NCBI GenBank assembly: GCA_963736005.1
Contig: CAVTNB010000003.1
Location: forward strand, 128,001 to 192,000
DNA from: an uncultured Pseudomonadota bacterium
GTDB lineage: Bacteria; Vulcanimicrobiota; Vulcanimicrobiia; Eremiobacterales; Eremiobacteraceae
DNA length: 64,000 nucleotides
Direction: 5' to 3'
The notes under the pieces: generated by a model
Seen by the model: the letters and a program-made list of their open reading frames with translations, nothing else
What the model was told of the DNA's origin: nothing
Database searches by the model: none
Translations under genes and position numbers: made by a program
In this document: in pieces, positions 1-64,000 of the stretch
How the letters are laid out: each line of letters starts with the position of its first letter
Position numbering within the stretch: position 1 is the stretch's first letter

Positions 1-3
1 GCG

Positions 4-366
4 ATGGCGATCGACGGCGATTCATGGCTCCAATATGCGTCAGCTTCCAACTTTCCATCGCTGGAAGCAGGCGAGCTCACCTTGTATCCGGAGTCACACG
101 AAGTTTTTATTGCACAAAGAAACGTGCGCTGTAACCGCACTCAGTTTCGTTTGCTTGCGAAGTTGCTCTCCGAGTTTTGTAAGACCGTGTCGTACGAACA
201 AATGATGGAGACACAAGGTCGTCCGCTCAGCACGGGCGAGCACAATCTGCTCAAGGTTGAGATATGCAACTTGCGCCGCCTGCTGCGCAAGCATGGAGCC
301 CTCTTGGAGATCCGCAACGTGTATGGGCAAGGGTATCAGGCCCGGCCCAGTCGATCCATAGACTGA
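4..366 (+). CDS. OmpR/PhoB-type winged-helix DNA-binding domain protein (may be 5'-truncated by the window edge)
   Basis: trans_reg_C-like pattern: FRLLAKL...LKVEICNLRRLL...IRNVYGQGY. Confidence 0.7.
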   Translation: MAIDGDSWLQYASASNFPSLEAGELTLYPESHEVFIAQRNVRCNRTQFRLLAKLLSEFCKTVSYEQMMETQGRPLSTGEHNLLKVEICNLRRLLRKHGALLEIRNVYGQGYQARPSRSID

Positions 367-487
367 CTTTCGGAGCGCTTCCCTCCGTTTGTACTCGAAT
401 TCAGCCGAAGGTGCGAGAAGAGCGAGTCGACGTCGTGATATTGTTCATATTACCGTCGGCGAGCCCCCATGGCTTGCCGACGGCGAG

Positions 488-548
488 CGCGCGAATAAAT
501 TCGCGCGACTACCTTCCCCGCGAGCGCGAATAAATTCGCGCGACTACA
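488..548 (-). repeat. Two REP family-2 copies (GTAG-TCGCGCGAAT-TT-ATTCGCGC)
   Basis: GTAG head plus palindrome, seen twice; the second head provides the TAG stop of the 544..1251 gene. Confidence 0.85.
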
Positions 549-1251
549 TTGACTCGGCGTTGGCGCTAGGTTTCACGTTCGGATTGTGCTCTGCGAATGC
601 ACCTAGGGGATTTGGCACAAGCCAAATCTCGATATCCCAGATCGCCGGGAATTCGAAAACAAATGCGACATCGTTGACGCTTTTTGCTTTCCCGAGCTTC
701 ACGACATCTTCTTTGGTCGGATTCGAGAGCGATCCACCGATCTTCGCCATACCCTTTGGACCGACGCCACCAAATTGAATGCCTGAGGCGCTCTTCACTC
801 CGAAGTGTGCGTGATGTTCGAACGTGAGCCAACGCGATGCCGACATGCCCCAAAGCACAGGCGTTGTTTTCGAATCTGCCGTCGGAATAGAAAAGTCGGC
901 ACCAATCAACTTGCCGTTGACATCGTACCAGAGCTGGCTCGGGTGCTTGGGATCGCTTTTCCAGTAGCTAGTGTTGACCCAGCTAATCGCGCCGGTATTG
1001 TCCTCGTTTGTGTAGCGGAAGTAGCCGGCGGCTGCGGCTTGCGCGGTTGTTCCAAACCGGTTTTGAAGATCCACGGTGACCGAACTGATGAATTGCTGCT
1101 CGCTCGCCGTCGCGGGCGGAGCGGCAGTTGGAGCCGGGGCAGTGGTTGGCATTGTGGAGGCCGCTCGAGCGGGCCCGAGCGTGGCAGCGGCGCAGCACAA
1201 GAATAGAATGAGGACTGAAAGCTTTAATGTATTCATGCGCGCCGAGTTCAT
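544..1251 (-). CDS. Secreted hypothetical protein
   Basis: Signal peptide, Pro/Ala/Thr linker, then a globular domain with PSQLWYD, HHAH and NPLGAFAEHNP motifs. Confidence 0.7.
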   Translation of the reverse strand: MNSARMNTLKLSVLILFLCCAAATLGPARAASTMPTTAPAPTAAPPATASEQQFISSVTVDLQNRFGTTAQAAAAGYFRYTNEDNTGAISWVNTSYWKSDPKHPSQLWYDVNGKLIGADFSIPTADSKTTPVLWGMSASRWLTFEHHAHFGVKSASGIQFGGVGPKGMAKIGGSLSNPTKEDVVKLGKAKSVNDVAFVFEFPAIWDIEIWLVPNPLGAFAEHNPNVKPSANAESM

Positions 1252-1280
1252 CAGGCAGCGATGAAAAGTCCTTCTGTGTT

Positions 1281-1345
1281 GAGCGGACCTAAAGGTCCGC
1301 TGCTACAACGGCCATCAGGTCGCGAATAAATTCGCGACACTACAT
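1281..1345 (-). repeat. REP family-1 copy (1281-1307) and family-2 copy (about 1319-1345)
   Basis: gagcggacctaaaggtccgctgctaca and gtcgcgaataaattcgcgacactaca. Confidence 0.85.
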
Positions 1346-1352
1346 GGTCCAC

Positions 1353-1387
1353 AAAAAGAACGAGGCTCCCGGGATCCAGGAGCCTCG
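1353..1387 (-). terminator. Intrinsic terminator of the TonB-dependent receptor gene
   Basis: CGAGGCTCC/GGAGCCTCG stem followed by TTCTTTTT on the minus strand. Confidence 0.75.
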
Positions 1388-1409
1388 ACGTTGGCGAGAA
1401 CCGCGACTA

Positions 1410-4400
1410 CTAGAGGCTGATCTTCACTTGGAAGACCGCTTGCAGCGGCGCGGCGATGGGGTTCTCCTGGTACGGGTACTGTATCTCGGGTTCGAATGTC
1501 GCACCCGGGTTGTAGATGTTGGCGCCGTACTTCACGGGCGCACTATAGCCAGGCAGCAGGTAGGCTCCGCATACGGCCTTAGTCGCAAGTCGCGTCCACG
1601 GCTCTGCAGTACCACCCGAACAGGAGTTGATGATGTTTGCCGCGCCGATCGTAAAAGTCATCCGCGGCGAAGCAATGTACGAGACTTGGGCGTGCATCAA
1701 GAACTGATTGGGAGCTCTGAACGCGCCCAGGCTGTCGAACTGTTTGGTGAACGGGTCTGGAATCGCTATTCCGAGTCCGTTAGCGGGATTCGTTGCACCG
1801 CAAGTCGTTGCATCGAATGGTGAGCCACCTGGTGCCCCGTACGGGTACCGCGGATCACCCGAGATAGGAGATGCAAGAGTTGCCGTGCACGCTGCCGGGT
1901 TAACTCCGTACCCGCTCAGAGGATCTCCGTAGTAGGTCCCCTCGAAGAACTGGAATTGCGGCGATATAGCCCATTTGTCGTGTTTGAAGTTAAGCACGAG
2001 CGAGGCTACGTTTGGCGTTTCGTAGGATGCCGAAGCAGCCTCGATTCCACCCGGAATCGTGCTGAACGGGATGTAGTTGGCACTTGGATCAAGCGTTGGT
2101 TGCGCCGGAGCATTCCAGTATGGATTTGCTACGTCACCAGCGGCGCAGACCGGGGCGCCAACGCCAGCGGTCGTGTAGCACGGGAACGCGTTGGCATTAC
2201 CAAACGAGCCGCAACGACTTGTCGTGCTGCTGTTTGGCGCCGCACCGTTGCATCCGCTGGTAAACGAGTTGTACTGTTGGATGGAGATGTTGATGGAATC
2301 GAGCACGGTACCACCGTTGCCCAGCTTACTGAAACTGATGTACGAGTGGTTGTAGGTGTAGGCAAGCAGCGCCGAGAGGCCGTTCTCGTTGAAGTTACCG
2401 AGGTTGAGTTGGAATTCAACGCCCTCTCCGGTCTGATTGCCAACATTCAGACCTGAAACGAAATTGGTCTTCTGATCTAGGAAGAAGTTTTGGATTTGGT
2501 TATGGGTCTTGCGATAGTAGGGCGTCAGCTTGAAGCTAGCTTCGGTTCCCGCGAAGTGATGCTCCCACGAAAGATCAAAGTTATCCGATGTGGGGGGATA
2601 GATCGCGTGCGTCGTGGTGTTGAAACCGTACGCGTAGAAGTTCTTGCCGTCATATGACGGTAGGTCTTGGTTCAGCAGGTTGTACTGTTCGAAGGCCGTG
2701 TTCGGAGCCTGGTCGTAACGCCCAGCGCTAAACCGGATCACGTTGTCTTGGTTCGCAGTGAACGTGGCTCCCAAGCGCGGCTGGAAGATATAGAACGTTT
2801 CCGAATCGTTCGGCAGGTTTGTCAACGTCGCCGGAACGCTTTGGATGCCGTTCACTAACGGACACGGTGAGTTTGCTGCAGTATCGTCTGCCACGTTATA
2901 GAACGGCTTGTTTCCACCGCCCGGCAGCGCGCAGTACGAGTTGTTCCACGCGGCAAACCAGAACGGTCGCGCCGCCGTGGCTGCGGTATTGGACAGTTGG
3001 TAGGAGAAGCGGTCTTCTCGCAGGCCCGCATCGATGAACAGTTGGCTCGTGGGCTTCCATTGATCTCGGATGCCAACGTTGGCGAAGTTGGGCTTGGCGT
3101 AGTTGCCGCCACCGATTTGTCCGTTTTCAGCCACAAACCATTCGCACGCTGGGCCGCCGCAGTTTGGCGCGGGCAGAGGAGCCCCCGCGAGTGCTTGCCC
3201 TAATGTAAAGGTCTGCGCAAATGCGGAGTGACAGCTAATCGCGGTCCCGGCCGGGGGTGCGCCTGCGGACCCGTTCGAGTAGCAGATGCCCGCTGTTGGA
3301 TTGGCCGAGCTGGTCGCATACGCGAAGTTGCTTAGTCCTTCGAGTTGGTTGATCATCGTGACATCGTTTGCACGATAGTCGATGCCAGCGATATCATTGA
3401 GATCGAAGGTTATGAGGTTCTTGTCATTGATCTGGTCTCCGTACGAAAGGGAACCGCCTTGCTGATTCTGTCGTACGTAGTAGTTGAGTGGGCAGTAGCC
3501 TACGAAATTTGTGTCCAGGGTAATTGGACACGTCTGCGGCCACTCCGAATAATCGGAGAACCCGTAAACTCGTAGGTACGCGGACGAACCGATGTTGTGC
3601 TGGTATTGCGCCTTGATGATCGAGTTGGGATTGGCCGTACCATCACGCTGGTTGAACGGGATGAACGCCGGACCGTTCGCAATGCTGTTTGGGTTGTACG
3701 CGAAATAGACTGGGTGGGTCATCGCTTGGTAGTTTGACGCTAGCGGAGCCCCGACGGCGCCGAGATATTGGATGCCCAAGCCGAAGTTACCAGCGAAGTA
3801 TTGATAGTTTTGGCTACCATTGAGCGCTGCAAAGGCTGGGTCGCTGAATCCCCAGTCGCTCGCAGAGCTGTAGTACTTGTTGTTCAGGTATGACACATCG
3901 TAGAGCAACTGAATATCATCTTTTCCGCTGTCATTACGGTGCGGCAACCCGAAGTGCAGGTTGACCAGGTTCTCCCGGTCATAGACGTTCGACACGTCCA
4001 CGGCGTCGATCGGCGGTGCCAAGGCTAGACCGCCCGGACCGATGCCCGACGCGTAGCAACTGCGGAAATTAAGATTCGTCGCATTTCCAGGGCAAGGGAG
4101 GTTCGCAAATGGCGTGCCAAACGTGCTCTGGTAGCTCGCGCCGTTGTTTTGGTCGATGTAACGGAAATCTTGAGCCGTATTGGTGCTCGCAATGTAGTAC
4201 GAGAAGTTCCGATCCGGAGTGGCTCCGCCAACTTCGATGCTCCCCGAGTTGTACAGCGTTGGCGCGCCGATACCCAGCGACAGGTTGGAGAACCCGGGAT
4301 ACGTTCCGGCCTTGATGACCTGATTGATGTACCCGGCCAATCCCTGGCCTTGAGAGTCGGTGGGAGCTGCGCCGGTGTAGACTTGCAGTTCCTGTTGACC

Positions 4401-5048
4401 GAGTGTTGATGCGGTCGTTGTCGGATAGTTATCGTACGAACGCAGTACAGGTACGCCGTCGAATTCGTAGCCTACCTGATCGTAGTCGCCACCGCGGATA
4501 TGGATGGTTTGAAACCAACCCATCTGACCAGGCGGGACCACGACGCCGGGCGTCGATGCGAGCGCCGAATACGCTTGGTTGAGGCTTCCGCCGCCGCCAA
4601 GATTTGCGACTTTCGCCTGTACCGTCGGGTTGATTGAATACACGTCTGAAGTCGTGCCAGGCTTCACAAGCTCGCCGACCGCACGCGTGGTAACTACACC
4701 AAGCGTTTTGACCGCTTGGGTCGTTATCGTGATCGTTCGTGTGTTATCGGCGAGGACGGTGATACCCGAACGGGTGATGGTCGTATAACCTTCCTTTGCG
4801 GCCGTGACCGTGTACGTGTCAGGGATAAGGGAAACGAACGCAAAGTGTCCAGCTGTGTCCGATTTCGTTGAATTCGCTTCGGATGGGGCTGTTACGCTGA
4901 CGGTTGCGTCAGCGACAGGCGCGCCGGTATCGACAAGGACATAACCGGTAAGCGCTCCAGTTGTGCTCGCTGCCAATGCCCATGTTCCTTGACAGACCAC
5001 AACTAGGGCCGCCAGTATGCCGGCGCGACCTAGGAGTTTTAGTAACAT
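1410..5048 (-). CDS. TonB-dependent outer-membrane receptor with N-terminal carboxypeptidase-regulatory-like domain
   Basis: About 1212 aa; signal peptide, PDTYTVTAAKEGY, plug motif IRGG...YEFDGVP, C-terminal beta-strand FQVKISL; start MLLKLL preferred over 5090. Confidence 0.85.
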   Translation of the reverse strand: MLLKLLGRAGILAALVVVCQGTWALAASTTGALTGYVLVDTGAPVADATVSVTAPSEANSTKSDTAGHFAFVSLIPDTYTVTAAKEGYTTITRSGITVLADNTRTITITTQAVKTLGVVTTRAVGELVKPGTTSDVYSINPTVQAKVANLGGGGSLNQAYSALASTPGVVVPPGQMGWFQTIHIRGGDYDQVGYEFDGVPVLRSYDNYPTTTASTLGQQELQVYTGAAPTDSQGQGLAGYINQVIKAGTYPGFSNLSLGIGAPTLYNSGSIEVGGATPDRNFSYYIASTNTAQDFRYIDQNNGASYQSTFGTPFANLPCPGNATNLNFRSCYASGIGPGGLALAPPIDAVDVSNVYDRENLVNLHFGLPHRNDSGKDDIQLLYDVSYLNNKYYSSASDWGFSDPAFAALNGSQNYQYFAGNFGLGIQYLGAVGAPLASNYQAMTHPVYFAYNPNSIANGPAFIPFNQRDGTANPNSIIKAQYQHNIGSSAYLRVYGFSDYSEWPQTCPITLDTNFVGYCPLNYYVRQNQQGGSLSYGDQINDKNLITFDLNDIAGIDYRANDVTMINQLEGLSNFAYATSSANPTAGICYSNGSAGAPPAGTAISCHSAFAQTFTLGQALAGAPLPAPNCGGPACEWFVAENGQIGGGNYAKPNFANVGIRDQWKPTSQLFIDAGLREDRFSYQLSNTAATAARPFWFAAWNNSYCALPGGGNKPFYNVADDTAANSPCPLVNGIQSVPATLTNLPNDSETFYIFQPRLGATFTANQDNVIRFSAGRYDQAPNTAFEQYNLLNQDLPSYDGKNFYAYGFNTTTHAIYPPTSDNFDLSWEHHFAGTEASFKLTPYYRKTHNQIQNFFLDQKTNFVSGLNVGNQTGEGVEFQLNLGNFNENGLSALLAYTYNHSYISFSKLGNGGTVLDSINISIQQYNSFTSGCNGAAPNSSTTSRCGSFGNANAFPCYTTAGVGAPVCAAGDVANPYWNAPAQPTLDPSANYIPFSTIPGGIEAASASYETPNVASLVLNFKHDKWAISPQFQFFEGTYYGDPLSGYGVNPAACTATLASPISGDPRYPYGAPGGSPFDATTCGATNPANGLGIAIPDPFTKQFDSLGAFRAPNQFLMHAQVSYIASPRMTFTIGAANIINSCSGGTAEPWTRLATKAVCGAYLLPGYSAPVKYGANIYNPGATFEPEIQYPYQENPIAAPLQAVFQVKISL

Positions 5049-5204
5049 TTCTGACCCTTTCTGAAGACAGTGGAACTTCGAATATGCCACGTCTAAAGTG
5101 CGAACACCCCAGGGCGCTCAAAGGCCCTGCGGTTTATCGCGGGTCATTAATTCTAAATTAACGCTACCATAATCCTCTGTCCCGCGAATCTTTTAAGGAC
5201 AGAT

Positions 5205-5732
5205 CTAGAGCGCTTCGACCGTGATTTCGCCGTTCGTGTAGATGCAGATCGTGGCCGCGATGGATAGGGCTTCTCGGGCGATTTCTTCAGCTTTGAGCTG
5301 CGTATGCCGTAGGAGAGCCGCGGCGGCAGCTTGGGCATATGGCCCTCCGCTGCCGATGGCCGCGACATTGTCATCGGGCTCCACCACGTCGCCCGTTCCC
5401 GACAGGACGAAGAGATGCTCTGAGTCCCCCACGATGAGGAGCGCTTCGAGCCGCCGCAGGTAGCGATCGGTGCGCCACTCCTTGGCAAGCTCCACTGCGG
5501 CCCGCGTGAGGTTGCCTCGGAACTCGGAAAGCTTGCTTTCGAACTTGTCGAGCAGCGTGATACCGTCGGCTGCCGATCCAGCAAATCCGGCGAGCACCTT
5601 GCCGTCGCCGATGCGGCGAACCTTGCGCGCTTTGTGCTTCATCACCGTCTTGTCAAACGTCACTTGGCCATCGCCGGCGATGGCAAGATGACCGTCGCGC
5701 AGCACTGCGCAAATAGTTGTCGAGTGCATCAT
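5205..5732 (-). CDS. hslV: ATP-dependent protease peptidase subunit HslV
   Basis: [34 protein letters not shown]. Confidence 0.97.
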
Positions 5733-7138
5733 GAGACAAGGTCCTTTGCGACATGGGCGACTTGACAGTCGCCCGCTACAAGGTCGCCCACAATCTTGTC
5801 GACTTCGCAGAGTGCCCGTTGCGCGAGTTGCCGGCGGCGCTCTCGCTTATCACGAACTTTCTTGGGCAGCGGTGCCATATAAGCGAAAGAAACACTTTGT
5901 GGCTGGAAGTCTGCGCTCGTGTCATCGCGCAAGTACGCTAGGAGGCTACCGAGCGCAGTCGTCGGCGGTGGCAAGAACATTTCACCTTGCCCACTGAGGC
6001 GACGGCATGCGTTGTGTGCGGCGAGCATGCCCGTGGCCGCGGCTTCGACATAGCCTTCGCACCCACTGATCTGGCCGGCGAGAAATACATTGTGCGCATT
6101 GCGCAGCGAGAGATCTGCGTTGAGAACACGAGGCGCATCCACAAACGTGTTGCGATGCATCACTCCTAGTCTGAGCCATTCGGCGTTTGCAAGACCTGGG
6201 AGTTTCCCGAAGGTGGACTTTTGGGCGGGCCATGTGAGGCGTGTTTGAAAGCCGACCATATTGTAGGCCGTGCCGGCTGCGTTTTCGCGGCGCAGTTGAA
6301 CGACGGCGTAGGGGCGTGAAGGGGCGATTTGCCAATCGCCCCCTACGGGTTCGGCGAGTTGCGGAGCGTGCAGACCAACGGGCTTTAAGGGGCCGAAGCG
6401 GAGCGTGTCGGCTCCGCGGCGCGCCATTTCTTCTACCGGTAAGCAACCCTCGAAATACGGCATGGTCTCTTGTGTGGGTTCGTCTACGACCCCATGTGGT
6501 TGTGCCTTCGGACTCGTCACGAGATCCTGGACTAATTGAAGATATTGCTGCTCGTCCAACGGGATGTTCAGATAGTCCTCGCCGCCCTTACCATAGCGCG
6601 ATGCAGCGAAGACGCAAGAGCGATCGATCGAGTCTGCGCTTACAATGGGAGACGCGGCATCGAAATAGTGCAGATGGGGTTTGCCACACAATTGCGCGAG
6701 CGCCGCGGCCAGCGCGGGCGAGGCGAGCGGCCCGCACGCAACGATAACAGGATCGGAAAACTCGAGTGCTTGCACTTCCTCCCGTCGTACTTCGATCAGC
6801 GGATGACCGAGCAAGCGCTCTTCAACATAACGAGAGAATCTCTCGCGATCGACCGCCAATGCTCCGCCTGCGGGAACGGCTGTCGCGCGCGCCGCCGTCA
6901 CGATGAGCGAACCAAGCCGAGCCATCTCTTCCTTGAGCAACCCAACCGCGTTTTCCAGCGAGGTGGAACGCAAGCTATTGCTGCACACGAGTTCGGCGAA
7001 ATTGGCGGTTCGGTGCGCACCCGTGCTGACGTGCGGGCGCATTTCGTATAAGGTCACCGGGGCGCCGAGTTGCGCCGCCTGCCATGCAGCTTCGCAGCCG
7101 GCAAGCCCGCCCCCGATGATTCGCAGCCGATCCATCAT
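5729..7138 (-). CDS. trmFO: Folate/FAD-dependent tRNA m5U54 methyltransferase
   Basis: [42 protein letters not shown]; start MMDRLR overlaps the topA stop. Confidence 0.95.
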
Positions 7139-9352
7139 GCGCTGCGTTTTTGGCTTTGCTCTTCTTCCCTTTCCGGGGAGATGATGATTCCGCTCGCCTG
7201 CCCGTTGGGTGAGGTCACGGCCTCGACAAAACCATGCTCGTGGCTCCCGTCGACCGGGCAAACGATCTTACCCTCCGCCCGCCCATGCTTGCGGACGAGG
7301 AAAGAACCGCAGATGGCGCAGGCCGAACCGACGATTGGCGTATCCCAGGCAACAAACGTACACTCCGGATACTTCTCGCAGCCATAAAACACGCGGCCAC
7401 GCTTGCTTCGGCGCTCCAAGATTCGGCCGCCGTCGCGCGGGCAGATAACGCCGGAATCTTTGATAATTGGTCGCGTGGTCTTGCACTCCGGGTATCCCGA
7501 GCAGGCAAGGAACTTGCCAAAACGACCCGTCTTGATCTTCATTGGGCGCCCGCAGGTTGGACACACCTCGTCGGTCTCGTCTTCTACGAGCTCGACTTTT
7601 GGGAACAACTCTTCGGCAAGCTTGAGATCTGCCGCGAAGGGTCCGTAAAACGTGCGCAGCAAGGACACCCAATCGTCGTGAGCCTCCTCGACACGATCCA
7701 AACGCCGCTCCATCTCAGACGTAAAGTTGGCGTCGACAATCTCCTTGAAATGCTTCTCCAACAAGTCAGTGACGACAAAGCCAATCTCTTGCGGCACAAA
7801 GCGGCGTTCCATCAAGCGCACGTAGCCGCGTCCTTGTATGGTCTCGACGATGGTCGCGTAGGTGCTGGGACGTCCGATCCCTTTTTCTTCAAGCGCCTTG
7901 ACCAAGCTGGCTTCGGTGAAGCGTGGTGGCGGTTGCGTCTCGTGCTGTTCTGGGGTCACCTTGCGGGGGTCGAGGGCTTGACCTTCCTCCACGGCCGGTA
8001 GTTGCTTGCGTCGCTCCTCTTCTTCCGACGTATCCTCATCGCGAGTTTCTTCATAGATTGCGGTGTAGCCGGCAAACTTGAGCACGCTGCCAGTAGCGCG
8101 GAAGGCGCAATCGCCGGCAGTGATGTCGATGGTGGTCTGGTCGTACACTGCCGGTGACATCTGGCTAGCTACGAATCGTTCCCAGATGAGCTTATAAACC
8201 TTGAGCTGCGCTGCGTCCAGATACTGCGCCATGCTTTCAGGGGTTCGATTGACGTCGGTGGGTCGAATCGCTTCGTGAGCATCCTGCGCTGTCTCTGACA
8301 CTTTGTACTGGCGACCGCCGTGGAATTCCGCGCCGAAACGACCAATGATGTAGTCGCGCGCCATGCTCTGCGCCGTTTCCGAAAGCCGCGTTGAGTCCGT
8401 GCGCATATAGGTGATGAGACCGACCGTTCCGTCACCCGTGTCGACCCCTTCGTAGAGTCCTTGCGCCAGTTGCATCGTCTTACGCACGCGCATCTTCAGT
8501 CTACGTGACGCCTCTTGCTGCAGCGTGCTCGTGGTAAACGGACTGCGTGGAAAATCACGCCGCTCGGAGCGCTTGATGCCGGTAATCGAAAAGTGGGTTG
8601 TCTTCAAACGCTCGGCGAGCGCGTGCGCATCGTCGCTGGTTGTGACGTACATGCTCTTTTGGCCGACGGCGGCAGCCACGTCGGCGGGAACATTTGATTT
8701 CTTGCCTGCGACCGACACGAGATCCGCCACGAATGTATGTAAAGCATCGTGGTGCCCGTGCGGCCACAACGGTCGCGGAGACGGTCCAGTACTCGTGTTT
8801 GCGGAAGGCGGCGATTTCGCGTTCGCGATCGACAATAAGTTTCACCGCGACCGACTGCACGCGTCCAGCTGAGAGCCCGCCTCGAACCTTGCGCCACAGC
8901 AGCGGTGAAATCTGATAGCCGACAAGCCGATCCAGGATTCGACGCGCCTGCTGCGCATTGACTCGATCGGCGTTGATTGGGCTTGGGTTTTTCAGTGCTT
9001 CTTGGGCGGCGTGTTTGGTTATTTCATGGAGCTCAATGCGCTTGGGTTCCTGGAGTTTGAGCAGCTCCGCGAGATGCCAGGCGATGGCTTCCCCTTCGCG
9101 GTCGGGATCGGTGGCAAGATAGACATGAGTCGCCTTTTTGGCTGCGCTGCGCAACTCTTTGATGACGTCGCCCTTGCCTTTGATGGTCACATAGGAGGGC
9201 GTGAAGTCATGCTCGATATCGACGCCGAGGCGGCTCTTGGGAAGATCGCGGACGTGTCCGACCGACGCGAGTACTTGATATCGGGAGCCGAGGAATTTTT
9301 TGAGGGTACGGGCTTTCGCCGGTGACTCCACTATGATGAGGGACTTTGACAA
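7135..9352 (-). CDS. topA: DNA topoisomerase I with an apparent +1 frameshift near 8770 (probable sequencing error)
   Basis: N-terminal TOPRIM ([25 protein letters not shown]) in ORF 8555..9406; [25 protein letters not shown] and Zn ribbons in ORF 7135..8835. Confidence 0.93.
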
Positions 9353-9432
9353 ACTGGCCTTTCCGCATGAACCGCGTCGATTGAGCTCGACCGCTGCTCG
9401 GGACACCGTCCCCGATGGTTCAAACGTCCCCT

Positions 9433-9461
9433 ACTATACACTAGAGCGTCAAGGGTGTCAA
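9433..9461 (-). promoter_or_regulatory. Sigma70-type promoter of topA
   Basis: TTGACA, 17-bp spacer, TATAGT on the minus strand. Confidence 0.8.
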
Positions 9462-9497
9462 AAGCGGGACATATTTTATAGGGATTTGCAGACCTAG

Positions 9498-9808
9498 ATG
9501 TAGCAGCGGACCTTTAGGTCCGCTCTGGCGCAACTTGTATGTAGCAGCGGACCTTTAGGTCCGCTCTGGCGCAACTTGTATGTAGCAGCGGATCTTTAGG
9601 TCCGCTCTGGCGCAACTTGTATGTAGCAGCGGACCTTTAGGTCCGCTCTGGCTGCGACTTGTATGTAGCAGCGGATCTTTAGGTCCGCTCTGGCGCAACT
9701 TGTATGTAGCAGCGGATCTTTAGGTCCGCTCTGGCGCAACTTGTATGTAGCAGCGGATCTTTAGGTCTGCTCTGGCGCAACTTGTATGTAGCAGCGGATA
9801 TTTAGGTC
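9498..9808 (+). repeat. Tandem array of 41-bp REP family-1 units (7 full plus 1 partial)
   Basis: Unit ATGTAGCAGCGGACCTTTAGGTCCGCTCTGGCGCAACTTGT starts at 9498, 9539, 9580, 9621, 9663, 9704, 9745 and 9786. Confidence 0.95.
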
Positions 9809-9812
9809 TCCC

Positions 9813-10274
9813 TTAGCACCAAGGGTCCGGCGCGCCCGAAAATTGGTACTCTTGCGCTTCAGTCACCAAACCAGCTCGAACTGGATTCAATCTGATGTAG
9901 CGCGCAAAGTCGTGAGCATCTTCATAATCCCTCTTGATCCGCTCGTGGAAACCTCGCATCCATGAAACATCCGCGTGAGGTTTTGCATAGTGCCTGATTC
10001 CAGACTTAATCACTGCAACGAGCATGTCCAACCGAGTGCTGCCTAGGCGAAGCTTGAGCAGCAGGTGGATGTGATCAGGCATTATGCAATATGCATACAG
10101 GTAGTAGCGACCAGCCTGCCGATATCGCATGATCACGCCTTTCGCGATTTCGGCGATTTTCGGATCAGCGAAGGCCGGCGCGCGGTTTTTGGTACACATC
10201 GTTATGAAGTATGTGCGCTCCGCGCAATAGTCAAAGCCTTTCAGTCTTGGTGGCCGCATGGTAAAGCGATTCAT
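9813..10274 (-). mobile_element. REP-associated tyrosine transposase (RAYT/TnpA-REP, Y1 HUH family)
   Basis: TYFIT, CIMPDHIHLL (HUH), YIRLNPVRAGLV (catalytic Tyr plus NP motif); flanked by oppositely oriented GTAG REPs. Confidence 0.9.
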
Positions 10275-10313
10275 GGTGTCGCAATATCACGCGCGGTCAT
10301 CGCAAAAACAATA

Positions 10314-10379
10314 AGCGGACCTGAAGGTCCGCTGCTACATTTTTGCGATTGTGAGCGGACCTAAAGGTCCGCTACTACA
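10314..10379 (-). repeat. Two REP family-1 copies upstream of the RAYT
   Basis: agcggacctgaaggtccgctgctacat and gagcggacctaaaggtccgctactaca; the second overlaps the oppF 3' end. Confidence 0.9.
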
Positions 10380-11398
10380 CTTGTGGTGGGGCGAATCTCG
10401 GGCTGGGCGCCCCCGAGTTCCTGAACCTTGTGGCAGGCGACTTGATGCCCGTTATAGCTGAGCAGCTCGGGCACTTCTGTGTAGCAACGGTCGAACGCGA
10501 TTGGACAGCGGGTATGAAAGCGACAACCGCTCGGCGGGTTGAGCGGCGAGGGAATGTCGCCTTGCAAAATGATGCGCTCGCGCCGGGCTTCGATCCTCGG
10601 ATCAGGGATGGGGATGGCGGAAAGTAGCGCTTGCGTGTACGGGTGCAACGGCCGCTCGTACAACTGGTCGCGGCTTGCGACTTCCATAATCTTGCCCACG
10701 TACATGACTGCGACGCGATCCGAAATGTGGCGCACCACCGATAGATCGTGCGCGATAAAAAGGTAGGTGAGATCGAGTTGCTCTTGCAGATCTTGCAGCA
10801 AGTTGACTACTTGCGCTTGGATGGAGACATCGAGCGCTGAGACTGGTTCATCCGCCACGATAAACTTCGGATTGACCGCAAGGGCCCTAGCAACACCAAT
10901 GCGCTGCCGCTGGCCACCCGAAAACTCGTGCGGATACCGATTCGCATGATACGGTGACAAGCCGACAGTGCGCAGCAACTCGTGCACCCGCGCGTCTACC
11001 GCTTTGCCGCGTGCCAGACGGTGAATGATGAGAGGTTCTGCGACGATGTCGCCCACCGTCATGCGCGGGTTCAGGCTTGCGTACGGGTCCTGAAAGATGA
11101 TCTGCATTTCTTTGCGCAGCGAGCGCATGACTTTTCGAGGCACGTGGGTGATGTCTTGGCCTTCAAAGATGACGTTGCCACTGGTCGGCTCGAGAAGCCG
11201 CAGCACGCAGCGCCCTAGGGTCGTCTTGCCGGAGCCGGATTCGCCCACGAGGCCGAGCGTCTCGCCGCGATCGATCCTAAAACTGACGCCGTCAACCGCT
11301 TTGACGTCCGCGACGTGACGGGAGAACACACCGTGCGTGACGGGGAAGTACTTGACGAGGTCGCGGACCTCGAGGATTTGTTCTTTCTGGTCAGCCAC
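10361..11398 (-). CDS. oppF: Oligopeptide/dipeptide ABC transporter ATPase (OppF/DppF)
   Basis: [41 protein letters not shown]. Confidence 0.92.
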
Positions 11399-12410
11399 TT
11401 TGCGCCGTCTTCTGCAGGCTCACGCTGCGCAGGTCAAGCGCTTTATCTTCCTTATATAAGACGCATCGGGCGATGTGTCCATCCCCGAAGTCGATCAAGG
11501 GTGGAGGCGTCGTTGCGCACTCCGGCAATGCGTAGCGGCAGCGAGCGGCAAACGAGCAGCCGGTCGGCAGGCGAAGCAGGTTCGGCGGTTGGCCGTTGAT
11601 GGGCACGAGTCGTCTTCGACCACCCTCGTCCAACCTCGGCAACGATTGCAACAAACCCAGAGTGTACGGGTGTTTGGGATCGCGGAAAATCTGATCGACC
11701 GTGCCATATTCCACCAGGTTGCCGGCATACATCACGAGCACTCGTTCGCACACTTCTGCAACCACACCCAAGTCGTGCGTGATCATAATGATGGCTGAGT
11801 TGAGACGCTTCTGCAAGTCACGCATCAAATCGAGAATTTGCGCTTGGATCGTCACGTCCAACGCAGTCGTCGGTTCGTCGGCAATGAGCAGTTGCGGATC
11901 GCACGCCAGGGCCATAGCAATCATCACGCGCTGGCGCATGCCGCCTGAGAACTGATGCGGATAGTTGTTAATGCGCTCTTCGGCCTCCGGGATGCGCACG
12001 ATCTCAAGCATTTCGAGTGAGCGTTGCATCGCATCTCGCTTGTTGCGATGTTGATGCAGCATGATCGTCTCGGCAATTTGATCGCCGACAGTGAGGACGG
12101 GATTGAGGCTGGTCATGGGGTCCTGAAAGATCATCGAAATTTTATTGCCGCGAATGTGACGCATTTGTGCTTCGCCGATGCGCAGCAAATCTTGACCATC
12201 GAATTCGATCGAACCAGCTTCGATGCGGCCCGGAGGCATGGCGATCAGCCGCATGATCGACAGCGCCGTGACGCTCTTGCCGGAGCCGGACTCTCCGACG
12301 ATGCCAAGCGTCTCGCCAGCGTTGAGCGCGAAGGAAAGGCCGTTAACGGCACGCACGATGCCATCTTCGGTCTTAAAGGTGACCTGGAGGTCCTTGACAC
12401 TAAGCAGCAT
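11391..12410 (-). CDS. oppD: Oligopeptide/dipeptide ABC transporter ATPase (OppD/DppD)
   Basis: [28 protein letters not shown]. Confidence 0.92.
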
Positions 12411-12477
12411 GGGTCTTTCTAAGGCACCCCGCTCTAGAAGTGTGCCGACATTCCGATTGTCGGGTGATTTTTCCTAG

Positions 12478-12825
12478 TCAGCGGGTCACCAAGAAATAGG
12501 TGATCGCCAGAAAGACAAACGCGACGGCGACCCCGCCCGTAAGGCGCGTCAGTTGTTGATCGAATCCGATGCGGCCACGGTAGGCGGACTCCGAGCGGCC
12601 TCCGATGCTTCCGGAAAGCCCCTCGTTCTTCGTTGTCTGCACGGACATGAGCACGATCATTGCGCTGGCCACAGCAATGAACAGCGCCTGGATGATAAAG
12701 AGCAGAACCGGATGTTGCGAGCCGGCTGAGACTGGATTGAACTGAAAACCCGTTGGGAGCGCAAGTGGTATCGGCGTTGGCGCGGCAGCCGCGGGTGTCG
12801 CTGCGAGCACAAAAAATGAGAGCAT
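12478..12825 (-). CDS. secG: Preprotein translocase subunit SecG with N-terminal extension
   Basis: Two TM helices around Q..K.EGLSGSIGG and LTRLT. Confidence 0.8.
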   Translation of the reverse strand: MLSFFVLAATPAAAAPTPIPLALPTGFQFNPVSAGSQHPVLLFIIQALFIAVASAMIVLMSVQTTKNEGLSGSIGGRSESAYRGRIGFDQQLTRLTGGVAVAFVFLAITYFLVTR

Positions 12826-12850
12826 GCCACTCGGCTTCGTGCGGACAAAG

Positions 12851-13630
12851 TTAGGCCCCTTTGGTTTGGCCCGCCGCACCTGTGACGTACGACGCCTCGC
12901 GCTCGCGCAAGAACCCGATGACGTCACCTGAGATCGTTCGTAGATACGGGGGCAGGGTCAGCAGATGGCGGCCGCCCGGATACACTCGGACGTGCTTTTC
13001 TTGGCTCGCGACGTGGGCAGCAATAAAGGCAGCATTTGCCGCTGGCACGGTTTGGTCGCCCCGGCTGTGAATCACGAGTAGCGGAGCCGTGACGCGCGGC
13101 AACTCATTGCGCACGATTGTCAGCACGTCTAAGAAAACGCCAAGCGATGAAAGTGGAGTTGTGGTGTAGCCTACAACCTCGCCTCGCCACGCGGCATAGT
13201 TGCTGATCACCCTTCGACGCGGCGCCCAGCGCATGGCGATGGGCACGGACAACGAGAGCAGCCTGCTCATGAACACGGGTGTCGAAATCGTCGCGAGGCC
13301 CGCCACCTCGTGGTGCGCGGCCAGATGCAGCCCAAGGGCGCCGCCCATCGAAAGACCGACGATGTACACGCGCGCGAAACGTTCTGCTGCATCAAGATAC
13401 GCCGCTTCGACCGTTGCGAAGAAATCCTTGGGCGTCACTCCCACGAGATCATCCGGCGACGTGCCATGACCAGCGAGCGCCGGCGCTATAACACCGAAAC
13501 CCGCGGCATGCAGATCCGCTCCAAGCTCGCGGATTTCAGAGCAGCTTCCTGAAAAGCCGTGCAGCAGCACCACGCCCGCGCTGCTGCCTTCAAATGAGAA
13601 CGGCTCGGCCCCCGGCATGTAATCGCGCAT
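12851..13630 (-). CDS. Alpha/beta hydrolase, carboxylesterase (YvaK/monoacylglycerol lipase-like)
   Basis: LLHGFSG, GLSMGG nucleophile elbow, D..V and His of the triad. Confidence 0.88.
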   Translation of the reverse strand: MRDYMPGAEPFSFEGSSAGVVLLHGFSGSCSEIRELGADLHAAGFGVIAPALAGHGTSPDDLVGVTPKDFFATVEAAYLDAAERFARVYIVGLSMGGALGLHLAAHHEVAGLATISTPVFMSRLLSLSVPIAMRWAPRRRVISNYAAWRGEVVGYTTTPLSSLGVFLDVLTIVRNELPRVTAPLLVIHSRGDQTVPAANAAFIAAHVASQEKHVRVYPGGRHLLTLPPYLRTISGDVIGFLREREASYVTGAAGQTKGA

Positions 13631-13651
13631 CGCGAGAGGTTCCTATTGTGT

Positions 13652-13678
13652 GAGCGGACCTAAAGGTCCGCTGCTACA
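13652..13678 (-). repeat. REP family-1 copy
   Basis: gagcggacctaaaggtccgctgctaca. Confidence 0.9.
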
Positions 13679-13693
13679 CGGTCTGGTGAGTCG

Positions 13694-13702
13694 TGTTATA
13701 AT
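13694..13702 (+). promoter_or_regulatory. Extended -10 promoter (TGnTATAAT), probable leaderless start at 13710
   Basis: TGTTATAAT ends 7 nt before an in-frame ATG. Confidence 0.6.
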
Positions 13703-13709
13703 GAGGCGC

Positions 13710-14384
13710 ATGCGCGATTCGAAGGGGCCGCGGGCCGTGATCGACGCTCGTTCAGGTCTGGGTGAGAGCCACGACGTCATCGTCATTCGCGAGCATCGCG
13801 CAGTCGGAGAATTTGCCCGCAGCCTTTCGACCATTTTCAATCCGTTCATCTGCGCGACGGTGCTTTTTGTTATCGTTGCGCGCGCCTACTCCTCATCCAC
13901 TCTCCATTTCTGGGAACTGTCGTTTGCAGGATTGTTCTTCTTCACCATCGCGCCGATGCTCTGCGTGTTCTACCTCTATCTCTCGGGCAGGATTTCCGAT
14001 TTTGACATGTCCGATCGCTACGAACGCCACCGCGCGTTTATGGCGTTCGTCGTCGTCGACGCCATTGCAGCCCTTTTTCTCACGGCGGTGCACGCGCCGA
14101 CCGTGCTCATCGCCATCACGTGGGGCTACGTTGGCGCAACGCTCGCGATCATGTCGATCACGCGCTGGTGGAAGATCAGCACGCATGCTTTTGGGATCAC
14201 GGGTCCGTTCGCGGTCATGTTCTTGCTCTTTGGTTTGCAGGCGTTGCCATACGTCGCGATCGTACCGCTCGTTTGCTGGGCCCGCGTCTACATCCGCTCG
14301 CACACGGTCGCCCAGGTGCTCGCAGGCGCCGCGCTAGCGATCGTTTCAACTTTAGTGGTATTCCGGGTGTTTCACCTGATCTGA
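13710..14384 (+). CDS. PAP2-like multi-pass membrane protein
   Basis: About 6 TM helices; KISTHA and ARVYIRSHT..QV..G motifs. Confidence 0.75.
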   Translation: MRDSKGPRAVIDARSGLGESHDVIVIREHRAVGEFARSLSTIFNPFICATVLFVIVARAYSSSTLHFWELSFAGLFFFTIAPMLCVFYLYLSGRISDFDMSDRYERHRAFMAFVVVDAIAALFLTAVHAPTVLIAITWGYVGATLAIMSITRWWKISTHAFGITGPFAVMFLLFGLQALPYVAIVPLVCWARVYIRSHTVAQVLAGAALAIVSTLVVFRVFHLI

Positions 14385-15170
14385 AAAGTCCGCGTGCCGG
14401 ACTTGCGCTGACGTAACGCCGGCAAGATCATGCGCCCGGCGGACGAACTGCTCCACGCTCCCCGAAACATCAAAACGGACGGTACCATCGCCGGGTGCGA
14501 AAGGCTCGAGCAACGGAATCGCCTCGCGCGCGCACTGCTCGGCCGGATCCACGATTTTGACGTCCGGCTCAAGCGCTCGCTCGAACCACCGACGCAGCAG
14601 CGGGAAGTGGGTGCAACCCAAAACGACCGTATCGCAGCTTTCCTTTTTAAAGGGCAGGCAGTATTCTTCGACCGCCCTACGAGCTTCGTCTCCGTCCCAC
14701 GCTCCCGCTTCGACGAGCGGCACGAGACGCGGCGCGCCAACGGAAGTCACTTGGGCCTTTGGAAGCACGCGTTGTATCTTGCGCTCGAAGACGCCGCTGT
14801 TGATCGTGCTGGCCGTCGCGATAACGCCGACGCGCCCGCTTGTGGTCGTCGCAACTGCGGCGCGCACGCCGCAGTCGACAATGGGAAGGGTCTCCAAGTT
14901 TTGTGGCTCGTACCCAAAGCGGTCGAATGCGGAGCAGCTCGTTCCGCAAGCGATGACGAGCAGCGTAGGATCGTCGTGCACCAAGTGCGCAATGATTTGC
15001 CGTGCGAAACCTGCCACTTCTTCGAGCGGGCGATCGCCATAGGGCACGCGTGCGGTGTCCGCTGCATAGATGATGTCTGCATCCGGCACGGCGCGACGTA
15101 GCGCGGTGAGGACGGTCAGCCCCCCAAGCCCCGAGTCAAACATCGCGATACGGCGTTTGGTATTCGTCAT
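14352..15170 (-). CDS. murI: Glutamate racemase
   Basis: FDSGLGGLTV, VPYG, IACGT, LGCTHFP. Confidence 0.95.
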   Translation of the reverse strand: MTNTKRRIAMFDSGLGGLTVLTALRRAVPDADIIYAADTARVPYGDRPLEEVAGFARQIIAHLVHDDPTLLVIACGTSCSAFDRFGYEPQNLETLPIVDCGVRAAVATTTSGRVGVIATASTINSGVFERKIQRVLPKAQVTSVGAPRLVPLVEAGAWDGDEARRAVEEYCLPFKKESCDTVVLGCTHFPLLRRWFERALEPDVKIVDPAEQCAREAIPLLEPFAPGDGTVRFDVSGSVEQFVRRAHDLAGVTSAQVRHADFSDQVKHPEYH

Positions 15171-17197
15171 TTCGGTGGCGGGCCACCCGTAAAATCCTTC
15201 ACGCCCTGCGCAATGCCATCCGCGACGTGATCCAAAAATGATTGTTGAGAAAGCAACCGGGCATCGTGATCGTTGCTGAGGTACGCCGCCTCCACTAACA
15301 CCGCCGGCATGACCGTGTGATGAATGACGTAAAAGTTATTGCGAATGACTCCCGCATCGCCAGCGCCCGTATCCTTCACGACTTCGCCTTGCACCGCTTG
15401 CGCAAGCGAACGGGATCCATCCCGCCAGAAATATGTGGTGATCCCACTAGGATCGCTCGAAACCGATGCGTTGATGTGCACGCTGATGAAGAGGCGCGCA
15501 CCCGCGGCATTCGCGATGTCGCAGCGGGCTTGCAGCTCTTGCTTGTCGTTGCCGCCGGGATCGCCAACCTCGTAGTCGCCATCGCGAGTTAGCGTCACGT
15601 GCCAGCCGGCGCGCTCCAGGTCGGCTTTCAAACGCTTTGAAATGGAGAGCGTCAGATTTTTTTCGGTCAAACCCATGGATTCGTTGATCGCCCCTGGATC
15701 GTTGCCTCCATGTCCGGGATCGATCACGATAAGCTTGGGGTCCGCGGGCACGTAGGTTGAAAATGCCGCCGGTTGCGGCGTAGGTGGGGCAGAAATGAGG
15801 GCTCCGACGCCGCTGGACGGCGCATCAGCAGGTGGTGGGCTCGAACGAATATCGATGCCGAGCGCATTGGGCGTACCCTCGATAGCGCCAATGGCGACAT
15901 CGACAGGTTGTGTTGGATCGATTGCAATGCGCACGACGTGATCGGGCGTCAGTTCGTTCTGGCTAATCGTGACGGAACGGATGACCCCCAGCTTCACCAC
16001 GAGGTTTTCCGCCGGCCCAACGAGCTCGGCTTGTGAAACGTCGATCCAAAAGCGGTTGTCGGGGTCGGCCAAGCGGTGCCATTCGAAATTAACGGGCCCG
16101 GTGAGCGTCAGCGTGATGCGACTGACACCGGCCGCATCCGTCTGGGTCACATTCACGATCTTTTGCACTGGGGGCGCGCTCGGATTGGCTTGCGGTGATG
16201 CACCTGATGCAAGCGGGCTCGGGGAGCCCTGCGGCGTCACGAGGCTGCCGCTGTCCGTGACCTCCGGCGCAGGAACGGCGCTAGGCTCGGGTGCTGAAGC
16301 GGCAGGCTCGGGTATTGCTGTCGGCACCGGAGAGTTTTGCGGTGGCGCAGTCACCTGAGAGCTTGGCGTTGCGCTCAGTGAAACCGAAGGTGTGGCTGCA
16401 GTGACGGCGCCCAGCGCGAGATATTTATCCTCGCGTGCCAAAATCAGATCCATGGTGCAACTCGAGGTACGATGTGCGGCGAACTTGACGCCGTGGAGCG
16501 CATCAAGGGTTACAGCGGTAATAGGAAAGCCGGGCGGCCCTTGTTGTTCGATAAGGGCCGTCTTTGCTTCGCGTCCGCCAAGTTCGACTTTGTTGCCCGC
16601 AGCGTTCGAAAAGCCCGAAAAGGTGATCACGAGCATCGGCTTCTTCGGGTCACCTCCGTACGCAGCGCGCCACGTCAACGGAGCTGTGGCCTGAATCTCG
16701 AGAACCGTGCGACGCTGCCCGACACGTCGGGAAACCGAAACGATTTGCGGGGCGAACGCATAGCCGCCCTGAAAGCCGCGCTCGCTTAATCCGAGCGCTT
16801 GGCAAAGCGCGAGCAGCGGTATATAAAGATGGTCTCCGTCGTAGAACGGACCAAACGGAATGCCTAGTGACGTATCATCCACCGTCACTGCATTGCTGCC
16901 AACCGTGAACGTGACCAATTTGCCGTCTGCCCGAGTGAAGACGACAAATCTCGTGCCTGGTTGGTACTGGAGTCGTGCTCCGATGAGATCCAGCATGCTC
17001 TGCAAGCCACTGTCATCGGCGCGCACGACGAGTTGCCCCCTCGTGGTCGCAAGATTTTCGAAGCGCACGACGCGGCCAGCCACGTAGATGGAGCTGCGAT
17101 CTCCCGCAAGCGCGATCCCAACTGGTTGCGCGTTCGCTCCAGTTGCTGCCAAGAACGTTGCGATGAGAGCAAGCGCCAAGCACATCTGGCGCATCAT
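15167..17197 (-). CDS. N-acetylmuramoyl-L-alanine amidase (Amidase_3) with AMIN-like domains
   Basis: Signal peptide; IDPGHGGNDPGA, EKNLTL, FISVHINA, PAVLVE. Confidence 0.9.
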   Translation of the reverse strand: MMRQMCLALALIATFLAATGANAQPVGIALAGDRSSIYVAGRVVRFENLATTRGQLVVRADDSGLQSMLDLIGARLQYQPGTRFVVFTRADGKLVTFTVGSNAVTVDDTSLGIPFGPFYDGDHLYIPLLALCQALGLSERGFQGGYAFAPQIVSVSRRVGQRRTVLEIQATAPLTWRAAYGGDPKKPMLVITFSGFSNAAGNKVELGGREAKTALIEQQGPPGFPITAVTLDALHGVKFAAHRTSSCTMDLILAREDKYLALGAVTAATPSVSLSATPSSQVTAPPQNSPVPTAIPEPAASAPEPSAVPAPEVTDSGSLVTPQGSPSPLASGASPQANPSAPPVQKIVNVTQTDAAGVSRITLTLTGPVNFEWHRLADPDNRFWIDVSQAELVGPAENLVVKLGVIRSVTISQNELTPDHVVRIAIDPTQPVDVAIGAIEGTPNALGIDIRSSPPPADAPSSGVGALISAPPTPQPAAFSTYVPADPKLIVIDPGHGGNDPGAINESMGLTEKNLTLSISKRLKADLERAGWHVTLTRDGDYEVGDPGGNDKQELQARCDIANAAGARLFISVHINASVSSDPSGITTYFWRDGSRSLAQAVQGEVVKDTGAGDAGVIRNNFYVIHHTVMPAVLVEAAYLSNDHDARLLSQQSFLDHVADGIAQGVKDFTGGPPPK

Positions 17198-17685
17198 TGA
17201 ACGAACATCGCCCTCGTGAGTGGTTCATCGAGTTCGAATTGACCGCCGGGCAAGGCGGCAACGGTCTGGCCGCCCACGAGGACCTGCACGCGATTGATCC
17301 CGGGAAGAGCCGTCAAGGTATAGGTCAGAGACTTAAACATGCCCACTTCATCGCCACCCCCACGCTGAAAGAAACGTTCGACCGCGCCGGTGAGGTTCAC
17401 GACCGCAATCGTGCCTTGGATGCTTACCGTTGCGTACGTCCCGCGCGGAAATAGCACAACCGCGTCGCCGCCCTCGGGGGGGCCGGCAAAGAGCTGGTTC
17501 ACGGCGTACGACGCAAGCATCGTTCCAGACAGTTTTGGATCGACGGTAAAGGGAACGCGGACGAGATCGTTGCTGCCGGCTTTGCAGTAGTAGATCGTAA
17601 TCTCGTGAGGTGGGGGAAGGGTCGCGTGGCGGCTGCAGCCGGCGATGAGGAGTGCAACAAGGAGCGCGCTTGCGCGGACGCGGAT
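17194..17685 (-). CDS. GerMN-domain lipoprotein; apparent non-canonical ATC start
   Basis: Frame stays open upstream of the 17520 ATG through IRVRASALLVALLIAGC (lipobox); GerMN motifs LFAGP, SLTYTLT.LPGI..V..LV.G. Confidence 0.75.
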   Translation of the reverse strand: MRVRASALLVALLIAGCSRHATLPPPHEITIYYCKAGSNDLVRVPFTVDPKLSGTMLASYAVNQLFAGPPEGGDAVVLFPRGTYATVSIQGTIAVVNLTGAVERFFQRGGGDEVGMFKSLTYTLTALPGINRVQVLVGGQTVAALPGGQFELDEPLTRAMFVQ

Positions 17686-17707
17686 GAGACCTTCCCCCTC
17701 TGATAAT

Positions 17708-17731
17708 TAGTCGCGCGAATTTATTCGCGCT
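17708..17731 (+). repeat. REP family-2 copy after the tmRNA 3' end
   Basis: tagtcgcgcgaatttattcgcgct. Confidence 0.75.
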
Positions 17732-17743
17732 TCTTACGCGTGG

Positions 17744-18094
17744 TGGTGGAGGCGACCGGAGTTGAACCGGTGTCCGAAAAGTCTCCCACGAGAGCATCTA
17801 CAGGCTTATCTCGGGATTTTCACTCGCGACGCGTACTCCCCCGAGCGGGATTGCCGCGCCGCCAGCTTCGATTGATTTCCCGGAGGCATCGAAGCGCCTA
17901 CTCCCGGTATCCGTACTTTGTGACACTTGCGGGCCCGAGACGGCGCCGTTGCCCCGCAAGCGTGACGAGCCTAATTAGGCTGCCAGTGCGTATTCGCTAT
18001 TGGCGTTTATACGTTGTCCGATCGTTTTAGGAGGGCTCGGAACTCCGCCTGCTTCCCTCGCCAGAGCGCATCCCGTCGAAACCGTGACGCCCCC
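17744..18094 (-). ncRNA. ssrA: tmRNA; tag peptide ANSEYALAA (18004-17975)
   Basis: 5' GGGGGCG..GGTTTCGACGGG; 3' GGTTCAACTCC..CGCCTCCACCA; internal ORF GCC AAT AGC GAA TAC GCA CTG GCA GCC TAA. Confidence 0.96.
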
Positions 18095-18105
18095 GCGACC
18101 AACCT

Positions 18106-18134
18106 ATTCTACCTTATTCAGCGGGTCAATACAA
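18106..18134 (-). promoter_or_regulatory. Probable sigma70 promoter of ssrA
   Basis: TTGTAT, 17-bp spacer, TAGAAT just upstream of the mature 5' end. Confidence 0.6.
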
Positions 18135-18150
18135 GAACGCGCGTTCGAAT

Positions 18151-18795
18151 CTACGCCCCAGCGCTGGCGTGCCGGCGCCCGAGAAGGTGGTCGATCGCCA
18201 CAGCGATCATGCCGAGCACCAAAAACCCAGCCAAAATCATAGCTGCGTTCACAAACACCGTCGGATAGCCAAGCGCGTTTACGTCGGCAAAGAGATAGGG
18301 ATACTCACCCGTGCGCAATCCTCGGAGCACAGTCCAGCCGACGTATGCCAGCGGATAGATCAGCCACCAAAGTGGCGCAATCCATTTCAAAGTTCCTTTG
18401 GTCACGTACGAGAACCAGAAGAGAATGTAGAGGATTGGAACCGCGTCGTGCAAGGCGACATCGACGACAAGCTGCAGACCTGTTGGCTCCCAAAGCGCTC
18501 GCAGCAGCAGCGAATAGATCATCCCAACGACCGCAATGTACACGGCGGTCGCGGACGTCGTGCTCGGCCGCGTAAGGAACGTATCCTGTGTTCCTCGGGC
18601 CAGCAAGGCCGTTGTCACAATCGCGACCATCAGATTCGTGAGCACGGTGAAATAGCTCAAGGTCTTGACAATGCCGTGGACGGTTGACAATCCTTGGTTA
18701 AGAACAGCCTTCGTGGTCAAGAAGATCTGCAACGCCACCGCCAGCCAAGCCACGACCGTGAGGGCGATCAAAAGGAGGCGTTGCGGTTTCGACAT
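18151..18795 (-). CDS. Pr6Pr/FAR-17a-AIG1-like membrane protein
   Basis: SYFTVLTN, LHDAVP, YPLAY, YPYLF. Confidence 0.8.
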   Translation of the reverse strand: MSKPQRLLLIALTVVAWLAVALQIFLTTKAVLNQGLSTVHGIVKTLSYFTVLTNLMVAIVTTALLARGTQDTFLTRPSTTSATAVYIAVVGMIYSLLLRALWEPTGLQLVVDVALHDAVPILYILFWFSYVTKGTLKWIAPLWWLIYPLAYVGWTVLRGLRTGEYPYLFADVNALGYPTVFVNAAMILAGFLVLGMIAVAIDHLLGRRHASAGA

Positions 18796-18829
18796 TCCTG
18801 GTCAAACCACTAAGGCCGGAAGAACGCAG

Positions 18830-19201
18830 CTACTTCGAAAAGCGCTTGTCCTCTTCGGACACGTCGCGAATGATTAAGCTCACGATCCACGAGATCACCG
18901 ACAGGACGATCGCGCCCCAGAAGGCCGCCCAATAACCTGGGATGTGCCAGCCTGGCAGCCACCTCAGCACGAAATAAAAGATGATCCCGTTGATGATGAG
19001 GGTGAACAGCCCGAGCGTGACAACCACGAGTGGGCAACTGAGGAGCAGGAGAATCGGCCGCACCACTGCGTTGGCGACGCCAAGAACGAGCGCGCCAATG
19101 AGCGTATCTGTAATGGTGTCGGCGTGGATGCCCATGAAGTTGAACTTGGAAATCAGGAAAAGCGCAATAGCATTCACGAGAAGTCTGATAACAAAATTCA
19201 T
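18830..19201 (-). CDS. YvlD-like 4-TM membrane protein (phage holin family 4)
   Basis: LGVANAVVRPIL..L..PL..TLGLF.LIING. Confidence 0.85.
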   Translation of the reverse strand: MNFVIRLLVNAIALFLISKFNFMGIHADTITDTLIGALVLGVANAVVRPILLLLSCPLVVVTLGLFTLIINGIIFYFVLRWLPGWHIPGYWAAFWGAIVLSVISWIVSLIIRDVSEEDKRFSK

Positions 19202-19265
19202 GGGCCTAGGGTGCGGCGAAAGCGGGAGGCAGACCTGCCCGAAGCGGACTAGAGGAGGTGCGGGG

Positions 19266-21134
19266 CTACATCATTTGGGTGAGAACTTCTTTGATCGCCC
19301 CCGCCAGCTTCGGGGTGATCCCAGGGACGCTGACGAGCTCCTCGACGCTCGCCCGGCGTACGCCGGAAGCTGAGCCGAACGCCCGTATCAGGGCCTTTCT
19401 CCGAGCGGGTCCGATGCCAGGAATGGCATCGAGGGCGGACGACACAAGGGCCTTGCCGCGCAACCCTCGGTGATAGGCGATTGCAAAACGGTGCGCTTCG
19501 TCTCGCACGTGCTGCACGAGATGCAGTGCAGGCGAGTTGCGCGGCAAAACGATCGGCAGGTCTTCGCCTGGCACGTACAACTCCTCGAACTGCTTCGCCA
19601 GGGCGGCGATTGGCAGCGCAACGAGATCGAGCGTCTCGAGCACTTCGAACGCCGCAGTGAGTTGACCCCGACCCCCGTCGACAATCAAGAGGCTGGGTCG
19701 TTTTGCAAACTTGCGCTCTCTGCCGGCAGACGCCGGCAAGGCGTCCGCGGTGAGGTAACGCAGACGGCGCTCCAGCATTTGCTTCATGTTCGCGAAATCG
19801 TCGTTGCGCTCGTCTCCTTGAATCTTAAAGCGCCGGTACTCGGCCTTTGCTGGCTTGCCGTCTTCAAAGACGACCATCGAACCCACCACATTTGTGCCCG
19901 AGACATGCGAGATGTCAAAGCACTCAATACGTTGCGGGAGAGCCGGCAACCCTAGACTCGCGGCCAATTCCTCGAGCGCCACATTGGTGCGCTCTTCGGC
20001 GACCTCGCGCTTGGCAAGATAATCGGCCAAGTGCTGCTCGGCGTTGCGCGCAACCTTGCGAAGGTACTCGGCCCGTTGGCCGCGCTCGGGAACCAAGATG
20101 CGAACGCGGGAGCCGCGCACGCTCGACAGCGCGCGCTCCAATGATTGCATCTCCGGGATGCGGGCCTCCAGCATCACTTCTTTGGGAATCGCTGGGGATG
20201 CAGCATAAAACTGCTCGACAAACGCAGCGAGTACCTCATCAGGCGAGCGCCCTTCGGTCCCCTCAACAAGAAAGTGCTCCTGACCCAAGAGCTTGCCGCC
20301 GCGCACAAAAAACACTTCCAAACACGAGACGCCCTGCCCGTGCGCCGCAGCGATAAGATCCATGTCGATCTGACTTTTCCAGACGACTTCTTGTCGCGCC
20401 ATGACTCGTTCGAGATCTTTGATGCGATCGCGCAAGCGCGCGGCGTGTTCGAAGGCCAGCTGCTCGGAAGCAAATTCCATTTCGCGCTTGAGCCGGTCAA
20501 CGAGCAACCGATGTCTACCTTCGAGGAACAGCATGACGTCGCGCACGGTGGCGTCGTATTCTTCTTTGGTCTGGAGGAAAGCACACGGCGCCAGGCAGCG
20601 CTTGATGTGGTATTGCAGGCACGGGCGGTGGTAATTGATGCCGATGTCCGTGAACTTGCAGGTGCGCAACGGAAAAGTTCGCCGAATAAGGTCGATCATG
20701 TCGCGCAAGCCGCCGGCGTTGCTGAATGGACCGAAGTATTTCCCGCCATCGCGGATGAGCTTGCGCGTAAAGATGACCCGAGGAAACGCTTCGCCGAGAG
20801 TTACCTTGAGATAGGGATACTTCTTGTCGTCCTTGAGTCGAACGTTGAACGGCGGCTTGTGCTGTTTGATGAGGTTGCATTCGAGCAGCAGCGCCTCGCT
20901 CTCGTTGCGGACGATGATCGTGCGGACTTCGGCGACGCGTTCCACCATTGCATCCAAGCGCGCGCTGTGCGCTCTGCCCGCCTGGAAATACGAGCGCACG
21001 CGCGAGCGCAGGTCAATTGCCTTGCCCACATAGAGCACTTTGCCGGCGGTGTCCACCATTTGATACACGCCGGGAACGGTCGGGAGACGGTCGAGTTGCT
21101 CTTGGAGAGGAGCGGGGAGAGCGGAAGAGGTCAC
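19266..21134 (-). CDS. uvrC: Excinuclease ABC subunit C
   Basis: PGVYQM, YVGKA..LRSRVRSYF, RIECFDISH, DGGRGQ, RDEAHRFA, HhH. Confidence 0.97.
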   Translation of the reverse strand: MTSSALPAPLQEQLDRLPTVPGVYQMVDTAGKVLYVGKAIDLRSRVRSYFQAGRAHSARLDAMVERVAEVRTIIVRNESEALLLECNLIKQHKPPFNVRLKDDKKYPYLKVTLGEAFPRVIFTRKLIRDGGKYFGPFSNAGGLRDMIDLIRRTFPLRTCKFTDIGINYHRPCLQYHIKRCLAPCAFLQTKEEYDATVRDVMLFLEGRHRLLVDRLKREMEFASEQLAFEHAARLRDRIKDLERVMARQEVVWKSQIDMDLIAAAHGQGVSCLEVFFVRGGKLLGQEHFLVEGTEGRSPDEVLAAFVEQFYAASPAIPKEVMLEARIPEMQSLERALSSVRGSRVRILVPERGQRAEYLRKVARNAEQHLADYLAKREVAEERTNVALEELAASLGLPALPQRIECFDISHVSGTNVVGSMVVFEDGKPAKAEYRRFKIQGDERNDDFANMKQMLERRLRYLTADALPASAGRERKFAKRPSLLIVDGGRGQLTAAFEVLETLDLVALPIAALAKQFEELYVPGEDLPIVLPRNSPALHLVQHVRDEAHRFAIAYHRGLRGKALVSSALDAIPGIGPARRKALIRAFGSASGVRRASVEELVSVPGITPKLAGAIKEVLTQMM

Positions 21135-21171
21135 ACAGAGCTCTTTGGCTTCGCGAGGCCGCGCCGCCCGC

Positions 21172-21798
21172 TTACGGACGCGCCGCTTGACGCTCTGCCC
21201 GCAAGTGAATCCACAACCACGCGGCGATTGCGATGACCACGACGCCAAGGAGAATGAACGAGGCAGGCCGGGCGTAGATGCCTAGCCGCACCCAGTTCCT
21301 TCCAAGCGTATAGCCAATCTCGCTGAACAGCGTACACCAGATCGCGGAGCCTAAAAGGGTGTACAAAAGAAACGGAGCGACCGGCATGCGCGTCACGCCC
21401 GCGGGATAGGAGCCAAAGGCTCGGATGCCCGGGAGCAGCTTCGTCACAAGAACGGCGCGCGATCCGTAGCGGGCAAACCAGCGGTCGGCGCGCTCGAGTT
21501 CTCGCTCCCGAACGAAGAAGATTCGGCCGAAGCGGATGAGGAGCGGACGCCCGCCATAGTAGCCGATCAAATAGGCGATAATTGCACCCGAAAAATCGCC
21601 GGCCGTGCCCACGGCAATGACCGGGATGATTTCGAGCACATGCGACGATGCAAGATAGCCTGAGAACGACAGCATCAGTTCGCTTGGTAAAGGCACGCCG
21701 ATGGCTTGGCCGAGCATGCCCGCGTACAGCCCAACATACCCCAAGTGCGAGATGACCCTGATGATCCACCAGGTCAGTTCTAGCTCGAAATGGTGCAT
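21172..21798 (-). CDS. DedA family membrane protein
   Basis: PLPSE, YYGGRP, FARYG, LLPGIR...PAG. Confidence 0.9.
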   Translation of the reverse strand: MHHFELELTWWIIRVISHLGYVGLYAGMLGQAIGVPLPSELMLSFSGYLASSHVLEIIPVIAVGTAGDFSGAIIAYLIGYYGGRPLLIRFGRIFFVRERELERADRWFARYGSRAVLVTKLLPGIRAFGSYPAGVTRMPVAPFLLYTLLGSAIWCTLFSEIGYTLGRNWVRLGIYARPASFILLGVVVIAIAAWLWIHLRAERQAARP

Positions 21799-21801
21799 GA
21801 G

Positions 21802-22209
21802 CTAACCCGGCCTCATGGCTGCGTTGGTCGTGAGCCGTCGCATCACGCGCGCAGCAACCCCGCCGCCATCAGAGAGAATCGCTTCGAGCAGATGCACGGG
21901 TTGCACGGATTCGGGAGCGCTTTGCGAGGCAAGCGCGCAAATGCGTTGGACGCGCGGGGTCACGATGACACCTTCCCATGGGTGATCTAACGCCCCATCC
22001 ATGGCTTCGCGCAAGGCGCGCTTTACCTGCCACGGTTCCACTCCAACGCTGGCAAAATACGCTGCGATGTCGGGTGGCGGTGCGATCGCCATGGCCAGGA
22101 GCAAGTGCTCGGTGCCAAGGTAGTACTGGCTTGCATTTCGGCATTCTTGTTCGGCCAGAGTGACGACCGCGCGAGCAGATGGTCCGAAGCGCGAGAACAT
22201 TGCTACCAA
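21802..22209 (-). CDS. Stand-alone Clp protease N-terminal domain protein
   Basis: MFSRF..AR.VV.LA..E, YLGTEHLLL, HLL.AI. Confidence 0.85.
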   Translation of the reverse strand: MVAMFSRFGPSARAVVTLAEQECRNASQYYLGTEHLLLAMAIAPPPDIAAYFASVGVEPWQVKRALREAMDGALDHPWEGVIVTPRVQRICALASQSAPESVQPVHLLEAILSDGGGVAARVMRRLTTNAAMRPG

Positions 22210-22210
22210 C

Positions 22211-22681
22211 TCACCTCACGGCCTCAACGTTCTCGTTCAAACTGGAACCATCGGCGGTCAATGCGAAGGTGATCATCACCTGATCACCTGGCGCCTCGTT
22301 GCCACCCAGCGAGGCATAGAGCCGCATCGCCGGCTCATTTTGTCGCTCAGTAAGGACCCAGGCTTCCACACACCCGGTTGCTCGACCGGCCTCGAGGAGC
22401 GCCCGCAACACTGCCGTTCCGATCCCGCGCCCCTGATGAGTCGGTGCTACCCCAACCTCATTTATCCATAATTCTGGGCGCTTATCTGGATGCACGTAAT
22501 GAACTGCCGACGCAAAGCCAACCACCAAACTATTTTCAATTGCGACCACGAGATGATGCCGCGCATCCCCGAGAAATTCTTCAGTTAACTGCTGGTTAAG
22601 ATCGCAGTCAAAAACACCGGCCGCGACGTTGGCAAGCACAGCTTCATCCCCATGTCGCAGAAGCTTGATCTCTAATGCCAT
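22211..22681 (-). CDS. GNAT acetyltransferase
   Basis: EVGVAPTHQGRGIG, NEPAMRLY..LGG. Confidence 0.9.
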   Translation of the reverse strand: MALEIKLLRHGDEAVLANVAAGVFDCDLNQQLTEEFLGDARHHLVVAIENSLVVGFASAVHYVHPDKRPELWINEVGVAPTHQGRGIGTAVLRALLEAGRATGCVEAWVLTERQNEPAMRLYASLGGNEAPGDQVMITFALTADGSSLNENVEAVR

Positions 22682-22713
22682 GGTGTGTCGGCCTCACGCA
22701 GGGAAAACCAGTA

Positions 22714-22788
<75 letters not shown>

Positions 22789-22912
22789 CACCTGACCGCT
22801 CCTTGGCTTCTGCCGCATTTTGACGCCTTCCTTGAAGCATTGCCAGAACCGGGAATCACAAACCGGCGCCCCGAAGCCGAATGTCGCTTTTCCATCACTG
22901 GAGTTACACCGA

Positions 22913-23575
22913 ATGCGATTTCTTATTGTCGGATGCGGCCGCGTTGGCTCGACGCTGGCCAAACGCCTCGCGCGTGACGGTCATGACGTCACCGTCGTGG
23001 ACGAAAACTCCAATGCGTTTCGTCGCGTCGGTCGTGACTTTCCCGGCAAGCTCGTGTTGGGTACGGGTATCGACGTGGACGTGCTGCGGCGCGCGGGTGC
23101 GGAGTCTGCCGATGGCTTTGCCGCGGTCACGCAGGGCGACAATCGCAACATCATGGCCGCCCTTATTGCGCAGCAACACTTCAAGATTCCCCGGGTGGTC
23201 GCCCGAATCTACGATCCTGAGCGCTCTTCCATGTATCGGGATTTCGGGATCTCGACCGTGTGCCCGACGACCGTTGGTGCGCGACTGATGTCGGGAGCGC
23301 TGCTCGAAGCCCAGTTCTCGTCGCTGCTTTTCGATCAGGCCGACTCCGAAATTGTCGAGGAGACGGTGACAGCGGAGAAGGCCGCACGCACCGTGCAGGA
23401 CCTCACCGTGCCCGAGAAGAGCCAGATCGCCCTCATTGTGCGCAGCAATCACAGCGTGATCCCGACGCCGGCGACGAAGCTCGAAAAGGGCGACAGAGTG
23501 GTCGCTATTGTGAAATCCGAATTTGTTGGCGAGTTCCGCAAGATCTTTGCCGGCACGCTCGCGAAAGCTGTATAG
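22913..23575 (+). CDS. trkA: TrkA/KtrA-type RCK potassium uptake regulatory protein
   Basis: IVGCGRVGS, GDNRNI, VARIYDP, RCK-C domain. Confidence 0.9.
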   Translation: MRFLIVGCGRVGSTLAKRLARDGHDVTVVDENSNAFRRVGRDFPGKLVLGTGIDVDVLRRAGAESADGFAAVTQGDNRNIMAALIAQQHFKIPRVVARIYDPERSSMYRDFGISTVCPTTVGARLMSGALLEAQFSSLLFDQADSEIVEETVTAEKAARTVQDLTVPEKSQIALIVRSNHSVIPTPATKLEKGDRVVAIVKSEFVGEFRKIFAGTLAKAV

Positions 23576-23578
23576 TTC

Positions 23579-24244
23579 ATGTTTATCGTTGTAGTCGGCG
23601 GCGGCAAGCTTGGCACCTATGTTGCGAAAGCGCTCCTCGAAGAGAAACACGAGGTCGTTGTCATCGAGAAGGATGAAAAGAAGGCCGCTCGGCTGTGCCA
23701 GTTTCTGAGCTGTGAGATTGCCAGAGTCGGCGACGGCTGCGATCCAGGCGTGCTCGAGGAGGCCGGCGTGGCCCGAGCAGACGTGGTAATTGCGGATACG
23801 GGCGACGACGAGGACAATCTCGTGATCTGCCTCGTGACCAAGAAAAAATTCACCCGCCCGCGTACCATCGCACGCGTCAACAATCCCAAAAACAAACAGA
23901 TCTTCGAGGAGCTCGGCATCGACTCGGTCGTGAGCGGCACGGAGATCGTTTTGAGCATCGTGCAGCAGGAGGTCAACGTCAAGGACGTCTCCCCGCTCAT
24001 GACGTTTCGCGGTGGGAATCTCGAGCTCGTCAGACTGTCGGTCCCCGCGTCATCCCCGGCGAATCAAAAACGTCTCTCCGATCTGCGGTTGCCCAAGCAC
24101 TGCGTGATCGTGGCCCTAGAGCGAGAAGGCGATGTGATCGTGCCTGATGGGGAAACCCTCGTGCGGGCCGGCGACGCAATGTTGATCGTCATGCAACCGG
24201 GCGCAACCAAAGAATTGCGCAACGAACTTGTCGGCGCAGTGTAA
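23579..24244 (+). CDS. trkA: TrkA/KtrA-type RCK protein (second copy)
   Basis: VGGGKLG, GDGCD, GDDEDNL, ARVNNPKN. Confidence 0.9.
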   Translation: MFIVVVGGGKLGTYVAKALLEEKHEVVVIEKDEKKAARLCQFLSCEIARVGDGCDPGVLEEAGVARADVVIADTGDDEDNLVICLVTKKKFTRPRTIARVNNPKNKQIFEELGIDSVVSGTEIVLSIVQQEVNVKDVSPLMTFRGGNLELVRLSVPASSPANQKRLSDLRLPKHCVIVALEREGDVIVPDGETLVRAGDAMLIVMQPGATKELRNELVGAV

Positions 24245-24252
24245 CGGGCGAT

Positions 24253-24455
24253 TAACGCGCGAATACATTCGCGCGACTACATGGGATTCTTGAAGCGAGC
24301 CAAAATGTAGTGTCGCGAATTCATTCGCGACCAAGAATAACGCGCGAATAAATTCGCGCAACTACATGGGATTCTTGAAGCGAGCCAAAATGTAGTGTCG
24401 CGAATTCATTCGCGACCAAAAATAACGCGCGAATAAATTCGCGCAACTACATGGG
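24253..24455. repeat. BIME-like mosaic: 85-bp period, about 2.4 copies, five alternating REP family-2 palindromes
   Basis: Units start at 24253, 24338 and 24423; each full unit has two oppositely oriented GTAG palindromes and constant linkers. Confidence 0.9.
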
Positions 24456-24460
24456 CGACT

Positions 24461-25741
24461 TTAGCCGAAGCCGCGGGTGAAATTGCCGACCTTCACCGTT
24501 GGAAATTCGCTCTTCAACCAACGTAACCACGCGCGCATGCCGAGCGGCGCGGTTGAAGGCCGGCCCACCGACGCGAAGTACAAAGCCGGGTCGACGTTGA
24601 GCGTTCGCGTCTGGACCATGTTGATCGGAATCTCGATCAGGAGTTGGGCGAATGCGCTCATCTCGACTGGATCGTCTGTCACGCCCGGATGGGTGAGGAG
24701 ATTCAATGAAATGTTGATGCCTCGGGACGCGGCCACCCTTAAACTCTCGACGACCTGCTCGAAGCTATACCCCTTGGGCCGGTAGTAGGCTGCATACGTC
24801 TGCGGCCGAACCGAATTCACGCTGACCCGAATTGATTGGAGACCTGCGTCGATCAGCCGAGCAAGTGCTTTTGGCATGCTCGCGTTCGTGTTGCAGTGAA
24901 TGACGCCGGCCGATGTCACCGAGCGAATGCGCCCTATGGCTTGTTCGATCCAAGGAGCGGCTAGCAGCGGCTCGCCCTCGCAACCTTGGCCGAACGAAAC
25001 CAGCCCGTCCGGCACGCTACGAAGATGCGCGGTCGCAACCTCGCAAATTTCCTCGACGGTTGGGCGAGTGCGCACGCGTTCCTGGGCGCTGCGGATCTGC
25101 GCGTCGGGCTCCTGTTCGGAGATGCATCCAAGACAGCGTGCGTTGCACGCGGGTGACACTGGAAGCGCCGCTTCACCCATCCGCAGGAAGACATTTTGTG
25201 CGGTAAAGCAGCCGTATTCGGTCGCGCAGCGAGCAAGTTGCGCAACGAGCGCGTTGTTTGGGAACTCTAGCGAGCGCAACGCGATGCCTTCCCGCACAGC
25301 CTCTGCAGCATGGGCCTGGGGCGACCAGCTTTCGAGCTCATCGGTGCGCACAGCTGCAACACGAAACCCGCCATCACTCCAAGCGACTGCCGTATAACCA
25401 TATAGGGGAAGTCGCGGTGCGTTCTTGCGCTCGACATACGCGGGGAGGAGCACGCGCGTGTAGCCGAGGGGAAGGGCTGCCGCAACCGCCGTTATCTCTT
25501 CATCAGCGTGGTGGCTTATGACCGCCGCCGCAGCATCGCTGTACCCGAAGACCTGCCTCCCCGGCAGCGTCAGCAGCAGCGCTCCTTCGGGGAGGGGGAT
25601 GAAATCATCTGGGTCAGCCGGACCGATGAAACCGTTGTCTGCAGCGGCAGCGACCTGCGGCAGATCGAGCACAGAACCGTCGGCTCGAGCAAACACTGCC
25701 TTGAGTGTTGCCGAGGTAACCCGCGATGTCTTCACCGCCAT
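24461..25741 (-). CDS. Uncharacterised radical SAM protein
   Basis: CNARCLGC (CX3CX2C), FGQGCEGEPL, SIRVS. Confidence 0.88.
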   Translation of the reverse strand: MAVKTSRVTSATLKAVFARADGSVLDLPQVAAAADNGFIGPADPDDFIPLPEGALLLTLPGRQVFGYSDAAAAVISHHADEEITAVAAALPLGYTRVLLPAYVERKNAPRLPLYGYTAVAWSDGGFRVAAVRTDELESWSPQAHAAEAVREGIALRSLEFPNNALVAQLARCATEYGCFTAQNVFLRMGEAALPVSPACNARCLGCISEQEPDAQIRSAQERVRTRPTVEEICEVATAHLRSVPDGLVSFGQGCEGEPLLAAPWIEQAIGRIRSVTSAGVIHCNTNASMPKALARLIDAGLQSIRVSVNSVRPQTYAAYYRPKGYSFEQVVESLRVAASRGINISLNLLTHPGVTDDPVEMSAFAQLLIEIPINMVQTRTLNVDPALYFASVGRPSTAPLGMRAWLRWLKSEFPTVKVGNFTRGFG

Positions 25742-25745
25742 CGCT

Positions 25746-26633
25746 CTAGGGGATAGCCTGCAACAAGGCAGTGGGCACGTCCACCGTGGTGCGATAAACG
25801 AGGTGGGCATCGCCCGTCAAGTACGCCGGATGACCGGCTCCCGCCCATTCCACAAGAACCTTGCCTCCGCGGGAATGAACGACGACGGGAGACTCCGCGC
25901 GACCGGAATGCATCGCGGCTGCGGCGGCAGCGCATGCGCCGGTCCCGCACGCCCACGTCTCACCAACCCCGCGCTCGCGCACGCGCATGTGGATGCCGTC
26001 GGCCATGACCGTAGCAAATTCGACATTGGTTGCATCGACGTTGGCGCTGACGTTGGCAGCTGCGGCCAAGGCTTCAAGGTCGATTGCTGCCGGATCACCG
26101 GCGCCAAAGACGACCGTATGCGGATTTCCCATGGACACAGAATACGCTTCGTACCGCTCGCCCGAGAATGAGAACGTCCGCCCTTGCGCGACCGCGCGCG
26201 AATGAATTCGCGCGTCTACATTTTTGTCTTCGCTCGAATGTGTTTTAGGGATTTCTGGCACACCCATCGCGGCTCGAACGCCAGGTTGCCCTTGCCATGT
26301 TGCAATGTTCGTGCGCATCACACCCGACGCGGTTTCAATGTCGAACTGAGTCTTCGCGGGATTCTCCTCGTGAAGGTACCTCGTCACGCAGCGAATGCCG
26401 TTGCCGCACATCTCCGCTTCGCTCCCATCAGCGTTGAAGGTTCTCATCGAGGCAGCACAGCCCGGCGCGGTTGGCTCGCCGATGACAAGCAAGCCATCGG
26501 CGCCCAGAGAAAACCGGCGGTGGCAAAGCTCCCTGGCGATCGCCGCGTAGGGCCTCTCCGCTACGCCGCGAGCATCGAGGAGAACGAAGTCGTTCCCCGT
26601 CCCATGGCACTTGGTGACGGCGATGAGCGGCAT
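25746..26633 (-). CDS. dapF: Diaminopimelate epimerase
   Basis: HGTGNDF, EMCGNGIRC, SMGNPH, ERGVGETWACGTG. Confidence 0.95.
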   Translation of the reverse strand: MPLIAVTKCHGTGNDFVLLDARGVAERPYAAIARELCHRRFSLGADGLLVIGEPTAPGCAASMRTFNADGSEAEMCGNGIRCVTRYLHEENPAKTQFDIETASGVMRTNIATWQGQPGVRAAMGVPEIPKTHSSEDKNVDARIHSRAVAQGRTFSFSGERYEAYSVSMGNPHTVVFGAGDPAAIDLEALAAAANVSANVDATNVEFATVMADGIHMRVRERGVGETWACGTGACAAAAAAMHSGRAESPVVVHSRGGKVLVEWAGAGHPAYLTGDAHLVYRTTVDVPTALLQAIP

Positions 26634-26647
26634 GAGCCGACGTGAGG

Positions 26648-26965
26648 CTACGGTGCTACGGAAGTTCGAACGACGCCGTCCGTTGCAGCGACTTCGTGAC
26701 CATCAGCGGCAACTGCCGCGTTGGGGCGCACAGCCCCGATCTCCGCTCCCGAGAACTGCACCGGCGTTTGCGGCGAAACGGTCGAGACCGCATGCTTATA
26801 GACAAGGTGCGGTTTGTTATCGTATTCGAGGATTATCGTGAAATTATCGAAACCGCGGACGTGTCCGCGCAGCTGGAAACCATTGCGCAAATAGATCGTT
26901 ACCGGCGCGTTTTCGCGCTTGATCGCTTGCAAATATGCGTCTTGCAAGGGCAGATTATTTTTCAC
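26648..26965 (-). CDS. hfq: RNA chaperone Hfq
   Basis: LQDAYL, YLRNGFQLRG, FDNF, LVYKHAVST; GTG start after GGAG. Confidence 0.93.
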   Translation of the reverse strand: MKNNLPLQDAYLQAIKRENAPVTIYLRNGFQLRGHVRGFDNFTIILEYDNKPHLVYKHAVSTVSPQTPVQFSGAEIGAVRPNAAVAADGHEVAATDGVVRTSVAP

Positions 26966-27041
26966 GCCATCTTCTCCATTATCTCTCTTGCGGTGGCATG
27001 GAATGCAACAACCACCGCTGCTTTTGGCGGTCGCCACTCTT

Positions 27042-27971
27042 TCACGCCGGCACCAATCTTTCCCTTGCCAGCGCAACGATGCTGGCCGTCGCGCGTTCCT
27101 CGTCCAATGCATCGATAATGGGTACGTCGCGCATGTGGCGGAACCAGGTTTCCTGACGCTTCGAGTACTGCTCGGTGCGCGCAATGGTCCGACGTATCGC
27201 TTCCTGTTCCGTCGCACATCCATCCCACAGTGCGAGGGCTTCCGCGTAGCCTAAACCGGACAAAGCCGGCGCACCAGGTGCACCAGCTCGCACGGTCCGC
27301 GCTTCTTGCATAAGGCCGGCACGAAACATTTCATGCACGCGCAGTGCGATGCGCCGCCGCAGCTCTTCGCGTGGCAGGCTCATGCGAACAACCACGAAGC
27401 GGATATCGCTGCAAGCGTCGCGCTCCAAACGATCCGGCAAGACCTCACTCATGGCACGCTCCAGCCCTCTCAAGATTCTGTACGAATCGCTCGGTCGAGC
27501 GCCGGCTGCGATGGAAGGCGCTTTCACACGCAGCCACTCCCATAAGAACTTGGGAGGGTGGACGCTGCCTTCAAGCCGTAGCCGCGCGCGCAATGCCTCG
27601 TCTGGCGGTGGGCGATCCAGAGGCATTCTTCCGGTGAGTGCCTCGACATAGAATCCCGTGCCCCCAACGATGATGGCGAGCTTCCCGCGCTTGCAAATGT
27701 CGCGCGTGATGCGGGCGGCGTCCGCGGCGAAGCGTGCGGCGCTGTAGCGTTGCGATGGATCCAAGAAGCCGTAGAGATGGTGCGGCACGCGTTCGAGGCT
27801 ATCGTGCGTCGGCATGCCGGTGCCGATGCTCATGCCGCGATACACTTGCCGGGAGTCGGCGTTTACGATTTCGCCGCCGAACAACTCCGCCACTCGTAAT
27901 GCGATCGCGGACTTCCCTGATGCCGTAGAGCCACAGATGACAAGTGCGCGCGAGTCTTCGCGCCCGCTCAC
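27042..27971 (-). CDS. miaA: tRNA dimethylallyltransferase
   Basis: GSTASGKS, NADSRQVY, VGGTGFY, KRQETWF. Confidence 0.95.
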   Translation of the reverse strand: MSGREDSRALVICGSTASGKSAIALRVAELFGGEIVNADSRQVYRGMSIGTGMPTHDSLERVPHHLYGFLDPSQRYSAARFAADAARITRDICKRGKLAIIVGGTGFYVEALTGRMPLDRPPPDEALRARLRLEGSVHPPKFLWEWLRVKAPSIAAGARPSDSYRILRGLERAMSEVLPDRLERDACSDIRFVVVRMSLPREELRRRIALRVHEMFRAGLMQEARTVRAGAPGAPALSGLGYAEALALWDGCATEQEAIRRTIARTEQYSKRQETWFRHMRDVPIIDALDEERATASIVALARERLVPA

Positions 27972-29786
27972 GTCCGCTTGAAAGCTCGGGCGAGCGCTTC
28001 CGCATTGAAGCGCAGCGTCGTCGGCCTCCCATGCGGGCAGGTCTGCGGATCACGGCAGACCCGCAAGCGTTCGTACAGCGTCAACTGCTCCGCAACGCTG
28101 AGCGGTTCGTGCGCTCTGACGACCGAGTGACAAGCAACCGTTGCAAGGAGCTTGTGTCGACGCCGGCTTGCAGCGCTGTTGCCGCCGGAGCGGACCTGAA
28201 GGTCCGCTGCTACATTGTCCGCTGCTACCATTTTCCGCTGCTGCATTTTCCGCTGCTACATTTTCCGCTGCTGCATTTTCCGCTGCTACATTATCTGCTC
28301 CATTTGCCAGATCGTCGAGCACGCCAGCGAGATCGAAGCGGCGTTCACCGTAACCCGATGGCAATGCGCTCAAGCGGTACGCATCATCGCCAAACGGCTC
28401 GACCACGACACCCATGGCGATGAGATCGTCTTGGGAAGTTTCAAGCGTTGCGATCTGATCCGGCGTGAGCGAAACGATGCGCGGCAGGAGCAACGGCGCG
28501 GATGCTTCCATCACGCCGGCCCGTGCTTCAAGCGCCTCGAAGGCGATGCGTTCGTGAGCAGCGTGCTGGTCGATGATGAGCAGCTCGTGCCGGTCGCTGA
28601 TCACGATAAAGGTTTGATCGATTTGCCCAAGAGCCCGAGGCCCTCCGTCGAGGTTTTTCGATGGGTCCTCAGCTGAGCCGTCGAGGAGGGAAATTGCAGC
28701 TGCCTCCCCTGCGCCAGCATTACCGGGCGAAAATGGACTCGACGCGGACAGCGGACCGGTGGGTGCGGGCGCTTGGGAAGCGGACCCCGCTCGCAGCGCC
28801 TCATCGACCGCGCTGCGCACGACGTCGAAAACCGCGGCCGCACTCACGAAGCGCACTTCGATTTTGGTCGGATGAACATTGACATCAACGTCGCCGGGCG
28901 CAAGCGAGAGCATAAGGACCCCGTAGGGATAGCGTCCAGTCATCAATTTGTTCGCATAGGCTGCCGACCACGCGGTGCTCAAGGCAGGACTGCGGACCAA
29001 TCGGCCGTTGACAAAAATAACTTGGCCGTGCCGATTCGGACGATCCACTCCGATGCGCGACGTGAAGCCACCAATACCTATCATCATGTTTGGGGATGTG
29101 CTGACGTTCGTGAGCGATCCGCGACTGCCGCGACCGAAGACCATCTCCAAGCGGTCAACAGGAGCGCCAACTGCGGGCAACGACCAGACGTCCCGCCCTT
29201 CATGCCGCAGAGAAAAAGCAACCTTGGGCCAGCCAAGCGCAATGCGCGAGAGAAAGGCGCTGATGCGGGCGAACTCGCCCTTGTCGCTTCCAAGAAAATC
29301 CCGGCGAACGGGTGTGGCCGCAAAGAGATCGCGCACGACAACTTTGGTGCCAGGCGAAGCCGCCACGGGCTGAATGCTGCCGGCAACGCCGTTGCGAACG
29401 GCGACCCGAGCGCCAAAATTCTGCCCCGAGGCCCGTGAGATGATTTCAAGGTTGCCAGCAGCTGCGGCAATGCTCGCGAGCCCCTCACCGCGAAACCCAA
29501 GGGTTCGAATCGAAAACAAATCTGTTGCGCTCGACAGCTTGCTCGTGCCATGCCGATGCAAGGCAAGCGGCAGGTCTTCGGAAATGATGCCCCGCCCGTC
29601 ATCTTGCACGATAATTTCCGTGCGACCACCACCGCGCAGCTCGACGGCGACCCAAGATGCGCCAGCGTCAAGGCTGTTCTCGATGAGTTCTTTGACCACC
29701 GACACGGGCCGCTCGATGACTTCTCCGGCGGCAATCTGGGAAATGGTGGCTTCGTCGAGTAAACGGATGCGCTCCAACGTTTGCAC
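27968..29786 (-). CDS. mutL: DNA mismatch repair endonuclease MutL with an apparent +1 frameshift at about 28228 inside a REP-derived repeat
   Basis: IAAGEVIERP, GFRGEGL, DVNVHPTK, DQHAAHER in ORF 28050..29786; ACHS and CPHGRP in ORF 27968..28246. Confidence 0.93.
28188..28292 (-). repeat. REP family-1 copy plus five extra tandem 15-bp REP-head units inside mutL
   Basis: (AATG[T/C]AGCAGCGGA[A/C]) x6 running into CTTCAGGTCCGCTC. Confidence 0.9.
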
Positions 29787-29892
29787 GCGTGCAAATTCGT
29801 GGAACGTTAGGGTGTTCCCGCGAACAAGTTTGCAGAACCACAGGCGAGCCCGCGATCTCGCGCCTCGAGATTGTAATTCCAGCGGCTCACAT

Positions 29893-30006
29893 ATTCAGCT
29901 GGGTTACATCGGCGCCACCGAGGAGGCCGCTGAGGCCGTCGCGCTGCTCGTGTCGGATCGCGGGAAGTTCATAGCCGGCGTGATTTACCGTGTCGAGGTG
30001 GAATGA
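29893..30006 (+). pseudogene. C-terminal remnant of a short-chain dehydrogenase/reductase
   Basis: IQLGYIGATEEAAEAVALLVSDRGKFIAGVIYRVE resembles the SDR C-terminus (PLGR.G.PEEVA.AV.FL.SD...ITG...VDGG); no N-terminal part. Confidence 0.55.
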
Positions 30007-30100
30007 CGGGCGCCTGACGAATGTGCAGAAAGCTCGCATCATCGAATTTGCCCGCCGCGCGTACAAGCCGCGACTTGATGCGTTACGAAGAGGTACGGAC

Positions 30101-30490
30101 GTGAAAGTACAACTTGGCGCGGTCTGGCATTTCAGCCTTGCCGTCAGAGACCCGGAGAAGAGCGCGCAGTTTTGGACCAAGAACTTCGATCTGCATGAAA
30201 TGTTCCGGTCCGATGAGGCCATCGCGCTGACGAACGACGCAATTATCATCGGGTTCTTCAAAGGCACACCACATCCGGACACGATTGACCACATGTCGTT
30301 TTACCTCGACAGCATGCGCGCGCTACACGAAGCGCTCGAGATGCTGAAGAAAAACGGCGTAGAACTGGAAGATCCCGGCAACGAGATCGGCCCCACAGGG
30401 CCGGGCTCGCCGCATATGGGCCTGTGGTTTCACGATCCGGACGGGTATCGCTGGGAGCTCTCGGTTCGGAACGGTGCCCGCGAGCGCTAA
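30101..30490 (+). CDS. VOC/glyoxalase family protein
   Basis: HFSLAVRDPEKS, IDHMSF, WFHDPDGYRWEL. Confidence 0.88.
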   Translation: MKVQLGAVWHFSLAVRDPEKSAQFWTKNFDLHEMFRSDEAIALTNDAIIIGFFKGTPHPDTIDHMSFYLDSMRALHEALEMLKKNGVELEDPGNEIGPTGPGSPHMGLWFHDPDGYRWELSVRNGARER

Positions 30491-30597
30491 CCGCGCAGCG
30501 CTAACGAGGCGATATGTCACTAAAATGATACCTGCTCACAATTCCTCCTTATGCTAAACGCCACCTCGGGTCAGGGAGGCCGCAGAGTAGGTCGCCG

Positions 30598-30825
30598 TTG
30601 CCGCGTACTCCAATACAACGTATCAGCAAAGACGTATACACCTTTAGTTTAAGCGGGGCGAAGCCGAGCGAAGAGTTTCCAGAAAACTTACGTGAGGCGT
30701 TTGTGATCATCGTTCAAATGTTAAGAACGCTGACTGACGAAACAAACGAGCCCGCAGCCGCATTGACGCCAAAGCTTGTCGTGTCGCTTGGAGATTGTGC
30801 CTATTGTGATGTCTGCGGATTGTAA
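30598..30825 (+). CDS. Small hypothetical protein ending in CxxCxxC
   Basis: 75-aa ORF filling an intergenic gap, C-terminus CAYCDVCGL. Confidence 0.4.
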   Translation: MPRTPIQRISKDVYTFSLSGAKPSEEFPENLREAFVIIVQMLRTLTDETNEPAAALTPKLVVSLGDCAYCDVCGL

Positions 30826-30868
30826 TCGCTTGTCGCGGTAAAGCGCTGGTTGAGTTAAATTCGCGGGA

Positions 30869-32419
30869 CTAGATTGGCGGGGTGAACACGCGCATCGAGT
30901 TGCGCCCGTTTTGCTTCGCTTGGTAGAGCGCAACGTCTGCGGCTTTGATGAGGGCCTGCTTCGTCGTCACATCCTGTGGATAACTGGCCACGCCAATGGA
31001 AACGGTCGTGTTGACCGTAACTTTGTCAAAAACGAAATCCATTTCCTCGATGGTCTTGCGGATACGCCCAGCAACGACCGCCGCCTCAGACTTGATCGTG
31101 CCAGGCATCACCACGACAAGCTCGTCACCGCCATACCGGCAGCAAACATCGTCACGGCGAGCTTGCTCCCGCAGCAGCGCGCCGAATCGCCGCAGCACTT
31201 CATCCCCCGCCGGATGGCCGTACGTGTCGTTGATGCCCTTGAAATTATCCAGATCGATAATGAGCAGGGAAAGGGAGTTGCGGCCGGCCTGAGCTTTGCG
31301 GAACTCGACTTCCAGGCGCTCGTGATAGGCTCGACTGGTAAGGAGTCCGGTGAGCAAATCGGTATCGGCCATGGCTCTGGTGCGGCTGTGCAACAAGGCG
31401 TTGCGCACGCCGACTGAGGCCAGCGAAATGAGACGGCTAACGAGACCCAATTGCTCCGCGGTGTATGCATTAGGATACGTGGCGATGAGCTGAACGCACC
31501 CAACGGTTTGACCGTCCCCGATGATTGGCACGACCAGACTGCCTCGCGAGCCCTTGTGCAGATCGCCATCGGGTTGCCGCGCGTCTTTGTGGAGGTCGGC
31601 GACAAGCGCCGCTCGCTGCTTAGCAGCCGCGTACCCGACCACGCCCGTGCCAAACGCAAGCTTCATGCCGCGATACGCCGCGGCATCGCTACCCGCGATT
31701 TCCGCCGCAACCAGCATCTCTTCTTCCGCCATCTCATCGTATTGCACGACATAGATGACGCACGTATCCCAAGGAACGACGCGGCGGAACTGACCGAGCA
31801 GGTTGAGCAGCTGCACGAGCACGTCCGAGAGTGAAAGTTGGGCGCCTAATTCCGATCCGGCATTGAGGACTTGATCGATGGCGCGCACCTGGCGTTCTGC
31901 GCGCCGCCGCCCGTACAAAGCGTAGAGGATGGTTAGGTAGGGCGCGAAGGTGAGCGTGACGATCTCAAGCGCAGCGGGCTGCGCGGCACTCGGCGCAAAA
32001 CGCGTCGCAATTGCAAACAAGACAGCATCGACCAGCACGAGCACGACGAGCCCAGCAGGCAAAGTTAGCATGGCCACATCGAGAGCTGGTATCATGACAA
32101 AAAGCGTCATGCCGTACAGTTTGGTGACCAGCGCAGCGTAGGCGACGTCAATGGTCACGAGCGCCGGGACCACGAGCGGGTGCATTTGCGCAAATCGAAG
32201 ATCTCCGCGATCGCGCTGTTGATAGATGGCTGCGAATACCGTCGTGATTGCACCGTACACTAAGAGCGCCCAACGGATATTTGCAGGAACCGCTGCGGCC
32301 ATCGGGAGGGCAAGAAGATAGCCAATGGCAAGCCATCGCGCAGCAGCGACCACGAGCGGATAGGTCAGTGCGTCCGCAAGCCGGCGCACCCCGTGATCGG
32401 ATAGGTCCTTTGTCCTCAC
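30869..32419 (-). CDS. Membrane-anchored GAF-GGDEF diguanylate cyclase
   Basis: N-terminal TMs, GAF, DLDNFKGINDTYGH, RxxD I-site, RYGGDEL. Confidence 0.92.
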   Translation of the reverse strand: MRTKDLSDHGVRRLADALTYPLVVAAARWLAIGYLLALPMAAAVPANIRWALLVYGAITTVFAAIYQQRDRGDLRFAQMHPLVVPALVTIDVAYAALVTKLYGMTLFVMIPALDVAMLTLPAGLVVLVLVDAVLFAIATRFAPSAAQPAALEIVTLTFAPYLTILYALYGRRRAERQVRAIDQVLNAGSELGAQLSLSDVLVQLLNLLGQFRRVVPWDTCVIYVVQYDEMAEEEMLVAAEIAGSDAAAYRGMKLAFGTGVVGYAAAKQRAALVADLHKDARQPDGDLHKGSRGSLVVPIIGDGQTVGCVQLIATYPNAYTAEQLGLVSRLISLASVGVRNALLHSRTRAMADTDLLTGLLTSRAYHERLEVEFRKAQAGRNSLSLLIIDLDNFKGINDTYGHPAGDEVLRRFGALLREQARRDDVCCRYGGDELVVVMPGTIKSEAAVVAGRIRKTIEEMDFVFDKVTVNTTVSIGVASYPQDVTTKQALIKAADVALYQAKQNGRNSMRVFTPPI

Positions 32420-32476
32420 AATACAAAGGACGGTTGCGGGCCGGCTATGTTACAGCAGCCGTGCGAATGCGCGAGG

Positions 32477-32492
32477 AGTGACGCGCATCACA
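32477..32492. promoter_or_regulatory. CRP-like operator upstream of the diguanylate cyclase
   Basis: AGTGA-CGCGCA-TCACA, 9/10 match to TGTGA-N6-TCACA. Confidence 0.5.
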
Positions 32493-32504
32493 CCCCGAGC
32501 AACC

Positions 32505-35084
32505 CTAGAGCATCTTGATTTCCAGTTGATCTTGCTCCACCGACCCCTTGCCGGCTGCTTTCGAACGCTTCGTCGTCACTGCCGGCCGTTGCTCGAGTTC
32601 CGCGGCGATCTCTTGAGCTCGCTGCACGACCGGCTTGGGTAGGCCCGCCATGTTGGCGACCGCGATGCCGAACGATCGACTGCTCGACCCCGGCAGTAGA
32701 CGATGGGAAAAAACTGGTCCGGTTGGCTCGTCGGCCACCGCAACGTGAAGATTCGCGATCGCGCGGTACGACTTCGCTAGATCCACGAGCTCGTGAAAAT
32801 GCGTTGCGAACAAAACGATCGGGAGCGCTTCGCCCAAATTGAGCAAGTATTCACTAATGGCTTGCGCGATGGACAAGCCATCGATCGTGCCGGTTCCCCG
32901 GCCAACTTCGTCGATCAAGAGCAAACTGCGTGGCGTGCAGTTGCGTAAGATCAGGGCCATCTCGGCCATCTCGACATAGAACGTGGAACGGCCAGCGGCG
33001 ATGTCATCACCCGCGCCGATTCTCGTGAAGAGTCGATCGACGACGCCCAGCCGAGCGTTGGCCGCGGGCACAAATGATCCCATCTGCGCGAGAATCGACA
33101 TGAGCGCCGTCTGTCTGAGATAGGTGGATTTTCCGCCCATGTTTGGACCGGTGATGAGCAAGAAGCGGTGCTCGCCATCCACTCGACACTCATTGGGAAC
33201 GAAATCGAGGCCGCCGTACGCCTCGACGACTGGGTGTCTGCCGGCATCAACGGTTAAGCTGCTCTCCTCGAGCATCACCGGTCGCACGTACCGTCGTTCG
33301 GCTGCCACCTGTGCAAGCGAGCAGAAAACATCGATTTCTGCGATGATCCGAGCACACGCCAGCAAACCAGGCCGCAAACTGTCTATTCGCTCCACGAGTT
33401 CGTCGAAGAGCCGCCTTTCGAGGGTGACCTGGTGCGATCGACTCGTTACTAAGCGGGTTTCCAGCTCTTTGAGGCGCGGATCGCTGAACCGCTCGGCGTT
33501 CACCAGACTCTGCTTGCGCACGAACTCCGCGGGCATAGCTTGGGCGTGACTGCGCGTGACCTCATAGTAGTACCCGAATGCCTGGGTGTATTTGATCTTG
33601 AGTACCTTGACGCCGGTCTCCGTGCGCACGTCAGCTTCGAGCGAGAGGAGCTGCTCCCGTCCGTTGTTGCGCAAGCCGAGCAGCTCAGCGAGTTCGGCGC
33701 TGTGCTGCGGTCGAATGACGCCTCCTTCGAGGAGCGTCGCGCTCGGTTCGTCGAGCAAGGTCTGTGCGATGATTGCGCAAGCGTCTGTTGCCGCATCATC
33801 CCCCGCGAGCGCTGCTGCAAAAGAGCCAAACAGTTTGCCGCCCATTCCGCGCAATTGCTCCGCCGCCACGGCAACGAATTCGAGCGAGCGGCGTAACCCT
33901 GCGAGATCGCGTGGCCCGGCTCGGCGCGCGTGGATCTTCTGAGCGATCCGCTCGATGTCGCCGATCGTGCCAAGCGTCCGCTGCAGATCCAGTCGAAATG
34001 ACGGGGCATCAAAAAATGCCTCGACGCTATCGTGCCTGTGGGCGATCGCCGCAAGGTCCAGCAGCGGAGCGCACATCCACGAAGCGATCAGGCGACTTCC
34101 CATTGGAGTTTTCGCCTTGCTCACCACACCGAGTAACGAGGCGGCTTTGCTTTCCCCCGATCCCGCCAACAGATCCAGGTGCCCCCGCGTCGTGCGATCG
34201 AGGACCATGGTCCGGCGGGTCTCATGCAACACGGCTGATTCCGTCAGCGTCCTGCCATCGATGCGTACGTATCGAAGGTAGCGTTCGAGCAATTGTAATG
34301 CTTCGCGAGCAGCCGCGCGTTCGGCCATGGCGACGCGAGCAACGACCGGCGGATCCGCAGACTGCGCTTCGGCCGGGTCGCAAACTGCGATGCGACACTC
34401 AGAGGAAACCAGGGGTTTGAATCGCTCGATATCCTCGTCCGCTTCAACAATCAATTCTGCCGGCGAGAGGCGACCGAGCTCCGAGGCGAGCGCGTCTTCG
34501 TCTTCGACGATGCTCATAGCGGTCGATGAGGTCGAGATGTCCGTTGACGCGATCGCGGTGACTCCCGCGGCCTGCGCGACGGCGCAAAGAAAATTGTTGC
34601 GCGAGGCCTCAAGGAATTGGTCTTCGAGCACTGTTCCCGGGGTGAGCACGCGCACGATCTCGCGGCGCACGAGCCGATTAGGGACAGGTTCTTCCATTTG
34701 TTCGGCCATGGCGACGATGCGACGCTGACGCAGAAGCCGCGCTAAGTAGTGGTCGACGCTGTGGTGCGGCACTCCAGCCATGGCAACGCGCTTGCCTTTG
34801 CCCGCCTCTTTCGAAGTGCACACGATATTGAGCGCGGTGGCGAGCTCGCTTGCGTCATCACCGTACGCCTCGTAAAAATCTCCGACCCGCGAAAGCAACA
34901 ACGCTTCCGGATATTCGGCTTTAAGCGAGAGGTACTGAGCGATCAGGGGCGAGGTGCCAGAGGCTTCCGAGGCGGCATCGACAGCCGCCGTTCGCGCCGT
35001 CTTGGTTTTCCTTGCGTCCTCGTGCGGCGCTCGCACACCGCGGGCGTTGCGAATGGTTATGCCACCTGACCGATGAGGCCCCAT
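32505..35084 (-). CDS. mutS: DNA mismatch repair protein MutS (true start probably slightly downstream)
   Basis: GDFYE, TGPNMGGKSTYLRQ, STFYVEM, DEVGRGT, ATHFHEL. Confidence 0.97.
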   Translation of the reverse strand: MGPHRSGGITIRNARGVRAPHEDARKTKTARTAAVDAASEASGTSPLIAQYLSLKAEYPEALLLSRVGDFYEAYGDDASELATALNIVCTSKEAGKGKRVAMAGVPHHSVDHYLARLLRQRRIVAMAEQMEEPVPNRLVRREIVRVLTPGTVLEDQFLEASRNNFLCAVAQAAGVTAIASTDISTSSTAMSIVEDEDALASELGRLSPAELIVEADEDIERFKPLVSSECRIAVCDPAEAQSADPPVVARVAMAERAAAREALQLLERYLRYVRIDGRTLTESAVLHETRRTMVLDRTTRGHLDLLAGSGESKAASLLGVVSKAKTPMGSRLIASWMCAPLLDLAAIAHRHDSVEAFFDAPSFRLDLQRTLGTIGDIERIAQKIHARRAGPRDLAGLRRSLEFVAVAAEQLRGMGGKLFGSFAAALAGDDAATDACAIIAQTLLDEPSATLLEGGVIRPQHSAELAELLGLRNNGREQLLSLEADVRTETGVKVLKIKYTQAFGYYYEVTRSHAQAMPAEFVRKQSLVNAERFSDPRLKELETRLVTSRSHQVTLERRLFDELVERIDSLRPGLLACARIIAEIDVFCSLAQVAAERRYVRPVMLEESSLTVDAGRHPVVEAYGGLDFVPNECRVDGEHRFLLITGPNMGGKSTYLRQTALMSILAQMGSFVPAANARLGVVDRLFTRIGAGDDIAAGRSTFYVEMAEMALILRNCTPRSLLLIDEVGRGTGTIDGLSIAQAISEYLLNLGEALPIVLFATHFHELVDLAKSYRAIANLHVAVADEPTGPVFSHRLLPGSSSRSFGIAVANMAGLPKPVVQRAQEIAAELEQRPAVTTKRSKAAGKGSVEQDQLEIKML

Positions 35085-36367
35085 GAATGCGCCTGCTCCA
35101 CCGTCACGTCCACTGACGCAGCATGCTTGGTCTTCTCATCGCGCGGCCAGATGACGGTTACATTGTGCCCGCTCTTACCCGCCATGCGAGTGGCGTCTTT
35201 TTTCGAAGGGCCAGAAGCGAGAACTCGCACCGTTTCACCGAGGAAGCCTTCATGGAAACGCCGCGAGCATTCGTTCTGCGCGGTGTTGATCGCTTGCAGT
35301 CTGCGCAACTTCTCTTGTGGATCTACTTGCGGGGTCATCGTCGCCGCCGGGGTGCCCGATCGCGGCGAGTATGCAAAGATGAAGGCGTATTCGAACGTGC
35401 CGCACCGGACGAGTTCCAACGTTTTTTGAAAGTCGGCTTCGGTTTCGGTGGGAAAACCACAAATGATGTCGGTCGTGAGAGCCCAGCGGGGCAAGCGCTC
35501 TCGGAAATAGGCAATCTTCTCCAGGTACTCTTCGATCGTGTACAGCCGAGCCATCGCCTTGAGCACGTCATTGCTTCCGGATTGGACCGGGAGGTGAAGG
35601 CGGGGCTGCACGTTGGGTAATTCGCTGAGCGCGTCGACAACTTCGCGGTTGAAATCATGCGGGTGCGAGGTCAAAAAGGTTAGCCGATCCAGGCCCTCGA
35701 TCGCGCCAATTCGTCGTAACAGGTTTGCAAAGTTCAGTCCCTCATACGAATACGAGTTGACGTTTTGGCCAAGCAGCGTAATCTCTTTAGCGCCGCAGCG
35801 AATCTCCCGCAGCACTTGCTCCTCGATTTCCTCGGGTGGAATGCTCTCGAGCGGACCGCGCGTGTACGGCACGATACAGTACGTGCAGAACTTTTCACAG
35901 CCGCGCGTGATACTGACGAGCGCCCGCAGGTGCGCGTATTCGAGGGGGGAGTCGCTGTCGGGGGCATCTTCTGCCGAGGGCAAGCGCATCGGGGTTTGGG
36001 GAGGCGGCAGATCGGTCGGCACGCCCCAGTCGGCAAGGAGAGTCTTGAACCGCCGGTATTCTCGGGGACCCAAAAGCGCATCCACCCAGGGCGCCTTCTT
36101 GCGCATGATTTGCCGATCTTTTTCTGCGAGACATCCAGCGACGAGCAACTTGCTGTCCGCCCGCTTGATCGTTTTGAGTTGGCCGAGTCGGCCGTATACA
36201 CGAGTTTCCGCCTTTTCCCGAATGGCACAAGTGTTGACGATGAGGATGTCCGCATTCTCCGGTGCGTCGGTGAAGGAGCATCCCAGCGACCACGCCTGGT
36301 GCGCAAGGCCGTTGGAATCGGCCACGTTCATTTGGCAGCCGAAGGTCTGCAGATAAATCGAGGGCAT
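35057..36367 (-). CDS. miaB: tRNA-2-methylthio-N6-dimethylallyladenosine synthase
   Basis: TFGCQMNVADS, NTCAIREKAE, GCEKFCTYCIVPYTRG, TRAM domain. Confidence 0.95.
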   Translation of the reverse strand: MPSIYLQTFGCQMNVADSNGLAHQAWSLGCSFTDAPENADILIVNTCAIREKAETRVYGRLGQLKTIKRADSKLLVAGCLAEKDRQIMRKKAPWVDALLGPREYRRFKTLLADWGVPTDLPPPQTPMRLPSAEDAPDSDSPLEYAHLRALVSITRGCEKFCTYCIVPYTRGPLESIPPEEIEEQVLREIRCGAKEITLLGQNVNSYSYEGLNFANLLRRIGAIEGLDRLTFLTSHPHDFNREVVDALSELPNVQPRLHLPVQSGSNDVLKAMARLYTIEEYLEKIAYFRERLPRWALTTDIICGFPTETEADFQKTLELVRCGTFEYAFIFAYSPRSGTPAATMTPQVDPQEKLRRLQAINTAQNECSRRFHEGFLGETVRVLASGPSKKDATRMAGKSGHNVTVIWPRDEKTKHAASVDVTVEQAHSWGLIGQVA

Positions 36368-36386
36368 CCCCTAGATTTGAAGCCTC

Positions 36387-36454
36387 TGTAGCAGCGCACC
36401 TTTAGGTGCGCTCGATACTCTGCATCCGGAGCGGACCTGAAGGTCCGCTGCTAC
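36387..36454. repeat. Inverted REP family-1 doublet (REPIN/BIME-like)
   Basis: tgtagcagcgcacctttaggtgcgctc ... gagcggacctgaaggtccgctgctac. Confidence 0.88.
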
Positions 36455-36470
36455 GGAGGCTGTGCTTCTG

Positions 36471-37238
36471 CTAGCTCTTGCCGGAGAGGCGGTTGAGCAA
36501 TGAGACCGGTAGGAAGGGCTTGTCGCCCACCATCGCAGGAGCAACGCTCAAGGTACCCGGTTTGCCGTTCATCGTGTAAGCGAGCGACCCCACGGAACAT
36601 TCCAACTCGACGCCTCGGTAGTGAATCGTTATGTCGTCACCATTCACCACGAAGTCGCTGAGCGGCACGTAGTCTTGCAGCGCTGCGAGCATATCTTCGT
36701 TTGTGCTTGACTGCCCGGCGTTTGGACTTTGAGGTGCGAGCGAAATGGTCGTGGTCATGTCGGGATAGATGTGGAAACTGCTGGCGGTTCGTTGGTTGCC
36801 CCGAACGACGACTAAGATGTGATCGCCCGCCGGCAGCTGTTGGGCGTCATTGGTTGACGTCACCTCCGTGCCATCGATAGAAACCTTCGCACCATCGGAA
36901 TCTCGCATGCGCAGGGTCCCTTTAGCCGGATTCGCGGATGGCCGCAATCCGGCATTCTGATTCAGCACGGCGCTCACCGTGGTGACATGACCTACGGTGA
37001 CATCGGCCGCGGTGCTTTGCGGCTGCCAACCAGATCGCGTCAGCAAGATGACGTGATGTCCGCTCTCGAGCCCATCGATGAAAAGTGGAGTCTCGCCGAC
37101 GTATTGTCCGTCCAGCCAAACGGTTGCGCCTGGCGGCAGGGTGGTGACGTACACGCTACCGTGACCCTGCGCGGCCACGCAACAGACCGAAGTTAGGAGC
37201 ATGAGCGCAAACGCAACCGCGGCTATGCGAGACGTCAT
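36471..37238 (-). CDS. Secreted PEGA-domain protein with C-terminal copper-amine-oxidase-N-like domain
   Basis: VTTLPPGATVWLDGQYVGETPL; APAMVGDKPFLPV. Confidence 0.8.
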   Translation of the reverse strand: MTSRIAAVAFALMLLTSVCCVAAQGHGSVYVTTLPPGATVWLDGQYVGETPLFIDGLESGHHVILLTRSGWQPQSTAADVTVGHVTTVSAVLNQNAGLRPSANPAKGTLRMRDSDGAKVSIDGTEVTSTNDAQQLPAGDHILVVVRGNQRTASSFHIYPDMTTTISLAPQSPNAGQSSTNEDMLAALQDYVPLSDFVVNGDDITIHYRGVELECSVGSLAYTMNGKPGTLSVAPAMVGDKPFLPVSLLNRLSGKS

Positions 37239-37319
37239 GTCGGAAGTCGTTCTCTTTGGACTTGTGCTGCCCTGTAGCCGGGGGCGACTGCGACTCCGAT
37301 AGCGAATTCTTGCTGCACA

Positions 37320-38702
37320 GTGAGCACCGGGTCAATGCCAATCGTTGCGATCGTCGGTCGTCCCAACGTCGGCAAGTCTGCGCTATTCAACCGGCTCGTG
37401 GGCGAGCGCGTTGCGATCGTCGAGCCGACGCCTGGCGTCACCCGCGATCGCTTGTATGGCGTGGTCGACTGGAACGGCCACCAGTTCACGCTGGTCGATA
37501 CGGGCGGCATCGAGACCGGGCGCGTCGATGACGTCACCGCGCAGACCCGCGGACAGGCGCAGATGGCGATTGACGAAGCCGACCTCATCGTGTTCGTCGT
37601 TGACGCAAAGACGGGCGTCATGCCCGCGGACACGGACGTCGCCAATCTCCTGCGCAGACATCGCGACCGAGTGTTGCTCGTTGCCAACAAGGTCGAATCT
37701 CCCAAAACCTCGGCGAGCATTTACGAATTCTGCTCGCTTGGATTTGACGTGCCGCTTGCAGTCTCGTCCATTCACGGATTGCAAAGTGGAGATTTGCTCG
37801 ACGCCATCGTCGATCGACTTCCCGAACCTACGCCGCATGTTGACAGCGACGACCCAACGATACGCATCGCCATCGTTGGCCAACCCAACGTTGGAAAATC
37901 CTCGCTTGCCAATGCCTTGCTCGGCCGACCGCGTGCGGTCGTGGCCGAGACGCCGGGAACCACGCGCGACGCAACCGACACTGCCATCGAAGCCGATGGC
38001 CGCCATTTTGTCATCATCGATACCGCCGGCATTCGCAGGCACGAGCGACGAGGGCCGGCGCTCGATCATTTCAGCGTCTTGCGAGCGGTTGCTGCGATTG
38101 GACGGTGTGATGTCGCCATTGTGGTCATCGATGTGATGTCCGGCGCCACCGCGCAAGATCGCCGCATCGCTGGCCTAGCCACTGAAGAAGGCAAGGGCCT
38201 CATCCTTTTGATCAACAAAGTTGACCTCGTGGAGGGCAGCGCGTTCGATCGCGAGCAGGCAAGCGAGATTCTCCGCAAGGAGTTCGCATTTGCGCCATAC
38301 GCCTCCATTTTGTATGCGTCTGCGCTGACAAAAAAGGGGGTGTCGAAGATCTGGGGAGCCGCGGCCGCGGTCGCTGATGAGCGGCGCAAGCGCGTGCCGA
38401 CTGCCAAGTTGAACGTCGTGGTGCGCGACGCATTTCGCTCGAGGCCACCTGCTCCGTTCCGCGGACACGCGCTGAAAATTTATTATGCCACGCAGAGCAG
38501 TGTCGCACCGCCCACATTCGTCTTCTTTGTCAACGATGCGCGCTTGGTGCATTTTTCGTACGAGCGCTATCTCGAGAACGCACTGCGCGCTACGTTTGGC
38601 TTCGTTGGAGCTCCCATGCGTCTGGTCTTTCGGCCTAGGGTCCAACAGGATTCGACAAAGGCAGACGATCTGATCGCTTCCGCGACTGAAGAATCATCGT
38701 AA
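37320..38702 (+). CDS. der: Ribosome biogenesis GTPase Der
   Basis: Two GTPase domains (GRPNVGKS, GQPNVGKS, DTGG/DTAG, NKVE/NKVD) and a KH-like C-terminus. Confidence 0.97.
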   Translation: MSTGSMPIVAIVGRPNVGKSALFNRLVGERVAIVEPTPGVTRDRLYGVVDWNGHQFTLVDTGGIETGRVDDVTAQTRGQAQMAIDEADLIVFVVDAKTGVMPADTDVANLLRRHRDRVLLVANKVESPKTSASIYEFCSLGFDVPLAVSSIHGLQSGDLLDAIVDRLPEPTPHVDSDDPTIRIAIVGQPNVGKSSLANALLGRPRAVVAETPGTTRDATDTAIEADGRHFVIIDTAGIRRHERRGPALDHFSVLRAVAAIGRCDVAIVVIDVMSGATAQDRRIAGLATEEGKGLILLINKVDLVEGSAFDREQASEILRKEFAFAPYASILYASALTKKGVSKIWGAAAAVADERRKRVPTAKLNVVVRDAFRSRPPAPFRGHALKIYYATQSSVAPPTFVFFVNDARLVHFSYERYLENALRATFGFVGAPMRLVFRPRVQQDSTKADDLIASATEESS

Positions 38703-39313
38703 TGATTGTTGCCCTCATCATTGCCGGCTCCTACGTCATTGGCTCCATTCCAGTTGGGATTCTCGTCGGGCGCGGACTGTTCGGCGTCGATCCCCGCACG
38801 GTGGGCAGTGGAAATATTGGAGCCGCCAACTCAATGCGCGCCCTCGGGCCGACCGGAGCGGTGCTCGTCCTCATCGGCGACGTCATCAAGGGATGCGTGC
38901 CCACGGCACTCGCGGCGCATTGGCTCGGATATGGAAATTGGGGAGTGGCGGCAGCCGGGCTTGCGACAGTAGTCGGACACAACTGGTCGATCTTCTTGGG
39001 CTTCAAAGGCGGCAAGGGCGTGGCTACCGGATTAGGCGTTCTCGTCGTCTTGTCATGGCCGGCTACATTTGTCTTCGCGATCGTGTGGCTTGCAACCGCG
39101 GGCATCACCCGCTACTCATCGCTCGGCTCGTTACTTGCCAACCTGTCGGTTCCGATTAGCCTGTGGCTGTTCCACGCGCCAATCTGGTACGTTGGCTACG
39201 GTGTCATTGCCCTGGTTCTCGTGGTTTGGAAGCACGCCGGGAATATTGCGCGCTTAGCAACCGGCACAGAATTACGCATCGGTACATCGAAGGAGCACGG
39301 CCAACAACAATGA
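38702..39313 (+). CDS. plsY: Glycerol-3-phosphate acyltransferase
   Basis: GSIP, GSGNIGAAN, GHNWS, FKGGKGVAT, HAGNI.RL. Confidence 0.95.
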   Translation: MIVALIIAGSYVIGSIPVGILVGRGLFGVDPRTVGSGNIGAANSMRALGPTGAVLVLIGDVIKGCVPTALAAHWLGYGNWGVAAAGLATVVGHNWSIFLGFKGGKGVATGLGVLVVLSWPATFVFAIVWLATAGITRYSSLGSLLANLSVPISLWLFHAPIWYVGYGVIALVLVVWKHAGNIARLATGTELRIGTSKEHGQQQ

Positions 39314-39867
39314 TTTCATCCAATGATTTTCGCACCGGCGTCACGATTATCGTCGACGGGCAACTGTGGCAAGTTGTAGATTTTCAGCACGTAAAGCCTG
39401 GCAAGGGTTCGGCCTTTGTCCGCACTCGGCTGCGAAACGTCATGCGGGGCAACGTACTCGAGAAAACCTTTCGCGCTGGCGAGATGCTGCAACGCGCTAT
39501 CGTTGAGACGCGCGAAATGCAGTATCTGTACGGTACCGCTGACGACTACTGTTTCATGGACAACTCAACCTACGAGCAGGTTCATCTTGGCCACGACCTG
39601 TTAGGCGATAACGTCGACCTGCTCAAAGAGGGCATGGTCATCAACGTGCAGTTCCACGACGGCAAAGTCATCGCGGCTGAACTTCCCAATCATATCGATC
39701 TGGAGGTTGTTGAGACAGATCCTGGCTTCCGCGGCGATACGGCGACCAACGTTCAGAAACCAGCCAAGCTCGAAACTGGTGCAACCATCAATGTGCCGCT
39801 TTTCGTCAACCCGGGCGATCGGATAAGGATCGATACTCGGGATCGCAAGTATATCTCTCGCGTTTGA
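39310..39867 (+). CDS. efp: Elongation factor P
   Basis: HVKPGKGSAFVR, PGFRGDTA, KPAKLETG. Confidence 0.97.
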   Translation: MISSNDFRTGVTIIVDGQLWQVVDFQHVKPGKGSAFVRTRLRNVMRGNVLEKTFRAGEMLQRAIVETREMQYLYGTADDYCFMDNSTYEQVHLGHDLLGDNVDLLKEGMVINVQFHDGKVIAAELPNHIDLEVVETDPGFRGDTATNVQKPAKLETGATINVPLFVNPGDRIRIDTRDRKYISRV

Positions 39868-39900
39868 TGTAAAGGGGCGATTTTCCAATCGCCCCCTACA
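39868..39900 (-). repeat. REP family-3 copy between convergent efp and GIY-YIG genes
   Basis: GTAG-GGGGCGATT-GGAA-AATCGCCCC on the minus strand. Confidence 0.8.
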
Positions 39901-40165
39901 CTTTGCGTTTCCAGCGCCGAGCGAGGCTGGCTTTTTCCTGATGGGAGCGGCTTTTCAACGATGCTTCGTAGCTTAGGGCTGCGTTCTTGGTTGCAAGCCG
40001 GCGTGCATACGCTAACCTCACGGGCAGCTTGCCACGCAAGATTTTCGAACCCTTGCCGAGGTTGTGGGCTTTGATGCGCTCGATCGGGTCGCGCGCATAA
40101 CCGCAATAGTAGCTTCCGTCTGCGCAACGCACGAGATAGACCCAGTGACTGCGCATCATGCTCAA
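39896..40165 (-). CDS. GIY-YIG nuclease (YazA/UPF0213-like)
   Basis: [25 protein letters not shown]...E..LK. Confidence 0.88.
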
Positions 40166-41001
40166 ATCGCCGAGGTTGGTTCCGCCGCCTTGTCCGAGTC
40201 AAGTTGCGCACGCAGCTCGATCCAGGGTTTCAGATCATCGATCATATTGGCGGCGACTTCGAGTGGCATTGCCTGCTCGCCGTCACATAACGCATTGTGC
40301 GGATCGGGATGCGCCTCGACCATGATGCCGGTTGCGCCCATGGCAACGCATGCCCGCGCTAATTCGGGAATGATGTCAGCGCGGCCGGTCGAATGCGAAA
40401 GATCCACGATGACCGGCAAATGGCTCATGCGAAGCAAGAGCGCGACCCCGGCCAGATCGAGCATGTTCCGCGTGAGTGGTTCGAAAGAGCGCACGCCTCG
40501 CTCGCACAGGATCACATTCTCATTGCCTTGCAGCACATACTCGGCGGCCAACAAGAATTCTTCGATTGTCGCGGACATGCCGCGTTTGACAAGAACAGGC
40601 TTTTTCTGTTTGGCAAGTCGCTTGAGCAGCGAAAAATTCTGCATGTTGCGCGCACCGACTTGTAAAATGTCGAGATACGCTGAGGCCATGTCCACCGATT
40701 CAGTGTCCATCACCTCGGAGACACACAGCATGCCGTGCTCTGCAGCTGCTTGCGCGAGCAGTCGAAGTCCGCTCTCCGCGAGCCCTTGAAATGAGTAGGG
40801 AGACGTGCGCGGCTTGAAGGCGCCGCCTCGCAGGATGCGCACGCCATGGTCGGCAAGGACAGCCGCGGCGCTGTTGATTTGGCTTGCAGATTCGACACTG
40901 CAAGGTCCAGCGATGATGTGGAACCCGGAGTTGAGGTCCAGACCACCCACCGTAACGCCGATGTTGATTTCTTTGCGAGCGCTATACCGCGCCATGCTCA
41001 T
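40162..41001 (-). CDS. DAHP synthase type I-beta, catalytic domain only
   Basis: [42 protein letters not shown]. Confidence 0.92.
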
Positions 41002-41076
41002 TAACCCTCAAGGCTGCGCCCTTCGCGTTTTCGCGTCTGGTTCTTGCCCCGCTTTCGACTTTCGCATGACTGTCGC

Positions 41077-41853
41077 ATGAGCGGACTCGACCTTGCGGCC
41101 TTCCTCGTGCTTGGGTTCGTGGCCGGAGCGTACGGCACGCTGGTGGGCATCGGCGGCGGTTTGCTCGTCGTGCCCGTCTTGATTTTCGCGCACTATCCGC
41201 CCAAGGACGCGGCCGGCACCTCCATGGTCGTTGTGCTGGCCAATGCAGCGTCTGGTTCGGTCAGCTACATTGGTCAGGGCCGCGTGCAGCTGCGCGCGGC
41301 GTTTGTCTTTGCTGTGGCCGGCATCCCCGGAGCCTTGCTCGGCGGCCTCGTGGATCAGTACGTGCCGCAGCGACTGTTCAGCCTGCTCTTTGGAGTGCTG
41401 CTCGCGTTTGTGGCAGTCAGGATTTTTGTCAGTCGAGGACCGGGCGTCAGTAGCAACGGCTCGAGTGCCACGACGGCAAATACTTCAGCCTTCTCGACTC
41501 CGATAGCCGCCATTGTCGGCTTTCTGGCAGGTTTCGTTGCGAGCGTCTTTGGCGTGGGTGGCGGGTTGATCTTTGTTCCGACGATGGTCTACGTCTTTGG
41601 CTTCTTGCCGCACGTGGCCACAGCGACATCGACCTTCATCATCGCGCTGACCGCAATCTTTGGCACGGCCTCACATGCATACTATCACGACATCCGCTGG
41701 GGTCCGGCTTTGGCGATCGCCGGCGGCGCGATTGTGGGCGCGCAGGTGGGCGCGCGCATTGCGCCCCGCATCCACCACTCCCAGCTTCTACGGCTTTTCT
41801 CCATTGCCGTCTTTCTTGCTGCGCTGTGGCTGTTCTACCGCGCCTTGCACTAA
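41077..41853 (+). CDS. TauE/SafE (TSUP) family transporter
   Basis: Duplicated G.GGG...VP motif, A.GTS/A.ATS. Confidence 0.9.
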   Translation: MSGLDLAAFLVLGFVAGAYGTLVGIGGGLLVVPVLIFAHYPPKDAAGTSMVVVLANAASGSVSYIGQGRVQLRAAFVFAVAGIPGALLGGLVDQYVPQRLFSLLFGVLLAFVAVRIFVSRGPGVSSNGSSATTANTSAFSTPIAAIVGFLAGFVASVFGVGGGLIFVPTMVYVFGFLPHVATATSTFIIALTAIFGTASHAYYHDIRWGPALAIAGGAIVGAQVGARIAPRIHHSQLLRLFSIAVFLAALWLFYRALH

Positions 41854-41864
41854 AGCGACAAAAC

Positions 41865-42446
41865 TTAGCTTTTCCCGTTCGGGCCGCGCCAGCGTGCGAA
41901 GGTCTCGTTGGGCACGCCAAGCGCGTCAAGCGCCTTTCCGACCGTGTGATTGACAATATCATCAATTGTTTTGGGCATCGCGTACATGCCCGGGATGGGT
42001 GGCAAAATCACCGCCCCTATCTCCGCCAGCTGCGCCAGCGTACGCAGGTGCCCAAGATGCAGCGGGGTCTCTCGCACGACGAGGACCAAGCGACGTCGTT
42101 CCTTGAGGCAGACATCGGCGGCGCGCACGAGCAGGTTATCGTTGAACGAGTATGCGATCGCGGCAGCCGACTTTATGGAACAGGGAATCACAAGCATGCC
42201 GTCGGTTTTAAACGAGCCGCTGGATATGGGCGCCGCAACATCGGCGGCGTCGTGCACGTGATGCGCTAAGGCTTCAACGGCAGCAACGGAGTACGATGTT
42301 TCAATCACAAGCGTGCGGCGTGCCTGCTCGCTCATCACGAGATGCACGGTTGCGTTGGGCACGTTGCGCAACGCCTCTAGCGTGCGGATCCCATACAGCG
42401 CTCCGCTTGCCCCCGTGATGCCGACGATGTACCTTGCCATGCTCAC
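41865..42446 (-). CDS. ubiX: Flavin prenyltransferase
   Basis: GITGASG, ISSGSF, PCS, RAADVCLKERR, RETPL. Confidence 0.95.
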   Translation of the reverse strand: MSMARYIVGITGASGALYGIRTLEALRNVPNATVHLVMSEQARRTLVIETSYSVAAVEALAHHVHDAADVAAPISSGSFKTDGMLVIPCSIKSAAAIAYSFNDNLLVRAADVCLKERRRLVLVVRETPLHLGHLRTLAQLAEIGAVILPPIPGMYAMPKTIDDIVNHTVGKALDALGVPNETFARWRGPNGKS

Positions 42447-42452
42447 CTGCCC

Positions 42453-42971
42453 TTAAGCAATTCGGCGCACGCTCAACTCGACCCGTGCGCTGAATCCACG
42501 TGGCGAGCAGCGAGCGCACGACACGCGGTATCCGGGCCGGCGGCGGCGCACGATCTGCGCGCGACATCGCGGGCACACAAGCAAGTAGCGCCGGCTGCTG
42601 CGCTTTGCGGTTTGCACCGGCAAGAAGTGATAGATGCTCGAAAGCCCGACTTCCCGCATCTTTCGCTTGAAGAGCGCACCGTGTCCATTCGGCAGCCCGT
42701 GCTCGTGGAGCCACGCATGCACCATCTCATGCAGGAGGGTCGCTTCGAGATGATTGGGATGTTGGCGCAGCAGCGGTTCCGACAGCTCGATGATCCGGGC
42801 TCGGTACGCGATCCGACCCGCAACCGAGGTCAGCCTGCGATTAAAGAGAATGCGGTGCGAGCGCAGCACGCCGCCAAAATGTCGAGCGTTCAAGTGGGCG
42901 AAGAGGAGCTGGATATCGGCGGCCGACGGCAGCTCACGTTGCTCGCGAAGGCCAACCATTTGCACTGGCAT
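42453..42971 (-). CDS. SprT-like zinc metalloprotease
   Basis: RLTSVAG, TLLHEMVH, HG..FK, C-terminal CPRC/CARC. Confidence 0.88.
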   Translation of the reverse strand: MPVQMVGLREQRELPSAADIQLLFAHLNARHFGGVLRSHRILFNRRLTSVAGRIAYRARIIELSEPLLRQHPNHLEATLLHEMVHAWLHEHGLPNGHGALFKRKMREVGLSSIYHFLPVQTAKRSSRRYLLVCPRCRAQIVRRRRPGYRVSCARCSPRGFSARVELSVRRIA

Positions 42972-43050
42972 TCGAGGCGCACTTCGGCCTGCCCGCGCGG
43001 TCCCCTTTGCACACAAGGTGCGCGCGGAAAGCGACGACAACTCACCTGTT

Positions 43051-43881
43051 ATGAAAGTCTACGTCTCTGCAGATATGGAAGGCGTCGCAGGCATCACTGC
43101 AGTCGAGCAAACCGATCCGACTGGTCAACCTGAGTACGCATATTCGTGCAAGCTTATGACTGCAGAAGTGCGCGCTGCCTGCGAGGGTGCTTCCGCCGGC
43201 GGCGCAACCGAGATCGTGGTCAACGATTCGCACTGGAACATGCGCAACGTCATTCACGAAGATTTGCCGCCGCCCGTTCGCTTGATTCGCGGGAGTCTCA
43301 AGCCCCTCTCAATGAATCAGGGCTTGGATCCATCGTTCGCGGCGGCCGCGTTTGTCGGATATCACGCACCCGCCGGCACCGCGGACGCAATCCTCGATCA
43401 CACATATTCTGGGTCCACGGCTTATGACGTGCGAATTAACGGCGAACATTGCAGCGAAGCTCGCGTCAACGCCGCGGTGGCTGGATGTTTTGGCGTCCCC
43501 GTCATCTTTCTCAGCGGTGACCAACAGGCGTGCGCGGATGCTCGTTCGTTCTTGCCCTGGATTGAAAGCGTTGAAGTGAAGCGCGCCATTGGCCGGTATG
43601 CTGCAAGCTCTCTATCACCCGAGGAAGCCCGCAAGGCGATTGCTGCCGGAATGCAACGTGCCGTGGCAAAATGCAGGGACAGCAAGCCGACGTCATATGC
43701 GTTTGCGAAGCCTGTGGTGCTCGAGTTGGTCTTGACCTCGACGGCAAAGGCTGACCTGGCGTCGCTGCTACCGGGCAGCGAGCGGATCGACGGCCGCACG
43801 GTGCGCTTTTGCCACGACGATTTCTTGACGGTGTTTCGGGCCTTCCGAGCCATGTTGGTGCTGGGAGGCTCGATAGATTAG
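43051..43881 (+). CDS. M55 family D-aminopeptidase (DppA-like)
   Basis: MKVYVSADMEG, VNDSH, FVGYHA, LDHT. Confidence 0.92.
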   Translation: MKVYVSADMEGVAGITAVEQTDPTGQPEYAYSCKLMTAEVRAACEGASAGGATEIVVNDSHWNMRNVIHEDLPPPVRLIRGSLKPLSMNQGLDPSFAAAAFVGYHAPAGTADAILDHTYSGSTAYDVRINGEHCSEARVNAAVAGCFGVPVIFLSGDQQACADARSFLPWIESVEVKRAIGRYAASSLSPEEARKAIAAGMQRAVAKCRDSKPTSYAFAKPVVLELVLTSTAKADLASLLPGSERIDGRTVRFCHDDFLTVFRAFRAMLVLGGSID

Positions 43882-43977
43882 TCGTTCCACTACTGGGGTG
43901 TGCGAGGCCACAGGAGCGGATCTAAAGGTCCGCTGCCAGCTTTAGCCTGTAACGAATTTAGGGGCTGCTATATCCTA

Positions 43978-44084
43978 TGAGCGTGCCGGGCGCCGTAACA
44001 GCGGTCCCCCAACAGCGCGACGTCCGGCGGGTAACTCTGCAAGAATCAGGCCCGGTATGCTCACACCGGGCCTGATCATTTATT
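43978..44084 (+). ncRNA. Candidate small structured RNA
   Basis: TATCCT -10-like box, GC hairpin with a CCCCC-containing loop, then a perfect 12-bp terminator-like hairpin, between convergent genes. Confidence 0.3.
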
Positions 44085-44160
44085 ATGTAGCAGCGCACCT
44101 TCAGGTGCGCTTGTCATCGAGCGGACCTAAAGGTCCGCTGCTACATGTCCGCGGCTACAT
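44085..44160. repeat. Inverted REP family-1 doublet plus duplicated head
   Basis: atgtagcagcgcaccttcaggtgcgct ... gagcggacctaaaggtccgctgctacat gtccgcggctacat. Confidence 0.88.
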
Positions 44161-45059
44161 TTTGTGCTGTCTCGGCGGTTGGTTCTGAAACCGGTTCTCC
44201 GTTTGTTCCGGCATGCGTTTCAGTGTCGGCAGACTCTTCCGCATGGAGCGGCTGCTCCGCTTTGGCTTCCGCCGCATCGGCCGGCTTAGGCGCAGTCTCC
44301 GCTGTGTGTTCTGTTCCTGGCGCTGGGGGCTGCCAATCGTAGTCCGCACCCGTTAGCCCGAACTGCTCGGGGTTGAGGCCAAGCTTGTGCATCCAATCAA
44401 GCGCGAGCAAGTAGTGACGCTTCGTGCGGTAGGCTAGCCAACGGCGACGCAATCCGTCATCTTCATCCACGGCCTCGCGAAAGCGGCGAAAGGCTCCCTT
44501 TCCGGAGATGGACGATCGCAATCGCCCAGCCACGTTGATGTCCTCCACCAAACTGATGAAATCGGACATGATGCCGTAGCGAGTCTCGGTCGTCACAGGG
44601 TTGATTTTTCGCAGATCGGGATTGGCCTGCGCCTCTGCGATGCGCGCGGTCTCTTGATCGCCTAAATTGTGCATGAAATGTTCGATAGCGCCCGTCTTGA
44701 TGTTGAAAAAAGCCACGCTGTCAACATCGCCACCGGTGAGAGCTGTGCCGAGCTCGTCCAGCAGCGGGCTTCTCTTCACTGGTCCAAGACGAACCTGCCG
44801 TGCTGGCTGGCGTGCATGGCCACCATGTGCTTGTTCTAAACCGAGTGCCCTGCGCAGCTCATGCTGGATCGAACGCCGGCAGGCCCAAATTGCTCAACCG
44901 CACGTGATGGCCGGCAAGCTCGATGAACAGATCTTCGAGTTTTCTTCGTCCTTGCGGATCGGTTGCGGCTTCCTGGGGTGAGATGCCGTCCAGGTCGGCG
45001 AGTGGTCTGCGGATCCATTCCGTCGTGACGTACGCTTCGTTGATACTTGACTCTGCCAT
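44141..45059 (-). CDS. MbcA/ParS-C-terminal-like domain fused to a UPF0158 domain; apparent +1 frameshift at about 44862
   Basis: WIRRPLADLDGISPQEA...GRRKLE..FDP then, in the shifted frame, ELRRALGL...GPVKRSPLL joining GKGAFRRFRE. Confidence 0.65.
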
Positions 45060-45104
45060 TTGTATCACTCTCTCTCTTTGTGCCCTGTAGCGGTGCGCTG
45101 TTGG

Positions 45105-46508
45105 TCACACCGCGGCGTGTTGTTTGCGACCGATCCCTTCGGCAATTTGGACGACGTCGTCCTCGGTGAGACCGAGGCGGCGCATATTTTCGTAGTATTG
45201 CGCGACGATCTCGGAGACCCGTCCTGTTCTCGCTCTCTCTTCGCGAACCCGCTTGACCTCCTCTAAGACTTGCTTGCTCAGGTTGCCGTCGACCGTGATA
45301 CCGGCCTTGGCCAGTCGTCCCTCATTCTTTCGCAGGGTCGATTCGATCACCGACAGCCCGCTGTGCTTCCCAAAGACGAACTGCATATGCGCACCCACCA
45401 AAGCCGCGGGCACGGCCTCGTACATGCGCGGATCGATCAGCATGGCGTGGGTATGGATCCCCGATTCGTGCGAAAAGACGTTTGCGCCGATGATGGGCTC
45501 ATGCGCTTCGATCGGGAACCCGGAAACCGATTCCATGAACCGGGCCAACTCCTGAAGCTTGTTGTACTGAAAACCGGGGATGTCGACGTCATAGAGGACG
45601 CGCAATGCCGTGACGACTTGATGCAGCGGCACGTTGCCCGCACGTTCTCCGTAGCCATTGGCGGTCACCGTGAAGGCGCGGAAGCCGCACGCGAGCGACG
45701 TGATGCAATTGATCGTGCCGAGACCATAGTCGTTGTGGAAGTGGTTGAGCAGCGTGATGTCTTTGGGCATCGCCGAGACGATGCGCGTGCAGTACCAGCG
45801 CGTCGCCTCGGGCGTAAGGCAGCCGACGGTGTCGGGCCAAGACGGTCTCGTCCCGCCCGCTTCGATGCCCTTGCGGAAGAGTTCGATGAAATAATCGACG
45901 TCGCCGCGGCTGCCGTCTTCGCCGCCAAACTCCACATAGCGTCGACGCCTTTGCTGCGCGCATAGCGAATGGCGTCGCACTGCATGCGGATATTGGCCTG
46001 CCGATAAAACTCAAGCGGTAAATCCAGCCACTCGGATTCCGACTTGCCTTCGCGAGCCAAGCAGCGTCTTGCCGATCTTGTACTTCATGTGCAAATCGCT
46101 GCCGGACGTAAAAATGAAGAACGTGACGTCACTCGGTTGGACTTTGATCTCCTCAAGCGCGGTCAGCGTCGCGTCGATGTCCTTGGAATTACTGCGGCAC
46201 ATGACGACGACGTCGAGGTCGGCTCGGATCTCGCCCTTGCGCTTGCCCTGCATAATCAGTTGCAGCGAACGGCGCTCGTCTTCGGAAACGGCTGGAAATC
46301 CAACGTCCATGATGTGGACGCCGATATCAGACAACCGACGACAGATTTCGTACTTCTGCTCGGGTGTGTAGGCGATGCCGGGCATTTGCTCGCCGTCGCG
46401 CAGGGAGGTGTCGTAAATGCGCAATTCGGAGGCGGGCGGGAATTTAACCTCGCGCGTGAACTCTCGCGGATCGCGAATGAGCTTTTCGATCGGCTCGCGG
46501 AATTCCAC
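45105..46508 (-). CDS. DRE-TIM metallolyase (homocitrate synthase/LeuA-like) with two apparent frameshifts (about 46060 and 45940)
   Basis: DTSLRDGEQ, EDGSR, HFHNDYGL, GERAGN, HESGIH and GKHSG spread over three consecutive frames. Confidence 0.85.
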
Positions 46509-46519
46509 GGTTACTCCTT

Positions 46520-46546
46520 AGCGGACCTAAAGGTCCGCTGCTACAT
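46520..46546 (-). repeat. REP family-1 copy between a stop codon and the next RBS
   Basis: TAA-TGTAGCAGCGGACCTTTAGGTCCGCT-AAGGAG-TAACC-GTG on the minus strand. Confidence 0.88.
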
Positions 46547-47046
46547 TAAGGCTGGACGACTATTTCGCCACGCATCCCAGCAGAATAGTCAAAAAAGCAT
46601 CCGTAGAGATAGGTTCCAGGCTTCGTCGCGATGACAGGTGACGAATGCGCACCTGGCGCTAGATCTCCCGTGCTCCATGCCCCCGCGCCGATCTTGCCGC
46701 CTGCCTGCAGCGCATTGTCAGTCCATCGAGGGTTGTCCGGAAACGTCGTTTCCTCGGCAATGCCGGTCGCGGTGTGGTGTCGCGTGTCGGCGTTTTGGAA
46801 CACAATCGAATCTCCGACATGGATGACGACTCTACCGGGCGACACTCCCACAAACTGCCCTGCATCGATCTGCCCCACTTTCGCGTAGCGCGTGAGGCTT
46901 AAGGTGATGAAGTCGGTCTGCGCAGACTTAGCTGGAACGGCAAACACGAGCGCAATGCAGACGGCCCAAAGGGCGATGCCGCACAGAGCCGGGAGGCCCG
47001 TGGCGGAGCGGTTTGGGCGAGTAATCTGGGTCATAGTTGTAGCCAT
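46546..47046 (-). CDS. Exported cupredoxin-fold protein
   Basis: VGDSIVFQN.D...HTAT, PGTYLYGCFFDYSAGMRGEIVV. Confidence 0.8.
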   Translation of the reverse strand: MATTMTQITRPNRSATGLPALCGIALWAVCIALVFAVPAKSAQTDFITLSLTRYAKVGQIDAGQFVGVSPGRVVIHVGDSIVFQNADTRHHTATGIAEETTFPDNPRWTDNALQAGGKIGAGAWSTGDLAPGAHSSPVIATKPGTYLYGCFFDYSAGMRGEIVVQP

Positions 47047-47210
47047 AGCATTGCCGTAACGGTAATAGTTGTCGGAATGTTCGCATCGCCCGGGGCGCAT
47101 ACCCGCAGCCCGCGCCACCTGGACGTGCGCCCGGCCACACTTTCGGCTTTCCCCGCAAAACGGTAACAGCAAGCTTTCGGACGAGGTCAAACAAGCGGAT
47201 AACTCTATCC

Positions 47211-48563
47211 TTGCGGGTGAGCAGCATTTTGAAGTTCGGGCGAATGAGGCAAGCTTGGCGCCGTGTGACGGTCGACCTTCGTCGACCGACGACCTCTGAT
47301 GAGGGCGACAATGGCGAGATACCAGCCATGTGGCTCATGCTCGTGGCGATCGTTCCAGTGCTGTTGTGGTCTGCCGTCAACGCTCCACACGTTTCGCAAA
47401 CGTTTGCGAGCTTGCTCGCCGCTGCGGCGCTGCTGGAAATCGGCGCTCCCGATGCGGCAAGGTTTGGCCGGCGGATCATCGGCCCGGCATTTTGTATCGG
47501 CGTGGCCGGCTTCATTCTCTACGGCGCTCCTGTGGCAGTGCTTGTTGGCTGCGTGCGCGGCATCGTTCGCGCTGTCACGCGTCCTTCGACGCGGCTTGGC
47601 ACTGCGCAGGCGATCTGCTGGGCGATTCTTGCCCCACTCTTTGCAGCGCTGATCGCTTCGCTTGCGGCGAAGCATGCAACGCCTTTGTTTGGCGCCGCTG
47701 TGTTTGTCGTCGCGGCCTTTGGTCTCGAAGTCGGCGCTTCACTCCTGCGCTTTGCAGGTCCGGTGGGAACTGCGTCGGCAGATGGGTGGCGCGGCTTCTT
47801 CCCATGGTCGCCCCTCCAGTATGCGGCGTTTGGGCTCATCGGCTTTATGACCGCGGGAGAACTTTCTGCCGGCAGGCTCGGGGTGTTGCTCTTTTTGGCG
47901 GCCCCGTTCGCGATCGCGCGGGCCAGCCTCGGCGCGGCGGGTTGGGGCACCGAGCGCTACGTTGCGGCCCTCGAGCGCGAAAACGATTCGTTGCTCAATC
48001 GCATGGGGCAGTTCGATCGCGCAAACGGAGATTTGATCGAAGCGCTCGCGGTTGCCATTGACGAGCAAGATGGGCTTGAACGGGGCCACACCCGGCGTAT
48101 CTCGCAATTTGCCTCCCGCATGGGATCTGCACTCGGTATCAATGGCTGGAACCTTGAGATTCTGCGACGGGCGGCGCTGCTGCACGATGTAGGAATACTC
48201 GCGCTGCCGGCTGGCGAGCGCGGACCCGCGCACTGCGAACTTGGGTCGAGGCTGGTCGCCCGATGGCGAGACGGTCGCACGATTGCGCAAGTCATCGAAC
48301 AGCACCACGAACGGCCTGATGGCAGCGGATATCCGCGCGGACTGGTTGGAGATCAGATCGTGCTTGAGGCGAGAATCGTCGCCGTCGCCGAGGCGTTTGT
48401 ACGAATGACGGCCGGCCCGGCTGGGATGTCGACGCTTGACGCTCTCAACGAAATCACCGCACGAAAAGGTGCCGAGTTCGACCCGCAGGTGGTCGAAACG
48501 CTCGCCCAGGCAGTGGAGCTGCGGACAGCCGACGTGCTCCCAATGACCCGCCGCAACCGCTAA
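47211..48563 (+). CDS. Membrane-bound HD-GYP phosphodiesterase (start uncertain)
   Basis: TM region, HTRR, LLHDVG, HHERPDGSGYPRGL, FDP. Confidence 0.88.
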   Translation: MRVSSILKFGRMRQAWRRVTVDLRRPTTSDEGDNGEIPAMWLMLVAIVPVLLWSAVNAPHVSQTFASLLAAAALLEIGAPDAARFGRRIIGPAFCIGVAGFILYGAPVAVLVGCVRGIVRAVTRPSTRLGTAQAICWAILAPLFAALIASLAAKHATPLFGAAVFVVAAFGLEVGASLLRFAGPVGTASADGWRGFFPWSPLQYAAFGLIGFMTAGELSAGRLGVLLFLAAPFAIARASLGAAGWGTERYVAALERENDSLLNRMGQFDRANGDLIEALAVAIDEQDGLERGHTRRISQFASRMGSALGINGWNLEILRRAALLHDVGILALPAGERGPAHCELGSRLVARWRDGRTIAQVIEQHHERPDGSGYPRGLVGDQIVLEARIVAVAEAFVRMTAGPAGMSTLDALNEITARKGAEFDPQVVETLAQAVELRTADVLPMTRRNR

Positions 48564-48574
48564 CCACGATCGAA

Positions 48575-48686
48575 ATGTAGCGTCGCGAAGTGTCGCGAAT
48601 TTATTCGCGACGTGTGTCCCATGTAGTGTCGCGAATTTATTCGCGACGTTGTGCTTGGCGAGCGGACCTGAAGGTCCGCTGCTACA
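48575..48686. repeat. Mixed REP cluster (family-2 copies plus one family-1 copy)
   Basis: gtgtcgcgaatttattcgcgac twice, then gagcggacctgaaggtccgctgctaca. Confidence 0.85.
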
Positions 48687-49050
48687 CGGGATCGAGGCGG
48701 GGGCGCGAGGCTATAATCGCCTGCGGATCAGCTGTCTCGAGTTGCGCGAGCACCTGTCGCGCGTAGCTGCCGAGCGCGGCTTGATCGATCGCGCAGGGAG
48801 CGTTCTCTTTGTCCTCGAGCCGTCCGATGGCTCGCTCCAGCGTCGTGCGAGCGCCTCTCTTGTTGCCTTTGCTTAGATGATGGAATGCAGCCGCAAGCTG
48901 AATAAGGCCTCGCAGGCCGCGGTCGCGCGTTGCAATCCAGCGTGGTTCCAATGTCTCGTGCGCATCAAAGAAATGCTCGCTGTTCCAACATTCGATAAAG
49001 CGCATGAGGTCGGTTGCAGCACTCTTCTGAGCGGAATTTTCCGAGGTCAC
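48682..49050 (-). CDS. DUF309 family protein
   Basis: FFDAHETLE..W, GLIQLAAA.HH...GN..GA; GTG overlaps the hemL stop. Confidence 0.85.
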   Translation of the reverse strand: MTSENSAQKSAATDLMRFIECWNSEHFFDAHETLEPRWIATRDRGLRGLIQLAAAFHHLSKGNKRGARTTLERAIGRLEDKENAPCAIDQAALGSYARQVLAQLETADPQAIIASRPRLDPV

Positions 49051-50339
49051 GATAACGCCCGTTCGGCTGCCGCCAATGTTGCCTCGACATCCGCTTCGCT
49101 GTGCGACGCGGTCAAAAACATCAATTCCATCTGCGATGGCGGCAAGAGGATCCCTCGGTCCAGCATAGCGTGGTAGTAGCGCGCATAGGCCTTCGCATCC
49201 GCTTCCTTTGCCTCGCGCAGGTTGCGATGCGGCATCCCCGTTTGGAACATGAAATCTACCATCGAGGCGCATTGCACGACTGGGTATCCGAGATCGAGCG
49301 ATTCAATAATTGTCTCGAGACCTGCAGCCAGACGCCGCGCTAGGTCCTCGAGCTTGACGAAAAACTTCTCATCCGAGTCGATAGCATCTAAAAATGCATG
49401 CGCCGCAGCGACGCACGTTGGGTTTCCCGAGAACGTACCGCCGACAAAGACCGGGCCTCCCGGCGCCAAAGCGGCCATGATATCCGCTGCTCCCCCAAAA
49501 GCCGCAATGGGGAGTCCACCTCCCAGCATCTTGCCGATGCAAGTCAAGTCGGGTCTGATCTGATACGCACCCTGCGCACCGCTTCGACCAAGACGAAAAC
49601 CCGTGATCACTTCGTCGAAGATCAGGAGGGCGCCGATTGCTTGAGTTCGGTCGCGCAACGCTTGCAGATAATCAGGGTCGGGCAAGCAAAGGCCCATGTT
49701 CGCGGCGACCGGCTCGACGATGACCGCGCCGACGTCGTTGGCATGCTCGCGCAAGGCGAGGTCGAGTGCGGGCAGGTTATTGTACGGCACAATGATGACA
49801 TCGTCGACGACTCCTTGCGTCACGCCGGACTCGAGCGTCGCTGAGGACAGCGACGAGGCGCCGGCGCCAAAGATCATCTCGTCGCTGTGTCCGTGGTAGC
49901 AACCCGCGAAGCGAACGATTTTTTCTCTCCGGGTGACCGATCGAGCGACCCGTATCGCGCTCATGCACGCTTCGGTGCCGGTTGACACGAAGCGAACCCG
50001 CTCAATTGAGGGAAAACGCGTGCAGATGCGCTCGGCCAAACGCACCTCTTCAGGATGGGTTGCGCCAAATACCGCACCCTTTCGAATCGCAGAATCTACC
50101 GCTCGCGCAATGCGGCGGTCTGCGTGGCCAAGCAGGACCGGGCCATAGGCACACAGGTAGTCGATGTATTCGCGCCCCTCTGCGTCGAAAACGTGCGCGC
50201 CCTTTCCCGAAGTGATAAACGGGGTTGGCTCTCCAACCGGCAAGCCTGCTCGCACAGGCGAGTCGACGCCGCCTGCGAGAGATTCTCTCGCTTTTGCAAA
50301 ATCATCTGCGTTGGTCCGACGAGGAATGATTTGCCGCAT
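49047..50339 (-). CDS. hemL: Glutamate-1-semialdehyde 2,1-aminomutase
   Basis: GGVDSPVRA, GTEACM, GCYHGH, FDEVITGFR, GKMLGGGLP, GTFSGNP. Confidence 0.95.
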   Translation of the reverse strand: MRQIIPRRTNADDFAKARESLAGGVDSPVRAGLPVGEPTPFITSGKGAHVFDAEGREYIDYLCAYGPVLLGHADRRIARAVDSAIRKGAVFGATHPEEVRLAERICTRFPSIERVRFVSTGTEACMSAIRVARSVTRREKIVRFAGCYHGHSDEMIFGAGASSLSSATLESGVTQGVVDDVIIVPYNNLPALDLALREHANDVGAVIVEPVAANMGLCLPDPDYLQALRDRTQAIGALLIFDEVITGFRLGRSGAQGAYQIRPDLTCIGKMLGGGLPIAAFGGAADIMAALAPGGPVFVGGTFSGNPTCVAAAHAFLDAIDSDEKFFVKLEDLARRLAAGLETIIESLDLGYPVVQCASMVDFMFQTGMPHRNLREAKEADAKAYARYYHAMLDRGILLPPSQMELMFLTASHSEADVEATLAAAERALS

Positions 50340-50392
50340 GATTGCATTGGGTAGTCCGCAACGGCTGAGGTGACCTTCTGCGCTCGTGACCA

Positions 50393-50520
50393 AGCGGACC
50401 TAAAGGTCCGCTGCTACATGGGCCGCGGGTCGTAGAACGAAAAGCGGAGGCGGCATCCGTGCCGCCTCCGCGTCTGTTTCGCCCGTTCGCCGTGAGCGGA
50501 CCTAAAGGTCCGCTGCTACA
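50393..50520 (-). repeat. Two REP family-1 copies flanking a terminator
   Basis: agcggacctaaaggtccgctgctaca at about 50393 and 50495. Confidence 0.88.
50440..50471 (-). terminator. Intrinsic terminator after pilin cassette 2
   Basis: GCGGAGGCGGCA/TGCCGCCTCCGC stem plus TTTT. Confidence 0.8.
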
Positions 50521-50536
50521 CTAGCGCCCCGGCGCT

Positions 50537-52138
50537 CTATGTGCCTTGGTCGAGCCAGGCGACGATGTCATACTTGTTCGTGATTGGGAAGCCGGGCGGT
50601 GGATTCGCCGCCAAGCGCGCGTCGTAGACGTATTGCCGATCGAATCCGTGGACGGTCACACCACCGCTTGAGATGCCCATGGCGCCATTGACGTTTTGTA
50701 TCAAACCGCCGTGGAACGTGAACGTTCCCTCCACGCCACCGGTATAGTTCTTGTTCGAGAATGTACCATCGGTGCAGGGCGGGCACTCTCCAAAATATCC
50801 GGTGAGAATGTCTCCATCGAATTCGTAGCCGGTCGTGGTCGTCGAGTTCACGCTGATATCGTTCGCCCAGATGCCAAGCTCGTCGGTCGAGGTCGTGCTT
50901 TGGTCCTTATACAGGACGCCGGGCGCGCCGCCTTCGAGCGTAATGGTATGGGCGTTATTGGTTGAATAGTCAGGCACGGCGATCGAGAAATCTCCATGAA
51001 CCGTTCCGCTGTCGATGATCACGTTGCCATCATCGAAGATTGCACCATTTGCCGAGGTTGAACCAGCTTGCGGTTGGCCGGAAAGAACGCCGCTATACGT
51101 CACGCTGCACGAAGTAACGCAGCCGCTCGTTTGGGTGACCGTCGTGGTCATGCCGGTGTAGTCGATGGCCACGGTGTAGTTGGCGCCTATTCCATTCGCA
51201 CCGCCCGGGTTTTTGAGCGTCCATACTTCATTATTTCCGGAGTACGTGCCACAGCTTCCGCTGCAAGGCGTCATGGTGAGGTTGCCCTGTATGTACAGTC
51301 CGGATTGCAGCGCACCGGCAGGCCCAGCTATTGCGCTGTGCCCATTGATGTAGATGCCGTTGGCACCCGGCGTCGGCAGAGCACTATCGTGGCTGGAGTT
51401 ACCGTAGAATGCTTCGCTCGCATCAACCAGGTTATCTTGGAAGGTCGGCAGCTGCATCGGGTTTGTACCGATCTTGAGCGCGCCTTGTCCACCTGCCCCG
51501 GTCACTTGGTTCCAGTCGACGCTGCCATACGGTACCGATGACTTGCCGGCGCCTTGATAGAAGCTCGGCGTCGTTACCGTATTCACCGTGCTGTTAAAAA
51601 TTGACGCTCCTGGCGTCTGGTACCAGATGTTCATGGTTCCGCCGTTGTACACGGGCCCGTCAAAATGTTCCCCGGTCACGTAGTAGACGCTGCCAGAGTT
51701 GCCCGCCGTGAACTGTTCGAAGTACGAATACGGGGAACTCTTCACCAAGGCCAAAACCTGACGTTGCTGACCTGAATTGTCCTCAGTACCTGTCGACTGG
51801 ATCAGGTAGTACACAAGACCGCTCGAACTGTTCCACGTGCTCGTGACTGATGCGCTATACGAGACCGTTGACGGAGCGGGATAGGTATAATTGATGGGTG
51901 ACGGAGCAGCGTGCCCCGGACCCGAGGCAGTCTCTTCAATCTGGAGCACCATGTCTTCAACGCCCGCATAAGCGCCGTTGAGCGCCTCGGCGCTGCGGCT
52001 ATGAGCACCGACGCTGTCGAGCTCCGCGATCATTTGCGACATGAGACCGCCGATCAACACGAGGAAGATCACGGTCATCAAGAGAGCGGTAATCAGCGCT
52101 ATACCGCGCTGCGTTCTACGATTTGAGTGGCGCTTCAT
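50537..52138 (-). CDS. Large PilX/GspK-like minor pilin (cassette 2)
   Basis: Class III signal QRG|IALIT without Glu5; A...A.AG motif; long beta-rich C-terminus ending PPGFP...IVAW. Confidence 0.8.
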   Translation of the reverse strand: MKRHSNRRTQRGIALITALLMTVIFLVLIGGLMSQMIAELDSVGAHSRSAEALNGAYAGVEDMVLQIEETASGPGHAAPSPINYTYPAPSTVSYSASVTSTWNSSSGLVYYLIQSTGTEDNSGQQRQVLALVKSSPYSYFEQFTAGNSGSVYYVTGEHFDGPVYNGGTMNIWYQTPGASIFNSTVNTVTTPSFYQGAGKSSVPYGSVDWNQVTGAGGQGALKIGTNPMQLPTFQDNLVDASEAFYGNSSHDSALPTPGANGIYINGHSAIAGPAGALQSGLYIQGNLTMTPCSGSCGTYSGNNEVWTLKNPGGANGIGANYTVAIDYTGMTTTVTQTSGCVTSCSVTYSGVLSGQPQAGSTSANGAIFDDGNVIIDSGTVHGDFSIAVPDYSTNNAHTITLEGGAPGVLYKDQSTTSTDELGIWANDISVNSTTTTGYEFDGDILTGYFGECPPCTDGTFSNKNYTGGVEGTFTFHGGLIQNVNGAMGISSGGVTVHGFDRQYVYDARLAANPPPGFPITNKYDIVAWLDQGT

Positions 52139-52770
52139 GGCTTATACCCCAATGCAACTTGTGTGTTGAGATCGTAAATGTTGTAAGCACCTGTGGTCGC
52201 TCTCGTCTGAAGGTCAACGTCAAAGAGAGTACCCGATATAGCGCTCACGCTAAAGCCGACGATGTTTCTGGCCAAGATGTCTGTGGTCACAGAAGCAGTC
52301 GAACAGTTTGTGTTTTGCACAAGCGATATGGTGCGCGTGATGGTCTCACCGACCGGATCGTACGTGAGGGTCACTTCATCGTAACACGGGACCGGATTCC
52401 CGTTTGAGTCGACTGGTATGGGCGACGCGGTCAAACCGGCACTGCCGTTGTCGACCCGGTAATACTCGATCGACGTGGACGTGCCAGGAGCGGTCGATGG
52501 CGGAGGCGCCGTTGGAGTGACGACCATTGGATACGGAGGCGTGGTGAAATCCGTCACGTCCGGCATGGCCTGACGCATTTCATTCGTCACCTTTGCCATT
52601 GAAATGCGAGCATTCGCTTCCGCGGTGATGTTCGCGCTCGTGAGGTTGTTGTGGTTGAAGACCATCGCGAACTCCACGACCGCGAGCGCCAGCACAAGCC
52701 CCATGATGGTCATGGAGATGAGCATCTCGACGATCGTGAAACCGCGACGGTTGTTGCGCTGGCTAATCAC
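52135..52770 (-). CDS. PilW/GspJ-like minor pilin (cassette 2)
   Basis: [15 protein letters not shown]. Confidence 0.85.
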
Positions 52771-53507
52771 TGGATAACCGTCGGTTGTGGCGTTGGCGTC
52801 GGCGACGGCTTGACCGTCGGCGACGGCTTCACGGTCGGACTCGGCGTCGGTGTCGGCGACGGTTTCGGTGTCGGCGAGGGTTTCGGCGTCGGGCTCGGCG
52901 TCGGCGTCGGACTTGGCGTCGGCGTCGGTGACGGTGTGGGCGACGGTGACACAGGTGGCGGCGTGACCCCAGCCGAGTTCGGCGTTGGATCGTTGCGGTT
53001 CAGCTGATTGAGCTCAAAAACTTCGGGCGTGCCGGCATTACTGAGGGTGTTATCCGCGACCCAGACGCTCAAGTTTGCAGCGTTGGCATCACCGCTTTGC
53101 GAGCTGGCGTTCCACATGTACTCGTAGGTGCCGTGCGATGCGACGTTTGCGAATGGGCCGGTGACGCAGGTGGGCATGGGATGCCAAGTCGGCGACGCGA
53201 TGTTGTCATTGTACGCCGGCCATGCGACGCCGCACGGATCGCTCGTGCCAGGTGCTCCAGACCAGCTTCCCCCGATCAGCTCGATCGAAGTGTTCCAGAA
53301 ATTTGGATCCTGGCGCATGGTGTCGAGCAGATAATTTCCCATCGAGATCGTGATCCCGCGATTGTCTGCTGTTTTTTCTGCTTGCGTCGAAGCGATCATG
53401 TCGCCCGAGACAAAAAGAAATGCGAGCGTCAACACGACGGTCGCGACCAGAACCTCGATGAGGCTCGTGCCGCGTTGACGTTGCGGCGGCTTGGTTATTT
53501 TTGGCAT
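52767..53507 (-). CDS. PilV/GspI-like minor pilin with Pro/Thr/Ser tail (cassette 2)
   Basis: [10 protein letters not shown]; (PT/PS)n C-terminus. Confidence 0.82.
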
Positions 53508-53613
53508 AACAAACAATCTCCGGATGCGCAGTCTGGACACCTAATGTACATGAGACACAGATTAGACTTGTTTTCTTATTAGAAATCATCGGCTCCCTTA
53601 GATAAAGAGGAGG

Positions 53614-53629
53614 TGTGATGGCCGGCACA
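53614..53629. promoter_or_regulatory. CRP-like operator upstream of pilin cassette 2
   Basis: TGTGA-TGGCCG-GCACA. Confidence 0.5.
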
Positions 53630-53723
53630 TAGGAGCAAACGCATGCAATATGATGCGATTGTTGGCATTTAAACTGTGTTCGCGTGTGACAGGCGACATG
53701 CGACGTCATATGAGGAGGTGAAC

Positions 53724-53747
53724 GTAGCAGCGGACCTTAGGTCCGCT
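53724..53747 (+). repeat. REP family-1 copy
   Basis: gtagcagcggaccttaggtccgct. Confidence 0.85.
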
Positions 53748-53772
53748 TCACCAAGGCTGATCTTCCGTCAGC

Positions 53773-53804
53773 AAATAAAAAAGCGGCCGGCTCTTGGCCG
53801 GCCA
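53773..53804 (-). terminator. Intrinsic terminator after pilin cassette 1
   Basis: GGCCGGC/GCCGGCC stem followed by GCTTTTTT on the minus strand. Confidence 0.75.
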
Positions 53805-53823
53805 CCGTACAGCTCGCTGGATT

Positions 53824-55458
53824 TTATTGGCCCATATCTTCCCAAGCAATGATTTGAAGAGCACCCGTTGTCGGGTTGAATGGGGGTGGGGCCGTCGCAA
53901 ACCGAGAGTCGAAGTTGATGACGCGGGCGAACCCGTACTGGATTCCGCCGATGACTTCTCCCACCGCTCCTCGCGCGTTTTCGACGAGACTGCCGTTGAT
54001 ATTCAGAATTCCTTGGCTGCCACTCCCGCACCCAGTCTTGTTGCATCTGTTATTCTTGAAATAACCGCTGCTCCACGATTCGCCCGGGTATCCAGCGATG
54101 ATCGCGGAGTCAACAGTGAGGCCGGTACTCGTGTTCGATGCAAGAATGACGTCGTTCGCCCAGAGCGCCGTCTTGTCGTATGTGGCGGAGCCTGGGTCGT
54201 AAAACAGATTACCCAGCAGCGTGATGTCGTTCGCGTAACCAGAGTAGTCCGGGGTTACGAACGAATAATCTCCTTCAAGAGTAGTATCAGGTTGGCCGCC
54301 CCTACCAAGCTGGATATTGCCATTGGAGAAGATAGCCCCATTACCGGGATTCGTCACACCGGGTCCGGGCGCACCGCATGGGGTTCCGCTAAACGTGTGA
54401 GTCGCAACACCATGGGTCACGGTTGTTGCACCGCTGCAATCACCGCTTGAGTTGAAACCGCTGTAGTTGATCGTCACCTGATAGTCACCTGCCCATGGTC
54501 CGTAAATCTTTAGCGTATCAGTGTTGCCCGAAACCGTACTTGTAATCGTGGCCGTGCCAGAACTTCCCACGTTGATGTAGATTCCGGTGGTGTCGATGGG
54601 CGAGGTCGTGGACGCCGCATCTTTCCCACCCGAGGTGGAGCCGTCGATATAGACACCCGCGGGAACCGCGGGATACGAAGTCATCAAGCCGTCTCCTTCG
54701 TAGGCGTAGCTTGCGACCGAGATATTATCTTGCGGCTGAGGCAACGAAAGCGCGGTGCTGTTGACAGAGAAGCTACTGGATCCACCCGCGCTGACACTCG
54801 ACCATCCCCCACAGGTGGTTGGGTCGCATGGGGACCACACAGGCACGTTCCCTGTTTGAACCGATGCGCCGAAAATGGGCGTTACAGTGGGCGAAGGCGA
54901 GGCATAAGCGATGCGCATCGGTCCGCCCGAGTACACCGGACCATTGAAGTGCTGCGATGAGAGATACCAAACGGGATTGCCGTACTGGTTGACTTCATAG
55001 TTGGAGAAGCTCGCATAATCTGAAATCGGAACGCCCCTCGCGATCGCTCGCACACGCCTACTAATGTTTTCGCGGCCGTTGTCATACGTACCAATCGATG
55101 TAATAAGATAATAGTTTACTCCCTGCGCCGGATATGGGCCGGCCACCGTCGCGCTATAGCTTTCAGCCACAGGTGACGCGCCGGGTTCCGGATAGAAATA
55201 AACTATTGGGCCGCTAGGGAGTGGCTGCCTCAAATCCAGGTCGGTCTGAATCTGTTCCACCATCGCGTGTACCCCAGCATCTGCGCCTGCCAGTGCGCGA
55301 TTCGATACGGTAGCCATTTTTGTGCTGTTGAGTTCATTCGCCAACTGGGTGATCATGGCGCCTGCGAAGACGAGGAACACCAACAATAAGCCGACCACGC
55401 CAATAAGCGCCAGACCACGCTCTCTTTGATGTCGTGACGGACGGGTTGTTGTTCTCAT
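53824..55458 (-). CDS. Large PilX/GspK-like minor pilin (cassette 1), paralog of 50537..52138
   Basis: ERG|LALIG without Glu5; shared HF.GPVY.GG.M, LWAND, G.L..N..GA.G and PPP...I.AW.D.G motifs. Confidence 0.8.
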   Translation of the reverse strand: MRTTTRPSRHQRERGLALIGVVGLLLVFLVFAGAMITQLANELNSTKMATVSNRALAGADAGVHAMVEQIQTDLDLRQPLPSGPIVYFYPEPGASPVAESYSATVAGPYPAQGVNYYLITSIGTYDNGRENISRRVRAIARGVPISDYASFSNYEVNQYGNPVWYLSSQHFNGPVYSGGPMRIAYASPSPTVTPIFGASVQTGNVPVWSPCDPTTCGGWSSVSAGGSSSFSVNSTALSLPQPQDNISVASYAYEGDGLMTSYPAVPAGVYIDGSTSGGKDAASTTSPIDTTGIYINVGSSGTATITSTVSGNTDTLKIYGPWAGDYQVTINYSGFNSSGDCSGATTVTHGVATHTFSGTPCGAPGPGVTNPGNGAIFSNGNIQLGRGGQPDTTLEGDYSFVTPDYSGYANDITLLGNLFYDPGSATYDKTALWANDVILASNTSTGLTVDSAIIAGYPGESWSSGYFKNNRCNKTGCGSGSQGILNINGSLVENARGAVGEVIGGIQYGFARVINFDSRFATAPPPFNPTTGALQIIAWEDMGQ

Positions 55459-55460
55459 TT

Positions 55461-56090
55461 TTAGTCCTGGCCTCCGACGTATACGATGTCGTTCAGCGTA
55501 AAGGAGCAAGCATTGCCGGCGCAGTGTGAGTTGTTTCCCTCGCTGACCGTCAGCGTGAGATCGTAGCGATTCGAGCTCACCGGCGTTACCAAAAACTGCG
55601 TTACATTCGTGCCCAAGACGATTGTCGGCTCCACAATGCCCGAGGGCAATTGCGTGACAACTTCGTCGAGTTCGGTCTTGTTCAGCGGATTAAGTTGTAT
55701 CGTAACCAGCTCAAAGGGTGGGCACAATGCCGCGGCTGCGCATCCTGGCGGGGTTGTTGCCATGCCTCCCGCGCTCACGCGATAAAAGGTCACAAAATCC
55801 GCTGGGGTCGCTGACGGCGCCGGCAATGGTGACGCTACCGCTGGGGTTGCTACTGCCCCCGGAAAATCTACGTAATCAAAATACGCACTTCGCAAATGCG
55901 TTTCGACCTTTGACATGATGATTCGCGCCTGGGATTCGGCGTCTGTATTAGCTCGCGTGTGCAACGTGTGATCGACCACAGAGACGAACTCTAGACCAAG
56001 GAGCGTGAGAATCAGACCGAAGACCGCTACAACGGTGATCATCTCCACCAGCGTGAAGCCGTAGTTGCGGCGGTTGCGCATTTGTCTCAT
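55461..56090 (-). CDS. PilW/GspJ-like minor pilin (cassette 1)
   Basis: NYG|FTLVEMI, HLRSA. Confidence 0.85.
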   Translation of the reverse strand: MRQMRNRRNYGFTLVEMITVVAVFGLILTLLGLEFVSVVDHTLHTRANTDAESQARIIMSKVETHLRSAYFDYVDFPGAVATPAVASPLPAPSATPADFVTFYRVSAGGMATTPPGCAAAALCPPFELVTIQLNPLNKTELDEVVTQLPSGIVEPTIVLGTNVTQFLVTPVSSNRYDLTLTVSEGNNSHCAGNACSFTLNDIVYVGGQD

Positions 56091-56782
56091 TCAAACGTGC
56101 CCGAGGGGGTGGGAGAAGGTTTGGGCGTCGGGGTCGGCGTTGGGGTCGGTTTAGCGCTTGCCTTTGGCGACGGCGTTGGAGTCGGTGTTGGACTAACACA
56201 AACTCCCGAGCATGGCGTTTTTGTTACCTTTGGCGTTGGTGTCGGCGTGGGCAGCACTGGCGAATTCGAAGCTTGCGCATGAATATTAGTCCGCGTGCTG
56301 TCGACCTCGTAGATATCAGTGCGTCCACCCTCTTGGACTTGAACCCAGACGGTCAGCTGTGCGAGAGCCGGATCACCCCCCTGTTCCTGGGCGTTCCACA
56401 TGTACTGAAAAACAGGGGTGCCCACGAGGTCAGGAAACAACCCTAAGTTACTACCGTTCGGTGTGCACGCTGGGGCTGGGTGCCACGTTGGAGCCAATAT
56501 CGTGTCCGTGTACGGCGGGTATGCGTTGCCGCACGGATCGTCTGCGTTTGGGCCTATATCCCAATCTGGCTTCCAGAAAGTCGAATCATCGCGCATAACG
56601 CCTAAAAGGTAGTTTGCAGCATTCATAGTTTCCGAGCGCGTTGCGGAAACATTCTCCGCTTGCGACGACTGGATCAAATCAGCCGTGACAAAAAGGAAAA
56701 TGATCAGCAGCAGAGCGACTGCAACGAGAATTTCAAGGAGTGTTGTACCCCTATTTTGCTTGGGCGATTTCTGCCGACTCAT
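56087..56782 (-). CDS. PilV/GspI-like minor pilin with Pro/Thr tail (cassette 1)
   Basis: NRG|TTLLEIL; DPCG..P.Y.D.I..PTWHP and YMWNA shared with 52767..53507. Confidence 0.82.
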   Translation of the reverse strand: MSRQKSPKQNRGTTLLEILVAVALLLIIFLFVTADLIQSSQAENVSATRSETMNAANYLLGVMRDDSTFWKPDWDIGPNADDPCGNAYPPYTDTILAPTWHPAPACTPNGSNLGLFPDLVGTPVFQYMWNAQEQGGDPALAQLTVWVQVQEGGRTDIYEVDSTRTNIHAQASNSPVLPTPTPTPKVTKTPCSGVCVSPTPTPTPSPKASAKPTPTPTPTPKPSPTPSGTFE

Positions 56783-56838
56783 GCAGCGTAAGCTCCGGCT
56801 GATAAGGATCGTCGGGGAGTTGACCGGTTGGTCCAGTT

Positions 56839-56883
56839 CGTGAGCCCGGTCACACGCTCCTTGGGACTGTGATGGACGTCACT
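56839..56883. promoter_or_regulatory. Two CRP-like operators upstream of pilin cassette 1
   Basis: CGTGA-GCCCGG-TCACA (56839-56854) and TGTGA-TGGACG-TCACT (56868-56883). Confidence 0.6.
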
Positions 56884-56906
56884 TTGTTACATTTCATATG
56901 CGAAAA

Positions 56907-56991
56907 GGGCGACTTTACCGTCGCCCGGTACGGGGTGCGTGGGGCGATTTTCCAATCGCCCTATATGGGCGACTTTACAGTCGCCCCCTAC
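56907..56991 (-). repeat. Cluster of three REP family-3 palindromes
   Basis: gggcgactttaccgtcgccc, ggggcgattttccaatcgccc, gggcgactttacagtcgcccctac. Confidence 0.8.
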
Positions 56992-57001
56992 AGATCGGGG
57001 A

Positions 57002-58696
57002 TTATTGCATGGACCAGTCGTAGGCGTTCCAATTTGCGGACTCCGCCGGTGACGGGGAGAATCCTGAAAACTGCTTCGGCATAACGTCGACCCGGCGTTC
57101 GGCGAACAGAAACACGGTCGGGGCCTGTTCGCCCAACTCGGTTGAGATAATGTGGTAGTCGCGAATTCTGCGCGCTTGGTCCACGTGCGTCAGCGCATCG
57201 ACCTCGCTCGCATCCAGCGTGCGGTCACACCAAAAGAGCGTGTTCTGTCCTTGCGGTGGGAACTGATTGCAACGATACAGCGATGAGTTGTCTGGATCAA
57301 CACCGCTCACCCAACCATAGTACGCTAGCTGAAACTTGCCCGAGTTGAGGATGCCACCACTTTGCTTTGAAGCAAAATACAAATTGCCAGGATAGGTCTT
57401 TTGCGTGAGCTCGATGCCGACGGCTTTTGCTTCTTGTTGCATCAGCCCCCCAAGCTTTTCAGCGATACTTTGGCCGCCAACATAAGAAAGCTGCAATGAC
57501 AATCTCGTGCCGTTCTTGACACGGATGCCGTCCGGCCCGACTTTCCAACCATCCTGATCGAGCAGTTGTGCAGCTTTGGCAGGATCGTAGGGGTAAAACG
57601 GCTGGTGGTGATCGAGCGCCCAACTAAACACAGATTGGTCCGTATCGGTTTGCACGAAGACATTGTTCGTCGCGTCCGCCGCTATCCGCGCGCGGTCGAT
57701 GGCACTCTCGATTGCGCGACGAACATTGACGTCAGCTAGGATTGGGTCTTCGACGTTGAAGTCTACATGGCCGAAGACGTTCTCAGCGGAAATCATCACA
57801 TTGTAGTCGCTCAGGCCGCGCAACTGGCCAATTTTGCCAGGGTCTGCCCTAAACCACGCGTCGAGCTCGTGGGTCTGCAATAAGGTCACGATTGTGTTCG
57901 AATCGGGGACGATGCGGTAGATGATCTTATTGAGTTTGGGTGGTCCTCGCCAATACAAGGGGTTGGCTTCCAAAGTGATGTGATCCCCGTGCACCCACTC
58001 GACAAACTTGAATGGTCCCGACCCCACAGGCGCGTTGTTCCAGGCCACGTGATTGAGGTCCGGATACTGCGCGAGCAAGTGCGCAGGGAGAATGGAGAAC
58101 CCGCCCTGCACGCCCATGAAGTACGCGACAATCGGTGCAAATACGTTCTTCATGTGGACGACCACCGTGTAAACGCCTTTGGCCTCGACGCTTGCAATTT
58201 GATCGTAGCCGGCGCGGACCTGAACGTTGTTACGCGGATTCATGATCGCTTGGTAGGTGAAGACGATATCGCGCGAGGTGAGCGGTACCCCGTCTTGCCA
58301 CTTCACGCCCGGGCGCATATGATACGTGATGGTCTTCCCGTCCGCCGAGATCCCACCGTTCGCAAGGGTGGGTACTTCGGTCGCTATCTCGGGGACGAAA
58401 TTGTCGTGATTGTCGACGTTGAAAAAGTACGAGAACATGAGATAGCTGAGGTCCACGGTCACCACTTGCGTGGAAAGCAGCGTGCTCAAGCTGTCGGGCT
58501 CCACGATCTCAGCATACCGCAGGACGCCTGGAATTGGAGCGGCGCCATTAGGCCGCGCACCACCCGATTGGGTTGATATCTTCGAACAGCCTCCGAGCGT
58601 CAGAACGCATGCAAGGGCCATACAAGCGAATGCGCGCGAATAAATTCGCGCGACTACATTGCGGCGCGAATAAATTCGCGCGACTACATGTCTCAT
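57002..58696 (-). CDS. Peptide ABC transporter substrate-binding lipoprotein (family 5)
   Basis: Lipobox LGGC, GVKWQDG, PVGSGPFKF, VRRAI; ATG overlaps the upstream TGA. Confidence 0.9.
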   Translation of the reverse strand: MRHVVARIYSRRNVVARIYSRAFACMALACVLTLGGCSKISTQSGGARPNGAAPIPGVLRYAEIVEPDSLSTLLSTQVVTVDLSYLMFSYFFNVDNHDNFVPEIATEVPTLANGGISADGKTITYHMRPGVKWQDGVPLTSRDIVFTYQAIMNPRNNVQVRAGYDQIASVEAKGVYTVVVHMKNVFAPIVAYFMGVQGGFSILPAHLLAQYPDLNHVAWNNAPVGSGPFKFVEWVHGDHITLEANPLYWRGPPKLNKIIYRIVPDSNTIVTLLQTHELDAWFRADPGKIGQLRGLSDYNVMISAENVFGHVDFNVEDPILADVNVRRAIESAIDRARIAADATNNVFVQTDTDQSVFSWALDHHQPFYPYDPAKAAQLLDQDGWKVGPDGIRVKNGTRLSLQLSYVGGQSIAEKLGGLMQQEAKAVGIELTQKTYPGNLYFASKQSGGILNSGKFQLAYYGWVSGVDPDNSSLYRCNQFPPQGQNTLFWCDRTLDASEVDALTHVDQARRIRDYHIISTELGEQAPTVFLFAERRVDVMPKQFSGFSPSPAESANWNAYDWSMQ

Positions 58697-60339
58697 TGCA
58701 TTGACCATTCCCAGGTATTCCAATTGCTCGTCGTGGCCGGGGCGGGGACGAATCCGTGCAAGTTGGGTGATGTGACAAAAATCTGACGCCAGAAATAGAG
58801 AACGATCGTCACTGACTGGGACGCGACCTCATTTTGGGTAATAGCGTAGTACTTTGCGCGCTCGCGTAAGTCGTACGTCTGACGTGCCGCTAGCTCGGCC
58901 TTTTGTAAAGTCGGGTCGCACCAGAAAAGATTGTTCTGACCTATCGGTGGAAATTCGTCGCAGCCGTAAAGTGACAATTCGTCTTCCGGGTCGACCCCGG
59001 CCACCCACGCAAAGAAACCCGTGTCGTATTTGCCCGTTTGCAAAATGCCGCCGTTTTGACCGGGCGCAAAGAAAAGTTCTGCCGGATAGTTCTTGACGCT
59101 CGCATCGATGCCGACGGCCTTTAAGTCTTGCTGGACGAGCGACTCGGTCGCCTCACCGGTCGAACCTCCGGCCACAGCCGACAAATCGAACGCCAGGCGC
59201 TGACCATTCTTTTGCAAGATGCCATCAGACCCCGGCGTCCATCCAGCCTCGGCGAGCAACGCGCGCGCCTTCGCCGGATCGTATGGATATTTCATAGCGT
59301 TTGGATTGTACGCCCACGAGAGCGGGCTAATCTCCCAGTAGGCAATGAGCTGGACGCCATGCGTGACTTTGTCGATAATGTCTTGTCTATTGATTGCGTA
59401 GTTTATCGCGCGGCGCACTCGAAGGTCGTGGAAAAGCGGATTCTTTTGGTTGAGATCGATATGGGAGTAGACAAATGATGGCTCGAGTTGTACCCGATAT
59501 TGCGGCTCGAGTTTCTTGATTTCAGTATACAGATTAGAAGGCGAACGGAACCACGCATCTATTTCATGCGTCTGCAATTGAACGAGTATGGTCGTGTCCT
59601 TGGGAACGAACTTATAAATGATATGTTGGAGCTTTGGCGGTCCGCGCCAGTAGAGAGGGTTCGCCTCTAGCTCGATGCGGTCACCGTGCAACCAGCGTAC
59701 GAACTTAAAGGGACCCGTTCCCACTGGATCGCTGTTGAACGGTACATGGTTGAGATCTGGATATTTTTCCAACAGGTGGGCGGGAAGAACCGGGTAGAGT
59801 CCTGACTCTGAAAAGAAAGTGGCGATTGACGCCGCATAGGGCCTCTTGAGGTGGAACTTCACTTCGTAATCGCCGACCGCTTCAACATGATCTATTTGAT
59901 CCCAACCATTGCGGGATTGAAGATTGTTATTTTTATTGAGGATGGCATTGGTCGTAAAAATCACGTCGTGCGAGGTGAAAGGAGCGCCGTCTTGCCACTT
60001 GACTCCCTTGCGCAGATGATAGGTAATCGTCAAGCCATCTTTGCTGATTCCGCCGTTTTCAAGCGTAGGCACTTCAACTGCGAGTTCGGGTACCCAATGC
60101 AACTTGTCGTCAATATTGAAGAAGAATCCGAAGATGAACATGTCGAGATCGGTCGCCACCGCCTGAAGCCGCAGCAGTGGATTGAGTCCGGTGGGTTCTT
60201 CAATGTCGGCGTAGCGCAGCGTGCCAGGAATCGTGTGTGAGGTGGCGTGCTGGCCGGTCTGCAAACCAACTTTCGTGCACGCGCTTACGCTCGCGCATGT
60301 GCAGGCGACGACCAAGAAGAGTACGATCTGGCGGTTCAA
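58693..60339 (-). CDS. Peptide ABC transporter substrate-binding lipoprotein (family 5), tandem paralog
   Basis: Lipobox VSAC, GVKWQDG, PVGTGPFKF, VRRAINYAINR; TTG start overlaps the upstream stop. Confidence 0.9.
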   Translation of the reverse strand: MNRQIVLFLVVACTCASVSACTKVGLQTGQHATSHTIPGTLRYADIEEPTGLNPLLRLQAVATDLDMFIFGFFFNIDDKLHWVPELAVEVPTLENGGISKDGLTITYHLRKGVKWQDGAPFTSHDVIFTTNAILNKNNNLQSRNGWDQIDHVEAVGDYEVKFHLKRPYAASIATFFSESGLYPVLPAHLLEKYPDLNHVPFNSDPVGTGPFKFVRWLHGDRIELEANPLYWRGPPKLQHIIYKFVPKDTTILVQLQTHEIDAWFRSPSNLYTEIKKLEPQYRVQLEPSFVYSHIDLNQKNPLFHDLRVRRAINYAINRQDIIDKVTHGVQLIAYWEISPLSWAYNPNAMKYPYDPAKARALLAEAGWTPGSDGILQKNGQRLAFDLSAVAGGSTGEATESLVQQDLKAVGIDASVKNYPAELFFAPGQNGGILQTGKYDTGFFAWVAGVDPEDELSLYGCDEFPPIGQNNLFWCDPTLQKAELAARQTYDLRERAKYYAITQNEVASQSVTIVLYFWRQIFVTSPNLHGFVPAPATTSNWNTWEWSMQ

Positions 60340-60695
60340 TAACTGGTCGGGGTGGCTTCGATGACGGTGATGGTACCGGCCATCGTGGGCTGGATGAGGC
60401 TGTGATATTGGAACGTGCCCGCGAGGGATGCCACCCAAGTCCAGCGACCCCCGTTGGGCGCAATAGGGCCAGAATCGAAGGCGCCCACGGCCGTCGCCGT
60501 GTGCGGCTGCGTGTCGTTATTAATGAAGGTGACGAGCGTACCTTTGGTCACGACCAGATTGCCCGGATGAAACGACGTGCTGTCGATCGTAACGGTCGCT
60601 TGGCCTGACTGGGTTTTCGAGCAAGCAAAACCCGACACCAATAAGAATGAAAGGACGCACCCTGCAACCGCAATGAAGCGCGCGCGTTTCGGCAT
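60336..60695 (-). CDS. Cupredoxin-fold lipoprotein
   Basis: GFAC lipobox, FHPGNLVV..GT.VTF.N.D..PHTAT, GTFQYHSLIQPTMAGTITV. Confidence 0.78.
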   Translation of the reverse strand: MPKRARFIAVAGCVLSFLLVSGFACSKTQSGQATVTIDSTSFHPGNLVVTKGTLVTFINNDTQPHTATAVGAFDSGPIAPNGGRWTWVASLAGTFQYHSLIQPTMAGTITVIEATPTSY

Positions 60696-60758
60696 GAGCC
60701 CGAGGTTCTTTTGGCCTTTCCCCATTCCCTTGCCATGGTGAGCGAATGCCGTACGCTC

Positions 60759-60786
60759 GAGCGGACCTAAAGGTCCGCTGCTACAT
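60759..60786 (-). repeat. REP family-1 copy
   Basis: gagcggacctaaaggtccgctgctacat. Confidence 0.9.
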
Positions 60787-60799
60787 ACGCATTTGCACC

Positions 60800-62179
60800 T
60801 TAGCTTGGCGCAAGCGTTCCTTCCGAATAGAGCAAGTTTTGCTGCGCTATCTTATAGGCGTAGAGCGCTTGCACGTAATTGGATTGCGCTGTTGTCAGCT
60901 GCGATTGTGCGTTGAGCAGCAGCGGCAACGTCGTCACGCCTGCTTTGAACTGGGCATTCGTGACATCCAGCACCACGCGCGCTTGGTCGAGCGCTACCTT
61001 GGCTGCATTGAGCGACGAACTAGCGGTTAAAAGACCGAGGTACGCTTGTTGCACGTTCAAATACACGTTGAGTTCAGCGGATTTATAGTTGGCTTCGGCT
61101 TGGGCTTCAACGGCGCGGGCTTCATCGGCTTGCGACTTGATGAGGCCACCCGAGTAGATAGGAAACGTGAGGCTTGCTCCCAGTGACCAGCTGGAGGCAA
61201 AGTTGCTGCCACTTTGACTCGTGCTGGCAGTGCCCGAACTTGCCGTACCGCCGATCACCGGAAAAGCGGCGAGCTTTGCGGCTCGGACGCTAGCCTGCGC
61301 TGAGTCGACGCTTGCCTTGGCGGCAGAAAGGTCGGTTCGCTGCAAGAGCGAGGTTGAGATCAACGAATTGAGATCAGGATTGCCCGCCGTGACGCTTGTG
61401 TCATCCTGAAGCGACACTGGCGTCGTCGCGGGTAACCCCATGGTTGTCAAGAGCGCGGCAACATTTTCGGCTTCGCCGTTTTGCGCAGATGCAAGCGTGA
61501 GCTCTGCCTGTGCGACCGGGAGCTGAGCCGTGAGGACGTCGGCTTTCGATGCAACGCCCGCGTGGTATTGCGCCTCCACGAGCTTCTCTTGAACGCGAGC
61601 CACAGAGAGCGACTGCAGCGCCGCTTGCAGCTGGTGGCGAGCTTGCAACGCCGCATAGTACTGCTGAGCTACGGTCAACAACACCGTTTGGATATCGCGC
61701 AGCAAGGTCAATTTTGCTGAGTCTGTGGTGTAGCGCGACGCCTGCACTTCTGCGTTGACGCGTCCGCCGTCGAGGATTAATTGGCTCAGCGAGACACTGC
61801 CGCTGTTCGTGGTCAGCACCGAGGGCTGGCCGGTTCCCGTGAACGCGTTGGTCTTCTGGCGTGTGTATCTACCAGAAGCGTCAATTAATGGGAGCTCGCC
61901 GCTGCGTGCGACGCCGATACCAGCTTGCGATTGATCGACGACCGCCCGCGCAAACGTTAGCTGCGGAGATGAAGCAAGCGCGATTTGCTCGGCTTGGCTC
62001 AAGTTCAGCGTCGTCGGCACAGCCGTCGGTTGTGCCGCGCTAGCGGGTTGCGTCGGCGAAGTCATCGGCACCATCGTGGGTGTCGGTGTGGGCGACGTGG
62101 GAGCACCGAAAGCCGCCGTCGCCATTCCAAAAAATGCTGTGAGAGCCGCGCACAGGAGAGCGGCCGATGTTCTATTCAT
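60800..62179 (-). CDS. TolC family outer-membrane efflux protein
   Basis: Signal peptide, two OEP repeats (L..A...A...P, Y.AG..S..D.L.A; F.AG..T...LL.AQ). Confidence 0.9.
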   Translation of the reverse strand: MNRTSAALLCAALTAFFGMATAAFGAPTSPTPTPTMVPMTSPTQPASAAQPTAVPTTLNLSQAEQIALASSPQLTFARAVVDQSQAGIGVARSGELPLIDASGRYTRQKTNAFTGTGQPSVLTTNSGSVSLSQLILDGGRVNAEVQASRYTTDSAKLTLLRDIQTVLLTVAQQYYAALQARHQLQAALQSLSVARVQEKLVEAQYHAGVASKADVLTAQLPVAQAELTLASAQNGEAENVAALLTTMGLPATTPVSLQDDTSVTAGNPDLNSLISTSLLQRTDLSAAKASVDSAQASVRAAKLAAFPVIGGTASSGTASTSQSGSNFASSWSLGASLTFPIYSGGLIKSQADEARAVEAQAEANYKSAELNVYLNVQQAYLGLLTASSSLNAAKVALDQARVVLDVTNAQFKAGVTTLPLLLNAQSQLTTAQSNYVQALYAYKIAQQNLLYSEGTLAPS

Positions 62180-62221
62180 GCTTTCCTCTATTGGAAAAGA
62201 GAGAGCGCCGTATCGGGGATA

Positions 62222-63559
62222 TTACTGGAGGGCTTGCGACGAAGATGTCGCTTGACCGCTTGCAGAGCTGATGCTTACGAGCGATCCCTCTTTGAGCGTG
62301 TCGGGCCGCTGCACGATGATCGTCGTGCCCGGCGCGATGCCCGGGCCGCTGACTTCCGCTTCGGCGTCGGTCTGAAGTCCGCGCCGTACGCTCACTGCTT
62401 TGGCTTTCCCGTCGCATTTGCACCCCGATGCGTTCGCAAGTATGTACACCTCGTCGCCGCTTTCGCCCCCAAACACCGCAGCCCTCGGCACGAGAACCAC
62501 GTCGCGGTGCTGCGCCTTGACAAAACTTGCGTTCGCGACCATACCAGCTTTGAGCAAGAGCGCGGGGTTCGTCAGGACGACGCGGGCAAGATACGAGAGC
62601 GTCCCTTGCGTCGTGGCGGAATTGACGGCATCGACCGTTCCATGCCAGCTATGTCCCGGCAGAGAATCGACCGTGATGTCAACGGATGTTCCTGCGTGGA
62701 TATAAGGAAGGTTCTCCTCCGGGATGTTCACGTTGACGTAGACCGGGTCCAGATCGGAGACTTGGACCAGCGGGGTCCCAGGCGCCGCAAGCGTGCCTGG
62801 ATCGACGCTGCGTTGGGTCAGAACACCTGAAAATGGTGCGCGAATGACGGTTTGAGCAAGCTGCGCTTGCGCGAGCTCGACCGCACCTTGGGCTTCCTGA
62901 ACTGCCGCCGCCGCATTTTGAATCTCAGACTGCGCAGAGGACGTCGTGACTCCGCCGAGATTTGCATTTTGCGCGCCGACCTGCGCACTACGCAGCTGCG
63001 CTTGCGCGGCAGCTTCGGCCTGCGCGGCTTGATCGACGGCCGATTGCGAGACAAAGCCTTGCGCGAAGAGCTGCTTGTTCCGTTGATAATTCGATAGCGC
63101 CGTTTGGTACGCAACTTGGGCTGAACTCAAGTTCGCGTTGGCGCTGCTTGCGGCGCCGACGTCGCCACTTTGCACCTGCGCAAGATGCGCGCGCGCGGCG
63201 TTGAGGCTCCCTAGGTCTTGTTGTTCTTGGGCCCGCACGGTTGAATCATCGATGCGAACGAGCACCTCGCCTGCGCTCACCTGATCTCCGACGTTCGCGC
63301 CAACTGAAATCACCGCGCCCGTGATGGCGGACTGGAGATTGCCTTGCGCCTTGGCGGCCACGATCCCAGTGAGCTCCACGCGCTCGGTAACGTCGCCTCG
63401 TCTGGCTTTTGCCACGGTGACGGACAGCGACGGCGACGGGCTCGACTGGGGCGCGGCGCCCTTGTTGGCGCAGCCCACAACGGTTGACGACAGACCCGCA
63501 GCCACTGCGCACGTCAGGATGGCGGATGTAAAAGCGAGAAAAGCTGTATTTGGTTTCAC
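62222..63559 (-). CDS. Efflux periplasmic adaptor (membrane fusion protein)
   Basis: Lipoyl halves G.V..V....GDQV.AG..L and IRAPFSGV, coiled coil, LKAGM. Confidence 0.9.
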   Translation of the reverse strand: MKPNTAFLAFTSAILTCAVAAGLSSTVVGCANKGAAPQSSPSPSLSVTVAKARRGDVTERVELTGIVAAKAQGNLQSAITGAVISVGANVGDQVSAGEVLVRIDDSTVRAQEQQDLGSLNAARAHLAQVQSGDVGAASSANANLSSAQVAYQTALSNYQRNKQLFAQGFVSQSAVDQAAQAEAAAQAQLRSAQVGAQNANLGGVTTSSAQSEIQNAAAAVQEAQGAVELAQAQLAQTVIRAPFSGVLTQRSVDPGTLAAPGTPLVQVSDLDPVYVNVNIPEENLPYIHAGTSVDITVDSLPGHSWHGTVDAVNSATTQGTLSYLARVVLTNPALLLKAGMVANASFVKAQHRDVVLVPRAAVFGGESGDEVYILANASGCKCDGKAKAVSVRRGLQTDAEAEVSGPGIAPGTTIIVQRPDTLKEGSLVSISSASGQATSSSQALQ

Positions 63560-63616
63560 GGACCTGCTTACTCTCCTGGCCTTGCAAATGTTACGATAAT
63601 ACTGAAGGTAAACTAG

Positions 63617-64000
63617 ATGACCAAAAAACCGGCAAATATCGGACTCTGGCTCGTGGTGCTTGGGCTTTTCGCGGTGGCCGGCCTCCTTGCATTGCGGGAT
63701 TATCACGCCTTCCACCAAGCTGCGTTGGCAAGTCCGGTTGGCAAAGCCGCGCCGGACGCACCCGTCACAACTCTTGCGGGCGAACCACTCCGCCTTTCAT
63801 CCTTTCACGGCCAACCGGTGTGGCTCAACTTTTTTGCAACCTGGTGTCCGCCGTGCAAAGCGGAGATGCCGGCGATCGAGCGACATTATCGCCAGTTGCA
63901 CGGAGCGCACTTGCAGGTCGTCGGTGTCGATCAGGAAGAGACGCCGCAACTTATCGAGCGCTTTGTGAAGCCGTTCTCGATTACATACCCAATCGTTATC
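63617..64000 (+). CDS. TlpA/ResA-like thiol-disulfide oxidoreductase, runs off the window end
   Basis: Manual translation: N-terminal TM, GKAAPD, LNFFATWCPPCKAEMP. Confidence 0.88.
   Translation, partial: MTKKPANIGLWLVVLGLFAVAGLLALRDYHAFHQAALASPVGKAAPDAPVTTLAGEPLRLSSFHGQPVWLNFFATWCPPCKAEMPAIERHYRQLHGAHLQVVGVDQEETPQLIERFVKPFSITYPIVI

Follow-up and report, generated by a model that had tools for sequence, protein, structure and literature searches.

The closest described counterparts of the locus analysed here come from Pseudomonas and Stenotrophomonas, whose RAYT/REPIN systems of group 3 (subclass 2.5 of Quentin) are presented in the open text of PMC3116915, PMC8266576, PMC6006769 and 10.1101/2022.05.22.493013. 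In the leading model of REP spread, only inverted doublets replicate. In SBW25, 18% of the REPs are singlets, which the open text of PMC3116915 and 10.1101/2022.05.22.493013 holds to be defunct remnants, with P. stutzeri as an exception; the former text also describes evenly spaced, same-strand arrays of GI REPs in SBW25. As RAYTs come and go in P. chlororaphis, REP types are replaced at orthologous sites (open text of 10.1101/2024.10.14.618302). Singles predominate in GTAG families 14, 16 and 24 according to the accessible part of Di Nocera 2013 (PMC3733652), which also reports clusters of singletons tandemly repeated together with flanking DNA. The open text of PMC8266576 deals with RAYTs other than the present one, which bind a REP folded from single-stranded DNA, cut between C and T and carry out strand transfer.

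A second point of comparison is the E. coli REPtron (group 2; PDB 4ER8), which, like the system studied here, has one fixed locus with a variable number of 3′ repeats, and whose gene has been lost or replaced in some lineages and inverted in one strain (open text of PMC3333891). Strand transfer or a rolling circle has been put forward there as the route by which the repeats multiply. Unlike the present locus, the E. coli units are BIMEs (a REP with an inverted REP) with bulged stems, and the E. coli RayT, 23% identical to the protein described below, has a C-terminal tail. We found no report of a RAYT–REP system from the phylum of the host in the literature consulted, chiefly open texts without supplements or figures; same-strand REPtrons may already appear in Fig. 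7c of Quentin 2018 and in Additional file 4 of Di Nocera.

The DNA analysed, referred to as the window, is a 64-kb stretch (G000:C3:128001-192000) of the source genome G000 (2.84 Mb in 6 contigs, 84% complete). Labels on two homologues make Candidatus Eremiobacterota the likely host group. As in group 3, the REPs are short, perfect GTAG palindromes, the protein lacks a long C-terminal tail, and the genome has several divergent RAYTs, each with its own REP family (about 150–215 copies) and with REP clusters beside the gene. The locus in the window, RAYT-A, is a genuine RAYT locus, and the age gradient claimed for its array is unsupported. We consider it fairly probable that the array arose by local tandem duplication, that a single REP is the unit that spreads, and that the gene with its REPs is an old cassette subject to allele exchange. 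Same-strand runs beside the genes, a bias to the sense strand, and REPs that are mostly unpaired and well kept, in three co-resident RAYT systems, allow a simple test of the view that only doublets replicate.

The RAYT-A gene and its flanking REPs

Against NF047646, the profile for RAYTs (cut-off 80), the RAYT-A protein scores 104.6 bits; its best PDB match is 4ER8, the E. coli TnpA-REP. The HUH motif is formed by His68 and His70, and the tyrosine lies in a Y126-x3-NP motif; in an alignment with E. coli RayT, residues H68, H70, W105, R115, Y126, N130 and P131 are invariant. The conserved Trp and Arg belong to the GTAG-binding region, where the Gln that follows the Trp is replaced by Met in RAYT-A. 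An IS200/IS605 TnpA shares with RAYT-A the HUH/Y1 core and the recognition of a hairpin plus a tetranucleotide; unlike such an enzyme, RAYT-A stays at 21.9 bits against the IS200 TnpA model NF033573, below the cut-off of 55, carries the Y-x3-NP signature and has no near-identical copy in G000. The other two RAYTs of this genome, RAYT-B and RAYT-C, are 45–46% identical to RAYT-A, and each of the three is flanked by its own REP family (A, B and C, respectively). The HUH and tyrosine motifs, the Trp/Arg pair, the profile score, the inverted GT(A/G)G REPs on either side, and the abundance of the flanking REP together with the uniqueness of the gene in G000 all agree with membership of the RAYT/TnpA-REP group.

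In a tree of 43 rows, built without IS200, G013 and G011 and without near-duplicate sequences or loci that are partial or contain stops, the RAYTs of the bacterial family form one clade (83/86), and E. coli RayT is placed far from it. The sister of this clade (98/91) consists of two gammaproteobacterial RAYTs from plasmid records, which we take to be group 3 from their genus and motifs rather than from a published label, in a tree without labelled references for subclasses 2.4 and 2.6–2.8. The original prediction, an intact HUH tyrosine transposase of the RAYT type and not an ordinary IS200 TnpA, is borne out by the profile scores, the motifs and the tree.

All ten REPs at the gene, two upstream and eight downstream, have their GTAG heads facing it (Table 1). 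This arrangement of two upstream REPs and eight head-to-tail units had been read correctly from the start, but the period is not a uniform 41 bp: unit 4 is 42 bp long and has an altered spacer, the other full units being 41 bp. On the plus strand the units begin, as assembled, at 9498, 9539, 9580, 9621, 9663, 9704, 9745 and 9786. The last unit, previously described as truncated, retains a REP core of full length with five changes, and the RAYT stop codon sits where its spacer would be. Six of the seven spacers are identical. A CRISPR array was considered and rejected, as it needs unique spacers.

Table 1. Features of the RAYT-A locus (window coordinates)
Feature	Position	Strand	Remarks
RAYT-A (TnpA-REP) gene	9813..10274	-	153 aa; open frame; HUH and catalytic Tyr
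Downstream array of 8 family-A REPs	9498..9812	+	GTAG head, 9-bp stem; seven full units of 41-42 bp and a degenerate eighth
Inner upstream REP	10314..10338	-	Perfect stem
Outer upstream REP	10354..10378	-	Perfect stem; contains the oppF-like stop codon
Whole cassette	9479..10382	.	904 bp; replaced by 52-53 other bases with one family-B REP in L133/run X1 and G002
Sigma-70-like promoter match ahead of topA	9433..9461	-	11/12; just outside the cassette, retained in empty alleles
oppF-like oligopeptide ABC transporter ATPase gene	10361..11398	-	Flanking gene marking the locus
topA	7135..9406	-	Flanking gene; two frames in the assembly, one extra base at ~8771 relative to L133

Together with its T-rich tail, the inner upstream REP, which lies between the oppF-like gene and RAYT-A, matches a pattern resembling a terminator. 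TTGAC or TTGTC often follows the inner upstream REP (loci L002-L026) and may be the -35 box of a RAYT promoter, and promoter prediction called no RAYT promoter with such a box in the window. At 10361-10380 the oppF-like reading frame extends into the outer REP, which supplies its stop codon, within the stem in the filled allele and in the GTAG head of the REP in both empty alleles. The split of topA is likely an assembly error, or otherwise a recent pseudogene.

Instead of the roughly 16 further family-A copies first counted in the window, we find 13 whole ones (at most three mismatches), another at 53724 that has lost 1 nt, and half-copies in a run at 28203-28292. This run belongs to a minus-strand stretch (28189-28292) in which a family-A REP precedes about six head-to-tail repeats, 15 bp each, of its own first half, and a similar half-REP run lies on the topA side of the RAYT-A of G003 (L003). 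Half-REP runs such as the one at 28203-28292 occur away from any RAYT, and short tandem runs are present at other sites too; the half-REP runs suggest slippage or cutting inside the hairpin and, for the arrays, growth through slippage or unequal recombination. Family-B REPs are repeated in tandem with a period of 85 at 24253-24455, likewise away from any RAYT.

Variation within the array and in the arrays of relatives

Counted from the far end towards the gene, units 1 to 8 carry 0, 0, 1, 0, 1, 1, 2 and 5 core mismatches. No more than five distinct changes account for these: C12T, shared by units 3, 5, 6, 7 and 8, C22T, shared by units 7 and 8, and three that are private to unit 8. Because C12T is rare in dispersed copies (8 of 181), five independent hits in the array are very unlikely (p ~8e-6), and the units have copied changes from each other. 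With changes that are nested and shared, the position of a unit is not its age; judged from the sequences, this is the pattern expected of tandem duplication.

The arrays of related genomes provide a second view of polarity. A RAYT match is present in 17 of 31 other genomes of the bacterial family, and 23 loci were examined, leaving out G013, two weak hits and two partial hits in G030. REPs flank 19 of the 23, all pointing inward, and none of the 29 other runs of at least two units mixes orientations. The orthologous gene in G003 is followed by six perfect units, and a RAYT in G020 is preceded by nine. In the 11 runs of at least three units the inner unit is the worse one in none, the outer unit in six, and the two are equal in five; over all 29 runs the corresponding numbers are 3, 9 and 17, the loci being kin and the counts hence not independent samples. 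The head-to-tail, inward layout is therefore the norm of this RAYT clade and not, as first thought, unusual; the array is an ordinary variable tandem repeat, and its polarity is a local exception.

The original prediction went further, in that the RAYT would add units directionally or by a rolling-circle-like process, the gene-proximal units would be oldest, and the array would seed the family of the genome. We regard this as quite unlikely. A trend of perfect far units and changed near units is real (Spearman 0.88, permutation p 0.0036, calculated as if the units were independent, which they are not), the hairpin energy declines towards the gene from -9.3 kcal/mol in unit 1 through -6.0 in unit 3 to -2.8 in unit 7, with no REP hairpin formed by unit 8, arrays adjoin RAYT genes across the bacterial family, and rolling-circle-like amplification beside a RAYT has already been modelled, for E. 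coli in the open text of PMC3333891 and also in that of PMC2817692. The order is not strict, however, an imperfect unit 3 coming before a perfect unit 4; the mutations are shared and nested rather than private, and the polarity does not recur in any of the relatives' 11 arrays, an outcome named with the prediction itself as one that would refute it, so that the trend stands but its reading as an age gradient does not. As to seeding, the array spacer was found beside none of the dispersed family-A copies, whose shared flank ends about 2 bases before and about 1 base after the 25-mer, and the array is therefore not the template.

Errors of long-read assembly or consensus, or hits at a methylation hotspot, are a very improbable source of the array or its variants. 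The likely indel error in topA makes the extra base of unit 4 suspect too, and run X3 has a contig of 71 nt (9639-9710, depth 2.5) that differs from the window by two letters and one gap, as an unmutated unit would. But this contig is as long as a 41-bp cycle would be when collapsed, which makes it likely that the head-to-tail junction is also present outside this assembly; like arrays are present in many other assemblies, there is no excess of window-specific substitutions, and runs X2 and X4, which may stem from one campaign with X3, contain pieces of the RAYT gene with 0–1 differences. A 5mC hotspot at GGWCC causing GACC-to-GATC changes, hinted at by column counts, was rejected: no PF00145 match for a C5 methyltransferase was found in the 84% complete G000, and five of the eight dispersed C12T copies are compensated.

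Under the local duplication that we favour, one REP with about 16 bases of flank would have been duplicated in place, not added in order of age. The first duplication beside the gene could have been primed by the RAYT or have arisen by slippage at the hairpin; later growth was probably due to slippage or to unequal recombination. Copying primed by the RAYT would leave the same sequence as slippage does, and RAYT-primed amplification may have taken part. Five units would thereby have come to carry one C-to-T change, probably helped by the copying of units 2-3 as a block to units 4-5, which we infer as the simplest explanation for the perfect–mutant–perfect–mutant alternation of units 2-5. The unit at the gene-adjacent end would be the worst kept since it likely escapes homogenisation, an argument that explains only loosely why the RAYT-A array is the single one of 12 with its inner unit worst. 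Arrays would start from one REP plus its 3′ flank, as suggested by the match between the spacer and the 3′ flank of the inner unit at RAYT-C of G003 (10 of 12 bases) and at the RAYT-A locus (7 of 14, p 0.04); this match fails in several arrays, with 0–4 of 12 in six of 11.

Single REPs across the genome

Family A has 204 copies in G000 at up to five mismatches, 68 of them identical to the master. When a partner was sought within 200 bp at up to seven mismatches, singles made up 127 of the 190 copies of family A, 111 of the 215 of family B and 109 of the 153 of family C (52–71%), and an inverted partner was present for 32, 22 and 1 copies of these families, respectively. By a hand count at two mismatches in the fragmented assembly of G001, 52 of 70 copies are single and 14 have an inverted partner. 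Family-A singles are identical to the master in 49 of 127 cases and paired copies in 7 of 32 (p 0.10), and stems are intact in 87 of 127 singles and 26 of 32 paired copies (p 0.19). Unlike the group 3 REPs of SBW25, then, those of families A, B and C and of G001 are not mainly inverted doublets, the singlets of family A are not decayed relative to its doublets, and the flanking runs lie on one strand without inverted partners. Nor do they fit BIMEs and group 2, given runs of uniform orientation, perfect stems and the lack of a C-terminal tail. REPs that are mostly unpaired and not more decayed than pairs speak against the REPIN model.

RAYT-A is the only one of the three RAYTs of G000 that family-A REPs flank. 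Over some 400 kb of synteny, family A numbers 47 copies in G000 (19 perfect, and 9 of the 47 at the RAYT-A locus) versus 15 (1 perfect) in the sister species G002, an 83% complete genome with a match to RAYT-C only and without RAYT-A; family C shows the reverse, 24 in G000 versus 52 in G002. From its sole association with family A, and from a family that is larger and more uniform than in G002, RAYT-A is likely the enzyme serving family A. Rough automatic tags at 40 loci gave 12 with A, 7 with another family, 13 with none and 8 unanchored, some of the A tags coming from overlapping anchors. At C3:174520, an A REP in G000 is swapped for a C REP between the same flanks in G002.

We lean slightly towards a single REP as the mobile unit of the bacterial family's own RAYT clade. 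By analogy with the enzymes in the open text of PMC8266576, RAYT-A would bind one folded single-stranded REP and cut beside it, between C and T. The cut or copied single REP, not a doublet, would then be joined to an intergenic site elsewhere or placed over an existing REP, and joining would favour the sense strand of operons. Singles between co-directional genes lie on the sense strand in 85 cases versus 25 (p 8e-9, from crude ORF calls); cumulative GC skew gave no clear replication origin in G000, so a lagging-strand and a sense-strand bias are indistinguishable here. The 32 of 190 family-A copies in inverted pairs, many of them asymmetric, count against a single-REP unit, and singles could be relics of doublets from which the partner was cleanly deleted. 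A testable question is whether the 153-aa enzyme can excise and insert one 28-nt hairpin.

We note that the inverted pairs of family A, in G000 and G001, often combine a GGAC-stem with a GCAC-stem copy; such asymmetric doublets, a minor class, occur in the window at 36388/36430 and 44087/44120. In addition, 29 of the 190 copies of family A have a B or C neighbour within 100 bp, which may point to shared hot spots.

Filled and empty alleles of the oppF–topA site

The contig L133 from a metagenome, with flanks 97.9% and 97.6% identical to the window, joins 9478 to 10383 through 53 other bases that carry one family-B REP. Run X1 has the same allele, counted as empty since a contig joins across the site and RAYT coverage is lacking; L133 and run X1 share alleles and are therefore one observation. 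G002 (flanks 91–93% identical) has the same empty allele. The outer upstream REP of the filled allele occupies the place and orientation of the lone family-B REP, and its base at position 5 is T, which is the family-B state and occurs in 2 of 204 A copies. Such a pair of filled and empty alleles is a natural case of RAYT gain, inversion and loss.

A recent arrival of the cassette is an unlikely alternative, in which the RAYT would have carried itself and its REPs to a site with a family-B REP and overwritten it as in the REP swaps; that a single-REP unit and overwriting sometimes carry a RAYT gene into REP-marked sites, with this cassette as a recent case, seems to us unlikely as well, and if true would break the claims that singlets are dead doublet remnants and that RAYTs never move themselves. 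L133 and G002 bracket G000, share the empty allele, and the flanks hold no imported tract (window-specific versus L133-specific SNPs, 18 versus 19 and 16 versus 18), so that simple parsimony, applied to three genomes, favours recent gain. The sharp junctions of the cassette, the B-like position and T5 of the outer REP, the single A-for-C swaps at orthologous sites, and RAYT loci of the bacterial family that map, by our own count, to about 14 places in G000 point the same way. Against a recent arrival, the nearest RAYTs, those of the congeners G001 and G003 (62–63% identical), already occupy, in inverted orientation, the interval between the oppF-like gene and topA, and the RAYT-A copies group together in the 43-row tree (87/81). 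The divergence of RAYT-A fits vertical descent, its identity to the G003 counterpart (62%) being close to that of RAYT-C (60%) and RAYT-B (71%), and G000 has no near-identical RAYT copies. The topA-side flank, represented by the 19 bases that precede unit 1, is homologous to that of the empty allele though diverged (p 0.007), and not unrelated donor DNA. Moreover, the strain with the empty allele shares family-A sites, as X1 contigs cover or break near 36400, 44120 and 50500, and the evidence of L133 and run X1 counts only once.

The cassette is thus likely an old, inverted, polymorphic resident allele of the oppF–topA site, as far as sequence comparison can tell. As an old resident, it would have been inverted between its inverted REPs, and homologous exchange of alleles would account for its gain and loss in closely related lineages.

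Elsewhere in G000, at C1:1932165-1932245, REPs of families B, C and A are stacked at a site where G014 (L024) and G013 (L004, unpublished) carry RAYTs, which lie in opposite orientations and have different REPs; those of the G013 gene are GAAG-headed and close to family A.
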